Assembly: GCA_010015805.1 (NCBI GenBank)
Contig: ML978123.1
Coordinates: 1,116,001-1,180,000 of the forward strand
Source: Rhizodiscina lignyota
Taxonomy: Eukaryota
Direction: 5' to 3'
DNA: 64,000 bases
The position numbers and the translations under genes are program-made. Position 1 is the stretch's first letter, and each line of letters starts with the position of its first letter. Under the pieces are notes generated by a model that did not search any database, was not told the DNA's origin, and saw only the letters and a list, made by a program, of their open reading frames with translations. Of the stretch, positions 1 to 64,000 are shown piece after piece.

Positions 1-3000
1 GTGGCAGCTGCAGGTTGTCCGGAGGATTACAGCTGGGTTCAAGGTCTAGCTTTGGGGGTAAAAAGAGATGAGACTGTCTTTCTTGAACTGGAATTTTTGA
101 AATATTCACGAGAAAATAGTGCGGCCTTGGGGTGCTTATGTACCGTCTGCCTATTCTTCACCGACAAAAGAAATCGTGCAACGAGACTGCCGGTTTTCTG
201 GACAGACCCCAGCAACGCCATGCACGATGTGCGCAGCACAGCAAATCTGGCTTTGCCGACCCGCACAAGGGGGTGCGTGGCTTTCGTGGGAGAAGATCCA
301 TCCTTGGATTCCCACGGGGTTGCAGGGTTGTGGCCTTCCTGGACCAACCCGTAAAGGCTTTGGGGGTACGGGTGTGCGGGCATGGAGCATCGTGAAGCTT
401 CAGAAAACGAAGCACGCCGTGGGAAATGGGGCGCGGTTGGCTGGCGTCGACGGACATTTGCGAGGCTTTGGCGAATGGGATGAAAGCCTGGCCGGAAAGG
501 AAGCTACTGTATAGTCTATCGCGCCGGTGGAAGGCATGGAAGTCTGGAAGATAGGGCCGAAACTGTGCACCTGTTGATCCTTCCCCCTTTCATACTGAAA
601 ATTGTTTCTAGGCTGTGGGAGCGAATATTCGGCAGCCTTTCCCACTAGCTTCCCGCGGTACGAGCCTTCCGCGACATGAGTCCTATCCCAAATGCGTGCG
701 GCTTGTATGCCGATACACAGCGGAAGGGGGCTGCGGCGGACGTGCGAAATGAGGAAACCAACATCTCCCATCTTGACTCGTTTGTGACTGATCCGCCGTG
801 ATCCATCCGTTTGTGACGAGGCCAATATTGAAAGCATAAATGCGGGTGGATAGAGCTGGAATAGAAGTACTCCCTCCGATGCTATCGGTAGCGAGTCATA
901 ACCAAAGGGAAGGTGACGAGACTGATACCTCACCAATGCGCAGGTGGTGACAACCACGATAGGACGAGAGCGAATCCGACTGGCGTTCGAATCGAGGTAA
1001 GCATCACTCAAGGCAGCCTTGCATTGGCGCTCGGTACCATGCGACTAAGCGCTGCCTGAGCAGTCGTATTTTCTCTGACCGATTGCCCCGGCCTCCCGAT
1101 GTCTCTCGCTGCTGGTTGTCCCCCAGCCCTGTGGACGGACTACCTATGGAGGCTTGCCTGGAGAAACTCCACGTATATGCTTGCGGCCGCTGACTTCGTA
1201 GGACGGAGAGATTATTGCGTGTCTCACATCGCACACGCGAATTTGCGTCAGGAGTCAAGAGAGTCCCTAAGCGAGTCAGGCCCTAATTCTCCCTCGTAAC
1301 AAAAAGCATTTATCCTTTTTGCAAAATGCGGGAAGTCGTGGAGTTGTGTCGCGACGAAGTCCGCTTCGAAGGGCCGCCCTGCCTTCTGTGCGCTCATGCT
1401 GAGCGACCCCTCGAGAGTGAAAAATTAGCTGACCCCGATGGACGTCAAAAGGGGTGCGGTCGGAAGATGTTTTGCTCGTCAGCCCAAGCGAGAGCATCGC
1501 CGAAAGCTCGATGAGATGTGCTTCAGCCAGTGCCTATTGAGATTGCACAGCATCAGTGACAATAATTCGTCTCGACAGAAGTGACTGCTCATTTCAACAG
1601 CTCAGAAGGCTGTAGTTAGCTTTGGCTCAACTTTTCTGTCACCTCTAGACCCCCCAACCTGGAAAGATTGGCTTTTCCCAAACCCCCCCACGACTGTCGA
1701 TAGGCGGCCTCCTTGCAGGCAAGCTAACTCGGGGAAGTGTGGGAGCATGGAACGGGTGCATCACCCAAACCTCCGGATTCCGGGGGTGCATCCTGAATTG
1801 CCTGATTCGAGAATATTGCTCGAGTGGCTTGAAGTGGAGTTTATTCCCGATCCTCTTTGCTGTGGCTCAATTCCAATGCGCACAATGCAGTCGCCTTATG
1901 TATTCTCTTGCTCATTGTGACAGTGCATTGGGCCGCAATAATCCATGGAGAAAGCAGTGAAAAATGTGATGTTGGTCCTCTGTGACACAGGAGGAAGTGA
2001 TGAAATCATGAGGCGACGTAGGAAAGCACAAAATGAACTGGCGGCACAGCTGTGGCGTTCTGAAAGCTTTGATGTATCCCAGAACAGCAGTCCATCTTCT
2101 CGTCAACGAGCTTTGATGCATGTTCCGAACTCTGCAGTGATTCTACGGTCTGGGTTGACCTGAGCAACGTACTCGTAAATCGTCATTTACACATAGCTCC
2201 GCCCCCTCCCTGGAAATGATACTAAACTGCAAGCGGAACACATGTCAAAAACCATAACGAAGTGCAGAGCATAGAAAATACACACAATTAGCAAAGCCGT
2301 CAAATTCTCTCCAACAGCTCCTGAACAGAATTTCACATATCTTATGAGCCTTGGTGACATCCATACATTCCAGCTCTGCAAGGGGGAATTTTCTATTTTG
2401 AATCAAGCCCATTCCATCAACAAGCCCATACTACATAAAGTATTGTAAATGGAACATTGTAAGTCCCACTATGCGCATGATAGAACCCTTAGACCTCTTT
2501 CGGAGACATTCTCGGCATAGTACGGTAGTCCGATCGATGCCATGATTTTGATAACTGAGCTGATTCCCCACGAGGTCATCACACTTCAAACTTTGTAGGT
2601 GGCATCAGCTTCGCTCTATTTGGAAAGGCACGGTCTCCATATACCACATATTTTATAAGGCCAAGAGGAAAAGCACCTCAAGAGTACGTAGCATATCCTC
2701 CACTTGGGTTTCCCACGATGACAACAAACTAAACGCAGAATTTGAAAGTCAACTCCCCAGGCTGCCTAATAACTCCATCCGGTTCCAATTGACACCAATC
2801 CGGCGCTTCTGACAAAAGCTAACGTCCGGAGTACTCGAAAGTAAATACCAACTTCCTGTTGGGGTCTTGGACACGTAATCCCCTCGGTTCCGTCCACGGG
2901 CCGCAGACTCTAGTCTCATTAAACGCGCGGCCGCCTCAAGTTTAAGTAGCATTAAATCCTTCTTCACTTTTTTGTTTTGCTTTCTCCCATTTCAAAGATC

Positions 3001-4078
3001 TCATTTCTATAAGCTGCAAGGTAATCGTCCGTACCTGTGCCATGCACTCCAGCATGGTGATTAAGTGAAAAGCGATATCGGAGCTTGAAGCTCCAGAGAT
3101 ATTCGCCATGGCCCACGGCGACTGTATGAGACATCGGAGGACTACACTCTGCTACTCGTCAGGGTCTTTCAGACGTTCAATCCCCACAAAACCTAATGCC
3201 TTTACCAGTTTCCTAATTTCTGCGGAGCCCGAGAGAACCGAAAGCCGACCCGGCTGTTACTCTAAATCCCCGCTTGTTCCACTGGATATCGATGTAACCT
3301 CACATATTCTTTGCGCGGGGCATACTCGAACAGAGTCAACGGTCTGGCATACCAGTGCTGTCCTTTCATGCAATTTAAACCATGAGGCCAATTTGGTCTG
3401 CAATTGTGTACACCGGTCAGTTCAGCTTGGTCCGACTTCGAGGAAGAGTGGAAAGGTAGATGGTTCGGGTACCCAGGATAACCTATGATGTGCCTCCAGG
3501 CCCAAGGCTTTCTAGATCTATGATCAAGCTCCACCCTGATGGTCCAATCAAGCAAATGGAAAGTAGAGTGGCTATGAGAATCACCAAGAAGTGCGGCGGA
3601 GCCTGCATACAGGCTCTGCAAGTAAGGAGAGGAGATGCTCAACTTGCAGAGTCCACGTTACAGTGAGGAGTTCACTTATTCGCACATCCCTCTCTTATTC
3701 CAATAGACTCTCCACTGTACCTACCTATCTCAGTTAAGACCTTTAACCGGACAGAGAAGACTTTAGGTACCATTCACAAGCAATAGAGCAATACCCCGCA
3801 TCATGATCTCCCGGTTCCTGGCTCCTTTGGCGAACCGCTGCGGGCCCTTGTCCACCAGCATCGTGAAAGATTTCTTTAGCATCACGCTCCCTGAGTATGC
3901 CGTCATTTCCAGCAATTCCCCGCATCGCAAAATTTCCAACGCTCGTCCGTCGTGTCCCGGGCAGCATTGCACCGATGGCGCGTAGAAAAGGTCGAGGACG
4001 CGCTCCACTTTCGAAGAACGACCGACTTCTTGGTTCAATTGAGAGGGATAGGCAAAATACAGAGCAGAGGCCTTCGAG

Positions 4079-6927
4079 ATGCGCGTACGCAATTTGCTCT
4101 TCGGCATTGGCCTGTTCCTGTTCGAGCTCCAGGCACAGGAGATAACAGACGACACCTACTTCTATGGAGATTCTCCTCCAGTCTATCCGTCACGTAGGTT
4201 TTGCTTGAAGTAGCTCCGCAATTATGCTCCGACGCTAAGCAAATAAAATGTATAGCGGAGGGCAAAGGAGTCGGACAATGGGCTCAAGCCTATGCGAAGG
4301 CGAAGGCTTTCGTTGCAAAGCTGACAATTGAGGAGAAGACCAATCTGACAACAGGTAACAAGATCTCCTGATGGTTTGTAATCGTCTACGAAGTAGCTCA
4401 CATTCTCAGGCTACTCCGACACGGACAACACATGCTCTGGGAACATCATTGCAATCCCTCGTCTCGGTTTCCCTGGCCTTTGCGTGTCGGATGCTGGAAA
4501 CGGCCTTGTAAGCGACGTTGTGATCTAGGAAAGACACTTTGCTCATGATTTTCAGCGTGATACGGACTATGTCTCGTCGTATCCGAATGGTATCTCCGTC
4601 GGAGCGAGGTATGGGCACCCAGAATAACAGATCGCAGATCGAGAGTCTGACCTGATCACTCTGCAGTTGGAACAAGAAGCTCGCTCATGATCGCGGCACG
4701 TACATGGGCGCTGAATTCAAGCGGAAAGGGGTCAACACTATCCTTGGCCCGGTCGTTGGACCTCTCGGACGTGTTGTCGCTGGTGGCCGCAATTGGGAAG
4801 GTAAGTACTTGGAAGTGAATCGGAAGAGCTCATGGTCATCATTTGCTTACACTTTACGTGTCAGGGTTCACCAACGACCCATACCTGAATGGTATGCTCG
4901 TAGCCAACACTGTTACCGGAGCCCAAGGGTCTGGCGTACAGACGTGTGTGAAGGTTAGTTCTGACAAGCGACCGAAAGCTAGAAACTAGCTTCATTAACG
5001 CATCAATGCCTTGTAGCACTATATTGGCAATGAGCAGGAAACGAACCGCAATCCAGAAGTAAACAGTGCTGGCGTAGCTACGCAATCGGTCTCGTCCAAC
5101 ATTGACGATACGACTTTACATGAGCTGTACCTATGGTAAGCTTTAGATTCGCTGCGCATGTCCATGAACGAATGCCTGACAATCCGCAGGCCTTTCCAAG
5201 AGGCCGTCAAAGCCGGCACGGCATCCATCATGTGCTCTTACAACAGAGTGAACAACAGCTACTCGTGTCAAAATTCCAAGATACTTAACGGCCTCCTGAA
5301 GACAGAGCTGGGCTTCGAAGGTTACGTCATGAGGTGAGTGCCATAAATCAGGGCACTGGAAATGCTATGCTAACCTCAAAAGTGACTGGGGTGCACAACA
5401 CGGTGGCGTTGCGTCGGCAAACGCTGGCTTGGATATGGTCATGCCGAACTCCGTCCTCTGGGGCCAGAATCTCACCACAGCAGTTAAGAATGGAAGTGTC
5501 AAAGCAAGCCGTTTAAACGATATGGCGACAAGGTTTGTTCTCTCAGCGCATCAATGACCTGGACTTGGCATCTGACTGCAAGCAACAGAATCATGGCAGC
5601 GTGGTACCTTCTTGATCAATCCGAAGGCGTCAGCTCCCCCGGCATTGGCATGAAGACAATGACAACGCCCCACCAACGCGTTATCGGCATCAGTCATGAG
5701 TCCAGCAACACAATTCTTGACGGCGCCATCGAAGGGCATGTACTGGTCAAGAACAGCAAGAATGCCTTACCAATGAAGTCGCCACAACTCGTCTCAGTCT
5801 TTGGGTACGATGCGCAGGTGCCTCTGTGGGCGTCGCAGTACGGAACCATTACGCCCAATCAATACTCTGCGATCTATAACAACGGAACGATGTTCACGGC
5901 AGGCGGTTCCGGGAAGAATAGCCCTGCATACGTACTCTCGCCGTTCGATGCGATCAGTGAGCGAGCCTATCAAGGCGGCGGGTCGGTTTACTGGGACTTT
6001 TCACGTCCCGATCCACCGGTCGACCCCACGTCCGATGCGTGCGTTGTCTTCATCAATGCCTGGGCGTCCGAGGGATCTGACCGACCAGCGCTCCGCGACG
6101 ACTTCAGCGACGGCCTAGTACTGAACGTCGCCGCAAACTGCAGCAACACAATCGTCGTCATCCACAACGCAGGGACGCGCCTGGTCGATGTTTTCCAGGA
6201 CCATCCCAATGTGACAGCAATCATTTACGCGCACCTGCCTGGTCAAGACACGGGACGTGGTCTTGCCATGATCTTGTACGGCGACGTTAGCCCGTCGGGC
6301 CGTCTCCCGTACACCGTTGCGAAGAACGAGTCGGACTACGGCCATCTGCTGAACGCTACCCAGCCCGAAGGCGAGTTCGCGCTGTTCTCGCAGTCCAACT
6401 TCACCGAGGGCCAGTTCATCGACTACCGCTATTTCGACGCGCACCACATCACGCCGCGGTACGAGTTCGGCTTCGGCCTCTCATATAGCAAGTTCTCGTA
6501 CTCCAACTTGCACGTGCAGCTGAAGGGCTCTCCGTCGCCATATCCCGCAAAGGCATCAGTCCAGCCAGGTGGCAACCCCCACCTCTTTGATGTCGTTGCA
6601 ACGGCCTCTGTCCAGGTAACGAACAGTGGCGGTATGGACGCTATGGACGTCCCACAGTTGTACGTAGGGTTCCCTGGGCCCAACCAGCCCGTGAAGCAGC
6701 TGCGTGCATTTGAGAAAGTTCAGATTGCGAAGGGACAGAGCACCACAGTTACGTTCTCGCTGCGTCGGAAGGACCTATCGGTGTGGGATGCGGAGGCTCA
6801 GCAGTGGATGATCCCAAGTGGAACGCACAACATCTGGGTCGGTGCTTCGAGTAGGGATTTGCCGCTTCATACCACACTCACTGTTAGTGGAAAGGGTTAC
6901 GGAGGTTCAAAGCGTGCGGGTATGTAA
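4079..6927 (+). CDS. Secreted GH3 beta-glucosidase (BglM-like), 9 introns in the 5' half, long final exon with FnIII-like domain
   Basis: ATG 4079 gives signal-like [19 protein letters not shown], then [17 protein letters not shown]. Spliced exons give [60 protein letters not shown] and GYVMSDWG (nucleophile Asp, with an intron just before DW). The last exon carries [15 protein letters not shown] and YEFGFGLSY. Confidence 0.95.
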
Positions 6928-9801
6928 TGGGCCTGGTCGCGCGAGGCTGTAAGAGCAATTGAATGCAAAATCGTCGTGCAATCTGAAGTCGAATTCGAAA
7001 GTTAGTAATATCCCGTGTTGTGCTCTGAATTCTCCGTGTGGGGGCAACAATTTGTATGCGGGATTGAGGTGCTCTGCAGACCCTCAGGTAAATCTGGCGG
7101 CCGCACCGTATAAGCAACTCTGCAGCAAGGCTAATTAGTATCAGTTACGAAGAGATAGCAAATGGATGAAATGCGATCGTAAGCGCAAAATTTCTCGAAT
7201 AGGTTAGACACATCTCTCGCTCGCGTTTAGCCGTTGCTTGTTCTCCGATGCAGGAGCAAGGGTAGAATGAGTTCTTCTACAACGACCGAATCGTTTAATA
7301 ACCCTCAGTACCACAAAACGCGGAGTGACCTTCCTCGTAGAGTCTCTACGGCCGCACCGTCGACTGCATTGCAGCAACAGCAACGGCACCCATGACTGCA
7401 ATGAGAGTTTCGGAACGGCTGGCGGCATTCCGAACACCGTGTTGTGGATTGATTTCAAAGACATCTGGGGTAGTGGATTGAGAGAAACCGACTTCCACAT
7501 CCTGGCAAAACGGTAGACACTGCCGATTCTGGCATTAGAGCTCCAGATGTGGCAGTGCCTCTGGATCATCTAGACGCTTATCACCATTAGTAAACTCCGA
7601 GGAAATTGCGAAGAGCATTAGAAAGAATAGGAGAATCCTGTTGATGCGTTATCATTGTGAATCAACAATGTCTTCGTCGGGATACTCCTGTGACGGCGGG
7701 GTTGAGTGAGATGAGATGACGCGAGAGCATTGAGCTCATTAAGCTCAATGGAGTACCAGATATATAATCTTTGAGGGATAAATGTGGCGGAAACACCAAT
7801 TGAATCATAATCAAAGAGTTCGCTGACAAAGACATTGGGACGAGTGTCAGATGCGGAAATTCTATGGTGTTCGCAAGAATTATTGTAACACGTTGGATGA
7901 AATCTTTCCGAGAGTTTCGGGGCTGAGCAAAGCCTCGAAGTAATAGCGTAGAGTGGCGTGGTTTCGGAGTCGCCGGCGATATTTCAAGTGGCGGATTGAT
8001 ACTATTCAGAAGTCCAGAAACACACGCTTCGGAACGTTTGTATGACGGCCGAATACTCGCATCCCCGGACAGTCTAATCTTTTGGAGTCGGAGAGTTGGA
8101 ACACCGTGAAACCCTTGAAGGTCTGCGGGAACGGCCGCACAATACTGGAGCGCGTGAGATGCAAGGCCGGCTATGGGTTCGAGAGTGGATACTGAGGTGG
8201 AGAGGCTGGGTTGACGTTCGAAGATATATCGTATACGAAAAGACGAGAAGGAGGTATGTACAAGAATGCTCTGCTCTTCTAAGCGAGGCATGGAATAGAG
8301 CACACTTAAGGCTAGCCTCCCGGGAGAAAAGCGGTAGCGGGTAGTGATGTACGCGTAGATTATGTAACCTGCTTCTATGAACGTACAAGGGCAAAAGTAA
8401 GCTTAAAAGGCCAACCATCCCACACACATGCGGCGTGGCGGATGGCTGGGCTGCATCAACTCCATTGGGGGTCTCGTATAGAGTAAGCATTGACCAGTAG
8501 AGGGGGTTTGAGTTCGGAAGGATTGATAGCACCGGCGGCATCAAGGTTGGCTAGTTTTGCTGTATTGGACATGCTAGGAGAAGCTCACGAGGCGGTTCAG
8601 CTCTCTTGGCAGGGCGTATGAGCATTTCAGCTCTATAGAGCCGTTTGACTGTAGGAAGTGTGTGATATACTGCTGTTGCACGGCTCGTAGGTACAGCCGA
8701 ATAGAGGAAATGGCTCAAAACGTGGTACGCGCTGCATGCGCGGATAGTGGACGTATAACTGCGAAGTAGATGTGGCCCCACATGCAGGGCCTTCGTGAAG
8801 GGATTGGGTGTCGGATATTTGCCTTGATAGCGGCGCGTCTAGCCCGATCAGGCATAACGCAGCGACTGGCTTCCAACGTACTCGCGCGAGCGCAGGAAGC
8901 AGCTGCTCGCAATCTGTCCATCCTCATTACTCCCCTCGTCTCTCGCTCCGTCCATGCCCCGAACAAACTGAGAAGAGCGAGCCTCTCGTGCTTGGCTTCC
9001 TTAGCGTCCGATGCACGAACTAGCTCAGCCGCAAGCTTGTAGAGCAGCTACTTCCACGCGCGTACGCTAGGCTATTAGACCCATCTCGTCGGAGTGCAGC
9101 GCGCGTAGATCAGCTGTAGCCTGTCAGCATGCCGATGCCCGAAATAATGGCGACTCTACAGCCACACGATCTTATCACGGCACGCCCTATTTGGCTTGAC
9201 ATCTTACGGGGAGCTCGAAACGTACGTAGATTGCGGTTCGGGGGCGTGACGGGACCCCTTTCACCAGGACAGCATGGATAGCGACAGCCTGCACAACCCG
9301 TTGCTTCCCTATATATGAGCATAGACGCGGTAAACTTGCGCTTCAGCCCTGCCGCTCTTGGCCGACGGCAGCCTACTGCCACATCTGGCTTGCATGTGGT
9401 GGTAGCCGCCACAGGGATCCTTACTCAGACAACAATCAGATTCGCCCACATCGCTGTCAGCTCTGACGCTTTGGGCTGCTCGCAATGCAACCTCATTCGC
9501 CAACTTGATCTTCTGCTTTGATCTAAATCCTCATTCCGTACCGATACTAGGTTCCCCAGTCCCTACGTTCCAGCTCAGAGGCACCAACTCAACGGCGTCG
9601 GTGTCGACGCGTGAATGCTGACCATAGCCTATGCGTTGACCCACCAAGCGGGAGATCTCTTCTGCCCATAACCACTTTAATAGTCCTTTTGCCCATTTGT
9701 CCACTGTTCGCACCCGCACTGCCTTCTTTTGCGCTTTCGGGTGCCTTTTTCAACTGACTGCCATTCCTCTCTTCCCTAGAACACTTGCTTAATCTCCAAT
9801 C

Positions 9802-12454
9802 ATGGCCGGCAAGTCTAATTTCAAGGTCGTAATTGTGGGCGGAGGTATAGCTGGGCTGGCGCTGGCGAACGAGCTACAATGTGCAGGAATCGACTTTGTC
9901 CTTCTCGAGAGAAGGTCGGTCATCGATCCACAAGTTGGCGCTTCAATTGGCATGCTGCCCAACGGAAGTCGCATCCTGGATCAAGTCGGCTGCTACGAAG
10001 ACGTTCTCGATCTCGTCGAACCCACTGTATTGGGCTTCAGTCACAAGGCAGATGGAAGTCTAATTGGAGAGCCTACTGATGCGCCAGTACTTTTGGCCAC
10101 TCGGTACGACAGCAAGTTGATAAATGCTTCTGTTCAGGCTAACATAGATGCTCAGGTCAGCCTACAACACCTGCTTCCTCGACCGCCAATGGGTTCTGCG
10201 AATTCTTGCCGATCACGTCCAGGACAAAAGCAAGATACTACTAAACAAAGATGTCGACAGAATCGAGCAGTCCAAGGATAAAGCTACCGTGTTCTGCAAA
10301 GACGGAACTTCGTACGACGGAGATGTCGTAGTCGGCGCGGACGGCGTGTACAGCAAAGTTCGACATGAAATGTGGCGCCAAGCCGAGGAAGCTGGTGAAG
10401 GCAAGCGAGTTGAGAAGGACAAGAAAGGTTTGCGTCGTGACTACTGCGAGATATGCCAGTGCTAATGCCTTCTTAGCCATGTTCGCCGAGTACAACTGCT
10501 TATTCGGCATATCCAACGCGGTCGAGGGAATGATTGAGGGCCAGAACCGATTCACATACGATAAGGATCGATCTACGCTAGTCATTGTTGGAAAGAACGG
10601 CAGGATATTTTGGTTCGTTTTCTCGAAAATGGACCGGGTGTACAAGGTTGGCGAAATCCCTAGGTACACGCAGGAAGACAAAGAGAATTTCATCAAGCAG
10701 CACGGTGATCTCATCATCCGTAACAATCCCAGAGTCACAGTGAAGGACTTTTACAAGGCTCAGATCTCTTCCACCCTTGTTGCGCTCGAGGAAGCAGCAT
10801 ACGAGAACTGGACATATGGTCGGATGGTTTGCGCCGGCGACTCAATCCACAAGATGACGCCCAACCTTGGAGCTGGAGGCAATTCTGCCATTGAGAGCAC
10901 TGCGATCGTCGCAAACCAGCTGAAGCACCTTGTAGACCAATACAAGTCCGCTCGTCCACCGCTTTCGGCTGTCGAGGATGCGCTCAAGCGCTTCCAGACG
11001 CTGAGGCACACTCGAATCACGGAAACGATGAAGATGGCGAATGGCTTGACTCGAATCCAAGCAATGAAGACAGGAGTGGAGAGGTTCATCGCGTACTATG
11101 TCATTCCGAATGCTGGCGACTACATGGCAGAAATGTACGCTGACTTCCAGATCGGAGCGCCCTTACTGGAGTATCTTCCCCCGCCTCCTCGCTCCTTGGA
11201 AGCAACGATGCCCTTCAATGAGGAGCAAGGTTGGGGTTTCATTGAGAGCAAAGCAAAGCGTGCTTTCACGGCCCTCCCATTCGTCGGTCTCGCTGCGGTG
11301 TTTTTCTGGATTACGATGAATATTCCGCTTGGGCCATATCTCCAAGACATCATGGATTCTGGGAAACTGACGCATGGCACTACGACTGTCAAACCCCTGG
11401 AGAAATTCTATCCCATTTCATTCTTGGACTCGCTCTGGCGCACACCAGAGGCGTTTTTCCTTTCGTCAACTCTTGGACTCGATAAAGTCAGCCATGACCA
11501 AGGCTTCTCATTCCTCATTGATGTCAGCACAATCTACGGGATCTGGCTCGTTGAGTCAGCCAGACGGAGTAACCTGCTCACGCTCGCCCAACTGTAAGTT
11601 GATCTGCTAGAATTGGAATCGTATCCATGAGAAAAGACATTGAGCTAATGGCATCTTGCAGACCTCTCCTGTTCGGCTTCTCAATGCAGCACCTTGGTGG
11701 CGGCTTCATGGCACCGATCTACTGGTTCCTCTTCTATATTTATTCCCCGGTTTCAAACTTCAAAGCTAGCGACAACCGCCTCACCAACATCACGTACACC
11801 TACAGCGTCCTCCCTCTCATGCTCCTCTTCTCTATCGTTCCTACTTATCTCATGTATCAGTCCGACGATCTGAAGACGCGACAGTACTGGGGCTTTGGCT
11901 GGCAGATGTTCCCTGTGTGGGTCAGCCTCGGCCAGTACGTCCTCGCTAAGACGGGCATCATGCCGGCGTTCAACAGGAGCGACCGAATTTACAAGCCCAG
12001 AATGGATGTGGCCGCAGTCAGACTCACTGTTGGCACATTCGGAATAATCTCCGCCGCTGCGTGGATCTACACACTTCTTACCTCCACCTACTCCATGGCC
12101 GACCTCTTCATCCCGAGCTTGCATCCAGAAGACAACTTTTTCTCCCTTACACGCTACTTCCTCCAAACCGATCAGGTCTTCATGTGCGGAAGCTGTCTCC
12201 TCTGGCTTCTGTATGCATATGGAGATTTTAAAGCCGCCGGCATGATCAGCCAAAGCTGGCTGACGATCCTCGCACTTGGAAGCCTGTCCCTTGTCAGTCT
12301 TGGACCTGGCGCCACATTCGCCGTAGGATGGCTTTTCAGGGAGGAGACACTCCTCACGAAGAGGCACAAGAGCGCTGTGACCAAGGGCTCGAATGGTGGC
12401 AAGAAAGTGAATGGAGTGGCGAATGGAAAGGTTGGGAATGGGAAGGCTCACTGA
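9802..12454 (+). CDS. FAD-dependent monooxygenase (PaxM/CtvC-like epoxidase clade) fused to a C-terminal multi-pass membrane domain, 3 introns
   Basis: GGGIAG, VGADG and AGDSIHKMTPNLGAGGN motifs. GT-AG introns near 10104-10155, 10428-10477 and 11594-11661 join the four ORFs in frame. The C-terminal ~350 aa are strongly hydrophobic (MQHLGGGFMAPIYWFLF, WQMFPVWVSLGQ). Confidence 0.9.
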
Positions 12455-12794
12455 GCACGAAATGAGTGTGAAATGGCAATGACTTTTGAGAGAATAGGAT
12501 GGCATCGATAATGAATACCTCCTATAAGCGGCGTTCCGCGGAGTTCCAACATGGTTGAGACTACGGATAATTATGAGGGCGTCGGTTATTAGATATCAGA
12601 TCAGATGTATCCCCCTGCTTTCAGGTTGACGATCGATTTAAGGCACACCACAAATCCTCTCTCTGTCATCTTTCAAGTAGATATTCGATCTAAACAATAT
12701 GTAAAAAACCTCTCTTCATTGAGCTTGCTCTTTGATGCCCTCATCCTATTCGTAGACCGTCGGGATTGCCGTTATGAATAATCAACTCAATATT

Positions 12795-13736
12795 CTACTC
12801 TTGGCTGCAACTAGTTTTGCATGTTGGGCTACCTGCTGGCTTGATGGACAGGTGCTGATGCGGCGCCCCATGACTGATGAAGTTACCATCTCCACCTTCA
12901 GATCTCCGCTCGAGATCATCATCTCTTACAGCTACACGAGGAACATGACGGCTGCCGATGACAATGCCGTTTCTGGCGTCGTCGCCCGCTTCTGCGACAG
13001 GCCTCTTGCGCCTCTCCAAGATCGTGTTCCTGCCCTTCTTTGTTGGCACCTCATCAGCCATACGCGGATGTGGATCAAGCTGGTCTCTCGCGACACGCCA
13101 AGATCCCTTCGGATTGTCGATCGTGTCATCCTCTGCTATATTCTCATTGGATCTCTTGTGCCCCTCTAGCGGCAGCTCCCTCTTCTTCTTCACGGACGGC
13201 CCGTCTGCTGCACGCGGATATGGGTCGATCTCATCTCTCGCAACGCGCCAACCTCCTCTCGGGCCGTCGCTCGTGGCCACCGTTTTCGCAACGGGTCTCT
13301 TGCGCCTCTCTAGCATCGTGTCCCCTCTCTTCCCTATAGATGCCGAGCTTGCTGCACGTGGATGCTGGTCAAGCTCGTCCCTAGCAACGCGCCAAGTTCC
13401 ATGGGGTGAATCGATCGCGTCATCATTCGCCGTATTTACAACAGGTTCCTTGCGCTTCTGCGGCGTCGTTTTCTTCCAGGGTGTCTCAGGCTTCGGGTCG
13501 CGCCGGTCGAAGTTCAACTCTGGACCTGGGTCGGGGACAGGAATAGTGGAAGAAGACGCGTCCTCGGGCTCTACAGGCGGACGTATCGGGCCAGCCACAG
13601 GTCAGCATCGCTCGGGATGTTGTTTGCAGAACGCTTGGATGGGCGTCAAGTTGGAACCAGGTGGTGTGCCTGGGTCCGCACTGGCTGCTGAGAATGTGAG
13701 CAGGGAAGTGAGAGAATAGAGAACTATTGAACGCAT
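12795..13736 (-). CDS. Secreted Kex2-processed repeat protein (KEP)-like precursor interrupted by one in-frame TGA (13604-13602); readthrough, splicing or pseudogene status unresolved
   Basis: ATG 13736 (ACT-ATG) encodes signal peptide MRSIVLYSLTSLLTFSAASA. The ORFs 13602-13784 and 12795-13598 are in the same frame, separated by TGA-CCT. Three ~48-50 aa repeats contain DxPxGxWRVARD and are flanked by KR/RR/RRKR sites. Confidence 0.7.
12990..13430 (-). repeat. Three degenerate coding tandem repeats (~144-150 nt period)
   Basis: Plus-strand cores encoding WRVARD at about 13081-13107, 13231-13256 and 13374-13400. Confidence 0.85.
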
Positions 13737-14484
13737 AGTGTCAGAAGCTCTGGTGAGCGGTGGAAACCGTAGAATTGGGAGCAAACGATAGAGCTTTGGC
13801 GGGAAGCTCTCATGCTATAAGTACCGCTCCTCGTCGTAGAAATAGCAAACTAGCTCGGCGATACCATTTCGTGTCCGTACCACAGGAAGGCTGTACAAAA
13901 TGCCGCCTTGAGTCATAGGGCTGCTCAGCTGCTGGCCTTCATGGATATGTAGCGGCCGGTGAAGCGAGACATTGAACTGCCAAGATGGTCCAGAGCAGTG
14001 TGCTCAGCTTCAGGGTCACACAAGCGGAGATCTCCAGACAGGTCGAAATCAAGGAGACTCAGCAATGGAACACAAGCACGAGGAAGTGGCATCCTCGAGT
14101 ACGTAAAATTTAAGCACCACTGGGTTGAAAAAGAGCTGAGGTGAAGTTGATTTATAGGGAATAAGCACATGACCTGCTGAGCGTAATGCTACAGGTAAAA
14201 GAAACCTTCCGGCCGACGTATGCATGGCGCGAAGCATCCTCGTAATGATTTGCTCCAAGCTCTTCATGAAATGCAAAACGCCATACATATGAGAACACTC
14301 AGGATGACCACCCAACGTTTCAGAGCATATCCCTCGTTGTGCACGTGCCATTGGAGCTTGATGATTTTGATATTCCCGCCCATTTGTGACCTCAAACGCC
14401 AATCTCAAAGTGGAGTCCATTCCATCAAATGTCAGTTCCAATCGTGGAAGAAGGGTATCAGTCCCAGTTTCGGACTCTGTATCC

Positions 14485-15921
14485 TCACGCTTTGCCCAAG
14501 ACTTCGTCGAGTTTGTTCAACCACCCTTGCAGGTCCTTGACTACCTCCTTCCTGCGTTGTCTCGCCTCGCTCTCGCCTTCGACCTCGATAGCATCCACTT
14601 TGAGCATATATTGACCCATGATCGTCTCGCTTAGCTTCTTATACTCAAAATCTCTCTTTGCCTTGTCCGCTGGTGGGTGTTCGACAAACGTCGAACAGAG
14701 CGGAGCCAGTGTGTGTCGAAACTTCGTATCGAGCACGTTGATCTTGTCGAGGGGCGTCTGTGGGGTAGCGGTGGCAGTTGATGCAGGCGTAGATGTGGTT
14801 GAACGAGGAATCGCAGAGGGAGGAATGAATGTTGACGTTCCAGTTGGAGGAGGTGTAGCATAACCATTTGCCTCGGATTGTCGGCTAGCCGGCTTCTTCT
14901 TCTTGCTCCTGCGCTTCTTGCGCTTCGGCGCGCCGTCTGCGGTACTACACGTATCATCGACACCGTCTACTTCTTCTTCTTCGTCATCGCTCTCGTCTTT
15001 TGACGGAGGGGCGGGAACAGTGTCGTTGCCTATGACGCATAGCAGTTCACTCTCGCGGTCCGATGAGAGACCCTCTTCGCGTGCCAGGCGCATATCGTCC
15101 TTGAGGTTTCGCCCTTTATAGAACAACTTCACCATTTTCGGATCGCTACCCGCCTTTTTCGCTGCTGCTGCACGAATGCCGCCTATTCGGAGCTCTCCGC
15201 GGTCGATCGAGAAGGCTGGAAAGTGGACGATGTATCGCTCTCTCCTGTGTTTGAGGATCAAGACATCCGTCTCTGTATCCTTTCTACTGCTCTCGTAGTC
15301 GCGGCTATGCTTGTGCTTGTGGTGGTGATGTGAGCTTTGCGGTCTTTCTTCACCGTCTTCATCGTCATCATCGCCATGACTCCTCTCAACGGCGTTCCGC
15401 TTCAGGTCTTCGGATGTGATGTAACTGAACGCTCCGTCGGAGACTTCTCCTCCATTCGCTGGTGAGCGGGTGAAGGGAGAAAGACGAGAGGGCCACAAGT
15501 TGCCTCCCCACCGAGACCAGGAGGACATCCTGGTGTTTCTGCGAGTGTGGAGGTTAGAGAGGAAGGAGGTGAGGAGGAATACGGCGAGTAGTGTAGGAAG
15601 GAGAGTTCGTAGGTCGAAGGTCGATAAGGAATCAAGGTAACGCGTGAGGATATTGTTCTCGCTAAGAGATTCGGGTCCGCGGGGTTCAGCTGAAGTGTTG
15701 ATAAATCGTGATAGAGAGGACACTCGTGCGCTTAAGGCGGAGAGGAAATTGGTGGGGCGGGCGTTTGTGGTTATATTGGTGGACTCGAACAGTTGCGTAA
15801 GGCGACGAATCACGGATATGGCCGAGTCAAAGGTCGAATCCTCCTGGCCTGATGGCGGAGGTGCAGGGCTTAGATATTTGGTGACCGCGCTATACAGGCT
15901 GGAGGCGTGTGTCGACGCCAC
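14485..15921 (-). CDS. BAG-family Hsp70 co-chaperone (ubiquitin-like domain plus C-terminal BAG domain); first ATG at 15528, probable upstream GTG start at 15921
   Basis: UBL-like segment (VKLFYKGRNLKDD). BAG domain with FEYKKLSETIMGQYMLKVDAIEVEGESEARQRRKEVVKDLQGWLNKLD. Intronless ORF. Confidence 0.9.
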   Translation of the reverse strand: MASTHASSLYSAVTKYLSPAPPPSGQEDSTFDSAISVIRRLTQLFESTNITTNARPTNFLSALSARVSSLSRFINTSAEPRGPESLSENNILTRYLDSLSTFDLRTLLPTLLAVFLLTSFLSNLHTRRNTRMSSWSRWGGNLWPSRLSPFTRSPANGGEVSDGAFSYITSEDLKRNAVERSHGDDDDEDGEERPQSSHHHHKHKHSRDYESSRKDTETDVLILKHRRERYIVHFPAFSIDRGELRIGGIRAAAAKKAGSDPKMVKLFYKGRNLKDDMRLAREEGLSSDRESELLCVIGNDTVPAPPSKDESDDEEEEVDGVDDTCSTADGAPKRKKRRSKKKKPASRQSEANGYATPPPTGTSTFIPPSAIPRSTTSTPASTATATPQTPLDKINVLDTKFRHTLAPLCSTFVEHPPADKAKRDFEYKKLSETIMGQYMLKVDAIEVEGESEARQRRKEVVKDLQGWLNKLDEVLGKA

Positions 15922-16638
15922 GGTGGAGGGAGATGGAAGAGAGAAAGGGTTGAGTAAGCGTCCGCTGAAGCAGCGGGAATATTCGTGTGCTTGTGACGGA
16001 AGCTATTTAAAGGTGATTGCATGGAGGAAGGCTTTGTGGACTGGCGTAATGTTTGATGACGAAGGAGCGGTGTCTTTGGGCAAAAGTCGCAAAGGGTCTT
16101 CGTTAGTGCGGCGCTGGTTGACGTCGTGCCATCAGCAGCAGTGAAGAGCCCTGAGGCTTGGCGATCAGATCCCGTCTCGCCGAAGCGGCCGATTCCCGAA
16201 TGACTGCCGTCGATCCCCTTTTCGCACGACATATCCGCCTCTAGATTGTTGGGCGCTTTTCGAGCAGTTCAACAACTTCGAATCGATCAAGTACGCGTCA
16301 CAGCGGCTCCATTTGGCACGGAAAATTTGTGTACAGCCGTACGCGGCATATCTCCCATCAGCCTGATGACTACCAACACCATTTTCGATACATTGGACGA
16401 AAAGAAAGCATTATGAAAACAAGTGGAGTAACTTGATAAGTGTGTCCCCAAACAGCAGTCCAGCAGATCCAACGTGAAGAGCCAGGGGACGTCAGCTCCT
16501 CTCGCAACCTCTACCGCATCGTATTCATGACGAAACGCTGTCGTGGCGGCTCATATAGTCGTGGACAAAAGGAAAATAAAAGTGTGGGTGATGCAACAGA
16601 AGTGAAAATGATCAAGCAATCTCAGCCACGCCGTCCGT

Positions 16639-18826
16639 TTACTTCCTCGTCTTTGGCGTAGCCAGCATGTTCAGCCTTGCTATCGTCAGTCCGTTTCCCC
16701 TCTTCTTATCCTTGTCCTTTTCCCTGTGTTTGTCCTGTCGGAACATAGCGAGCCTGCTCGCCGACTTGGTCGGAGTCTTCGCCCTGGTAGCTGCAGTCTT
16801 CTCCTTGTCTGCATCAGTAGCACTCACAGTCGCTCTCATCTTCTTGCTGGGCCGATCCTCGAGGTCTTGACCACGAGCGAACTCGGCCTTGTTCTCCTTC
16901 TCCGACTCCTCATCATCTTCTTGCAAGTCTTCAAGCTTGCGCTTCTTCTGAGGAGAGAGGGGAATTGCGCCAGAACCCGCAGATGTCGGTGGAGTAAAGA
17001 CGTCGCTGTTGCGCACACGCCTGATCGTCGACGCTGCCGTTTGTGCTGCAAAGGATGGCGCACTACCCGCACGGAATGTGAAATCTCCAAAAGTGGAGGA
17101 TGGTGCGGGACCAATTGTCTGCCGACGGTGTTGAAGAGACTTCGGCACCGCTTTTGGACGCGTGGTTGCCTTTGTAGTTGGAAACTCGGCAGACGTTGCA
17201 AGGGAAGGATACTCGACAGTGTTATCACCCGGAGACTTAAGAGAATCCGTAGTCATAAATGCCTCAGTAGACTTGGCAGTGGTCGGTGAAGCTTCTTCGT
17301 CGAGCTGCTTCGTGCTCTCAGTAAACTCAACATGTTTCATGACCGGAGCAGTCGCAGGAGCGGCTTGTGGGAGCATCGACTTGCGCTTTGGAGTCGGCAG
17401 ATGTGTGCCCGCCGCGACTTTAGAAGGATCATCAGAGTAGAGACGAGTTGGTCCTTGTCGAAGGATAGACTTGAGGGAAGGAGATTTCATGAGCTTGGTT
17501 GGTGAAGGAGAAGAACGGTCCGGCTCATTCGACAGCATCTTTGTAGAGATATTCTTGACCGAAGGAGAACGGGCAAGAATTGGAATTGAAGTCTTAGTTT
17601 TGAGAGTCTTCGCACTCTGGCTACGCGCAATGGACGACTTGGTCGGAGTAGTGAGAGTGGAGAGGGGAATCGGAATGCCAGACTTGATACGGTATTTGCC
17701 TGTTGTCTGAGGCGTGTTCGGCTTGTTGTCCATAACATCGGAGCTATCCTGCCAAGAAGCGCGCGCCGTAGAGACGTCAGCACTCTCGCTGTGCTTGACC
17801 CGCTTCGTCGGACTTCGAAGCGATGTGTCGCGCGAAGGAATCGGAGTGAACAAGGTCTTGCCAGGGCCTTGCTTCATCGGCGTATCGAGGTCGGCCTTAG
17901 AGTGAGAGCGTTTCAACGGCTTATTTGGTCGATCAACTGTCATCGGTGCATCGTTGTAGAAGCGGTTTGGATCCGCTCGGAATGAAGATGGGTGATTGGC
18001 GATTGAGTCCATCTTGCCGAACTGCTTCTTGTGCGCGTCACTGAATCGGCCCTTGGGCTTCGCAATTTTACGGCCACCAAGCGTATCAGTCATTCCAAAG
18101 ATTGGCTGGTTCTCTGCTTGTAGGTCTCGAGCTTCCTGCTTCTCTTTGGCTGCAACCATTTTCGCTCGAATCTTTGCTGCTTCTCCACGAGTCTCTTCCA
18201 TGAGGCGACGAGCTTCCGGACTAAGAGCGGATTCAACGGATGGCTGGTGTTGGAAATCAAACTTGAAATCCGGTGAGAGGAAGGATGTTTTCTTGACACT
18301 CTGTGTTGCGCGGGTGGGGGTTGCTTGAGCAACAGCGAGGTCGTCCGTCAACTCACGCGAACACTTCTTGGGAGGTTCAGTTTGTGGTACCATTGGCATG
18401 AATCCGAGCCAGCGAGCCTCTTCGAGAGGTTTTGTAGTCGACTTTTGGTGTTGAGATGGGTGCATCTCACTGGGCGCTGGGAGAATAGACGACTTCGCCT
18501 TTGGTGTCCAAGGTACGAGACCGCCCAGCAGGGACGAGAAGGGATTCTTAGAAGATGTTGGAGGGCGAATCCGACCGCCATCTTTGCCTTTAGTTGGAGT
18601 TGAGATGGCCTGATCCTCCGTTACGGTAGTAAGCTTTGAAGGAGTCGCATTTGGGGTGCTCGCAATCGCGTCGGCACGAAAAGCGCCAGGAGGCTGTCAA
18701 GAATGTCAGTTAGCTACTGATATATTCATCATCTGAGAGCATATAGCAAAGTCATGTATTCATTACGATAGAACGTACTTGCGGTGTGCTGCCCTGCAGC
18801 CGCGACGAACGCCTCGTCGACACCAT
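16639..18826 (-). CDS. Basic, disordered Ser/Thr/Pro-rich conserved fungal protein; candidate NuSAP-like microtubule-associated protein; 1 intron (18694-18778)
   Basis: Exon 1 MVSTRRSSRLQGSTPQ, GTACGT donor, GCTAAC branch site and CAG acceptor join in frame to the 608-aa ORF. Contains block GRFSDAHKKQFGKMDSIANH, a KEN box and many S/T-P-x-K/R sites. The gene model is secure; the function is inferred. Confidence 0.8.
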
Positions 18827-19006
18827 GGTAAACAGATGCAATCAAATAAAGCCTTCAAGGCAGAATGGAAGAGAGGAAGGTTTCGGTGAATGGCCAAATT
18901 GCCCACGACTTCACCAGAAGCAAGGAGGATTGTAGTGGAAATGCTTCGTGGGTGGTGGATGAAGTGAGGTTGGGTTTGTTATTGGCTGTCGTCAGGTAAA
19001 CAGATG
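18827..19006. promoter_or_regulatory. Two identical 12-mers GGTAAACAGATG containing the forkhead core GTAAACA
   Basis: Exact copies at 18827-18838 and 18995-19006, upstream of the ATG at 18826. Confidence 0.45.
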
Positions 19007-19894
19007 AGTCTCCACAAGTCTTGGCAATGGCCCCACTTTTTTGCACGCGACACTGCGCTTAATGTGCCTCCGCGCACTAAAAGTCTATTTCAAGCTCGTC
19101 CCATCTTGCACCCTTCACCACCACATCACTGCCCAGAGCTGCATTTTGAGGGTGGATGAGTGGTCGAAGTATTTACTATCAGACTCGTACTTGTTTTCTG
19201 GGCTCCCCGCGCATCTACATAATACGACGATCGTGGAACCATGGGCCCTCCCTGCGCCCAGAATCTGAATGGCCTGCACCTCCTGATCGTATGATGGCGA
19301 TGTCATCTCTGAGAAGAATATAGGAACCTCTTGATGGTTTGGGCCTTGGAGTACTGTACGATGTGCCGTTTCTCGCAGTGATGGCGAGTGCACGAGGACA
19401 GAAAATGGGGGATCCAAGGAGAACGTATAACCAACTTCCACATATGTATTTCTCTTCCTGCTCTCTGATCTGTTCATACGGCTATGACTTTTCTGTCGTA
19501 ATCAACGTCGATCTTATCTTGCGCAAAAACTTTCCAACATGGCATACTTCGATATTTCAAATATTCACTGTAAGTTATCATCACGCAGATCAGCCGCTTA
19601 GCTGCGGATTTCTGAGTTGTACATGACCTTGGCGAAATAGCAAGGCCTCCGTAACTTGTGTGTTGCAAGCGGATCACTCGCCAGCATTAATATTCACGTG
19701 CTCATCTAGATAATTCAATTCCTCTCGCCAGAAAGAGAAAGGTCCGAGATACGTGCCGAAGTGTTCCTAGCGCACTTTAAGTGTATATGCATACACTTAA
19801 AGCCTTTCCAGCTTCCTTTCTACCCCAAGAACATTCTCTTCCTCATAACCCTCCACCTCTTCTCATCCTTTCATAAGAGACCTCGCTCGCCAAG

Positions 19895-21703
19895 ATGAAG
19901 TGGTCTCTCCTTCTAAGCTCCTACGTCCTACTACGTGCTCAAGTCTTAGCGGCGCCAGCAGTCACTTCAGCAAATAGTACAGACACCTTCGACTATGTGA
20001 TTGTTGGTGGTGGCACGGCAGGACTGACTCTCGCCTCGAGGCTTAGCGAGAACTCCAGCGTGACGGTAGCCGTCATTGAAGCCGGCACCTACTACGAAAT
20101 CGTCGATCCCGAGCTTGCGATTCCGGATGCTGATGCCAAATACGTTGGCGCCGATGTCACCGATATCAATCCGGCGGTCGACTGGGGCTTTATCACCACT
20201 GCACAAGAAGGCGCAAATGGGCGAGTGATTCACTATACTCGTGGCAAATGCCTGGGCGGCTCGTCTGCCAGGAACTTCATGGTCTATCAGCGAGGGACTT
20301 GCGATTCATATCAGGCTTGGGCCGATGCCGTAGATGACCAGAGCTACACTTTCGAGAACCTGCTTCCGTACTTCAAGAAGAGTGTTAGCTTCACTTCACC
20401 AGAAAGCCCGCCGAGAGCTTCGAATGCTACCACGTACTACAGCGCCTCTGCGTTCGATGCAAGTGGCGGCCCTCTTCATGTGTCTTATCCTAATTACGCC
20501 GGGCCATGGTCGAGTTGGATGAAGCTTGGACTCAACGCCATTGGCATCGACGACGCAGAGGACTTCAATTCTGGCACACTCATGGGCGCACAGTACTGTT
20601 CCAGCACGGTCAACCCTCTCACGCAGACGCGAGACTCTTCAGAAAGCTCTTTCCTAAAAACCGCAGAAAACCGCACGAATTTGAAGGTTTTTGATTTTAC
20701 TCTAGCTAAGAAGATTATCTTCGACGACAACAAGCATGCTACTGGCGTACTTGTTAACTCCAGCACAATCATCAAAGCAAACAACGAAGTCATCCTCAGC
20801 GCCGGTGTATTCCAATCCCCTCAGCTCCTCATGGTGTCCGGAGTTGGACCAGCTGCGCTTCTGAAGCAGCACAACATCACAGTCATTGCAGATCGTCCAG
20901 GAGTTGGCCAGAACATGACCGATCACCTCGCCATGGGCCCTACCTACCGCGTTAACGTCGTCACTGGAACGCGCATTGTCAATGATTTGACTTTCGCACT
21001 GGAAATTCAGCAAGAGTACTTCGCGAATCAAACTGGTCCACTTACCACTACCAACTGTGACTATCTCGGCTGGGAGAAGGCGCCTCGAGATCTGATATCT
21101 TCCGACGCTGCCTCCACGCTCAATGCTATTCCACCAGATTGGCCAGAACTCGAATACATTTCTTCTCAGGGCTACGTCGGCAACTTCAGCAACCTACAGA
21201 ATCAACCAAACGACAGTTACCAATACGCTTCCATCTTGGCCACTCTCGTCGCGCCTCTGTCTCGTGGTATCGTCCTCATCAACTCAGCCGACGCTGCAGA
21301 CCCCCCGCACATCAACCCCAACTGGCTGACGCACCCCACCGATGTCGCCGTCGCCATCGCCGGCTACAAGCGTGCGCGCCAGGCCTTCAGCTCGACTGTG
21401 TTATGGCCAGTCCTTGCGGATCCCGTGGAGTACTTCCCCGGTCCCGATGTGCAGACCGACGAGGAGATCCTCAGCGTGATCCGAGACACTATGATGACGT
21501 TTTGGCATGCAGCCTGTACATGCCGGATGGGCAGGCGTGATGATCCTAACGCGGTGGTGGACAGTGCTGCGAAGGTGATTGGCGTTGGAGGTCTGCGTGT
21601 TGTGGATGCAAGTGCTTTCGCGCTCTTGCCGCCAGGTCATCCGCAGGCTACGATTTACGCACTTGCGGAGAAGATCGCCTCAGATACTCTGGCCGGAAAT
21701 TAG
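19895..21703 (+). CDS. Secreted GMC oxidoreductase (AA3; PatE/versicolorin B synthase-like clade), intronless
   Basis: Signal peptide, DYVIVGGGTAG, RGKCLGGSSARN and EVILSAGVFQSPQLLMVSGVG. Catalytic His pair in FWHAACTCRMG and PPGHPQATIYALAEK. Confidence 0.95.
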   Translation: MKWSLLLSSYVLLRAQVLAAPAVTSANSTDTFDYVIVGGGTAGLTLASRLSENSSVTVAVIEAGTYYEIVDPELAIPDADAKYVGADVTDINPAVDWGFITTAQEGANGRVIHYTRGKCLGGSSARNFMVYQRGTCDSYQAWADAVDDQSYTFENLLPYFKKSVSFTSPESPPRASNATTYYSASAFDASGGPLHVSYPNYAGPWSSWMKLGLNAIGIDDAEDFNSGTLMGAQYCSSTVNPLTQTRDSSESSFLKTAENRTNLKVFDFTLAKKIIFDDNKHATGVLVNSSTIIKANNEVILSAGVFQSPQLLMVSGVGPAALLKQHNITVIADRPGVGQNMTDHLAMGPTYRVNVVTGTRIVNDLTFALEIQQEYFANQTGPLTTTNCDYLGWEKAPRDLISSDAASTLNAIPPDWPELEYISSQGYVGNFSNLQNQPNDSYQYASILATLVAPLSRGIVLINSADAADPPHINPNWLTHPTDVAVAIAGYKRARQAFSSTVLWPVLADPVEYFPGPDVQTDEEILSVIRDTMMTFWHAACTCRMGRRDDPNAVVDSAAKVIGVGGLRVVDASAFALLPPGHPQATIYALAEKIASDTLAGN

Positions 21704-21835
21704 AAAAATGGAGGCTTCAGATGTGGGCAGGCAGACAGGGGTCGAGGCTTCGTGAATTCATACATGAATGGGATCGGAGTTGGATGCCGTTGGAGTTGGA
21801 TTTTCATAACTGCTCCACTGCAGTTAAAAAAATTA

Positions 21836-21853
21836 AATTAAATCGATTTAATT
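21836..21853. repeat. Perfect 18-bp AT-rich palindrome AATTAAATCGATTTAATT between convergent genes
   Basis: Checked base by base; presents ATTAAA on both strands. Confidence 0.8.
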
Positions 21854-22009
21854 ACATTACCGAATTTCCTCGTCCATACAGACTCGTGAGTTCTGGTGTT
21901 TGCCGGCAATATGTAGCGTTGTGTCCTGTGAGGATGTGAAGGCTGTGGCCGTCGACAGCCTTCTGGAGTGCTCCGATACTTCAGCCCAAAAGCTGAAGAC
22001 ATTCTGCCA

Positions 22010-24364
22010 TTACTCCTCTGCATCGAAAAAGAGTTCCTCGGCGCCATTGTCATCATCCGAGGTGTCGTCGGCCATTTCGATGCCGCGGCTGAGGTAACCA
22101 GTTGTTTCATCATCAAACATAACCCCAAGACCTTCCAGGAAACATTCTCCTCCATTCATCTCAGCCTGTGTCATCTTCTTCATCCACCTCTGATCTGCCA
22201 TGTACGTATCGTATCTAATTTTGGATAGCAGATTTGCGAATGCATCATACCACTCTTGCAGCACTGCCCATTCTTCACTCCTTAGTCGATATTCTGCGAT
22301 CTCCTGACTCTGAGCAGTCCAGCCTCCCTGATTCTTTGCATCCACGTCCAGCCCCTTGAGATTGGTATGGTAAAGTGTTTGGAGTGTCTCGAGTCCTGAG
22401 ATATATGCTGCGAGGTGGAGTATTGAATCGCCGTGATAGTCCACCTTACAATAATCTGCGCCACAGGACAACAGCAGTGTGATGCAATCCGGTTTGTCAA
22501 CACCCACACCCTGCATTAAAGCTGTGTGTCCACATTCGTTTGTTGCCTCAATATCTGCTGCATGGTCTAAGAGGACACGCACTGCTGCCGAATTCCCGTA
22601 CTGAGCGGCACATATGAGTGGGGTATTGCCACTGTAGGATTGACAATCGACATCCATTCCGAAGCCTACGAGAGAATGAATGACTTCAGTATGACTATCT
22701 TTAGGCCACCCGATGGCATGATAAAGAGCTGTACGGCCGTACATGTCCTTTTGCTTGACGTCAGCACCATGAGCAATCAGTAACGGTATCATATCCGGAT
22801 TTACACCCTGCGCTGCTGCATGTATTAGTCCTTCTCCGTCTCTGTTGGTGGTGCTAATATCCGCACCATATTTTAGGAGAACAGAAACTAAGAATTCATC
22901 GCCCTGCCAAGCAGCCAAGTAAAGCGGCGTGCGACCAAATTTATCTGGAGCATTGACACAGGCGGTTGATAATTTGAGCTGATCCTCTAAGTTCGACTCC
23001 ACGAGGCCGAGGATAATTTTGTGGAGTGGGCTGTATTGCCATCGCTCTAGGTAGGTAGACCGATACTCAATCCTAAGGTAGTTATAAGTTAGAGGGGCTC
23101 CAGGGAAAAGAGTTCTGCGCCCTATCACATCAAGAGCGCAATGACTAATGTCATTATCTTGATACAGATCGGCCCCTCGTGATAGTAGAAAGCGAATAAC
23201 CTGTACACCTCTGTATTCAGTGGCATAGTGTAAGAGTGAGTAACCATCGGAATCTTCGTCCACGGGAGAAGCCAGCCCACCGTCGAGGAGACGCCTCAGT
23301 TCATCCACCTTGTCACGTGTTGCATAATAAATAGCGGCCGACTCGTCCGGTATGACTCGACGCATGCGAAGCAAGAGCTCAGGCTCGCCCAAATGGCTCG
23401 CGAAGGATGCAGCGAGAATCTTGGACCAAAACCAGCGGGGGAACCGATACCGAAGCTCAACACGCGCTGAAGACTTGTTCTGCGTCTGACACCCCGGGTC
23501 GTTGCAGGCCGGTCTCAACCAGCCAAATCCACTGTAGCCGATACTTAAGTGTCCAACTAACGCCCCAAATGATCGTGGACTCTGATATCTCTGCGCCGAG
23601 TGACAGCGGCAGGGACACCATTTCGGACATGACTTGGATTGGGTAATTGCTTGGACTGAGATGATCGAGGAGGCATGTTGTCTTGATGGTGCACTGTGCG
23701 TGTCGAGTAGATCAGATTCCAAGCGCAACGTCTGATCTCTATTGATCTGCTGGGAGGTTCCGAGATACTGCGGTTGTTGGACTTGTCGAAGGACCATCGT
23801 CTGGAGTTCGTCTAGCTTTCGTAAAGTAGCAAGCTGAAACTGTTGCGAGCTGTGCTGGATCTGGTGTGTTTCAATGGAGATGCTCTGTATTGACAAATGG
23901 AGCCCAGCCGCCGATGAAATGGATAACGCTTCCAATACTATCATTAGGTCTTGTTTCGACTTCCGTAAGTCCTTCTGTAACTTCGTCGCGGCTCCGCTGG
24001 CCTTCCGTAGCCATTTCATTTTATCAACACGAACCCTTTGTACACCAGCACTACTGCTAGATGGTTTCAAGCATGACGACACCAGCTCTCCAAGTTCTTC
24101 CAGTTGAACTTTTGTTTTGACAATTGAAATAGCGGTCGTGGAGAAAGACGGCTTCGACCGTAGATTAGCAGTGTCGCTCACGTCTTCGATGGCGCTCTTG
24201 CATGCTTCAAGGACGAGGCGCAGGTCGGTAACTTCGTTGGAGAGGGCCAAAAGCATGTCTGGAGCATCGTGCCAGGTCTTATGGAGATGTTCAAGCTGCT
24301 TTGCTACTGTCGAGGCTGCTCCGATCACAGCGATGAGACTAGCTGTCAGCGATAGAGGGTCCAT
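22010..24364 (-). CDS. Ankyrin-repeat protein with N-terminal HeLo-like (fungal STAND N-terminal type) domain and a central Cys/His cluster, intronless
   Basis: N-terminus MDPLSLTASLIAVIG...LALSNEVTDLRLVL. Cys cluster CPKWCPCRCH...CNDPGC. Ankyrin repeats GYSLLHYA, GRTPLYLAA, GEGLIHAAA, GRTALYHA, GNTPLICAA and GDSILHLAA. Acidic C-terminal tail. Confidence 0.9.
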   Translation of the reverse strand: MDPLSLTASLIAVIGAASTVAKQLEHLHKTWHDAPDMLLALSNEVTDLRLVLEACKSAIEDVSDTANLRSKPSFSTTAISIVKTKVQLEELGELVSSCLKPSSSSAGVQRVRVDKMKWLRKASGAATKLQKDLRKSKQDLMIVLEALSISSAAGLHLSIQSISIETHQIQHSSQQFQLATLRKLDELQTMVLRQVQQPQYLGTSQQINRDQTLRLESDLLDTHSAPSRQHASSIISVQAITQSKSCPKWCPCRCHSAQRYQSPRSFGALVGHLSIGYSGFGWLRPACNDPGCQTQNKSSARVELRYRFPRWFWSKILAASFASHLGEPELLLRMRRVIPDESAAIYYATRDKVDELRRLLDGGLASPVDEDSDGYSLLHYATEYRGVQVIRFLLSRGADLYQDNDISHCALDVIGRRTLFPGAPLTYNYLRIEYRSTYLERWQYSPLHKIILGLVESNLEDQLKLSTACVNAPDKFGRTPLYLAAWQGDEFLVSVLLKYGADISTTNRDGEGLIHAAAQGVNPDMIPLLIAHGADVKQKDMYGRTALYHAIGWPKDSHTEVIHSLVGFGMDVDCQSYSGNTPLICAAQYGNSAAVRVLLDHAADIEATNECGHTALMQGVGVDKPDCITLLLSCGADYCKVDYHGDSILHLAAYISGLETLQTLYHTNLKGLDVDAKNQGGWTAQSQEIAEYRLRSEEWAVLQEWYDAFANLLSKIRYDTYMADQRWMKKMTQAEMNGGECFLEGLGVMFDDETTGYLSRGIEMADDTSDDDNGAEELFFDAEE

Positions 24365-24997
24365 CGTGTACGGAAGGTGGCGTGTTCACTATCTGGCAAA
24401 CTGTGAGAATTGTAGCTGGATTCAGTGTTAAGTCAAGATCGCACAGCCTCGTACTGAAGCCTAAGATCGTATCGCAAGGCTGAGGCTCAAACGAGTGCGC
24501 CTTGCACAGAGACGCTCTCCAATTGGAACTTACTCTTTCACCGCCTTGCGGAAGTGCGAGAAAGCCATTGCGGCCATCCCGCAATCATCCACACACAATA
24601 TTACGAGCTGCATAATGAAGACAATTGGCCATGCTTGTGTACAGACGAATGTATCAACGTGAAAGGCTAAGGGGCTAGATGGGCTAATAAAGAGGCGTTG
24701 AAAGAGGCTCCATGGATGTTGATGATAAGATTAGATCATACCTGTTAATTGGACCACAGGTTCAGAGACTATGCCAGCACATATTGATTGTAGAGAGGTT
24801 TGAAATGGGCAGCTTCTCCTTAGGATTGGCCATAATTAGGTAGCACGAAGCAGCTTCTTGCTATACTTCTGCGTCAATCTCGCTCATTTCAGTTGCTTGA
24901 AGATAAACCACCCTTCAGCCGTGTTGTGCTCCAAACTTTACTGGTCGAAACGTGCCTATCAATATCTCTCCTTCCAGTATCTGATGAGAGTATGCAA

Positions 24998-27501
24998 TCA
25001 TGTCCTCCTTTTGTGGCTTGACCTATTTATCGCCGTCCACGCACGTTGGCGCTCCCACATCGAAGCGGAAGTAGCATCAGACACGGCTTCGCTGGCAAGT
25101 CGATGGTGCTCCTGCTCCGCGGAAGCGGGGCGATGAATTGTATCATCAGCGTGCTGAGAATCGTCCTCCGCATCCGACAAACTGTCAGACTCGCTCTCGA
25201 TAGACTGTGCCTCCATCTCCGAATCATCCTCGACGTCTTTATTCAGTCGGAGACTTTCCTGCAGTAGCGCCCGCCCTCTTTGTCTCTTCTTCTCAGCCTC
25301 GTCCTCCTTCCTTACTTCTTCGAGATAGTTCTTACGTAGCTCCGTATAGATCTCAGGCATTGGCTTCCCTTGGTCCCACTTCTGAGAGACAGCATAGTAC
25401 TGCATGTGCACGCCATCCCCGATCTGCTTCTCAATGTCCGCTTTGATTGCGAGCAGTGTGTCAAGAAACGTCTCTTTCTCATCGACTCTCAACTTCATCT
25501 TCTGTAGCGCGAGCTTCTTTTCTCCGGATGACCACTTCGTGTTTGGGTGCCGCGAACGGATTAACGTCCAGTTGATGCTCTCTTCGTCTTTTGGATTTAT
25601 ATCGATAATCTCCCGCAGGATTTGATAATGGTCCCCAGCCAGCATGAGCTCAACCTTAGCAGATGCTTCCGCCTGCCGCTTCTCGGACATCCTTTCTCTC
25701 TTCCTCTGCTTCTTCCTCTCTGGCGCACTGTCGTACCATGAACCCCCGACTTCTTCTTCAGGAGCTGGTTTTGCTTTCCGCCTTCTCATCTTCTTCCATT
25801 TGCTCCTACACTGCAGCTCGGAGCGAGTCCCTCCCATTCGTTGACTGACCGTTGCGAAGTTCAAGGAATCATCCAATTCACTATCCTCACTATCTGCAGC
25901 CTCTTCAGCATTTAATTCCCCTTTTGAAAGGCCGATAGCTGCCTTGCACTCTTTTACAGCCCTCACAAGACCCTCCTCTTCGCCTGAGCTCCACACATCC
26001 ATTCTTCTATCATCACCATACTGCACATGAGTCCGCCATCGATCTCTGCAAGCACCGGCGCTCTTTCCGACTATGGAGCTAATCCAGGTCCACTTCGCAG
26101 GCTTCACAACGAACGCAGCGCTCAGCTTGGCGTCCAGCTCTTCATTCCACGGAGTATTTTCAGCCGAAAGGTTGCCCCACCTGCGGCGGCAAAAGCCTTG
26201 AATGGATTTGCCAGTGCGGTTCGGTAAGACCTCTTGCAGCTCTTCCCAAAAGTCGCGTGTCAAAATATTGATTGGCCGCTGGACGAGGTCGTTGAATTGA
26301 CTTCCTGAGAGGTTCTTCCGTGACCGATATTTGCTGGCTACGCCGTCGAGGAGGGAGATCTCTTCATTGACAAACTTGCCAGAGGATGGAAGATGACTCC
26401 TGTCGTCCGGAGGAGCTGAAGACGTACTTGGATCAGGGGTCATTTCGTCTCGCTGGGATCTCGTCTTTTCTGGTTCATCATGGTCGTGATCACTCGGGCT
26501 CGATGTTATTTCGATTGATGGCAAGTACTCATCGCTTTCCTCGTCTTCGGAATCTTGAATGACTTGACGGTTTGGAGGTGGCCGCTTAGATCTTCGAACT
26601 TGAATATCAAGAGATTCTGTTTCATCTATTCTGGGAGAGACAGCCGCCTCGATTGATTGCTGTAGGTCGTAATGTATTCGGTTTGCAAGCACTGACCCGT
26701 CAATTCCACCAGCAGACGGCGATCCATCAAGGAATTGCAAATTCACATTATCCGATGTCAGAGACGGGTTCCGCGCAAGAGAAGCATCCTCAGAGGCATC
26801 GTCGCTCTCCAAGGATTCGAAACGGTTTGTACTTAGACTTCTTGGTGCTCTTAATTGATGCTCGGAGCTAAGAAACGTATCACTACTGGCGTCGAATGCA
26901 GCCTCTGAGATCAGCTCTCCTTGATCCTCCAGCATTTCATCGGAAGAGCTCGTATGCCTCGTGCTACGTGCACTTCGAGGAGAGGCCACGTCACTTTCGG
27001 CCATATCACCACGGCCGGCTGGCTCAGCACCGCCTTGCGATTCCGCATGGATTTGAGCCTCATGTATCAACTGAGAAGAGACCAGCAAATCGACGTCTGG
27101 CTCGCTCGACGAGGCAGTACGGACGAATTCACCAGACGCTCTCAATCGCTGTGATGCGCCAGTCTTCAATCCCTCCTGCGAGTTTGCAACTTCCACCGAC
27201 GACACCTGCTCGTTCCCAGCAGGCGAGTATCGCTTCCTCTTCCTCCCCGCAACACCAATCCGCCCATTATAAGGTTCCGGAGAATACTCGCCGTCTACGT
27301 GATGCACGATCCGCACAGGCGACAGGTCAATCGCCGTGTCATGATCTGCAAATTTCGCGATCAGCAGATGTCCTTCGAGCCAGACGGCAGATCAAGAGCT
27401 TAAACAGACAACAACTCACCATACGGCGCCGACGACCCAAAGCCATTGCGCTGCGCGCTGCTCGCCTCGTCGGGCTCGATTTGCGAGGTATTCTGGCCCA
27501 T
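24998..27501 (-). CDS. Reb1/TTF1-like Myb-domain DNA-binding protein (Pol I termination factor family), 1 intron (27346-27419)
   Basis: Exon 1 MGQNTSQIEPDE spliced (GTGAGT...GCTGAT...CAG) in frame to the 772-aa ORF. Myb-type motifs FWEELQEVLPNR, KWTWISSIVGKSAGACRDRWR, WSSGEEEGL and MGGTRSELQCRSKW. Confidence 0.85.
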
Positions 27502-28993
27502 TTCGACGTGCGAGCGGCGTTGGCTCCACGCGCAAGACGAAGCTCAGCCGTAGGAGGCAAGCTGCGAACGCGCGACGAGGAGAGCTGTTTGACGTTGTAC
27601 CTCTACCTTCGCTTAGGGCTGAGATGGCAAGGATGAAGTGCAGCACGTGATAGAGAGGGGTACGCGGAGATTTTGGCAGGGCGCTAGGCTATTTACAGCG
27701 TAATATTTCGACAGTTCTCGCCAAGCATCGTCTGCATGCGCCCTCCAATTCCGCCGCCAAATGTCGAAATGAACGTGACCTGGTGCCCACCTCCAGGCTC
27801 CACCAACAACGCCTGTGAAGTGCTAATGCTATGTAGACTAAGCTGATGATTTCATATGCTTCGCAAGCCGCTTGTCGATTTCTATGCACGCCTGCTACGA
27901 CATGTAATCTTTGGGATGGCGCTTTGGCTGTGTGTGGACGTGGAGAGCAGAGCTGGGGAAACCAGGAAGCTCGAGGCGGCGGATCTCCAGAGCGCGCGTG
28001 CCATATCCACCGTGCTTTTTCCAAGCCATGATTGCGATCAATTTCGCGAGTGATGAGATGGAGCGGTCATGGTCGGCTAGAGATGCTGCCCATCGAAGGC
28101 TCGCACAGTCCACTACCTTCCACGTTGAGCCGCGTCGCGGAAGGATTGTCAACCAAGCAACGAGGCTGCACGGGAAGTCGCTTCGAGATGCGGCCATGCG
28201 GATCGGATTCCGTGCCTTTCTGATTCTCTGATATTGGTAAATACGATACGCCACATCTGCGGTCTGGCTGATCGTGTTCGTATCGAGTTCAGTTATCCGT
28301 GTGAGATCTCATCGACAAATCAAGATGCGAAACAAGCTCCCGCCGTGATTGACGGTTTGATCCAATTCATCAGCCAAGAAAAAGGTATCTACAAGAATCG
28401 AAGGGTATGCAGTATGTACAGTGATGCTGCTCTTAGTGCTCTTGGAGGCGGCTCGATCAGCCTGCCCGTGGCAAGAGAGCGTCGTAATAGAAACACCAAA
28501 ATCGTGTTTCACCTCTTGCAATATTACTCGTTACGCAAAACTATCCAATCATACACTATGCCTCGCAGACGCTTTGTAGGTAGGAAAAATGCTTTTGTAG
28601 CGACAGTATGCGGATCGAAGTTCGAAATGCCGTGAGATAAATGGTTTATTGCAGTCGAACGATGGAGATGGCTGATCGAATCAAAACTATTCCTTCAAAA
28701 CCGACCCGTTCCCGGGGTATCCTGAAGCCGTATCTTCGTTCGAGCTGTCGAAGCTCTTAGCGATATTTATGAAACATCTTGCTGGCCGGGTATCTTCGAA
28801 TGCGAAACCAGCAGTTGTCCGATCTCTTTCCCAAGGGGTGTCCTCCTCTTTTTGAATATGTTCCACCGTGTGGTGAATGCCATATGGGTATCTTGCATCG
28901 AGCAGGGTATCAATAACAATAACATCACAATGCGACGCGTTCCCAATTGAATTTTGCTTGCGCAGCTCGGGGCTGCAGCAATCCCACAAACCC

Positions 28994-30553
28994 TCACATC
29001 CTCTCAGGCTTCGTTCTAGGCGATGCCGGGCCCGAGCCAGCAGGTCCTCTCGCCCCTCTCTCTTCACCTCTGCTTCCTCTACTTCCAGCGCTATCGCTCG
29101 CTGTTCGCGCCCTTACACTTGAAAAGCCTTCGCTTCTCCCGCTCCCTGGAGGCGTAGGTTGCCGACTCCCTGGTCTGCCTGGGCCGGAAGATCCAGGTCG
29201 CCGAGCAGAAGCGTCACTGCGATTTCGCGCATGTCGTCGAACAGCACTGGGCGTCGAATAACTCGATGTGATTTGCGAGAACGACGGCGAAGTAAACTGT
29301 GGAGCAGAAGTTGGGGCCGAAGTGGGAGGTGGAGCAACTTGATGCGCGCGAGTGTCTTTGCGCTTTTTAGGGGAAGAAGTGTATTCTGGAGATGTGTCAA
29401 AACTCTGATCGATCAATCCGACACTCGGCAAAATTTGACTCTGTTGCCGATATTTCGAGAGGAGAGGGCAAATGTTGGAAAGTTTTGGGCAAGATGGGTG
29501 AGGATAATGTTGGTAATAATGTGGTCTGTGTCGCTAGGAATGTTTACCTGTTGGTGTAGCAGGCTGATCTTTGCTCGCACTCGCTCCGCCTTGCGATGTT
29601 GGCGGAACCCAGTGGTGAAAGTAGATGGATGGAGAAGAAGCAGCTGGCTCTTGCGGCGGAGCTGAATGCAGCGTTGGGGGCTGATGGACCTGCATTTCAT
29701 TCGTCGTGAGACGAGGAAGTGTCGAAGGTCCAGACGGCCGTGGGGCAGATGTTGGACCTTGCGCTTGCAACGCACGCGACCGACTTGTTGGAGACATCGC
29801 TCCTGCAGTTGGAGAATAGGTCGCAAACGATCCTCCTGGCTGCCCTTGAAGGACTTGAGGTGCAGGAGGAATTTGCTGTGACTGCTGTGGTGGTGGAGCT
29901 CCATACTGCTGGCCTACCATCCGACTATCTCGTCGAATGTCCGGAGACACTTGTTGCGATTGAGAAGCTGCAACTTGTTGCTGTGATGCTTGCAATTGCG
30001 CGGTATACTGCTGCAACCATTCAAGGCTGTAATTTGCGAGATTCGCACCACCAATTCCTGCGAAAATGATTGGCACCATGTGCGGAGGAACACCTCCTGC
30101 CATCGATTCTCGCAACATGGCAGACTCAATCTTTCTTTGCTCCAATCTTAGGCTCTCCTGCCGCGTCTTCTCTTCCTCTTGCTTCCTTCGATCTTCCTCT
30201 GCCTTCGCTGCGAGCCAATTTCTCATGGAATCTTCCGCACCTTGCCACTGCTGGGGAGGAGCTGGCATTTGTCCCAATGATGGAGTGATTGGAGGAGGTG
30301 CTCTTGCTGGATCCGGCAGTGTCATCGCCGCTGGAGGCGGCAAGCCTCTATGAGGCGTGGACATGCTGGAACGGTTACTATCCGGCGGTGGAGGAGGTGG
30401 ATGTGGTTGAGCGGTAAGCGATGAATAGGAAGGTGGAGATTGTCTCTTCGTCGCGGACGTGAATGGCGGAGGGAAGTCATGAGGAGACTTGAAATCGAAC
30501 TCCGACTTGGCTGGTGCGGAAAGCGTAAGTAACATGAGGTCTGATGCTCCCAT
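28994..30553 (-). CDS. Conserved uncharacterised Pro/Gln-rich ascomycete protein with a short coiled coil and a putative NLS; 1 intron (about 29386-29547)
   Basis: Blocks SMRNWLAAKAEEDRRKQEEEKTRQESLRLEQRKIE, GGVPPHMVPIIFAGIGG and SIYFHHWVPP. GTAAAC donor joined to TTGAC...CAG acceptor gives TPT-E-YTSSPKKRK in frame. Confidence 0.8.
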
Positions 30554-33500
30554 CAAATCGTCGTCATTGAACGGCGTCTGTCTTTTTGGCGCTCGTGCGG
30601 GGGGAGAGTCGACGATATAGGAAGCGGAGAAGGCTTATATTGAAGTTCGGGGGATTTACTTAAGAAAGTCAGGATGTAGCTTTAAGAGAAGGTCTTTAAG
30701 GCGACCCAGACTGGTGGCACACCGTTTTAGGAGGCTTGTCAGGTACAAGAGATAGTGTCGATGACGAACACCATCTGATTGGAAGGCCCCAGGTGTAGGG
30801 CTACTTGGAAGAAGCGAAGCTACTGGACGACAGCGGCTGGTAGCAAATGAAGATCTGTGTCGATGCTCGCGTGGGTGTGGGCAGGTTGGCCGGCGGACGA
30901 TCTGGGAGAAGTCTGGGCTCGAGGTCGAGTCGAGAGGGTCCCTCGGGAGAAAGAAGAAACGAGCCTTGAAGAAAATGTACAAAAGAAGGTAACGGCCGAT
31001 GATCAACTCGGCGTGAGAAAGCAGCAACGAGGACCAGTCCGCGCCAGTGGGATGTAAGTACGCCGCGTAAAAGAGCGGATATGTCGACGCTAGCCGGCTC
31101 GGCCAACGAGCACAGGAATGGACGGTAGCTTGGTGAAAAAGACGTTAGAACGAATCTGCAAGGATCGGCATGAAAGGAAGAAGAAAGTGAGGATGGCCGG
31201 GAAGGGCGTGACGCTTCGAGGGCGGCCGAAGACGGTTACGCTACCCACCAGAGCAGCCCACTTGACGAGCCCACAAAAGCCGCTACCGTGCCTGCAGACG
31301 ACACCACCGCCTTTCTCCAAGGCAGCGTTGTGGCGCTGCCTTAGATGACAGCCGGCATGCAGCGCTGGCCAGCCAAGCAGATGCGTGAGGAGGAGCAAGA
31401 GCTAAGCGGCGCCGGCTCAGGCGCAGTAGCAAGCAGCAGGGCCAGTCCGCGGTGAGAAGCTTGTAGGATCAAGATGGTGGTTACAGAGAGAGCGTGGACG
31501 GACGGGAAGGGCAACGAAAGGGAAAGCAGGTCTGGCTCTGGGACTGGTCGCGGGCGTAATCATGCGACGTCTGTCTGTCCAGCGGCGATCATCGTTACTC
31601 AAAGTGGGAGCAAGAGCTTCGCCTATCAGAAGGCGCAGGCATCGTTCTCAAGGCCCTGCGTCCCCGGGCAATGCTCGCAAATAGATGCCCATGTCCCGGC
31701 GTGTACTGTACTATACCGCGAGACGCACTACACTGCTTTAGGGCGTGCCACGGCCACGGCCAGCACTCGAGCCGTAATGACACTGCTTGCGGCGGAGACT
31801 AGAAGCTGGCAAACGAGAGGGAAAAGAGATTTGGCCCTCGTACCCTCGTATACCGTCACCTTTTCCTGAAATTCGTGCGGGCATTGCTGGCCGTGCCCGC
31901 TGACCCTGTGCCGCGTGTGGCGTCTCGTGGCCAGCGGTTTGAGGAGGCAGGCCGGGTGTTTTCTGATGAGTTCAGTGCCATTACGCAGAGCAGAGGGTGA
32001 TGATGACAGGGTTTGGGGGCTGGGTGCAGCGTTGGAGCTTGTTGGAAATGAGGTCGTGAGGCCTGCCGATTCGACGGAGCGCGGTGCGCTCGCCGGGAAG
32101 AAGCGAGCAAATCTCGCGCCAACCAAGCCGTGCGCTGGGAGGGTAGGGTGTGCTGGGTGGCCTGTTTGGCGGGCGATAGCTGGGCCTTTGCGTGCGAGTG
32201 GTAGCTTACGCCTTTGCCGCTCGGTCGCTCGCCAGTTGCGGAGTAGTCGGGCTTCTGGAAGACGACTGGAAATGAAAGGTCAAGGCCGACGTTTGACGTC
32301 GCGGAGCCACGGCCCCATCTGGCGTGCGAGCAAGATTAAGGCGGCGCTGCAGTCATAGCACTTGTAGAATTATCTCATTACAGCCAGCTCGCACATGGCG
32401 ACGTGTGTAGCGACGCTGCTACTGCCAGCCGGAAGCGGTGTTCATTTGCCTCAATCGGCCGCCATGGGCCCGTTTCGCGATGCTGCGACAAGCGTGTAAT
32501 CAAAGGCATGCGTGCAATGTCCGTTCGGGATGCTGGAGAGTGTTTCGAATGCATGCACTTGGAGCTGGAGGATGCAGTCATACCCAGTGCAGCAATGGAA
32601 GGAGCAAGCTACAGACGCCGCCTCGCGTGCCCGCCCAATTTCGCAGAGCTGCCATTGCTACTTCTGCTCGCGGCACGCTAGCTTCGAATTGCACGCGCGA
32701 GCAGCGTTGACGTCGTCGGCGGTGATCGCTGCCTGACGTGCGCTCGCTGTGCCCGCGATACGACTTGCTGGTAACACGCCAACAGGCGCTGTCAGGTGTC
32801 AAGAAGCAAAAATAGGACCGAGCGGGCGATCGCTGCCCGTCGTAGCAAGTACAACTCCAGGAAAGCGGTCACCGCGTGCAAACAACGTGCGGCGGCGCAG
32901 ATCCCCTGGAAGTTGGGAACGGCAAGAGTGGTCAAGTGGGCGACAAAATAGTCGAGTCGACGCTGTAATATATCGAGCCGCGAGCATGTTTATCCTCGTC
33001 AGTTAATATAGGTTATATACACTAAAGCTGTACGATTCTAATAAACATACTCTAGTATTTGTGCAATCGAGGTTTTGGAGATGCTCTCGCATGTGCTGAA
33101 GAACAATACTTATTACTACTACAGCCGTTCACGTCAGTCGGGCTCAACTATTTTGTCACCCGCGTGAGTGGTTAGAGTGAGATCGGACGGGCGCGCGGAA
33201 GCTCTCTACCTCACCTGCGCCGGTCGACGAACGCCACGGCCTGCACACATGAAGTGGCCACTCGCGCGTGCAGTAGCTGGCGGAGTCCACTGCGCTTCCG
33301 GTCGCGATACTAGCAGAAGCAGCAACAGGTAGGGCAAGCAATGGTGAACAACCTCATGCTCAGGCTCACGCTCATGCTGATTGTGATGGCGGGCTGGCTG
33401 TGGTGCACCCTTGCAGCAGCTCCAAGGGACCTCGATAATTCTCCGTGCCAGCTCGCCTCGCGGCAGAGTGACGAAAATGATCGACTGAAACAGTGGCGAC

Positions 33501-33990
33501 TCGCATGAGCGCCGAAAAGAGAATGCCTTAGACGAGATGAGGTGGTGACTCTGGCGCCGCGCTGTGGCAGACAGCCTTATCCCTGGCAGCACTTGGGGCC
33601 CGGCCACCCGAAGCAGAGGACATCGCATGCCCCAGAACCAAGAACAGACATCAGCAGACGTGAGGAGCGCGCTTGGGAAGTGCTATATCGCAGTGCTGGA
33701 TCTGGCAGCGCGTTGGATTACGTGGACCGGCAGGGTTGGCGAGAGACAATTGACGTACAAACAACTCGGAAATAGAAGCGTGAGGCGATTGGGACCGGGG
33801 AAATGCAGTCTCCACCCAATAATACGGCCAGCGCTGCAGTTGAGAGCTGCTGCGTGTGATACGGGTGATTGCTGCTAGCCGCGACCCAAGATGCGCTGAT
33901 TTCAAAAACGCCTCCAGAGGAGTCCCGATGCAGCTGCATCTCGGCCTGCAGCGACTCCGGATGTCTCGAGCAGCTCAGTCACCTGTCACG

Positions 33991-34017
33991 CATCATCATC
34001 ATCATCATCATCATCAT
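33991..34017. repeat. (CAT)9 microsatellite, intergenic
   Basis: Nine perfect CAT units read directly. Confidence 0.95.
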
Positions 34018-37000
34018 GTCACCTCGGATACGCCTGCGCATCCGTCCAGCGACAATCCTCACCACAACAGAGGCTCAAGCCAGCAGTGCAGTCGGAACGC
34101 TCCATCCAAAGCCACGCGCCAGGGCGGCGCATTAGCGAGCGAGATCATCGCCAGCCTCTTCCCAATCCGCCAGAACTTCCACAAATCCACGGCGACGGCG
34201 AAGCGTTCCATTGCACCCGCATTCGCAGCGTACATAACTCGAGTGATCTGCCATGATCAGCCCGTCGAACGTTACAGTTCTCAGGCCACCCCGCCACGCC
34301 GCAATTGGCGAGCCCACATGGAAACCACGCGAGCTATGACAGGCTGGCCGCGCCTCCACGGCCACGCTCGTCATGTCACCCATGCCTGCGTTCCAGTTCC
34401 GGCGCCAGGAAGACGGCGAGGGCCTGCAGATCTGATCGACTGCTGCACGCGGCTGGTGGAGATCATCAATGCCTCCCAGGGTGCGGGCTGCTAGTAGAAG
34501 CGTATCGCACTCTTGCCCTCTCTGGCTCTGCTCGCTCGCCTGCACTGGACGATGAGAAGAGCAAGCGCGGATGACGGTCTGTATCGGACGGCCGGGCCAC
34601 CCGATAAGCGAGTTGTGGATGTGCCTGGTAAGATTTCCATCTCCCAGTACGGCGATCCTATTAATAATAAAGCACCACTCCACAGCAACACATCGCCTTA
34701 CGTTGCCGAGAAACGACACCTCATGACTTGACCAATTGCCAAATGCTGAGAGACGTACGTATTGTGGCTCATCTCTCGCATTATCGCATACCGCCGGACT
34801 GCGGTACGTTCTAGGGCTCGACAACCTCCCCTGTCGTTCGGCGGCAGCGCGTCTACGAGGGTCGGTTCGAGCATGGGACCATAAGCCATCCTTCACTTTC
34901 CTCCATGTAATTTGCTTGATTCGATCCTCTCACGCTGTCATGTGTTGCCTCGCCGACGGCGGCTTCAGGTATTCGACTAACAGCCAAATCCAGCACTATC
35001 TGCATGCCAATATCGGTCTTCTTGTCGCATGGCAATTTCCACAAGTACCATCATTTCCAGAGATTCGGTTTTGATTATGTCATCCGGCATCGAATTTCCT
35101 CTCTTCTCGGTCTGCCAAACCTAATTTCTGTGTTTACCTTCTCAAACGCCCATCCTGTGACGGGGAGGGCAATTTGCACGTCCCAAATTACCTCTTTGGC
35201 GCCAGCATGGGTCGTATAATGACAGCAAACATGAGATGAAACAAATCTCGCCTAACTGGACGAACCCCACACCTCATCTCAAACGACTCCCGACACAAAT
35301 AAAAGAGCTCCAGGAACATTTCTGCAGCGTGCCGTGCGAAATGACTCGAACGCAGCACATGTCATACTTCGTCTATCCCCTCGTGCCGGTTGCTCAAACG
35401 CTCCTGTACAACCGCCCAGATAAGAATACCCTTAATGGTTGAAGTATATTGAGGCGGAGAGGTCCCAACTGCCGGGAGATACAGCAGCACGCCCAGGAAG
35501 CGCGGCTTTGCGAAAGCGAAGAGCCATGTCTTCCTGGCTCACACCGCTCGACTTCGACCTCTCGGAGAAAATTATTTCAAAGCATTCGCTCCAATACAGT
35601 AGCTTCCGTGCCACAGTGCCGGCGGCGACAATGGATAAGCTTGTTATGCATATGCTTACAAGGCCAGCTTGGCTGCAGAGAGACCCTACTCGACGTCAAA
35701 ATGGTGTGACACCGCCATAAACAAGCAGATTGCCACAGGATGCCTGGATAACCCACCGGATGATGACGTTCACGAGCAGAAGAGAGGTCGACTCGGAGTT
35801 TTCCTTGCTTGAAACAATCCATGTCAAACCCCATGATGCTCGCCCGACGGGGGTTCGCAGACTGGGGTATTGGAAGAATTATCCCGCGACCCTGTCGATT
35901 GTTGGAGCAGAACAAGGGACCTCTCGGTCGCGACGCAAACGCCCTGGCACATCAGGGGGCCGGAAATGACGTACCTTTTCTCTGCCGGAGACCCCGTCCG
36001 TGTTAACCGTTCGCAATCGCCTCGAAGCAGTGTGAGCACAAGCTCAGGCTGGGTCGATGCTGGACCATCACGTCAAATCGAGCGTTGACGCCTTTGCGGA
36101 TATTCCCGCTTTGCTTGTCGACGTTACACAAGTAAACATCAGAGCCTGCCACTGTCCAGGTTTTTCGCAGCAACAACGCTCAACAGATCTGGCAGCTGCG
36201 GAGCTCCTTCTCCTCTTGTCCTGAGGATTGATGCACCGACCACCAACAGTCATCCTGCAATCAGCTCTGTTCACAATTCACAAAGTGTCACACGAGAAAC
36301 ATTTCCGGCCTGGCATCGTGATTATTTGGCGCCATAAATATCCCAAGGCACGCACCAGGGCAAGCAAGCACCGGCTAGTCATGCCGTCTGTAATTCCTCA
36401 GTTGCACGGTCTGCAAGTCATCCTGTCAAACAGCGTGCGTCCTGGCGTCTTACGATGTTGTGCATTGCGGAGTGACCAAGTGCGCTGTGACCCGACCTGA
36501 CCAATCTCCGTGGTCCAGAACAGCGAGTGCTCCAGACAAGGACAAGCCTTTATCAACGTCCAGTTTCATTTAGATAAATCTCCGAAGTGTATTAAGTATA
36601 CTCTCTCTCGCATCACTTCCCTCTAATTGCTTCAATTGAACGTGGAACAACATCTGCAGCTCGATATGTCAAGTGTCCGCGTCTCAAATTACGCTCCTCG
36701 AAAGTAAACAACTGCGACATCAGTAGTCTATCGTTGCGCCTTGAACACCATAATCTTTGCTAAGATGTCGATATGAATAGAAAGCGAGAACTCGATGTCT
36801 TCGCAAATCGCAGCCTGCAGGTGAGCAGCACTAGGACTCGTTATGGGATACTCGTACGAGAGCATCGTCGAAACGGAGTCAGTCTCCTATTCAGGAAGTC
36901 TTGAAGTGTCCTACATCTGTCGCATGCCCAATAAAACAGGGAACACAGACGCACAAGTCTTGGAACCGTTCCACTTCCTAATCAATTACAATTATCAATT

Positions 37001-37126
37001 ACGGGTATTATCTATATGTGTTATCTTCTCCAGCTCAGATGTCCGAGATATAATCCTCTACTAAGATGTACCAAAAAAAGCAAATACTGATATTAGAGTT
37101 TTGTCTTTCCGCTTCAAGCTCCCGTC

Positions 37127-39256
37127 TCAAGCGCTCTTGCCAGCCTTCTTCCTCTTCACTCTGTACTCGGCGCGGGAAACTTTCATCAGCAGGTCCTCGT
37201 CGCGGATCGGGATCCAGCTCGTAAGCACCTTCATCGCATTCTCAAAGTCCGCGTCGAGCAGCAAGATCTCGCGCATGCCATCTATCAGCGCCGCCGACAC
37301 GGCGTGCAAGACGTCCAGGTCCACGTCGCCCAGCAGCATGAAGACGTCCCAGACGCGCAGCTGCGCGGGGAACGGGATGCTGTAGTTGAACAGCGTGAGG
37401 TACCAGCGCGTCGCGTACGTCATTGATATTATGCCCAGCTCCTTCAGCTTCCGTGCCACCTCGCCGTCGACAAGCCAGTCCTTCTCGAAGGCTTCGAGCG
37501 TCTCCATTAGGCCCTCGAAACCATTGGAATAGATGTGCCCCATTCCTCTCAGGCGCCAGAGGCGCGTCATCATCACGAACGTCTTTTCTTCGTCGTAGTA
37601 GCACAGCAGTGTCGCGGCGATGGCAGCCATGCCTTGAACGTAGCCGGGATCTGGTAAGTAGAGGGACATTGCGTGCAGCACTCTGAAGAGCGCTCTTTGT
37701 CCTCCTCGGTACCGTCGACGGAACATGATGTGGCTGTTAATAGTCCTGGGCATATCTACGTCGATTTGCACATCATCGGCGCTGCTCTTTTCTTGAGCAT
37801 CATGGAAGGCTTCGATAAGCTCTTCCTCGCTCTCGCCGCCAGGATTGCCTGTCCCAGCCTTCTTGGCGCTGTTCGCAAGGAAAGCCCACCATGCGGTCGC
37901 CCTCCACCGATCCGGGATGCCCTTCCATGTTCGACTGATCAGCTTCCCATTCCGCGTGTCGAAATCGAACACCATTCCTCCGCCGTGAGCGTCTCTCTTG
38001 GCAACTTTACCCATCTTGCGCCACTTCTCTTCTCTTTCCCACTCTTTCTTCTTCAGCGCCAGCTGCAGTTCCGCATTCTCATTCTCTTGGTCTGGTATTG
38101 TCTGCTCTAGTCCTGGTGGGGCGGTGAGCATGTCACCTGCCTCTTCCATCCAGCGACGCTGGCGATTGTGCGGCAGACGGTTTGAGACGTATCGAAGACG
38201 TGATGTTGTAGCCGTGGTAGTCGTACTGCCGCTAGCAGAGGAGTAGACAGATGCCCTCTGCGCTGTAGACTGTCTTGACCCTCTTCGTCTATGCGTCGAC
38301 TTTGTAGCATTGGATACAGCACGACGAATCGTGCGCTGGCGTCGGGGCGAATCTGCTGCAAGTTGGAGCGACGTCGTGACGCGGTGCATACCAGAATCCG
38401 CATTTTGTGGCGGTACATTGGAGTGACCCGAAGAACCACGAGACGCGACCTTTTTGATGAATCCATAACGGTCCACCTCCTCGCCTTCGACGTCCTGCCA
38501 ATCCTCCATGCCACCAGCCGCTTCTCTGGGCTCCCTCTGTATGAAACTTATGCGCCTCGCGTCGGATCGTCCCATCGTACTGGCTACTGATGCGGGATAC
38601 GCTCTAGACGGCTGCGCATCCGCGTTTTGCTTCTCTTCCGCTCTTTGTCTAGGGATTGCCAAATCGCTTGCTGAAACATTCGCCGAATCCTGCTGCTCTC
38701 CCTCGCCATCCACCCCCTCCTCCTCTTCCAGAATCGATACCCAGTCCGCCGCACTCTCATCGCCATGCTCATACATCGATCTCACGCGCTTGGAAAGCAT
38801 GTCCTCATCCGTAGAAAGCGTGCGAGCGCCTGCGCTCAGCGCCGTCAACCGCGCCGATTGTGCCGCAGGCCGTGGCCGTGGCGTTCTCTCTCCCAGCGAG
38901 CGGAACGATGGGGCATGGCGCACCTTGCCGTTTGCACGGCTGCCGCCGAGGAGCATGCTCCCGCGCTTTGAGAACTCGACATTCTCGGGATCGAAGAGGT
39001 TGTCCAGGCTGCCGGTGGGGATGTTAGTGGTGATTGGTTCGAAGGGCTTCGGCGCTTCGTTCTGAGCGTCATCGGACACTACAATCTCTGGCACAGTGGA
39101 CGGGCTTTCGGGCCGCGGAACGGTGCTGGACATGGCGGCTTTGGACGTGGTAGTTGGCGGTGAGTCTTGGACGGCAGAGTCATGGCGATTGTCGCGCTCC
39201 TTTACCTGGTCTAGGGCTGCGACGCGCGGTGGAGTGGTGGCAGCGCTCTCGCTCAT
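37127..39256 (-). CDS. Rab GTPase-activating protein with C-terminal TBC domain, intronless
   Basis: VDRYGF, WKGIPDRWRATAW, arginine finger QIDVDMPRT, glutamine finger GYVQGMA, and YATRWYLTLF...LRVWD. First ATG at 39256. Confidence 0.93.
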   Translation of the reverse strand: MSESAATTPPRVAALDQVKERDNRHDSAVQDSPPTTTSKAAMSSTVPRPESPSTVPEIVVSDDAQNEAPKPFEPITTNIPTGSLDNLFDPENVEFSKRGSMLLGGSRANGKVRHAPSFRSLGERTPRPRPAAQSARLTALSAGARTLSTDEDMLSKRVRSMYEHGDESAADWVSILEEEEGVDGEGEQQDSANVSASDLAIPRQRAEEKQNADAQPSRAYPASVASTMGRSDARRISFIQREPREAAGGMEDWQDVEGEEVDRYGFIKKVASRGSSGHSNVPPQNADSGMHRVTTSLQLAADSPRRQRTIRRAVSNATKSTHRRRGSRQSTAQRASVYSSASGSTTTTATTSRLRYVSNRLPHNRQRRWMEEAGDMLTAPPGLEQTIPDQENENAELQLALKKKEWEREEKWRKMGKVAKRDAHGGGMVFDFDTRNGKLISRTWKGIPDRWRATAWWAFLANSAKKAGTGNPGGESEEELIEAFHDAQEKSSADDVQIDVDMPRTINSHIMFRRRYRGGQRALFRVLHAMSLYLPDPGYVQGMAAIAATLLCYYDEEKTFVMMTRLWRLRGMGHIYSNGFEGLMETLEAFEKDWLVDGEVARKLKELGIISMTYATRWYLTLFNYSIPFPAQLRVWDVFMLLGDVDLDVLHAVSAALIDGMREILLLDADFENAMKVLTSWIPIRDEDLLMKVSRAEYRVKRKKAGKSA

Positions 39257-39782
39257 CGCGCATTTCCGCGCGCGCCTTTGTTTGTCGTGTGCTTGTCGCG
39301 GCAGCAGAGGCGCGACTTTAAAGGGGAGAGATACGGGAGCTTGCGTTGAGCTAAGGTAAAGGGCCGTAGCCGTTAAAGGGTCCACTCTGTGCCAAGTTTT
39401 TGAGGGGGGGTTCGCGCTAAGGCAAGCCTCATGAAGATCAGATCAGATCGGGCAGTTCACACAACAAAGGAGAGCAGACGAGTAGCATTATTGACTGTAT
39501 GTTTTAGGAGCAATAAAGCCAAACGGAGTCGCTATCAGGCTTGCAGGATATGCTCAATCAGCCCGAACGCCGCGAATACTATGGACAACGCGCAATTAAA
39601 TAGGTATATACTGCGAAGAAATCCCGGGCCATTAGTCCGCTAAAGGGTGACAACCCGACCAGAATAACACCTCCTAGCAATCCGAGAACCGTCCTGATTG
39701 CACGGTATGGAATATCGGACCTCTGCTATACCAATCTGTGCTCATGTTTTATCCCTTCTGTCCTCCGCGGCCAAGTCGTCTT

Positions 39783-40667
39783 CTAAAAGCCGAGCTTCTG
39801 CTTCTTAATTCTCGGAAGGACACCGGCCAACACCAGGATAGAGCACACGATGACGGCCCAAAGCTGGATCCCGAGGAATGTCTTGCTGTAGAATGTCTGC
39901 GTGGCAGCACAGACAGTCGCAAGGCCAATCGTCAGGACAACGTATCCGCTCATCCGATGGTATTTCCAGATAGCCTTCGCGTTATCCACACCTCCGTAGA
40001 TCTGAGGCACAAAGTACATTGTAAAGCCGACAGTCGCTTGTACGAGGAGGAACACGTAGGTTATGATGCCGAGGATCGCGTGGGGAGACTCGAAGTGGAT
40101 CCCGCCATGGCCAAATTTGTTGATTTCGATAATCACAAGTCCCGCAATTAAGCAGGATAGGGCGAGGTCGTTTAGGATAAGGTGAGCGTATGTGCCGCGC
40201 TTCTTTTGTTCGGCAGTATGCGTGGGCTGTAGGATGAGGAGGCCTTGAGTAAGGAGGAGCAAACCGGCTGAGTTGAGGAGCTGTGCAGTGGTCAGTATGG
40301 GCATAAAGTGTAGGAAGAGACTTCGGCTAGCTTACTGGATGCGCCGAGAAGAAGATAACATCATGGGAGAACACTGCTCCCCAAACGACGGCGGCCAGCT
40401 ATTGGAGAGTTAACATGAATTCGATGGTGGAGCCGAGGAGGCAGCAGCTCACAATCCAAACTCCAGCTTGCGCGACGACAGCGGTACCTTCGCACAAAGT
40501 TAGCAAGCAAGAATTCTAGAGCTGGATCCAGAGCGTAGCGTACCAAGAATCAGATTATATGGTAATGGCTTCCCCTCCTGCTGGCTCGCATCCCCAGCTC
40601 GACCGAGCAGGGGCTCCTCCTCTCCCATACCAGGGACATTCTCCGGGATGCCTGTCGCGGAAGCCAT
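39783..40667 (-). CDS. Eukaryotic cytochrome b561 domain membrane protein, 3 introns
   Basis: Spliced MASATGIPEN...EEEPLLG...FFSAHPLLNSAG. Four heme-ligand-type His (AHP, YAHL, SPHAILG, KYHRMSGY) lie in TM helices. Confidence 0.88.
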
Positions 40668-41115
40668 TGGAGCTGAAGGAATGCCTCAAAAACAATTACA
40701 CAATAGGACCGTGTGTACTAAGGTCTAACAAGTTATCAGATTGCAGTAGGCAGAATATAGAGAAGGTGGGGAGGGAGGAGGTGCATTTCAAAGCTTCGGG
40801 CGGATGATCGGTGAGCGCGAGCTCCGCCAGCTCGATGATGCTATTGATTTGTTCCATCCAATCAGGTTGCCGTGCTTACACCACCACGAAACATCCAGCC
40901 GCAGATTCGCAGGGTTTACATTCAATTCCAATAATCACATTAACTTACTTCTCATAAAGATCTTCGCTCACAATTTGTGGGGAAGGATTTTTACCTTATT
41001 TGGTTCATCAGGAAAGGAGATTAGAGCCCCTGTTCATATACATTCAACCTTTTCGGCCTTGATGATACACAATGCCATGCCAACGCCAACCCAATGCTCC
41101 CCCATTACAAACCGC

Positions 41116-44100
41116 TCAAGAAATATCGAAGAGAGGCTTCAACTTTCTGATCAGATTCCACTCGTCGTTGCTAACCTCGCTCCTGTAGAATTCCTTCAGG
41201 GTATCGATGCTTTGCCGCGAGATTTCGCTGTACAGCGTGTCCTTCTCTTCCAGATGGCGGCCGTACAGGGGCTGATTTGGACCATCGATCTTGACGGCGA
41301 CGCTGGGTTGTCCTTTCTTGCAGACTTGGATCTGCTTATGGTCGCGCTCGATTGATGATCTGGAGAAAACTAGTTAGCGATCACGGTGCTTTTGGAAGAT
41401 GAGCTGTGCACTTACACTCTGCCAAGATGTATGATTTCCTTCTTCCCACCCTCACCCGTCTTGACAGCTGCAATTGGTGTCAGAAGCTTCAGCTGCCCTT
41501 CAACGACATCCACTCCCACAACAATAGGATCCTTCTTGTTGAATACGGCCACCGGCCTCAGCACGCACGGGAAGACGGCGTGCATCTTGCTCTCCTCCTT
41601 CCTCGCCGCCGCCAGGTCATCCATGTGCTTCGTGAACGCGTCGAAGAGATGGTAGATAATGTCTGCTGTAAAGATTTTGACGCCAACATCCTGAGCATAC
41701 GCAGCGGCCTCTTTGTCGACACGAACATCGAAACAGAGCATGACAGCATACTCTTTGGCCTTTTCGAGCATAATGCCAGCTTGCATGACATCGCGCTTGT
41801 AGACTGGCCCAATAGAGATGTTCGCGACCGGGATTTTCATCTGCTTCAAGAACTCGAGCAGCGCTTCGAGGGAGCCAAGAGTAGAAGCTTGCACGCTGAC
41901 ACCGCGTCCAGTCTTAGAAATACGACTAAGCAGGTTCTCGAGATCAGACATGACCTCTTCTTCAAGATCTTCTTCGTCGTCATCCTTGCCCACGACCAGC
42001 AGTCGAGAGCCTGCGATGGCACTGTCAAGACCATCCGCAGCAATCTTCACACCCACTGCAGCCTTGACATCCTTATTGTGCACATACGCGGATTTGACGC
42101 GCAGCTCTTTCATCTCTGCGGGGGTCAGCAGTGCTCTTATATTTGTCGATATTGCACCGTTCAAGCCACATAGCACTATTCGATCGCCCTCGTGAAGAAC
42201 GCCGTTCGATAGGATGACATCTATCGTCGTACCGAGGCCTTCTATGACTTTAACTTCGAGCACTGTCGCCTCGACCTCGGTGAGATACATTAGCGCATTC
42301 GTCATTCGCTCCTGAGTCAACTGTACGAGCAACTTGATCATGTCAGGAATACCTTCACCGGTGTGTGCTGATGTTGGCACGAGCGACACATTCCTTGCCA
42401 TGCTCTTATTCTCGTAGTATAGCTCAGAGTTGAAACCTTGCTCGGCAAAAGCCACCTTGGTCTCCTGAAGACGCCTTTCGAATTCATTTTGTGTGCCTTT
42501 GGCTTGCATGGCGAGCGACTCTCGGAAGCCGTTGTTGTCGATCTTCTTCCAGTTGTATAGCCTGTCGATCTTGTTAAGAGCGACAATGAACGGCGTCTTT
42601 CTATCTCTCAACAACCGCATTGATTCAAGAGTTTGCGGTTCGAGACCATGCATAATGTCGACAACGAGAATGGCAATGTTACAGAGCGAGGAACCGCGAG
42701 AACGTAGGTTGGTGAAAGACTCGTGACCAGGGGTATCAATGACAAGAAGACCTGGAACATTAAACTTAAAGCTGCCATCCTGGTTGACCACGGCGGTTTT
42801 CTTTTCGAGAGCTTCGACCGGGAAGTATGTAGCACCGATTTGTTGCGTGATACCTCCAGCCTCCCCTTCTTGGACGTTTGTCTGGCGGATCTTGTCCAGT
42901 AATTTGGTCTTACCAGTATCTACGTGTCCAAGAATACAGCAGATAGGTGAACGGAGGTTGTCTGTGGAGCGAGCGGCCAGGGCCTCTTCATGCTGCCTCT
43001 TTCTTCGTTCAGCTGCGTCGGCCTTGCGCTTCGCTTCTGCTCGTTGCGCTGCTGTCACTTCTTCATCGCTGGATTCTTCCTCGGAGTCTTCCTCAGATTC
43101 GTCCTCCGAATCGCTTTCCGCTTTCGCATGAGCCTTCCCATTTGTAGTGGGCTTTGTGGCTGTTCCATTGGCCGCTGTATTCTTACCAGGCTTTCCGTTG
43201 GCTGCTGGTTTCCCTTCGCCCTCTGATGGAGCATCCCAGCTGTCCTTAACGCCATCCTCTGCATCCACTTGGGCCTCCCAGTCCTCTAGCTCATCGTCTT
43301 CCTCTGCCTTCTTCGCCTCAGCTTCGGCCTTTGCCTTCTCTTCCTCCTCCTTAGCTTTGGCAGCCTGTTCCTCTGCTATTCTCATCTCTTCCATCTTCTT
43401 ACGAGTTTCCTCTTGCGCCTTTGCCTCTTCCTCGGCCTTTATCTCCTCCGCGGACTTCTTCGCGGGCTTCTTTTTCTTGTCGTAGACAATCTTCTTGGGC
43501 TTCTGTGGCTCACTATCACCCTCTCCTTCCAAACCAGCGACCTTGCCACCTCCAGCTTCAATCATTTGCTGTAGCCGCAGCTTCTGTCTAGCTTCCGCCT
43601 CTCGCTGTGCCTTCGTTTTGAACGTCCCTGCTTTCTTCTGCTCCTCAATCTTGGCCTTTTCCTTCGCTTTCTTAGCAGCTTTTTGCTCTTCCTTCCGCTT
43701 AGCGTCTTCTGCTTCTCGACGTTCCTCTTCCTCAGCGCGAGCTTTCTCCTCGGCAGCACGCTTCTCTTCCTCCTCCTGCTGTCGGCGTAACTCTTCTTGT
43801 CGCTTCTGCAGGGCAGCTAGAGCGGGATTGAGCTTCTTCTTCTTGCCGCCTGCAGCAGATTCAGGAGCGAGAGCGGCTTCAGGCTTTGCCTCGACTTTTT
43901 CTTTAGCGGGTTCTGGTTTTGCAGGTTGTGCAGGCGCGGTAGTCTTCTTTTTGGCAGCCTATATTGAAGGTGATCGTCAGCGTCTACTGTACCGAGTTCT
44001 AAGCTAAGTATATAGAAATAAATGATGAACATACCTGCTCCCTCTTCCGTTGCTTCTCTCGTTCCCTTTTCTCCTTTTCCTTCTCCTTTTTAGTCTTCAT

Positions 44101-44562
44101 TTTGCCTCCAGCGCCCTCGTCCTCGTCATCATCATCGTCCGCTGGTGGTGGTGGTGCAGGCTCCTCCTCCGCCTTCTTCTGCTGCGCCCCCTTACCACCT
44201 TTGCCTTTCTTCGCAGGAGCAGCAAAGACATCTTCATCGTCCATGTTTGCCTCCTCCGGTGCCTTCGCCGCGAGGTCCTCTTCAGGCGGCTTGTCTGCCT
44301 CCGCGTCTCCATTCAGGCCAGGCGGGTCTTCTCCCTCGACGAAGTCTTCAACTACTTTGCCCTTCTTCTGCTTGTTCTTCCGGTTCTTCTTAAGCGCCGC
44401 AAGAAGTCCGCCGCCTCCTTGGCCGTCCTCCTCTGGGTCGGCGGTCGCCTCTTCATCTTTTGCGGCTTGGGTTGCGGCGGCGATGGGATCGGGGGTCTCC
44501 CCAAGGCCATCATCCCAATCATCATTGGCAGCCTTCTTGCCACCCTTCTTCTTGGGACCCAT
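41116..44562 (-). CDS. FUN12: Eukaryotic translation initiation factor 5B (IF2 homologue), 2 introns
   Basis: [38 protein letters not shown] and NKID. Lys/Glu-rich N-terminus. The last exon ends KLKPLFDIS*. Confidence 0.98.
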
Positions 44563-45055
44563 TTTGTTGGATGGTGTTTGTGACTTTTCGTAAGATTGAA
44601 GTGCTCAATGTGGGGGTATCTCGTAGGTGGGGTGGGTGGTCTAGGAGATGGGCGATCTCGTGTGTGGTTTTTGTCAAGGAGGGACAGGTGTATTAATAGT
44701 CCCTCCGTGGCAAAGTTATGGCGCTAGAGGATTTTGATAGAGTTGTGCGAACTTTTGTGAGGCGTTGATGTGTGAAATGGACAAAGGCGGGGCAAATCTT
44801 CGGAACGGGAGTCGGGCAAAGGACAAACGTTGGGGGAGTGTTCAAAATTTAAGCAGGGTGGAGTCATGACTTTTTCTATTGCTGTTCAAGCCATTGCCTG
44901 AATACATATGTACTCAATTCCTCTTATTTATTCCATCTTTACTTGCTAAAGTGCGCTGAAATGGCTGCACTGTGATTCATGACGTCGAATCTCCACCCTC
45001 CATGTGACTGCGTCCTCAGTCTTCCTTCACACACCTCGACCCATCCTCGAGTTCA

Positions 45056-46932
45056 TCAATGAGCAAAACGGAAGTCAAGTCTACTTCAAGTCTCAGTAAT
45101 GTCTTGCTGAGCTTGGGTCTATTGGATCGCATCTTACCTCTTATTGCCTTTATCTTTCGTTGTGCTGAGATAGTGCTCCTTTTCTTCCTTCGACATGGAG
45201 TTCCAGATCCTTTCACGATGCCTTATGTCTTGTCAGTATCAGTCTGCTAAAACCCTTTCGATGTACTCTTGCCTATTTATGAGCACGTAAAATATCTTCG
45301 CTCCAATGAAAAGTGCAATGTTGTAAACGCAGAGGCCAATCAGGACCTTATTGCCAGTACGATACAAGGGTTTGTCATCATTGCGGTATATCTTTGGGAC
45401 GGATTGTCAGCTGCGCGGAATGACTTTTTCTGAATGATATCTTACATTGGATGCGATGATATTCGAGGCTTGCACGGTCATGTTGTACAGTGCGGAGGCC
45501 ACCGTCCTTGTTCGCACCGTGCCAGCGTTTCGACTCGTTATCGCAACAAGAATCGCGTGGACATATGGAGCTCCGACCAGCAGTGTGGAAAGGACCCACT
45601 TGACCCAGGCTGAGGCTGTACCTGGTAGGACTTCAAGTGTAATGAGAAGAGGCAGAGCCCAGAGCTGGCTCGACAACCCGACCAGGAATCGCTCTTTGAC
45701 CTTTTCTGATAGCCATGTCCAGAACAGAAGCTGGATTATGAAGATGACGTATCTATATTATGTCAGTATCCTAGACTCCGTGAGTTCTTCAATTGATCAT
45801 ACGATGGAATGGTTAACAGATTAGTTGTGAATGTACTGAACCCGACAGCCTTCAGCTGCAACGTCAGATACTGCGTCATGGGGTTATTCGGAATTAACCA
45901 AGTCAACCCGAGGAGATATATCGGCCACATATGCCAGTCGCACAAACATAACCACAACGCCTTGGGGGTCAAGCCTTGCCGATTATGCATATCCCCTTTA
46001 GAAGGATCGTCTCGAAGGATGCGATTAGCCATAATCTTCTCTTCACGCTCACTGAACCAGCCATTCTTCCCTCGCAACCGACTGGCAGTCTGGTATGGAG
46101 ATGGAGGTAGGTAGAAATAGGATACGATTCCAATCAAACCGGTGAGGAGGCCTTCCAGGGCGAAGAGCCACCGCCAACCTGCCATACCGTGGAAACCCCG
46201 GAGCCTTAAAATTCCATACGCAAGGAACGCGGATATGATCGATGTCGATTCGTACGCCACCCAGAAGAAGCTCAATCGTCTTGGAAGCTCCGAGCCCGTG
46301 TAATAATAGCTCAGATACAAGATATTATCCGGAATAAAGCCGCCCTCGATCAGTCCAAGCAGGGCTCTGCATGCCCAAAAGCTGCTTCGTCCGCTCAGGA
46401 AAGCTTGACAGGATGCCACGAGAGACCAAGACACCATCTGAATCGGAATCCATCTGTCTGGCCCGACCTTCTTGCTGATGAGCTGGGACGGCAGCTCCGC
46501 AAAGAGGAATGTGAGATAGAATATGGTCTGGCCGGTGTTGTAGTCATTGGTGTTCATGTTTAAATCGTCGAGGAGGTTGTCGGAAAGAGCCTGGGTAATA
46601 TTTCCACGATCGAGCTGTAACGCAAAGAACATGAGGCAAACCCAAGTACAAATACGCAGGTCGATCTAAATGATTATAAGAGATTGGCTGACTGAGAAGG
46701 CTTGAAGTGGCTGCAATACCTTGCGCACGATGCGCCGCTCCTCTTTCGGTTCCCATTCAAAATCAGGGTCCCAGCGATGTAGACCTTCATAAGTGTCTAT
46801 GGGCCGGTAAAATTCCGCCTGATTCAAGCCAGAGTGCGCGAACGCTCTCGAATCATCGTATGGCGCAGATGCTACATCAGGCTGTTCGTGCACAGTATTG
46901 TCTACCTCCTTGGAAAAGAGGCCGGATGCCAT
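45056..46932 (-). CDS. MFS transporter of the anion:cation symporter (Dal5/allantoate permease-like) family, probably sulfonate uptake; 5 introns
   Basis: EERRIVRK|IDLR, LQLDRGNI, ELPSQLISKKVGPDRWIP, GLIEGGFIP, GWRWLFALEG and C-terminal LDFRFAH*. Divergent from a TauD gene. Confidence 0.92.
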
Positions 46933-48250
46933 GGCTGATTGAGAAGGCAGATTATGACTTTGAGGACAGGCCCGACGGAATCATCACAACAGTAGGAAAC
47001 CAGTAATATATATATTCCGGAATCCAAACAGGAAATACTGATAATGATGGACTCCTGCGGCACCAGTTCATACCTGCCTCAAATGCTATCACTGACGTCT
47101 GCAAACTCGGCATTTCCGCCATGGATTCCAAAAAATAATAATAAATTTTGCAAATTCTGATCTCGCAGCGGCAAGACTCCGCTGCAGATGATCGTGATAT
47201 TGTGCGAATCCTGGGGGAAGCGCTCCATACGGGCCCATCCCCGAGCGAGAATGGTACATTTTGCCGAAGCTCCAATATTCGTCCCAGGAAGCTCGCAAGC
47301 GGGAATGATTTGACTGCGAACGTGCTGGTGGTGACCTTGATAAACGATGCAAGAGGCATGTTGCAGATCGCGTTGAGCGACTTGTGGATGGCGTGATCGC
47401 GTATCCGCCTCACGTGCTCGGGCTTTGTATGTATTCCATACCAGCTATTCTCAAAAATTTGCAGCTAAAGGAGACTGTTCGTTAGATATTCTTGCCTTTG
47501 TTGCACTGATAATAACTTCCAACCGCAGAGCTTAGAGCTGGTCATTAACGATAGCCTAAGACCTCAAACATCGCCCCAACAATTGAATTACTGAACTGGC
47601 CCGACCCATGCGCTGAGCATCTTCAGCGAATGGCTTCGGTCCAGCCTGCTCATTGGGATCTTCCCTGATGCTGTCATCCATTTACTAGCTCCATGAGCCG
47701 TGGGTATGTCGTAGCGCCTAATGCAGGAGAGCCGAAGGGCCTTTGGCATTGTCCCATTTTCATCTAGGCAATGGCGTGCTCGCCTATGCCGCCTACATTT
47801 TGTTTGTGGCATCCAATTGACTCTCAAAAGAATGTAGTTAATTGCGGAGTTGCTGTGATGGTGTACGTCTACATGAAGCCACCAGCGACTCTATTTTCCA
47901 TCAGCAAGATAAGATCGGAAGCAGCGTTGAGTGGTGGATGAAGCTGGGCTGGCAGCAACACCATGTGAATGGCCCGATTTGGGAACCGTCTAGAGCACGC
48001 AAAACTATCCCTGTACACTCGCCATCGTTGAAGGTTATGATGCGACAAGGGCTTCGAGCTTCCAGATGTTGAAAAAGCAAGGTGCCGAAGCCGGAGATCG
48101 AGGATCGAACGGAAAACGGATAGAATAGTCGATACGTTCAAGTATAATATTGCCAAAACGGACGACCTAATATTCCATTCAGAATCTTTTACTTCAGTCC
48201 TTACTGTGCTCTCGACTCGTGACGATTGCTACGAAAACTGTAACATTAAC

Positions 48251-49628
48251 ATGGCACCATCTTCGGAGACCATCACCGAGACCAAGGCGGCGCAGAGAAT
48301 TCCTGTGAAAGGTGTTTCCGATTATAAAGAGGCATTCAACGCTGGCCCTACGAATTATAAGCCGGAGAATGAACTGAAAGGAACCGCCGCTCAGCCTCCG
48401 GCGAGGTATCCCAACTACTTGCCAACATGGGATACGGAGAAGAAGTACGCTCCGCTTGAGTCATTCCAACATTATGATCATGGCAAAGATGCCAATCCAT
48501 CTTTCCCAAATCTTCTTAAAGGGGGAGAAGTCATCGATTTGACTGCCAATATCGGAGCTGAGGTTTCGGGTGTGCAGCTCAGCAAGCTCGATGCGAAAGG
48601 CAAGGACGAGCTGGCGTTGTTTGTGGCGCAGAAGAAGGTGGTTGGTACGTGAACAAGACAAGACGTTCAAGTCTTCCATGTAGAACGCAGCAGCTGATCT
48701 CATCTCCTTCAGCATTCCGAGACCAAGACTTTGCAGACTTGCCAATCCAAGAAGCGCTTGATATCGGCGGCTACTTTGGACGGCACCACATCCACCCTAC
48801 GAGTGGTGGCCCTGCAGGTTATCCACAGGTCCATCTTGTGCACCGTGGTGCCGATAATACGACATCGAGGGATTTCTTCGAGGATCGGACGAACTCCGTA
48901 ACATGGCATTCCGACGTGACGTACGAGCAACAGCCTCCGGGGACCACTTTCCTGTATATCCTGGATGGCCCCAGTGCAGGCGGCGATACTTTGTTCGCAA
49001 ATCAGGTCGAAGCATATAAAAGACTGTCGCCGGAGTTCCAGAAGAGGCTCCATGGCCTGCAGGCGATCCACTCCGCTCATGAACAGGCTCAAAACAGCCG
49101 GAATCGTGGTGGCATTGTCCGCCGCGAGCCTATCACATGCATTCACCCGCTTGTGCGAACTCACCCGGTAAGAATGGAGACGAAGAATGTCCTCCACAGA
49201 AGCTGACTCCCTCAGGTAACCGGCGAAAAGGCATTGTTTTTGAATCCTCAGTGTAAGTACATTCATGTTCGTGGACTTTAGATAATGGACTGATAAGCCC
49301 CAGTCACCCGGAAGATTGTTGGCTTCAAGCAGGAGGAAAGCGAGTATCTGTTGAAGTTCCTCTTCGACCACATTGCGAAGGGCCAAGATTTCCAGGCGAG
49401 AGTGAAGTGGGCACCGGGAACTGTTGTCGTCTGGGACGTGAGTTCTCCCCTGCTAATACACCTAACTGATATTTCAAAGCTGACCAAAATCGATAGAACC
49501 GCGTTACCGCACACTCTGCTTTGTTGGACTGGCACGACGGCCAGAGGCGTCACCTTGCCAGAATCACGCCCCAGGCAGAGCGGCCATTTGAGACCCCATT
49601 TGAGACGACCCAGGTCATCGAGAAGTGA
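48251..49628 (+). CDS. Alpha-ketoglutarate-dependent sulfonate/taurine dioxygenase (TauD/Jlp1 family), 4 introns
   Basis: IGAEVSGVQL, WHSDVTYE (HxD), GGDTLF, HPLVRTHPVTG and VVVWDNRVTAH (distal His). Confidence 0.95.
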
Positions 49629-50065
49629 ATTGAGTAGACTAGAATGACTTGAAAAGAAGTAGCAATGAGATATTGAAGAACGTTAGAATATGCCCAGCTT
49701 TGATCTTCGAATTTGCGTGAACCAAATTTCTTCTAAAAAAAAATGATGTAACAAGTGCCGTCAGAATAGAGGTCAGAGGACCAGCGAACGTACATCCATA
49801 ATGCTAGAACCCTGACGTATAAGTAGAAATTGCAGACGGCCATTAACTTCTGGATTGCGGGACATTGCTCATGTTCCACGAAGACTGCAGGAGAAAAGTC
49901 TCAACATCACCGTGCATCATGCTGGGGGACTCATCGCACGGATAAACTTCGGTTTAGTGACGGCAGCTCCGGCATGCCAAGACGTATTTGGAGCAGCTTC
50001 AAGTCATCGACCTATGGAGCTTTGAAGCTCGTTCAGATTTGTCTTTCAGTTCCTGCCATGTAGAT

Positions 50066-51358
50066 ATGTCCGCCAAAAAAATAGAACAATGGGAGGTGGA
50101 ACGGTACTGGGAGATCTTCTCCTCCCTGTCGAACGGCGGCTCGCATCTTACCGGCGCGCAGGCAGCGAGCGTTCTTAAGAACAGCCAGCTCCGGGACGAG
50201 CAGCTCGAGAAGGTTTGGGACTTGGCCGATGTCGACAACGATGGGAGCTTGGATTTCGAGGAGTTCTGTGTTGCGATGAGGCTAATTTTCGACCTAGTGA
50301 ATGGAGTATGGCATCACCTCCAAGAAGCGATCAAGCCCAACGCGCGTCACCGAATATAGCTGACATTATTTATTCCTTAGGAATATGCCGACGTACCTGC
50401 AAATCTGCCAGACTGGCTTGTTCCCGAGTCTAAAGCCCACCTTGTCCAAGCCAACCGTGCGTTGACAGGAAGACAAGCGACCTTCGAACGACCACAAGAC
50501 GATGACGATGATGATGCGCATGGCTTGAAGGATGGCTTCGACTGGTACATGTCTCCTGCCGACAAATCGAAGTACGAAGAAATCTACACAGCGAACCGCG
50601 ACGGCCGCGGTGAAGTCACATTCCACTCCTTAGAACCGCTCTTCTCCAGCTTAGACAATGTGCCAGATACCGATGTGAGATCAGCATGGAATCTAGTCAA
50701 TTCAAACGGGAGCGAGAGTCTTGGAAAAGATGCCACTCTTGCTTTCCTCCACATCTTGAATAACCGGAGCGAGGGCTTCCGAATACCACGGAACGTTCCG
50801 GCTAGCTTAAGAGCGACGTTTGAGCGAGGCAACATACAATACAATGTTGAGCGCGTTCAGTCACCAGCGCAACGGTGGGGCGCTCGTGGCGACGATGAAA
50901 CTCTTACTGGAAAGAAGGCGAAGTTTGGAGACACATACCTTTCCCGCTTAGGAGTAGGAGACAAGGCGAAGTACGGGATAAAAGGCACAGATTTCAGCAG
51001 TGTCAGTACAACAGAAGATTGGGAAGAGGTACGGCTGAAGAAGCAGCTCAAAGAACTTGAAGACAAAATCGAGAGGGTGGAGGCGGCAGCAAGCAAGAAG
51101 CATGGGGGCAAGCGAGACACGAAGCCAGCATTAGTCAAGAGGGAGTTGGAGCAGCTGCTGGAGTATAAGAGAAAAGAGCTTAAGGACCTCGAAACGGGTG
51201 AAGGAAAGGGCAAGGGCGGCCAGGGTCTGAGAGGCGTTAAGGAGGACATAGATACTATCAAGGAGCAAGTGGAGGGCCTGGAGCAGCATTTGAGGAGAAG
51301 GGAAGAGGCATTAGCTGATCTGAGAAGACAAATTGAGGCAGAGAAGGCGAGCAGGTAG
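50066..51358 (+). CDS. END3: Actin cytoskeleton-regulatory complex protein End3 (two EH domains plus C-terminal coiled coil), 1 intron
   Basis: [56 protein letters not shown] and [11 protein letters not shown]. Confidence 0.95.
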
Positions 51359-51630
51359 CATCAAGTGTACGAAGGTCCGTCTCCACCATTCTGAGCGTTC
51401 ACTTAGCGAGTTGCGTTGTGCCATATTGCCTTTCATTATCGTTCAAATCTGTTCTTGGATAGACATAAAGAGCGATTTCGGCAGCCCAAGGCTTCTAAGT
51501 CACTATGCTCCTTCCTGGAATAAGACGCCAAGCCTCATCATTTCAAAATTTACTACTACCTCATGTTATCCTTTCGGTCCTTTTCATTCTCAAACGCAAA
51601 TTCACGGAATCAGCCCAGATTGCATTTCCA

Positions 51631-53152
51631 ATGAGAAGAATGATGGAGTCTTTTGTGCTTGGTTTGTTCCTCTTCGCATCACTGTGCTCCCGATGTCTCA
51701 GTCTCGACGTCTCCCTTCCGCCAGGGGTCCATTTCACCATCAGGCGGCGTGGAGGCGCCTTTTCAATTCCTCTCCACCCAGGGGAGGTAGCAAACATGAC
51801 ATTTCTCTCGCAGCAGCTTGACATTGCTGAAGGGAGGTTCAACCACACGACTCGAAAGTTTAGCGGAAATACTGTTGTCAGAATTGCCAAGGATAGGAGG
51901 CTTTGGGAAGAGGATCATGGAAAGCTACTTGGACGAGTGGGCAAAGAAGGCTCCTGGCGAGTGACACGGCTAAAAGGGTCGCATTGTCGAATCCGTGGTG
52001 CTAATTGAACTAAAAGGTATGCTCTGCTACAGCTCGGAGATCCTCCGCAGGACATTGAAATGGACCTCGACATGTTGACATCTGACTTCTTCGTGTCGTG
52101 GACTTCCTCCGGAAGAGGAAGCAGATTCGATGATATCTTCTCGAAGACATACGGTATGTCTACTGCTGTGTAAAGAGAACGAGAGCTCACGCGACGCAAC
52201 AGAGAAGTCATCACAACGACTATTCCCTTCATGTACTCGACCGCGCGAAATCGTGACGATTCCTCTCTCCAACAACACTATTCCAATCGCTTTCCCCTAC
52301 TGTCGTCCCTCTAAACAAGTACTTGACACCCTTTTGCCCTCTGGAAGTATGCTGGGCCTTGCACCTGCCTCTTCACTTTCGCAGATAAATGCTCCAGGCC
52401 TCATACAGCAACTTCGAGATGCACACATCATCGAAAGCGATATGTGGAGTATCATGTTGCTGAACGGACAAGAAGGTGTCTTGACTCTGGGCGGAACCGT
52501 TGCCGAGGTGGTCAAAGGTGCGATGGACGAGATTGATCATGCTCTAGATAACATGGGCCGGTATGAGAAGCACATTGAGCAAGAGAGGAAGAAGAAGCAG
52601 GATGAAGAAAACGGCGGCAAACAGAAGCGAGGATTGTTAGTTCAGGAGGAAGGAGGAGGAAGCAGAGATTGGAAGGATATGTGGAAATGGACACCTGTGG
52701 AGGGCGCGGACGGATGGTGGCAGGTCCTGCTTGCTGGCGTTTGGGTCGACGGCGTAAAGGTTCTAAAGAACCATCCGATGATTATCGATTTGACCACTCC
52801 GTTCATCCTTGCTCCTCCATCTGCCGTTCGGACATTCTACTCGTCAATACCCGGCTCTCGTCGACTTCCATCACCCCATAACGCCTTTTTCGCCTATCCA
52901 TGTCTGAATCCGCCACCGCTGGCGTTTGAGTTTGCGGGCGCCAACTTTCCGGTCTTGAAGGGACCACAAGACCTCAAGGACCGTCCGTGGCCGTATGTGG
53001 GTGGGAAGCTGAGCCTCGGTCGGATCGCTCGAGGCAGCGGGTTCTGTGTTGGAGCTGTGGTTGAGAATGATAGATGGGTTCTGGGTGAGCTGGGATTTCG
53101 CGGCTTGGGAATGGTTTTTGAGGGTAAGCGCGTTGGCTTCAGAGCATACTGA
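51631..53152 (+). CDS. Secreted pepsin-like (A1) aspartic protease homologue with degenerate catalytic motifs; 2 introns, the first probably GC-AG
   Basis: Signal peptide, WYALLQLGDPPQDIEMDLDMLTSDF, GVLTLGG, GWWQV, MIIDLTTPFILAP, C-terminal CVGAV and WVLG. Confidence 0.8.
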
Positions 53153-53426
53153 ACAAATTATTGAGTCATTGTGCTGAAGCATAATCGTCAAATCATTTCA
53201 TTTATGTTACTACACGGTCTGTAGAGGCTCCAACCCCTGTGCCACGAATGAGAGATTACACATACTGGCTCCGCCATAGTCTCGGTTCGTTCTCTGAGCT
53301 TATCGGTATGACATTTTCCGCTCCCACTAACAAGCGGAAACAACAATGACCATGGACACGAAATCATTGCAACCTAAACAAGGCCTCGCAAACTGCAGAA
53401 CACTTCAGGTATGACTTACATGGCAT

Positions 53427-54983
53427 TCAAACTGCGTTGATGGGCTGAACTCTGCGGGCAATCATCGTCCCCAAAATCTTCCTAGTGTTACTAGTATCAT
53501 CGGCCGTTTTGACGACGTCTCCGTCCTCTTCGCTGTTGTCCATATCGTCCAGAAGGATCTCTATATGATGGCGAGCCATGTTGAGAAGGATATTGTCCTG
53601 AAGGGCTTCCGGGATCTCGACATTTGGAATGGTTCTCTTGGTGTCGGTGCCGTCAGTGCCAGCTTCTCCGTTGATCTCATTCTCTACTCCATTGGCCGCC
53701 TCCGACTTCTGTGGAACCGCAGGTTCCGGAACAACATTGCCACGTGCAACACTGAGCAAAGTCATGACGAAGAGCTCCTTTAGATATGCGAAGCTGAATC
53801 CCTCAGTGAGCTTCGCAATGATGGGACACGCCTCTTCGGGAAAGTCTACAAGCCTGCTCTTCGACACCTTCTTCCTCCAGTACTCGCAGTACAGAACCCG
53901 CTCTGACTCCGCTGGGAGCTTGAAGTGGTACTTGCGATCGAAGCGGCTAGGACGCTTTGAGATGGCAGGGTCGAGCTTCTCCAGATGATTGGTGGACCCA
54001 ATCATCAAAATGCCATCGTTTGATTCCAGGCCATCGACTTCGTTGAGGAAGTAGCTTCGCACCTTATCCGTCACCAGACTGTCCAGGTCTTCGAATATCA
54101 GCAGGCACGGAGACATTGATCGAGCGTGCTCGAAGATTTGTCGGATGGCGTACTGTGGTCCGTTGCAACCTTGCAAGCTCTTGACATACAGACTCGGTAC
54201 AGTGAGTTCGCGGGCGTACAACGAGCACATTAGTGCCTTGATCGAGATGGTCTTGCCATTCCCAGGCTGGCCGTGGAAGATGATGCCACGTTTCCATGGA
54301 ACCGCGAGTTGCTTGTAGAGATCCCTGTTATCGAAAAAGACCTCTACATCCTCGATGAGCTTGTCTTTCATTGTCGGATCGAGGATGACTTCATCCCAGG
54401 TACTGCCGCTGACACTTTTATATAGGTCCTTACTCTTTTGCCAAAAGCCATCGAAGACGTATATCTCTTCATGTAATTCATGCGTCCACTCTCCGCACGC
54501 GTTCATCAATGAGTCGACGTCAGAAGATTTGCCTGATTTGATTGTTTCTGCACCTGCTTGATAGCATATGTAGAAATTCATCACGAGTCCTCGGCCCTGG
54601 TCCATGTACTCGTGCTTGTAGATGGTGTAATCTTTCCCGTCCCAACGGTAGTCGTAGCAACCCCACTGTACAGAGTCTGTCAGCACGCCTGGCTCACGGT
54701 CGATTCTCTTGCCGGATGCTACGTATCGGCGGAAAGCATCATAATCGCCGTTCTGCGTTTTGAGAGTGGCCTCGGCGTTTCCCTCTCTGGCGTAGGCGAG
54801 CAGGTCGCAAAAGTGCTTTGACGTGCGGACGACGAGATGATCTGGATGAGCAGTTCGAAGTGATTCCATCAACACCAGCTCGGATGAGAGCCGTGGAGCG
54901 GTACAGTGTTCCTTCAGGTCTTCAAAGACCTGAATGCCAGGAGCCTGATGGACATTTTGGGAAGGAGGCTTGCCAGAATGCAT
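53427..54983 (-). CDS. Single-domain AAA+ ATPase (YjoB/BCS1-like type), intronless
   Basis: PWKRGIIFHGQPGNGKT (Walker A), LLIFEDLD (Walker B), FLNEVDG, STNH and RPSRFDR (second region of homology). Confidence 0.9.
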   Translation of the reverse strand: MHSGKPPSQNVHQAPGIQVFEDLKEHCTAPRLSSELVLMESLRTAHPDHLVVRTSKHFCDLLAYAREGNAEATLKTQNGDYDAFRRYVASGKRIDREPGVLTDSVQWGCYDYRWDGKDYTIYKHEYMDQGRGLVMNFYICYQAGAETIKSGKSSDVDSLMNACGEWTHELHEEIYVFDGFWQKSKDLYKSVSGSTWDEVILDPTMKDKLIEDVEVFFDNRDLYKQLAVPWKRGIIFHGQPGNGKTISIKALMCSLYARELTVPSLYVKSLQGCNGPQYAIRQIFEHARSMSPCLLIFEDLDSLVTDKVRSYFLNEVDGLESNDGILMIGSTNHLEKLDPAISKRPSRFDRKYHFKLPAESERVLYCEYWRKKVSKSRLVDFPEEACPIIAKLTEGFSFAYLKELFVMTLLSVARGNVVPEPAVPQKSEAANGVENEINGEAGTDGTDTKRTIPNVEIPEALQDNILLNMARHHIEILLDDMDNSEEDGDVVKTADDTSNTRKILGTMIARRVQPINAV

Positions 54984-56009
54984 GATGAATTTGATATCAA
55001 AATTTATTCTTTCATTCAACAATTTTTGCGATATGCGGATGGAGTAGTGAACTTGAGAGTGGAAAAGAGGAGCAACTTATACTCAACGGTCGTCTAGCTT
55101 TCTGCATGAGGCTGAAGCGCAGGCAACAGGCCGATCTCCAGGCACCTGCAGCTGTCTGGTGTCACATTTCACCATCCTTCACCGGTGAGGATCTAGAACC
55201 AAGAACAGGATCGACTGGAAGAAACCTTCGACATCACCTCTCATTGAATCACGTCTGTGGATTAATCGGCCTTTTCGTGACTCCGAGGTGAGGAGAGTCA
55301 AGATGAGACACAGAACAGGACAGGGTGGAATGGAGTATTTATAGTGTCGAATTTGACAGGGACTCAGGATCCTTGCAGAAACAAAGGCAGTTGTCCTTCC
55401 ATCCTAGAGGCGTGGTTGACGAGGCTTCTGGCAAGTCGAAGTTGTAAGTGCGGCACAGTTCAACGAGAGGAAAAACTTCTTCAACGTTCTCGAGCCTGGC
55501 CTGTGGTAACCGTAACAAATACGCGTGCAAGAGAGCCGTTATCTTGTCGAGCCGGATTGAATCGAGCACTGTCTTCGGAGTGGCGGGAACACTTGCACCG
55601 TGTACCGAAAGAGGCCTGAACCCCGAGTCTTCTCCATACCATGTGCCGTGCTGAACCGCATCGCAAAACATCACACCATGTTCCAAGTGCATCGCAGAGG
55701 ACGTCGAGGTCTTGCTTCTATACGACTGTCTCTCCAGCGACCACGCTCTTTATGTCTTGAACTTCATGTGGCAAGGTGGCTGACCTCTTACCCTTGCAGT
55801 TGAAGTTTCAAAGCATCAGCTTACGCCGGTCGCCGACCTGGTTGGTATTACACGATGTTGCCCTTAGGGCGGACCGCACGAATTTCTACGTACCATAAGA
55901 TGACAAAGACGACGTCTTATCGTGTCAATAACTGCGAGCGAGCGAGCCAGCTTGCGGCCGCAACAGAATAAGCGTGATTGCAACGAATTCCTTTCATTGA
56001 GGACCTTGG

Positions 56010-56016
56010 TATAAAA
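56010..56016 (+). promoter_or_regulatory. TATA box of the acyl-CoA ligase gene
   Basis: TATAAAA 164 bp upstream of ATG 56174. Confidence 0.5.
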
Positions 56017-56173
56017 GGTCGGAGCCGCTTAGCCTCGTCTCTTGTTGTCGGCCGATTGGGAAATTTGCGCTTGCGGCACAATCTCGGGTGGCCTCCTAAT
56101 GAAGGTCATGATATATTTTTTCTCAACTCAGTGACTTCGTTTCAGTAAATACTTGAACATATTTGTCTTCAAG

Positions 56174-58147
56174 ATGCCTTTCTTTGCTGAAGAGCATGTC
56201 CAAATACCCACCCAGGATATACTGTCCTGGATTTTCGATCGGCTCCCATATGACCCTGACAAGAAGGTAAACCTGATTTCAGCAAGCTTTTGTTAAATCC
56301 ATCTGCTTAGTATGGTTTTTCAGATTTACATCGATGCCTCAAAACCAGAGCGGAACATAACTGCTTCTCAAGCAAAAACTCTCATTCGCAAAGGCATCGC
56401 TGGCTTGCGCGCTGCCGGCTTAAAGCTAGGAGATACCGTGTGCATCCACTCATTCAACGACATCTACTATCCCATCCTTGTTCTCAGCATCATTGGCTGT
56501 GGCGGCAGATTCACAGGGGTAAGTGCATCTGTCCTGAGCCACGCATTCCTAGTCATTGACCAATCCGCAGACCAATCCTGCCTACACGAGTTACGAATTA
56601 AAGCATCATCTCGGAATTACAAAAGCCAAGTTCATCTTCTCGGAGTCGGACATCCTTCCGAATGTCCAGCAAGCAGCCACGCAGCTCGGTATCTCGCAGT
56701 CGAACATTTTCATCTTCAATCCCCGCGGGGAGCCTGTGACCAGCGGCTACCAGTCTTGGAATTCCTTGTTCAATCATGGCGAGCAAGACTGGATCCGATT
56801 CGACGACAAGCATACAGCTGAGCAAACTGTCGCCGCGCTGTTCACTACCAGTGGCACGACCGGACTACCCAAGGCGTGAGAGAGCTTGCATGTGCATACG
56901 ATAGTAACATACTAATAAATTTGTTTCAGTGCCTACCTTTCTCACTACAACCTCATTGCACAGCAAGTCATCCTTTCATTCAAGAATTTCAAGCCAGGCT
57001 AACTTGTTCTACTAAATACAGGCACACATTGGTCATAGAACATAACGCATTACCATATCAAGCCGCCGGTGAGGTTCGTAGGATTATCCCTTTGCCAATG
57101 TTTCATGCAGCAGTTGGACCAGCAGTACACACGTAAGCAACCTTAAACATCTATGTCTTTATTGTACTCACATCTATTTCAGATCGGCGTTGCGAGCAGG
57201 ACAGCAAAATTATATCATGCGAAGGTTTGATTTGGAGGGCTTCTTATCTGCGGTCGAAAAGTATCAGATCACGGACCTTGTCTGCGTCCCTCCAATTGTA
57301 ATTGCCGTGATCATGTCGCCGTTGCGGCACAAGTACAGTCTCAAGAGTGTCCGGTTCGCCGCCGTTGGGGCTGCCCCACTCGACAAAGGTCCGCAAGCGA
57401 AGTTCAGGGAGTTGCTACATCCCGACGTGCCATTTACACAGGTCTTGGGAATGACGGAGACGTCGTGTCTGCTCGCAAAATTTGACGGTAGAACTTTTGA
57501 CGACACTGGGAGTATCGGTCAGTTTGTCCCGGATCTGGATATCAAGCTTGTGGACGGCGAGGACCGTGATATCACGGCTTGGGGTGTCACCGGAGAGCTT
57601 TGCGTGAGAGGAGCGATTGTGGTGAAGGGCTACTTCGAGAATGAGGAAGGTACCAAGAAGTCGTGGGACAAAGATGGATTCTATCATTCTGGCGATATGG
57701 CATACGGAGACGGGAAGACGAAGAAATGGTACATTGTGGATCGGAAGAAGGTGGGTTCTTTACATTATACCGTTCAAGTTAATGAGTGCTTACGAGTATC
57801 AGGAGCTCATTAAGGTCCGCGGCTTTCAAGTTGCGCCGCCGGAACTTGAAGGTGTCCTGCTCGATCATCCTGGCATCTCGGACGCTGCAGTGATCGGCAT
57901 TGTACCACCCGGCGTTGAAGGGCAAGGATCGGAGTTGCCGCGAGCTTATGTTGTGCGCAAGAAAGGCACTGGTGACAAGCTCACGGAAGAGGAGGTCAAG
58001 GCGCACATTGCACAGCGACTGGCGAAGTACAAGTGGTTGGAAGGTGGCGTTTCATTCATCGATGCAGTCCCACGGACAGCTTCGGGCAAGATCCTGAAGA
58101 GATTTTTGAGAGATAGGGCAGCAAGAGAAACTGGATCTAAGTTATAG
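56174..58147 (+). CDS. Peroxisomal AMP-dependent acyl-CoA ligase (4-coumarate/phenylacetate-CoA ligase-like), 6 introns, PTS1 -SKL
   Basis: TTSGTTGLPK, LPMFH, GMTE, GELCVRG, DRKKELIKVRGFQVAPPELE and PRTASGKIL. Ends GSKL*. Confidence 0.95.
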
Positions 58148-58854
58148 TGTTCGACTTTGGAACACAGGAGATTTGTGAACAGACCAAGGCATCGCAGTTC
58201 CATATTTTGTCTCACTCCAGGCTCGTAGTGTTCAGCGTCTTATGTAAATCTAAGTCATTACAACTTTTGAGGTATTTGCGGAGTATACAAGCCAGTTCCT
58301 AACACTATTATACGCAATTGTCGCTCCCCGTTTGGTTCCCGGCAGGACGTCTCTCTTCTACGTGGGCCATTTCCACGAGTTTAAGATTGACAGATATATT
58401 ATCTTCAGCAACACAGTCACTACGTTCGCTTACCACCACGACTCGATGGTGACGACGTAGCTGGTCGTCAGTTGGAATGCCTAAGGTCGAATAGTTGTGG
58501 CAATCGAGAATCCTCCATCTTTAGAGCTTACAGAGTGTCTTGCCTTGATTTGGTTATCGCGAAGGTGGAGAAGACTACTTTGGCAGCAGAATTTAATGCG
58601 ACGAACTCATGACGTGCGATGGCATGTGCTTGGTGAAGTAAGGCAAAAGGTTGGGTGAGAAGGTGAAGTTGAAAGAATGAAAAAGGTCAACACTGCTTTA
58701 ATACCAAATTTTAGTGCATAGTAAGGGAGTAATTACTTAGCCAAGGTTCCGAATTCGAAGAAGTGGATCTACAGCGTGACTTCCACTGATGTGTTCACCG
58801 CAAATAGCTGAAGGTGGAACAATTAAGGTTTGTTAAACACTGCTTACTTCAACC

Positions 58855-60117
58855 CTAGACGGCAGGGCCCGCCCCAATCCACACCCTATAACTCCTAAAC
58901 GGACCCTTCCTCCGATCCACATTCATATACTGCCGGTCTGGTTTCAACTCAAGCTGGTTCGTACAGAAATAAAGCCACCCATCAAGAATAGCCGCCGAGT
59001 CCGCGTGCTGAATCTGCGCGTTCCTCACAAGATCCTTCACGACATAGTTCTCCGTCGGCACGGGGCCAGAGCCACCAGGCGGGGCTCCATTAACCTCCAT
59101 CGTGACTTGCGACTGCTGAGTATCGACGTAGAAGATGGCGTTGTGCTCGCTCGCCAGGATGTAAACGCGCCCCTTGTCGTCGGCCGTGAAGCCTGCCTGC
59201 TCAGTTCCACACTGTCCTGGGTCCTGGACCGCCGCGAGCACCTCATCGTCTGAAGCAGAGAAGTCTTGGAGGATAGCTTGGGAGACGAAATAGAACCGCC
59301 GGGATGAGAGGACACCCCAATAGACGTTTCCGCTAGCCAGGGCGATACCGTCCGATCCGGTGTTAAGGAAGCCTCTCGAGGTACCATTGTTCCATTTGTA
59401 GATGAGGTCGCCATCAAAAACACCGACGTAGCCTGGATCCGACTTTGTGAATGTGCTGTTGAAGAGCCTCTTCACGACTCCGCCGGTATCCAGGTCGATG
59501 GCTATGATAGAGCCGAACTGAGACTCGTCTGTAAGGAATGCGAATCCCCCGGTCCCAGCGGTGTTGTTAATGCGGACATCGTTGCAATTCGTCATGTTTG
59601 TGAGCAGTGGAGTCGGGACAGTATACGTGCGTATCTTCTCTCTTGTGGTGATGTTGAAAGAAATGATCTTAGCTCCTCCAGGCGTTGCGCTCTTATTGCC
59701 GGGAAAGATGCCACTGTCGACGATCCACATCTGGCCGATCGAATCGAGCACAACGTTCTGCACATTGATGAAGCAGTCCCTGACGTCCTGTCCAGCAGTG
59801 CAGTTCTGGATCTCGGCCGAGGGCCAAGGCTCCTCGGTGGTGAAGCTAGTCGCGATGACCACATTGAGTGGAGTTGGAGCATCGTTACGCGGATAGGTAA
59901 TGTAGATATTCAGATCATTGTCGACAGCGAGACCAGTCGGAGGGTTGGTACTCTCATGAACAGCCTCCAGCTGCGGACCGATGATTGTAAAATCAGTTGG
60001 ACACAAACCACGAGGTCCTTTAGTATTGTCGGGTTCTTCTGGAACCTTTGGACATTGAGACGGATAGCCGTATGCGGCCGCTGTGACAGCAAACGAGAGC
60101 AAGGTGATCCACAGCAT
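58855..60117 (-). CDS. Secreted yellow/major royal jelly protein family (beta-propeller) protein, intronless
   Basis: Signal MLWITLLSFAVTAAA, then IYITYPR, FINVQNVVLD...MWIVDSG, NDVRI, AFLTD, GSDGIAL and WLYFCTNQL. TATATATA at 60257-60264 upstream. Confidence 0.85.
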   Translation of the reverse strand: MLWITLLSFAVTAAAYGYPSQCPKVPEEPDNTKGPRGLCPTDFTIIGPQLEAVHESTNPPTGLAVDNDLNIYITYPRNDAPTPLNVVIATSFTTEEPWPSAEIQNCTAGQDVRDCFINVQNVVLDSIGQMWIVDSGIFPGNKSATPGGAKIISFNITTREKIRTYTVPTPLLTNMTNCNDVRINNTAGTGGFAFLTDESQFGSIIAIDLDTGGVVKRLFNSTFTKSDPGYVGVFDGDLIYKWNNGTSRGFLNTGSDGIALASGNVYWGVLSSRRFYFVSQAILQDFSASDDEVLAAVQDPGQCGTEQAGFTADDKGRVYILASEHNAIFYVDTQQSQVTMEVNGAPPGGSGPVPTENYVVKDLVRNAQIQHADSAAILDGWLYFCTNQLELKPDRQYMNVDRRKGPFRSYRVWIGAGPAV

Positions 60118-60748
60118 TATGATAATAATGAAGTTACTAGACTGAATTGATGCATGCACGAGGAAATTGGGTTCATACGTTCGTCCTGAAATCGATGATT
60201 CAAACCTGTCGACGACACGAAGACAAACTTACGGTGTGACAACCATCCCCCTTACATATATATACGAGCTTCAGCGTCCTTGACAGGTCGTAACTTACTG
60301 CAATCTCTTCTCGGCTCTTGATCGAGTGCGTTTTAGCGATGCGGGGAAGACTGAGGAGACCTGGCCAGGAACGACCTGATATCGTGATGTCGTTGACGCA
60401 TGAGTTCTGCCGATCGTTCGGGAACGCACAGAGTTGCGGAAAAGCTATGATCGCCCCCGGCAAAGCGTTCATCTTGGCAGGTTCCTTGTTCAGGCACAAG
60501 AGAAAGTTCGGGACCAACTCCGGAGAAGTATGATACGGTTGGAAAACCGAGAGTAAAGTGTCTAATATTTACAAAGCCGATAGGGCGGGTGGTCTGTGAC
60601 CGCAGAGCTCCTCCAACTAACCTGGTCTTTCCAACGCCATGCAATGCGTTACTAAAATATTCATACAACCTCCCATTGAGGGATGAATCCACAGCTTGTG
60701 TCTCTACAAGCTGCTTCCGCAACGTAAAAGTCCAGCGCCAGCGTGAAA

Positions 60749-62075
60749 TCACGCATCCACATCTGAAATCAATGGGTGTTTTTCGAACCACCTCAAGAAA
60801 CTCGCATATAGAACAAACATTGTTCCGGACTGAATGCCAGTCCAAACCGCACGAGGGCCGACACCTCGAAACCATCCACGAAGACCTTCTGTTCTATAGA
60901 TTAACCTCAGTCCTTTGAGCACCGACGAGGTATCCAGCGTTGCCGCCGTATGAGGCTTGAGTGAAGTCGCTGGAGATGTTGATATGGGTCTATTTGATTG
61001 ATGAGTTTTACTTCCAGCGGACTGATGTGTACTGTGCCTAGCAGGAGAAGTCGACTTTCCTGTAGTCCCTGTATGAGATGCCGGAGCATGCGAAAGAGCT
61101 GAAGGGTTGATCTGCGTTTGAATCCTCGTCTTGACAACGTCGAGAGGACAGGTTATTATGCCAGCCATGCTCCCAGCTGTTGCTCCGGTGAGTATTTCTA
61201 ACGGCAAGCCAATGTCTTTCTTTCCGAGCCATGCTCTCGCTGCGTTTTGTTCCTGCTCCCAGAAGGCGAATTGAAGAGCTGAGTATGGTAAATCTCGATA
61301 CAGCGTCGCCTTCAAACCGTAGAAGAGCGCGCCGATTCCTTCTGTTCGAATGATTGTTCTAGTTGCATCTAATGTACCGCGGTAGTTGTATCCGCTCTGG
61401 AAATGGGGGTTGTTGTAGCGGCCTTGCAGTTGAAGGCGCGTTTTGAGGACCTCCGAGGGGACATATACAGGAGCAGCAACCAAGTCGGCAAAGAAGCCTG
61501 CGAGACCATGAGCTTCACGGAATATGAGTAAAATACGAGATACTAACCACCGCTGAAATAGGCAATCGATGGAGCAACTCCAGCATCCAGAAGCATCCGC
61601 TTGCTCCACTCGTACGTTCCAAAGAATATTACTGTCCCGGAGAATGAACCCAAAAATGCTGGGAGAACACCGCCATACAGGCCTCTTCGTATCCCCTCCT
61701 GCCGCCAAATGGTGTAATAGCTCGAGCCTAAGGATGTGTATTTTGGTGGCATGTGTGGATCGCCTTGTTGTCGAGTTTTCACTGTATCCAAAGAGTGCAT
61801 CATCATATCACCCGTCGTGCCACCCAATCCACCTGCGAGCGCGACCTGCATTCGTGCACGTTAGCGCAGTTAATTGAGTATGTCTTGATTCTTCTCACAT
61901 GGAAGTATGACGGTCGCGCCAGTTCCAAGTCTGCCTCCTGCGCCATTGCTTCCTGTGACCATCCCTCACTATTATCACTCTGGCCATGCCTCTTTCCCTG
62001 TGTAGAGCCATTCTGATAATATGCGGTGCCGGAGTCTGCGGAGGCGAAGTATCGAGCTACTTCGCCCAGCACCAT
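60749..62075 (-). CDS. Mitochondrial carrier (SLC25) protein, Mme1/YMR166C-like; 2 introns; alternative start at 61946
   Basis: Three carrier signatures: HSLDTVKTRQQ, PSEVLKTRLQ and PLDVVKTRIQ. Confidence 0.92.
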
Positions 62076-63059
62076 GAAGGCTCACGGATAGGCGCGTTCA
62101 GAGCTGCCAGAAATTTCTCCACTGGCAGGCTTTGGTGTGAAAAGAGGCGTATCCAGAGAAGAGGATGAGGGAGGTGGAGAGCACGCTTGCGCGATGAGAG
62201 GCCTTAGTTGTCTGATAATGTTCGTTGCGGAAAACGCGTCTTTGTTGAGCTTCGGAATTTTTTCGTTCGGCGACAAGGCAAACTCCGATCGGGTCTCGTC
62301 TCGTGTGCTCTAACACCAAACTGAGCGTGTGCAAGCTCAACTTCCCATCCATAACCTGTCTCCTTGGAGAATTCAGACAAGAACCCAAAGCTATTACTCG
62401 ATAGCTTCCATAAGCTATTCTATTCAGTCAATTTCTAAAATCCTCATGCATCTTTGGCCTTGTACCCCAGAATCTCCTACCAATCAAGACTTCAATATTC
62501 AGACCAGCAATTTCAAGCACAGTATCTCACAACTTAAAATCTTGCATTCCACTTTAAAAGTAGTGTCTCTGTCTTCTGACATCTGTGTCTAAAGACATAC
62601 CGATTGCAATTAACTGTCTGCGAACTGTTGGTGGAGGTGTTCGTGTGCCAGGGCCAGCCCATCAGCAGCTTCAACGGCCACATGACAAAAGGGAGACTGC
62701 TGTCTGGCAATTGCCAGCAATCGGAAGGGCAAAAGCTCGAGGAATTTCACACAAACCTGCAAGCGGCCTCTGGTCTTCTCCAAGCTGAATTCGCAGCGCC
62801 GGCGATGACGAAAGGATTCCGCGAGCCAATCATGGCTGGAACAGGTTAAAATGGGTGGCTAGCGCCCCAGCCATTCTGTTTATTTACCAACGCCCCGTCG
62901 CTCCCGCACGACGTCCAGCTCCGTCCCACTTACAAGTCCACCACCGCGCTCATCAACTGCCATCCCAGCATCCATCACCAAAAATCCATATTCACACCCA
63001 AATATCCATCTCATTGTGATCGCCTCAGTTACGCGACTCCATCGAAGCTAATTTCAACC

Positions 63060-64000
63060 ATGTCGGCCTGGCTGCAGAAGCAGAAGAAGGGCGAGCTTCA
63101 GGACTACGCGAAGAAGATTGGTGTCGCTGAGTACGTGCAATTTGCGCACCTTGAGCAACTCCGTACAAACAACATAAAATTACTAATGCGACAGTGACAG
63201 CTCTGATGAGATGCTCAAGGAAGAGCTCGTTACCAACATCGACCAGTCCTTGCGCGCCAACGAGACCAGGTTCTCCAGCGATCCCACCTTTACCGAGTTC
63301 TACGCTCGCAGTTCACCCGTTAAGAAGGACAAAGGCACAGCCGCTGCAGCGGATGGAGAGAAGAAGCCGCGCCAGCGCAAGCAGTCCTTGAAGGTCAAGG
63401 AGGAACAGGATGCGGTGTAAGTCTTGAATGTTTATCCAATGCGCTCACGCGCACAACGCTGACGCGCCAACCACAGGAGCGATTCTACTCCAGACAAGGC
63501 GAAAGCACTAGCTGCGCGAACTCCGAGAGCAGTACAACGCGTCGCGTCGCGCGTTCCGCTTCCACCTTCGCCGGCCGTCGTCACGGACGCTATTGATCGC
63601 CAGACTGAAATCATCAGGCGGAGGGTCAGCTCAGCATGGGAAAAGTCCGGGGTTGATGAATCTGTGGAATGGATTCGCGAGTTTTTGAGCAGCGTTGAAG
63701 GCATAAGCCTCTGCACGCTCCTCTTGGAGGCGCTTTTCCTCCGCAGGGAGACCATGCCTTGGCGATTTGCGTTCAGGATGAGGGCAACACCACTTACACC
63801 AGCATTTGACGTCAAATGCCCCGACTTCTTTGTTCTGGTGGCAGAATCCTTCTGGGGGCCGACTCTGCTTTGGTTGACTACGAGCTTGCTCGCACCTAGT
63901 GCCGTCGCATACTTCGTCAACCTGACCAAGTCAAAGAGGGACGGCGTGACTACTCGACGCGCCAGTAAAGCTTCCTATCCGTTCGATCCGCTGACCTTCA
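63060..64000 (+). CDS. Gtt3-like putative membrane protein, truncated by the window end; 2 introns seen
   Basis: Spliced MSAWLQKQKKGELQDYAKKIG...LKEELVTNIDQSLRANETRF...SPVKK, then VPLPPSPAVVTD, PDFFVL...FWGPTLLW and AYFVNL...FDPLTF. Family assignment is from memory of this architecture. Confidence 0.7.

Follow-up and report, generated by a model that had tools for sequence, protein, structure and literature searches.

A conserved near-cognate start upstream of a fungal BAG gene suggests membrane-anchored and soluble isoforms from one mRNA

Introduction

Human BAG-1, like the fungal gene described here, belongs to the family of Hsp70 nucleotide-exchange factors that combine a ubiquitin-like domain (UBL) with a BAG domain. 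Alternative initiation on a single human BAG-1 mRNA results in isoforms with different N-termini: the longest, BAG-1L, starts at a CUG and has a localization of its own, and BAG-1M and BAG-1S start at downstream AUGs (PMC8384158). The extension of the human protein contains a nuclear localization signal and repeats, whereas the fungal extension contains a predicted transmembrane (TM) helix. The two start sites also differ, as the context of the BAG-1L CUG is sub-optimal (PMC9082881) and that of the fungal GUG is near-optimal.

The yeast BAG proteins Bag101, Bag102 and Snl1 are encoded by genes with AUG starts. S. pombe has two of these genes, one for Bag101, a soluble UBL + BAG protein, and one for Bag102, in which a TM helix precedes a UBL and a BAG domain facing the cytosol or nucleus (PMC3907333). 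The long form proposed here would have the layout of Bag102 and the short form that of Bag101 (it is also comparable to human BAG-1S), but one gene would supply both forms. The TM helix of Bag102 lies within the first 31 residues, whereas 55-105 residues precede it in the fungal gene. S. cerevisiae Snl1 is a protein of the ER and nuclear envelope that has an N-terminal membrane anchor and exposes its BAG domain to the cytosol (PMC3962485). Snl1 resembles the predicted long form in being an N-terminally anchored BAG protein, but it lacks a UBL, has its TM segment in residues 1-39, and uses a single AUG start.

N. crassa cpc-1 and the peroxisomal isoforms of fungal 6-phosphogluconate dehydrogenase are known cases of conserved non-AUG N-terminal extensions in the same mechanism class. 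They have been argued from the same kinds of evidence, a conserved near-cognate codon flanked by A at -3 and G at +4 together with purifying selection on the extension (PMC5487733, PMC7214817). The consequence of initiation differs: a membrane anchor would be added here, whereas the known cases gain either a peroxisomal signal or an extension with a regulatory role. The main text of PMC5487733 does not name BAG.

Botrytis cinerea BcBAG1 and Aspergillus nidulans BagA belong to the same Pezizomycotina UBL + BAG family. BcBAG1 is described as the unique BAG gene and has been linked to ER stress and the unfolded protein response (UPR) (PMC6467101). Both BcBAG1 (298 aa) and BagA have been treated as the short form, and neither a TM segment nor an upstream start is mentioned in the accessible text of the two studies (PMC6467101, PMC6013550). 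Leotiomycete-like loci do carry the extension described below. A search of the openly available literature found no paper in which a fungal BAG protein is given a TM isoform or initiates at a non-AUG codon. The extension would be of a known kind, a non-AUG N-terminal extension giving dual localization, and the fungal BAG gene is proposed as a new case from sequence comparison.

Locus anatomy and domain structure

The features of the locus are collected in Table 1. Positions are those of the window, i.e., the whole 64,000-nucleotide stretch of Rhizodiscina lignyota DNA that was analyzed. A first-pass annotation of this DNA had described a frame that is open for 131 codons 5' of the first ATG (15528), back to a GTG at 15921 in ideal Kozak context. 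It had also described an in-frame stop at 16003-16005 with no in-frame ATG between that stop and the GTG, and a CT-rich tract and a TATA-like TTTAAATA 5' of the GTG. All of these are present in the sequence. The context of the GTG is cctccaccGTGg, i.e., CCACC-GTG-G. The 50-codon out-of-frame ORF that overlaps the GTG would be relevant only if transcription started 5' of 16022.

Table 1. Features of the UBL + BAG locus in the window
Feature	Position	Strand	Remarks
Minus-strand ORF, UBL + BAG gene	14485..15921	-	478 aa counted from GTG 15921
GTG, proposed non-AUG initiation codon of the long isoform (478 aa)	15919..15921	-	
CT-rich tract	15922..15949 (approx.)	-	ends in CCACC directly 5' of GTG; read from sequence
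N-terminal extension, codons 2-131	15529..15918	-	zero ATG in any frame
Predicted transmembrane segment TLLPTLLAVFLLTSFLSNL	15550..15606	-	residues 106-124
First ATG, annotated start of the 347-aa form (Met132)	15526..15528	-	
Ubiquitin-like domain	15031..15267	-	residues 219-297
BAG domain	14503..14742	-	residues 394-473, Pfam PF02179
Gene stop codon	14485..14487	-	
In-frame TAG, 28 codons 5' of GTG	16003..16005	-	closes the frame
Putative TATA-like TTTAAATA	16004..16011	-	read from sequence only
50-codon out-of-frame ORF from nearest upstream ATG (16022, weak context)	15870..16022	-	overlaps GTG

At 78.2 bits, the match to the BAG domain exceeds the curated cutoff of 23.4 (its E value is 6.8e-22), and AlphaFold2 models the region as three helices (residues 390-477, pLDDT >95). 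The Pfam ubiquitin match falls under its cutoff (14.8 vs 25.4 bits, E = 0.024). The corresponding region is modeled as a ubiquitin-like domain with a pLDDT of ~95, which Foldseek superimposes on ubiquitin chains with a TMt of ~0.8 and an rmsd of ~1.5 A over ~80 aa. Its best Foldseek match is AtBAG1 bound to HSP70 (4hwi_B). As judged from these profile and structure models, the gene product is a BAG-1-type protein with the UBL N-terminal to the BAG domain, and the BAG match suggests that it would bind the Hsp70 ATPase domain and promote nucleotide exchange. The short form is already represented in the database by a 347-aa protein (P0001) that is 100% identical to it.

Conservation of the start codon

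A homologous start site of the extension is shared by 59 of 80 related metagenome loci, the site being defined as [G/C]TG-GCN with a purine at -3, located 46-112 codons 5' of the conserved Met. Over 49 non-redundant loci, of which the window is one, the extension begins with GTG 43 times and with CTG 6 times; these tallies are partly circular because the wider scans selected sites by requiring GTG/CTG-GC, and the locus counts are not independent events because the loci are phylogenetically related. In the first scan (29 loci) sites were chosen by amino-acid motif and the codon was ignored. The third base of the codon is G in 29/29 of these loci, with G at +4 in 29/29 and A at -3 in 27/29. As a control, an invariant Val in the body of the protein is encoded by GTC 21 times, GTG 21 times, GTT three times and GTA twice, and GTG accounts for only 152 of 587 other Val codons. 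In one locus (L005) the codon aligned with the GTG of its relatives is an ATG, which has C at -3 and T at +4 and thus a weak context. Nucleotide identity is highest at -9..+9 (0.81-0.94) in all five groups compared, which is weak evidence because the permissive global alignments give a background of ~0.6. The codon comparisons demonstrate that selection acts on the start codon at the nucleotide level.

When the frame is followed in the 5' direction, a stop is met before any ATG in 25/29 loci. The idea that an RNA hairpin boosts GUG initiation was dropped: in 12 loci, an 81-nt segment spanning the start folded with z-scores of -2.38 to +0.80, only one of them below -2, and the loci had no structure in common 3' of the GTG.

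Some gene models deposited at NCBI begin at upstream Met codons, which raises the question of whether a short upstream exon with an ATG is spliced onto the extension, which would make initiation canonical. At least one AG is found between the in-frame stop and the start in 49 of the 50 loci with a stop, and the codon AAG before the start in K-V-A-S lineages could mimic an acceptor. However, the AG positions are not conserved, 18 of 51 loci have their in-frame stop no more than 10 codons 5' of the start, and in L008, where that stop is 4 codons 5' of the GTG, no AG lies between the two. The annotated upstream Met peptides are mutually unrelated, being wholly different even among three Diaporthe species. 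A spliced exon would also leave unexplained why Val is constantly encoded by GTG or why the codon is exchanged for CTG or ATG, and we regard this explanation as highly improbable.

The extension and its membrane segment

The dN/dS of the extension is 0.08-0.75 (median 0.27) and is below 1 in 35/35 pairs of relatives; that of the body is 0.00-0.10 in the 30 pairs where it is computable. The extension of the window and that of its closest relative, P0002, are identical at 68 of 130 positions (52%) with a single in-frame gap of one amino acid. By these ratios, the extension is under purifying selection in the main frame.

The hydrophobic segment followed by basic residues that had been noticed just before the Met is borne out by hydropathy: the 19 aa of TLLPTLLAVFLLTSFLSNL average 1.75 on the Kyte-Doolittle scale, and HTRRNTR-M comes directly after them. 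AlphaFold2 places a helix at residues 104-129 (pLDDT ~77-82), and the net charge is 0 over the 15 aa before the segment and +4 over the 15 aa after it. A TM-grade segment is found in 33/33 loci tested, with a maximal mean value of 1.51-2.13 over 19 aa. The end of this 19-residue hydrophobic stretch falls anywhere from 19 residues before to 5 residues beyond the Met, and the flanks have net charges of -3..+1 before and 0..+5 after. Hydropathy, charge and the modeled helix predict a single TM helix N-terminal to the BAG module. As the flanks are neutral or negative before the helix and positive after it, a lumenal N-terminus is predicted. The positive-inside rule and hydropathy, together with analogy to known anchored BAG proteins, suggest that the protein may reside in the ER or nuclear envelope with its domains facing the cytosol.

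N-glycosylation sequons are present in the extension of 17/33 loci; they were considered as a clue to topology and are uninformative, as their positions vary outside a Sordariomycete-like group. A search of the ESM Atlas with the extension (residues 1-135) returned no usable match.

Depletion of AUG between the two starts

The absence of minus-strand ATGs over ~490 nt had been pointed out in the first-pass annotation, and the ATG-free stretch measures 494 nt, as the next ATG in the 5' direction, all minus-strand frames considered, is at 16022. Among the 1125 ATG-to-ATG gaps of the minus strand it ranks first in length, and gaps of at least 490 nt number 2 of 2196 on both strands of the window. 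In mononucleotide shuffles of the stretch the probability of finding no ATG is 0.013, so that in the window taken alone the absence is only modestly beyond chance. It becomes decisive because comparative data can be added. Between the two starts there are 3 ATGs in 12,099 nt (none in 46 of 49 loci), compared to 104.7 expected from shuffles and 130 in an equal length downstream, in-frame ATGs being absent by definition of the interval. The three exceptional ATGs open ORFs in another frame, 8 or 34 codons long, which terminate 47-86 nt short of the AUG. In loci without the extension the leaders (196-405 nt) are also ATG-free. AUG depletion by itself is also compatible with a plain 5' leader.

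Considering the window alone, one could take the whole upstream region for an untranslated leader whose open frame and hydrophobic stretch arose by accident, as an open, ATG-free run of 131 codons in C-rich DNA would be only modestly unlikely by the probability just given for the absence of ATG. The comparative data already contradict such an accident: the conservation preserves the frame, as the dN/dS values below 1 attest, every locus tested has the TM-grade segment, and the context of the start site is invariant. We consider that this explanation is almost certainly wrong.

It is also conceivable that only the GUG-started membrane protein is made, the conserved Met being an internal residue at the membrane boundary. 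This Met is invariant in 53/53 aligned homologues (alignment A2) and sits within the motif MSW(F)SR, which may be kept for structural reasons. However, seven loci without the extension start exactly at this Met, and the scarcity of out-of-frame ATGs between the starts, set against their abundance downstream, counts against this explanation because a purely coding region offers no reason for it. Near-cognate initiation codons are also generally inefficient (PMC9082881). A membrane form alone is very unlikely.

Proposed initiation at two codons

We consider it probable that a GUG-started membrane form and an AUG-started soluble form are produced from one mRNA. The anatomy of the locus is conserved, the extension is under coding selection and AUG is depleted from it, and the reading is well supported by comparison. 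Each of the comparative tests that the first-pass annotation had proposed came out in its favor, with the open frame upstream of the AUG, the near-cognate start, the TM segment and the depletion of AUG all conserved in relatives.

Scanning ribosomes would reach the GUG first, whose context is near-optimal (A at -3, G at +4), and some of them would initiate there with Met-tRNAi to give the 478-aa protein. In the additional 131 residues, an N-terminal part that is mostly helical would lead into one transmembrane helix, with the N-terminus in the lumen and the UBL and BAG domains towards the cytosol or nucleoplasm, an orientation shared with Bag102 and Snl1. Other ribosomes would scan on across 393 nt that are AUG-free in every frame and would initiate at the AUG, seven residues past the C-terminal end of the helix, to give the 347-aa soluble form. 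We infer the use of both starts in vivo, leaky scanning rather than two transcription starts as their cause, and, for Rhizodiscina lignyota, the transcription start and the isoform ratio.

CT-rich tracts are the kind of element that sits near fungal transcription starts. In the window such a tract abuts the GTG and the TATA-like box lies ~83 nt 5' of it, so that transcription could start next to the GTG or downstream of it. Both isoforms might accordingly arise from two transcription starts, one 5' of the GTG and one within the extension, and the leader of the short mRNA would need an ATG-free extension as well. What speaks against this arrangement is the nature of the upstream codon. Across 50 non-redundant loci the site is GTG, CTG or a weak-context ATG and never a strong ATG, and a near-cognate codon in optimal context is the type of start expected to let some ribosomes pass. 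Additionally, five short contigs, which may or may not be transcripts, carry the leader contiguously with the GTG and the AUG, and no ATG precedes the conserved AUG anywhere on their sense strand. Two transcription starts are therefore an unlikely source of the isoforms, less so than the other alternatives weighed above.

Taxonomic distribution and public gene models

Named relatives with the feature belong to the Dothideomycetes, Leotiomycetes, Lecanoromycetes and Sordariomycetes; no Eurotiomycete relatives were found among the protein-search matches. The feature is not universal, as 7 of the 80 loci have no extension and 5 have an extension with no canonical codon. The nearest named protein to the clade without the extension is from Microthyrium (Dothideomycete) and is 47% identical. 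Unclassified loci are L039, L040, L047 and L048, which have no usable body motif, and L037, L059 and L066, which are C-terminal fragments.

It had been anticipated that annotation would miss the longer form, and this is what the public models look like. They conflict with each other, being truncated to the short form, labeled 'partial' with no Met, or supplied with spurious upstream exons that place unrelated peptides before K/T-V-A-S. Some JGI calls begin with V, and otherwise identical Logan calls begin with M (P0057/P0061, P0042/P0040).

Implications

A broader hypothesis, which we regard as possible but doubtful, is that in Pezizomycotina a single gene replaces the Bag101/Bag102 pair, that the stringency of start selection acts as a rheostat, and that the non-AUG start of BAG-1 is ancestral. 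If this is true, the eIF1/eIF5 balance and eIF2 phosphorylation under stress would be the inputs of a rheostat that divides the only BAG-type Hsp70 exchange factor of the cell between the ER/nuclear-envelope membrane and the cytosol, and the ancestral start would be common to the fungal gene and human BAG-1L (CUG).

If the two isoforms are made, the model of a conserved proteostasis gene would be corrected in at least four classes of filamentous ascomycetes. In published work on fungal BAG proteins, as far as the cited passages show, the constructs were tagged at the N-terminus (GFP-BcBAG1) or built on the short coding sequence, so that a membrane-anchored isoform could not have shown up. Such an isoform would bear on the mutant phenotypes, among which are ER stress and the UPR. 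For the question of how a near-cognate start apportions a co-chaperone between membrane-bound and soluble forms, the gene would offer a clean natural case, in which GTG, CTG and weak-ATG variants, and loci that have lost the extension, can already be compared.

The start region of the BAG gene

The first-pass annotation had proposed that a minus-strand gene encoding a BAG co-chaperone gives a GUG-started, membrane-anchored isoform and an AUG-started, soluble isoform by leaky scanning, and its statements about the sequence all proved correct when the window was re-read. The product of the gene combines a ubiquitin-like (UBL) domain with a BAG domain. The form recorded in the protein collection (P0001, 347 aa) begins at the first ATG. 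The open frame continues upstream to a GTG in the context cctccaccGTGg, immediately preceded by a CT-rich tract, with no in-frame ATG between this GTG and the in-frame TAG. Residues 1-131, between the GTG and the Met, are referred to here as the extension.

Features of the BAG locus and its surroundings in window positions
Feature	Position	Strand	Basis
UBL + BAG ORF, 478 codons, GTG to stop	15921 to 14485-14487	minus	direct reading
First ATG	15528-15526	minus	direct reading
In-frame TAG, 28 codons 5' of the GTG	16005-16003	minus	direct reading
TATA-like box, TTTAAATA	16011-16004	minus	direct reading
50-codon ORF from ATG 16022, in a different frame and crossing the GTG	15870-16022	minus	
Linker His/Lys-rich tract SSHHHHKHKHS, residues ~197-207	~15300-15330	minus	
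Same-strand upstream neighbour, 608-aa Ser/Thr/Lys-rich ORF	16639-18465	minus	
267-aa ORF, three ~45-residue units with W-R-V-A-R-D-x-L/I-D-x-x-P-R	12795-13598	minus	ORF list only

The next ATG 5' of 15528 in any minus-strand frame is at 16022, leaving 494 nt without ATG, more than in any other of the 1125 gaps on the minus strand of the window; when the stretch was shuffled, 1.3% of trials were without ATG. ATG 16022 has T at -3 and C at +4 and lies 101 nt 5' of the GTG. Its uORF would overlap the GTG if transcription begins farther upstream, which counts against the proposal. This ATG sits 5' of the TATA-like box and therefore may be untranscribed. The box itself is only ~83 nt from the GTG, and thus the leader in the window may be short. 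The stop of the 608-aa ORF is ~717 nt from the GTG, which is all the space available to the BAG promoter and leader.

The BAG domain (residues 394-473) was matched by Pfam with E = 6.8e-22. The UBL gave a weak Pfam match but stands out clearly in the AlphaFold2 prediction (residues 219-297, pLDDT ~95) and was confirmed by Foldseek, which ranked AtBAG1 bound to HSP70 first and also matched numerous ubiquitin chains with TMt ~0.8 and rmsd ~1.5 A. The His/Lys-rich tract, located in the linker that joins the conserved SPF/FSYIT region to the UBL, is shared with the closest relative (P0002) and partly with the metagenome loci L001 and L002; most other relatives lack it.

The proposed near-cognate start codon in related loci

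Metagenome contigs were scanned once, yielding 80 related loci that were then sorted into classes. In 59 of these, [G/C]TG-GCN with a purine at -3 lies 46-112 codons 5' of the conserved Met. Five have an open extension without the canonical codon (L004, L011 and L038, with a candidate CTG-GAT 37 codons upstream, L024 and L005), two contigs start within the extension (L026, L053), seven loci are missing the extension (L015, L017, L019, L022, L023, L054, L055) and seven are unclassified (L037, L059, L066, L039, L040, L047, L048). That the extension is absent in 7/80 loci and atypical in 5/80 counts against the proposal.

In the first scan, where sites were chosen by amino-acid motif rather than by codon, 25 of 29 non-redundant loci had GTG and the other 4 had CTG, with G at +3, G at +4 and C at +5 in all 29 and A (27 loci) or G (2 loci) at -3. 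Across all 49 non-redundant loci, the window among them, GTG occurs in 43 and CTG in 6, a tally that is not independent because the wider scan demanded GTG/CTG-GC; the locus counts are also drawn from related sequences and hence not independent. An invariant Val of the body, used as a control, is encoded by GTC (21), GTG (21), GTT (3) and GTA (2), and GTG accounts for 152 of the 587 remaining Val codons. It is therefore the nucleotides of the start-site codon alone that are under selection. At the aligned start position, locus L005 carries an ATG whose context is weak (C at -3, T at +4; gcccgcATGt). With the GTG and CTG found elsewhere, the site can thus be written NTG, its first base being G, C or A, and this is how a start codon behaves. 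The same stretch (L005:38-107) has an out-of-frame ATG-TGA 'start-stop' 67 nt 3' of the weak-context ATG.

The conserved frame is closed upstream in most cases. Walking upstream in frame, a stop is reached before any ATG in 25/29 loci; a non-conserved in-frame ATG is found 43-71 codons upstream in 3/29 and the walk leaves the contig in 1/29. The in-frame stop lies within 10 codons in 18/51 loci. L008 has zero AG dinucleotides from its in-frame stop to the GTG and hence no splice acceptor through which an upstream coding exon could be added in this locus. Nucleotide identity is maximal at -9 to +9 (0.81-0.94) within five groups of related loci, on a measure whose background is high. A conserved hairpin was looked for downstream of the GTG and none was found, which also counts against the proposal. 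A short uORF of 15-30 codons, starting 139-171 nt and ending 66-99 nt before the GTG, is present in 10/12 Sordariomycete-like loci (L063, L065, L068, L069, L071-L074, L077, L078), and its peptide is alike among close relatives only; it may be a positionally conserved leader element that modulates GUG initiation.

Protein relatives and gene models

The protein search gave 158 relatives, and among the best 120 of the 158 many are 420-450 aa long, with ~85 extra residues whose hydrophobic end lies directly before the conserved M-S-W. The called N-termini are strikingly alike: JGI calls begin with V-A-S, Logan/ENA calls with M-A-S, and the pairs P0057/P0061 and P0042/P0040 are identical except for the first letter, which suggests that some callers print the GTG as M. 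Models extending farther upstream have T/K-V-A-S after unrelated sequence, and Sordariomycete NCBI models that begin at an upstream Met have unrelated peptides before K-V-A-S, even across three Diaporthe species. Several NCBI models are tagged 'partial' and have no Met; the 'partial' public models are P0014, P0023, P0052, P0055, P0153, P0203, P0213 and P0268, and others are fused to neighbouring genes (e.g. P0043, P0131, P0213). As these models show, automated annotation has difficulty with the BAG locus, since the conserved frame is not opened by an ATG. The 57 motif-bearing proteins contain 2 Met per 4945 extension residues vs 258 per 19,317 downstream residues, both extension Met coming from one fused 741-aa model in which the pattern matched the wrong place; this count partly reflects gene-calling practice, and hence the comparison was made at the DNA level.

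Named relatives span four classes, the Dothideomycetes (Pleosporales, Venturiales and others), Leotiomycetes, Lecanoromycetes and Sordariomycetes (Sordariales and Diaporthales, recovered via a search with L069). No Eurotiomycete relatives were among the matches to the protein searches. The nearest named relative of the extension-less clade is a Dothideomycete that is only 47% identical.

Coding selection and the predicted membrane segment

The dN/dS of the extension is 0.08-0.75 (median 0.27) over 35 locus pairs with extensions 55-97% identical, and that of the first 80 codons past the AUG is 0.00-0.10 over the 30 pairs computable, 5/35 being left out because dS was saturated. Between the window and P0002, 68/130 extension residues are identical with one single-residue gap, and 250/345 in the body. 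AlphaFold2 gives a low-confidence helical prediction for the extension except for helix 104-129 (pLDDT ~80), which includes TLLPTLLAVFLLTSFLSNL, followed by HTRRNTR and the Met. In 33/33 loci tested the Kyte-Doolittle value over 19 residues peaks at 1.51-2.13, and the peak stretch ends between 19 residues before and 5 past the conserved Met. The extension is a coding region with a predicted membrane segment. Net charge is -3 to +1 in the 15 residues before the segment and 0 to +5 in the 15 after; by the positive-inside rule, the UBL and BAG domains would face the cytosol, and the long form would probably insert into the membrane with this topology.

Depletion of AUG before the conserved start

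The stretches from the near-cognate codon to the AUG hold 3 ATG in 12,099 nt, with none in 46/49 non-redundant loci. Shuffling the same stretches gives an expectation of 104.7, and the equal-length stretch past the AUG has 130; the interval is so defined that it excludes in-frame ATGs, but not out-of-frame ones, which make up about two thirds of the expectation. In the three exceptions (L001, L002, L079) the ATG has a weak context and opens an ORF in another frame, of 34, 8 and 8 codons respectively, that stops 86 or 47 nt short of the AUG. These loci are relatives of L005, and no other locus has an ATG within its extension. In five short contigs the conserved AUG is the first ATG of the entire sense strand, and the nearest ATG 5' of the near-cognate codon lies at a median of 171 nt in 47 related non-redundant loci. 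The conserved AUG is invariant across 53 aligned homologues, and the seven extension-less loci start at the same AUG, with leaders of 196-405 nt that are ATG-free too. Coding selection together with the absence of AUG in any frame is what one would predict for a region that many ribosomes scan on their way to a functional AUG farther downstream. The two forms could alternatively come from two transcription starts; we infer leaky scanning instead.

Proposed mechanism and known systems

At the level of sequence, the anatomy of the locus is conserved and the codon, the frame and the absence of AUG are under selection. Literature searches turned up no account of non-AUG initiation or of a membrane-bound form for any fungal BAG protein. 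B. cinerea BcBAG1 (298 aa, called the unique BAG gene, with ER-stress phenotypes) and A. nidulans BagA are described in their papers as UBL + BAG proteins, and the Neurospora study of conserved non-AUG starts concerns cpc-1 (PMC5487733). A parallel is human BAG-1, whose longest isoform is described as starting at CUG (PMC9082881, PMC8384158). The phenomenon is already known in kind; the fungal BAG case and its breadth appear to be new.

Both starts are probably used in vivo. A single mRNA would have a leader without AUG, and the GUG in its ACC-GUG-GC context would catch part of the scanning ribosomes to give a protein with the predicted transmembrane helix as a signal anchor. The remaining ribosomes would continue to the AUG, located where the helix would emerge into the cytosol, and from there translate the soluble UBL + BAG protein. 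Fission yeast has the Bag102 and Bag101 layouts, as described in PMC3907333, whereas here one gene would yield both.
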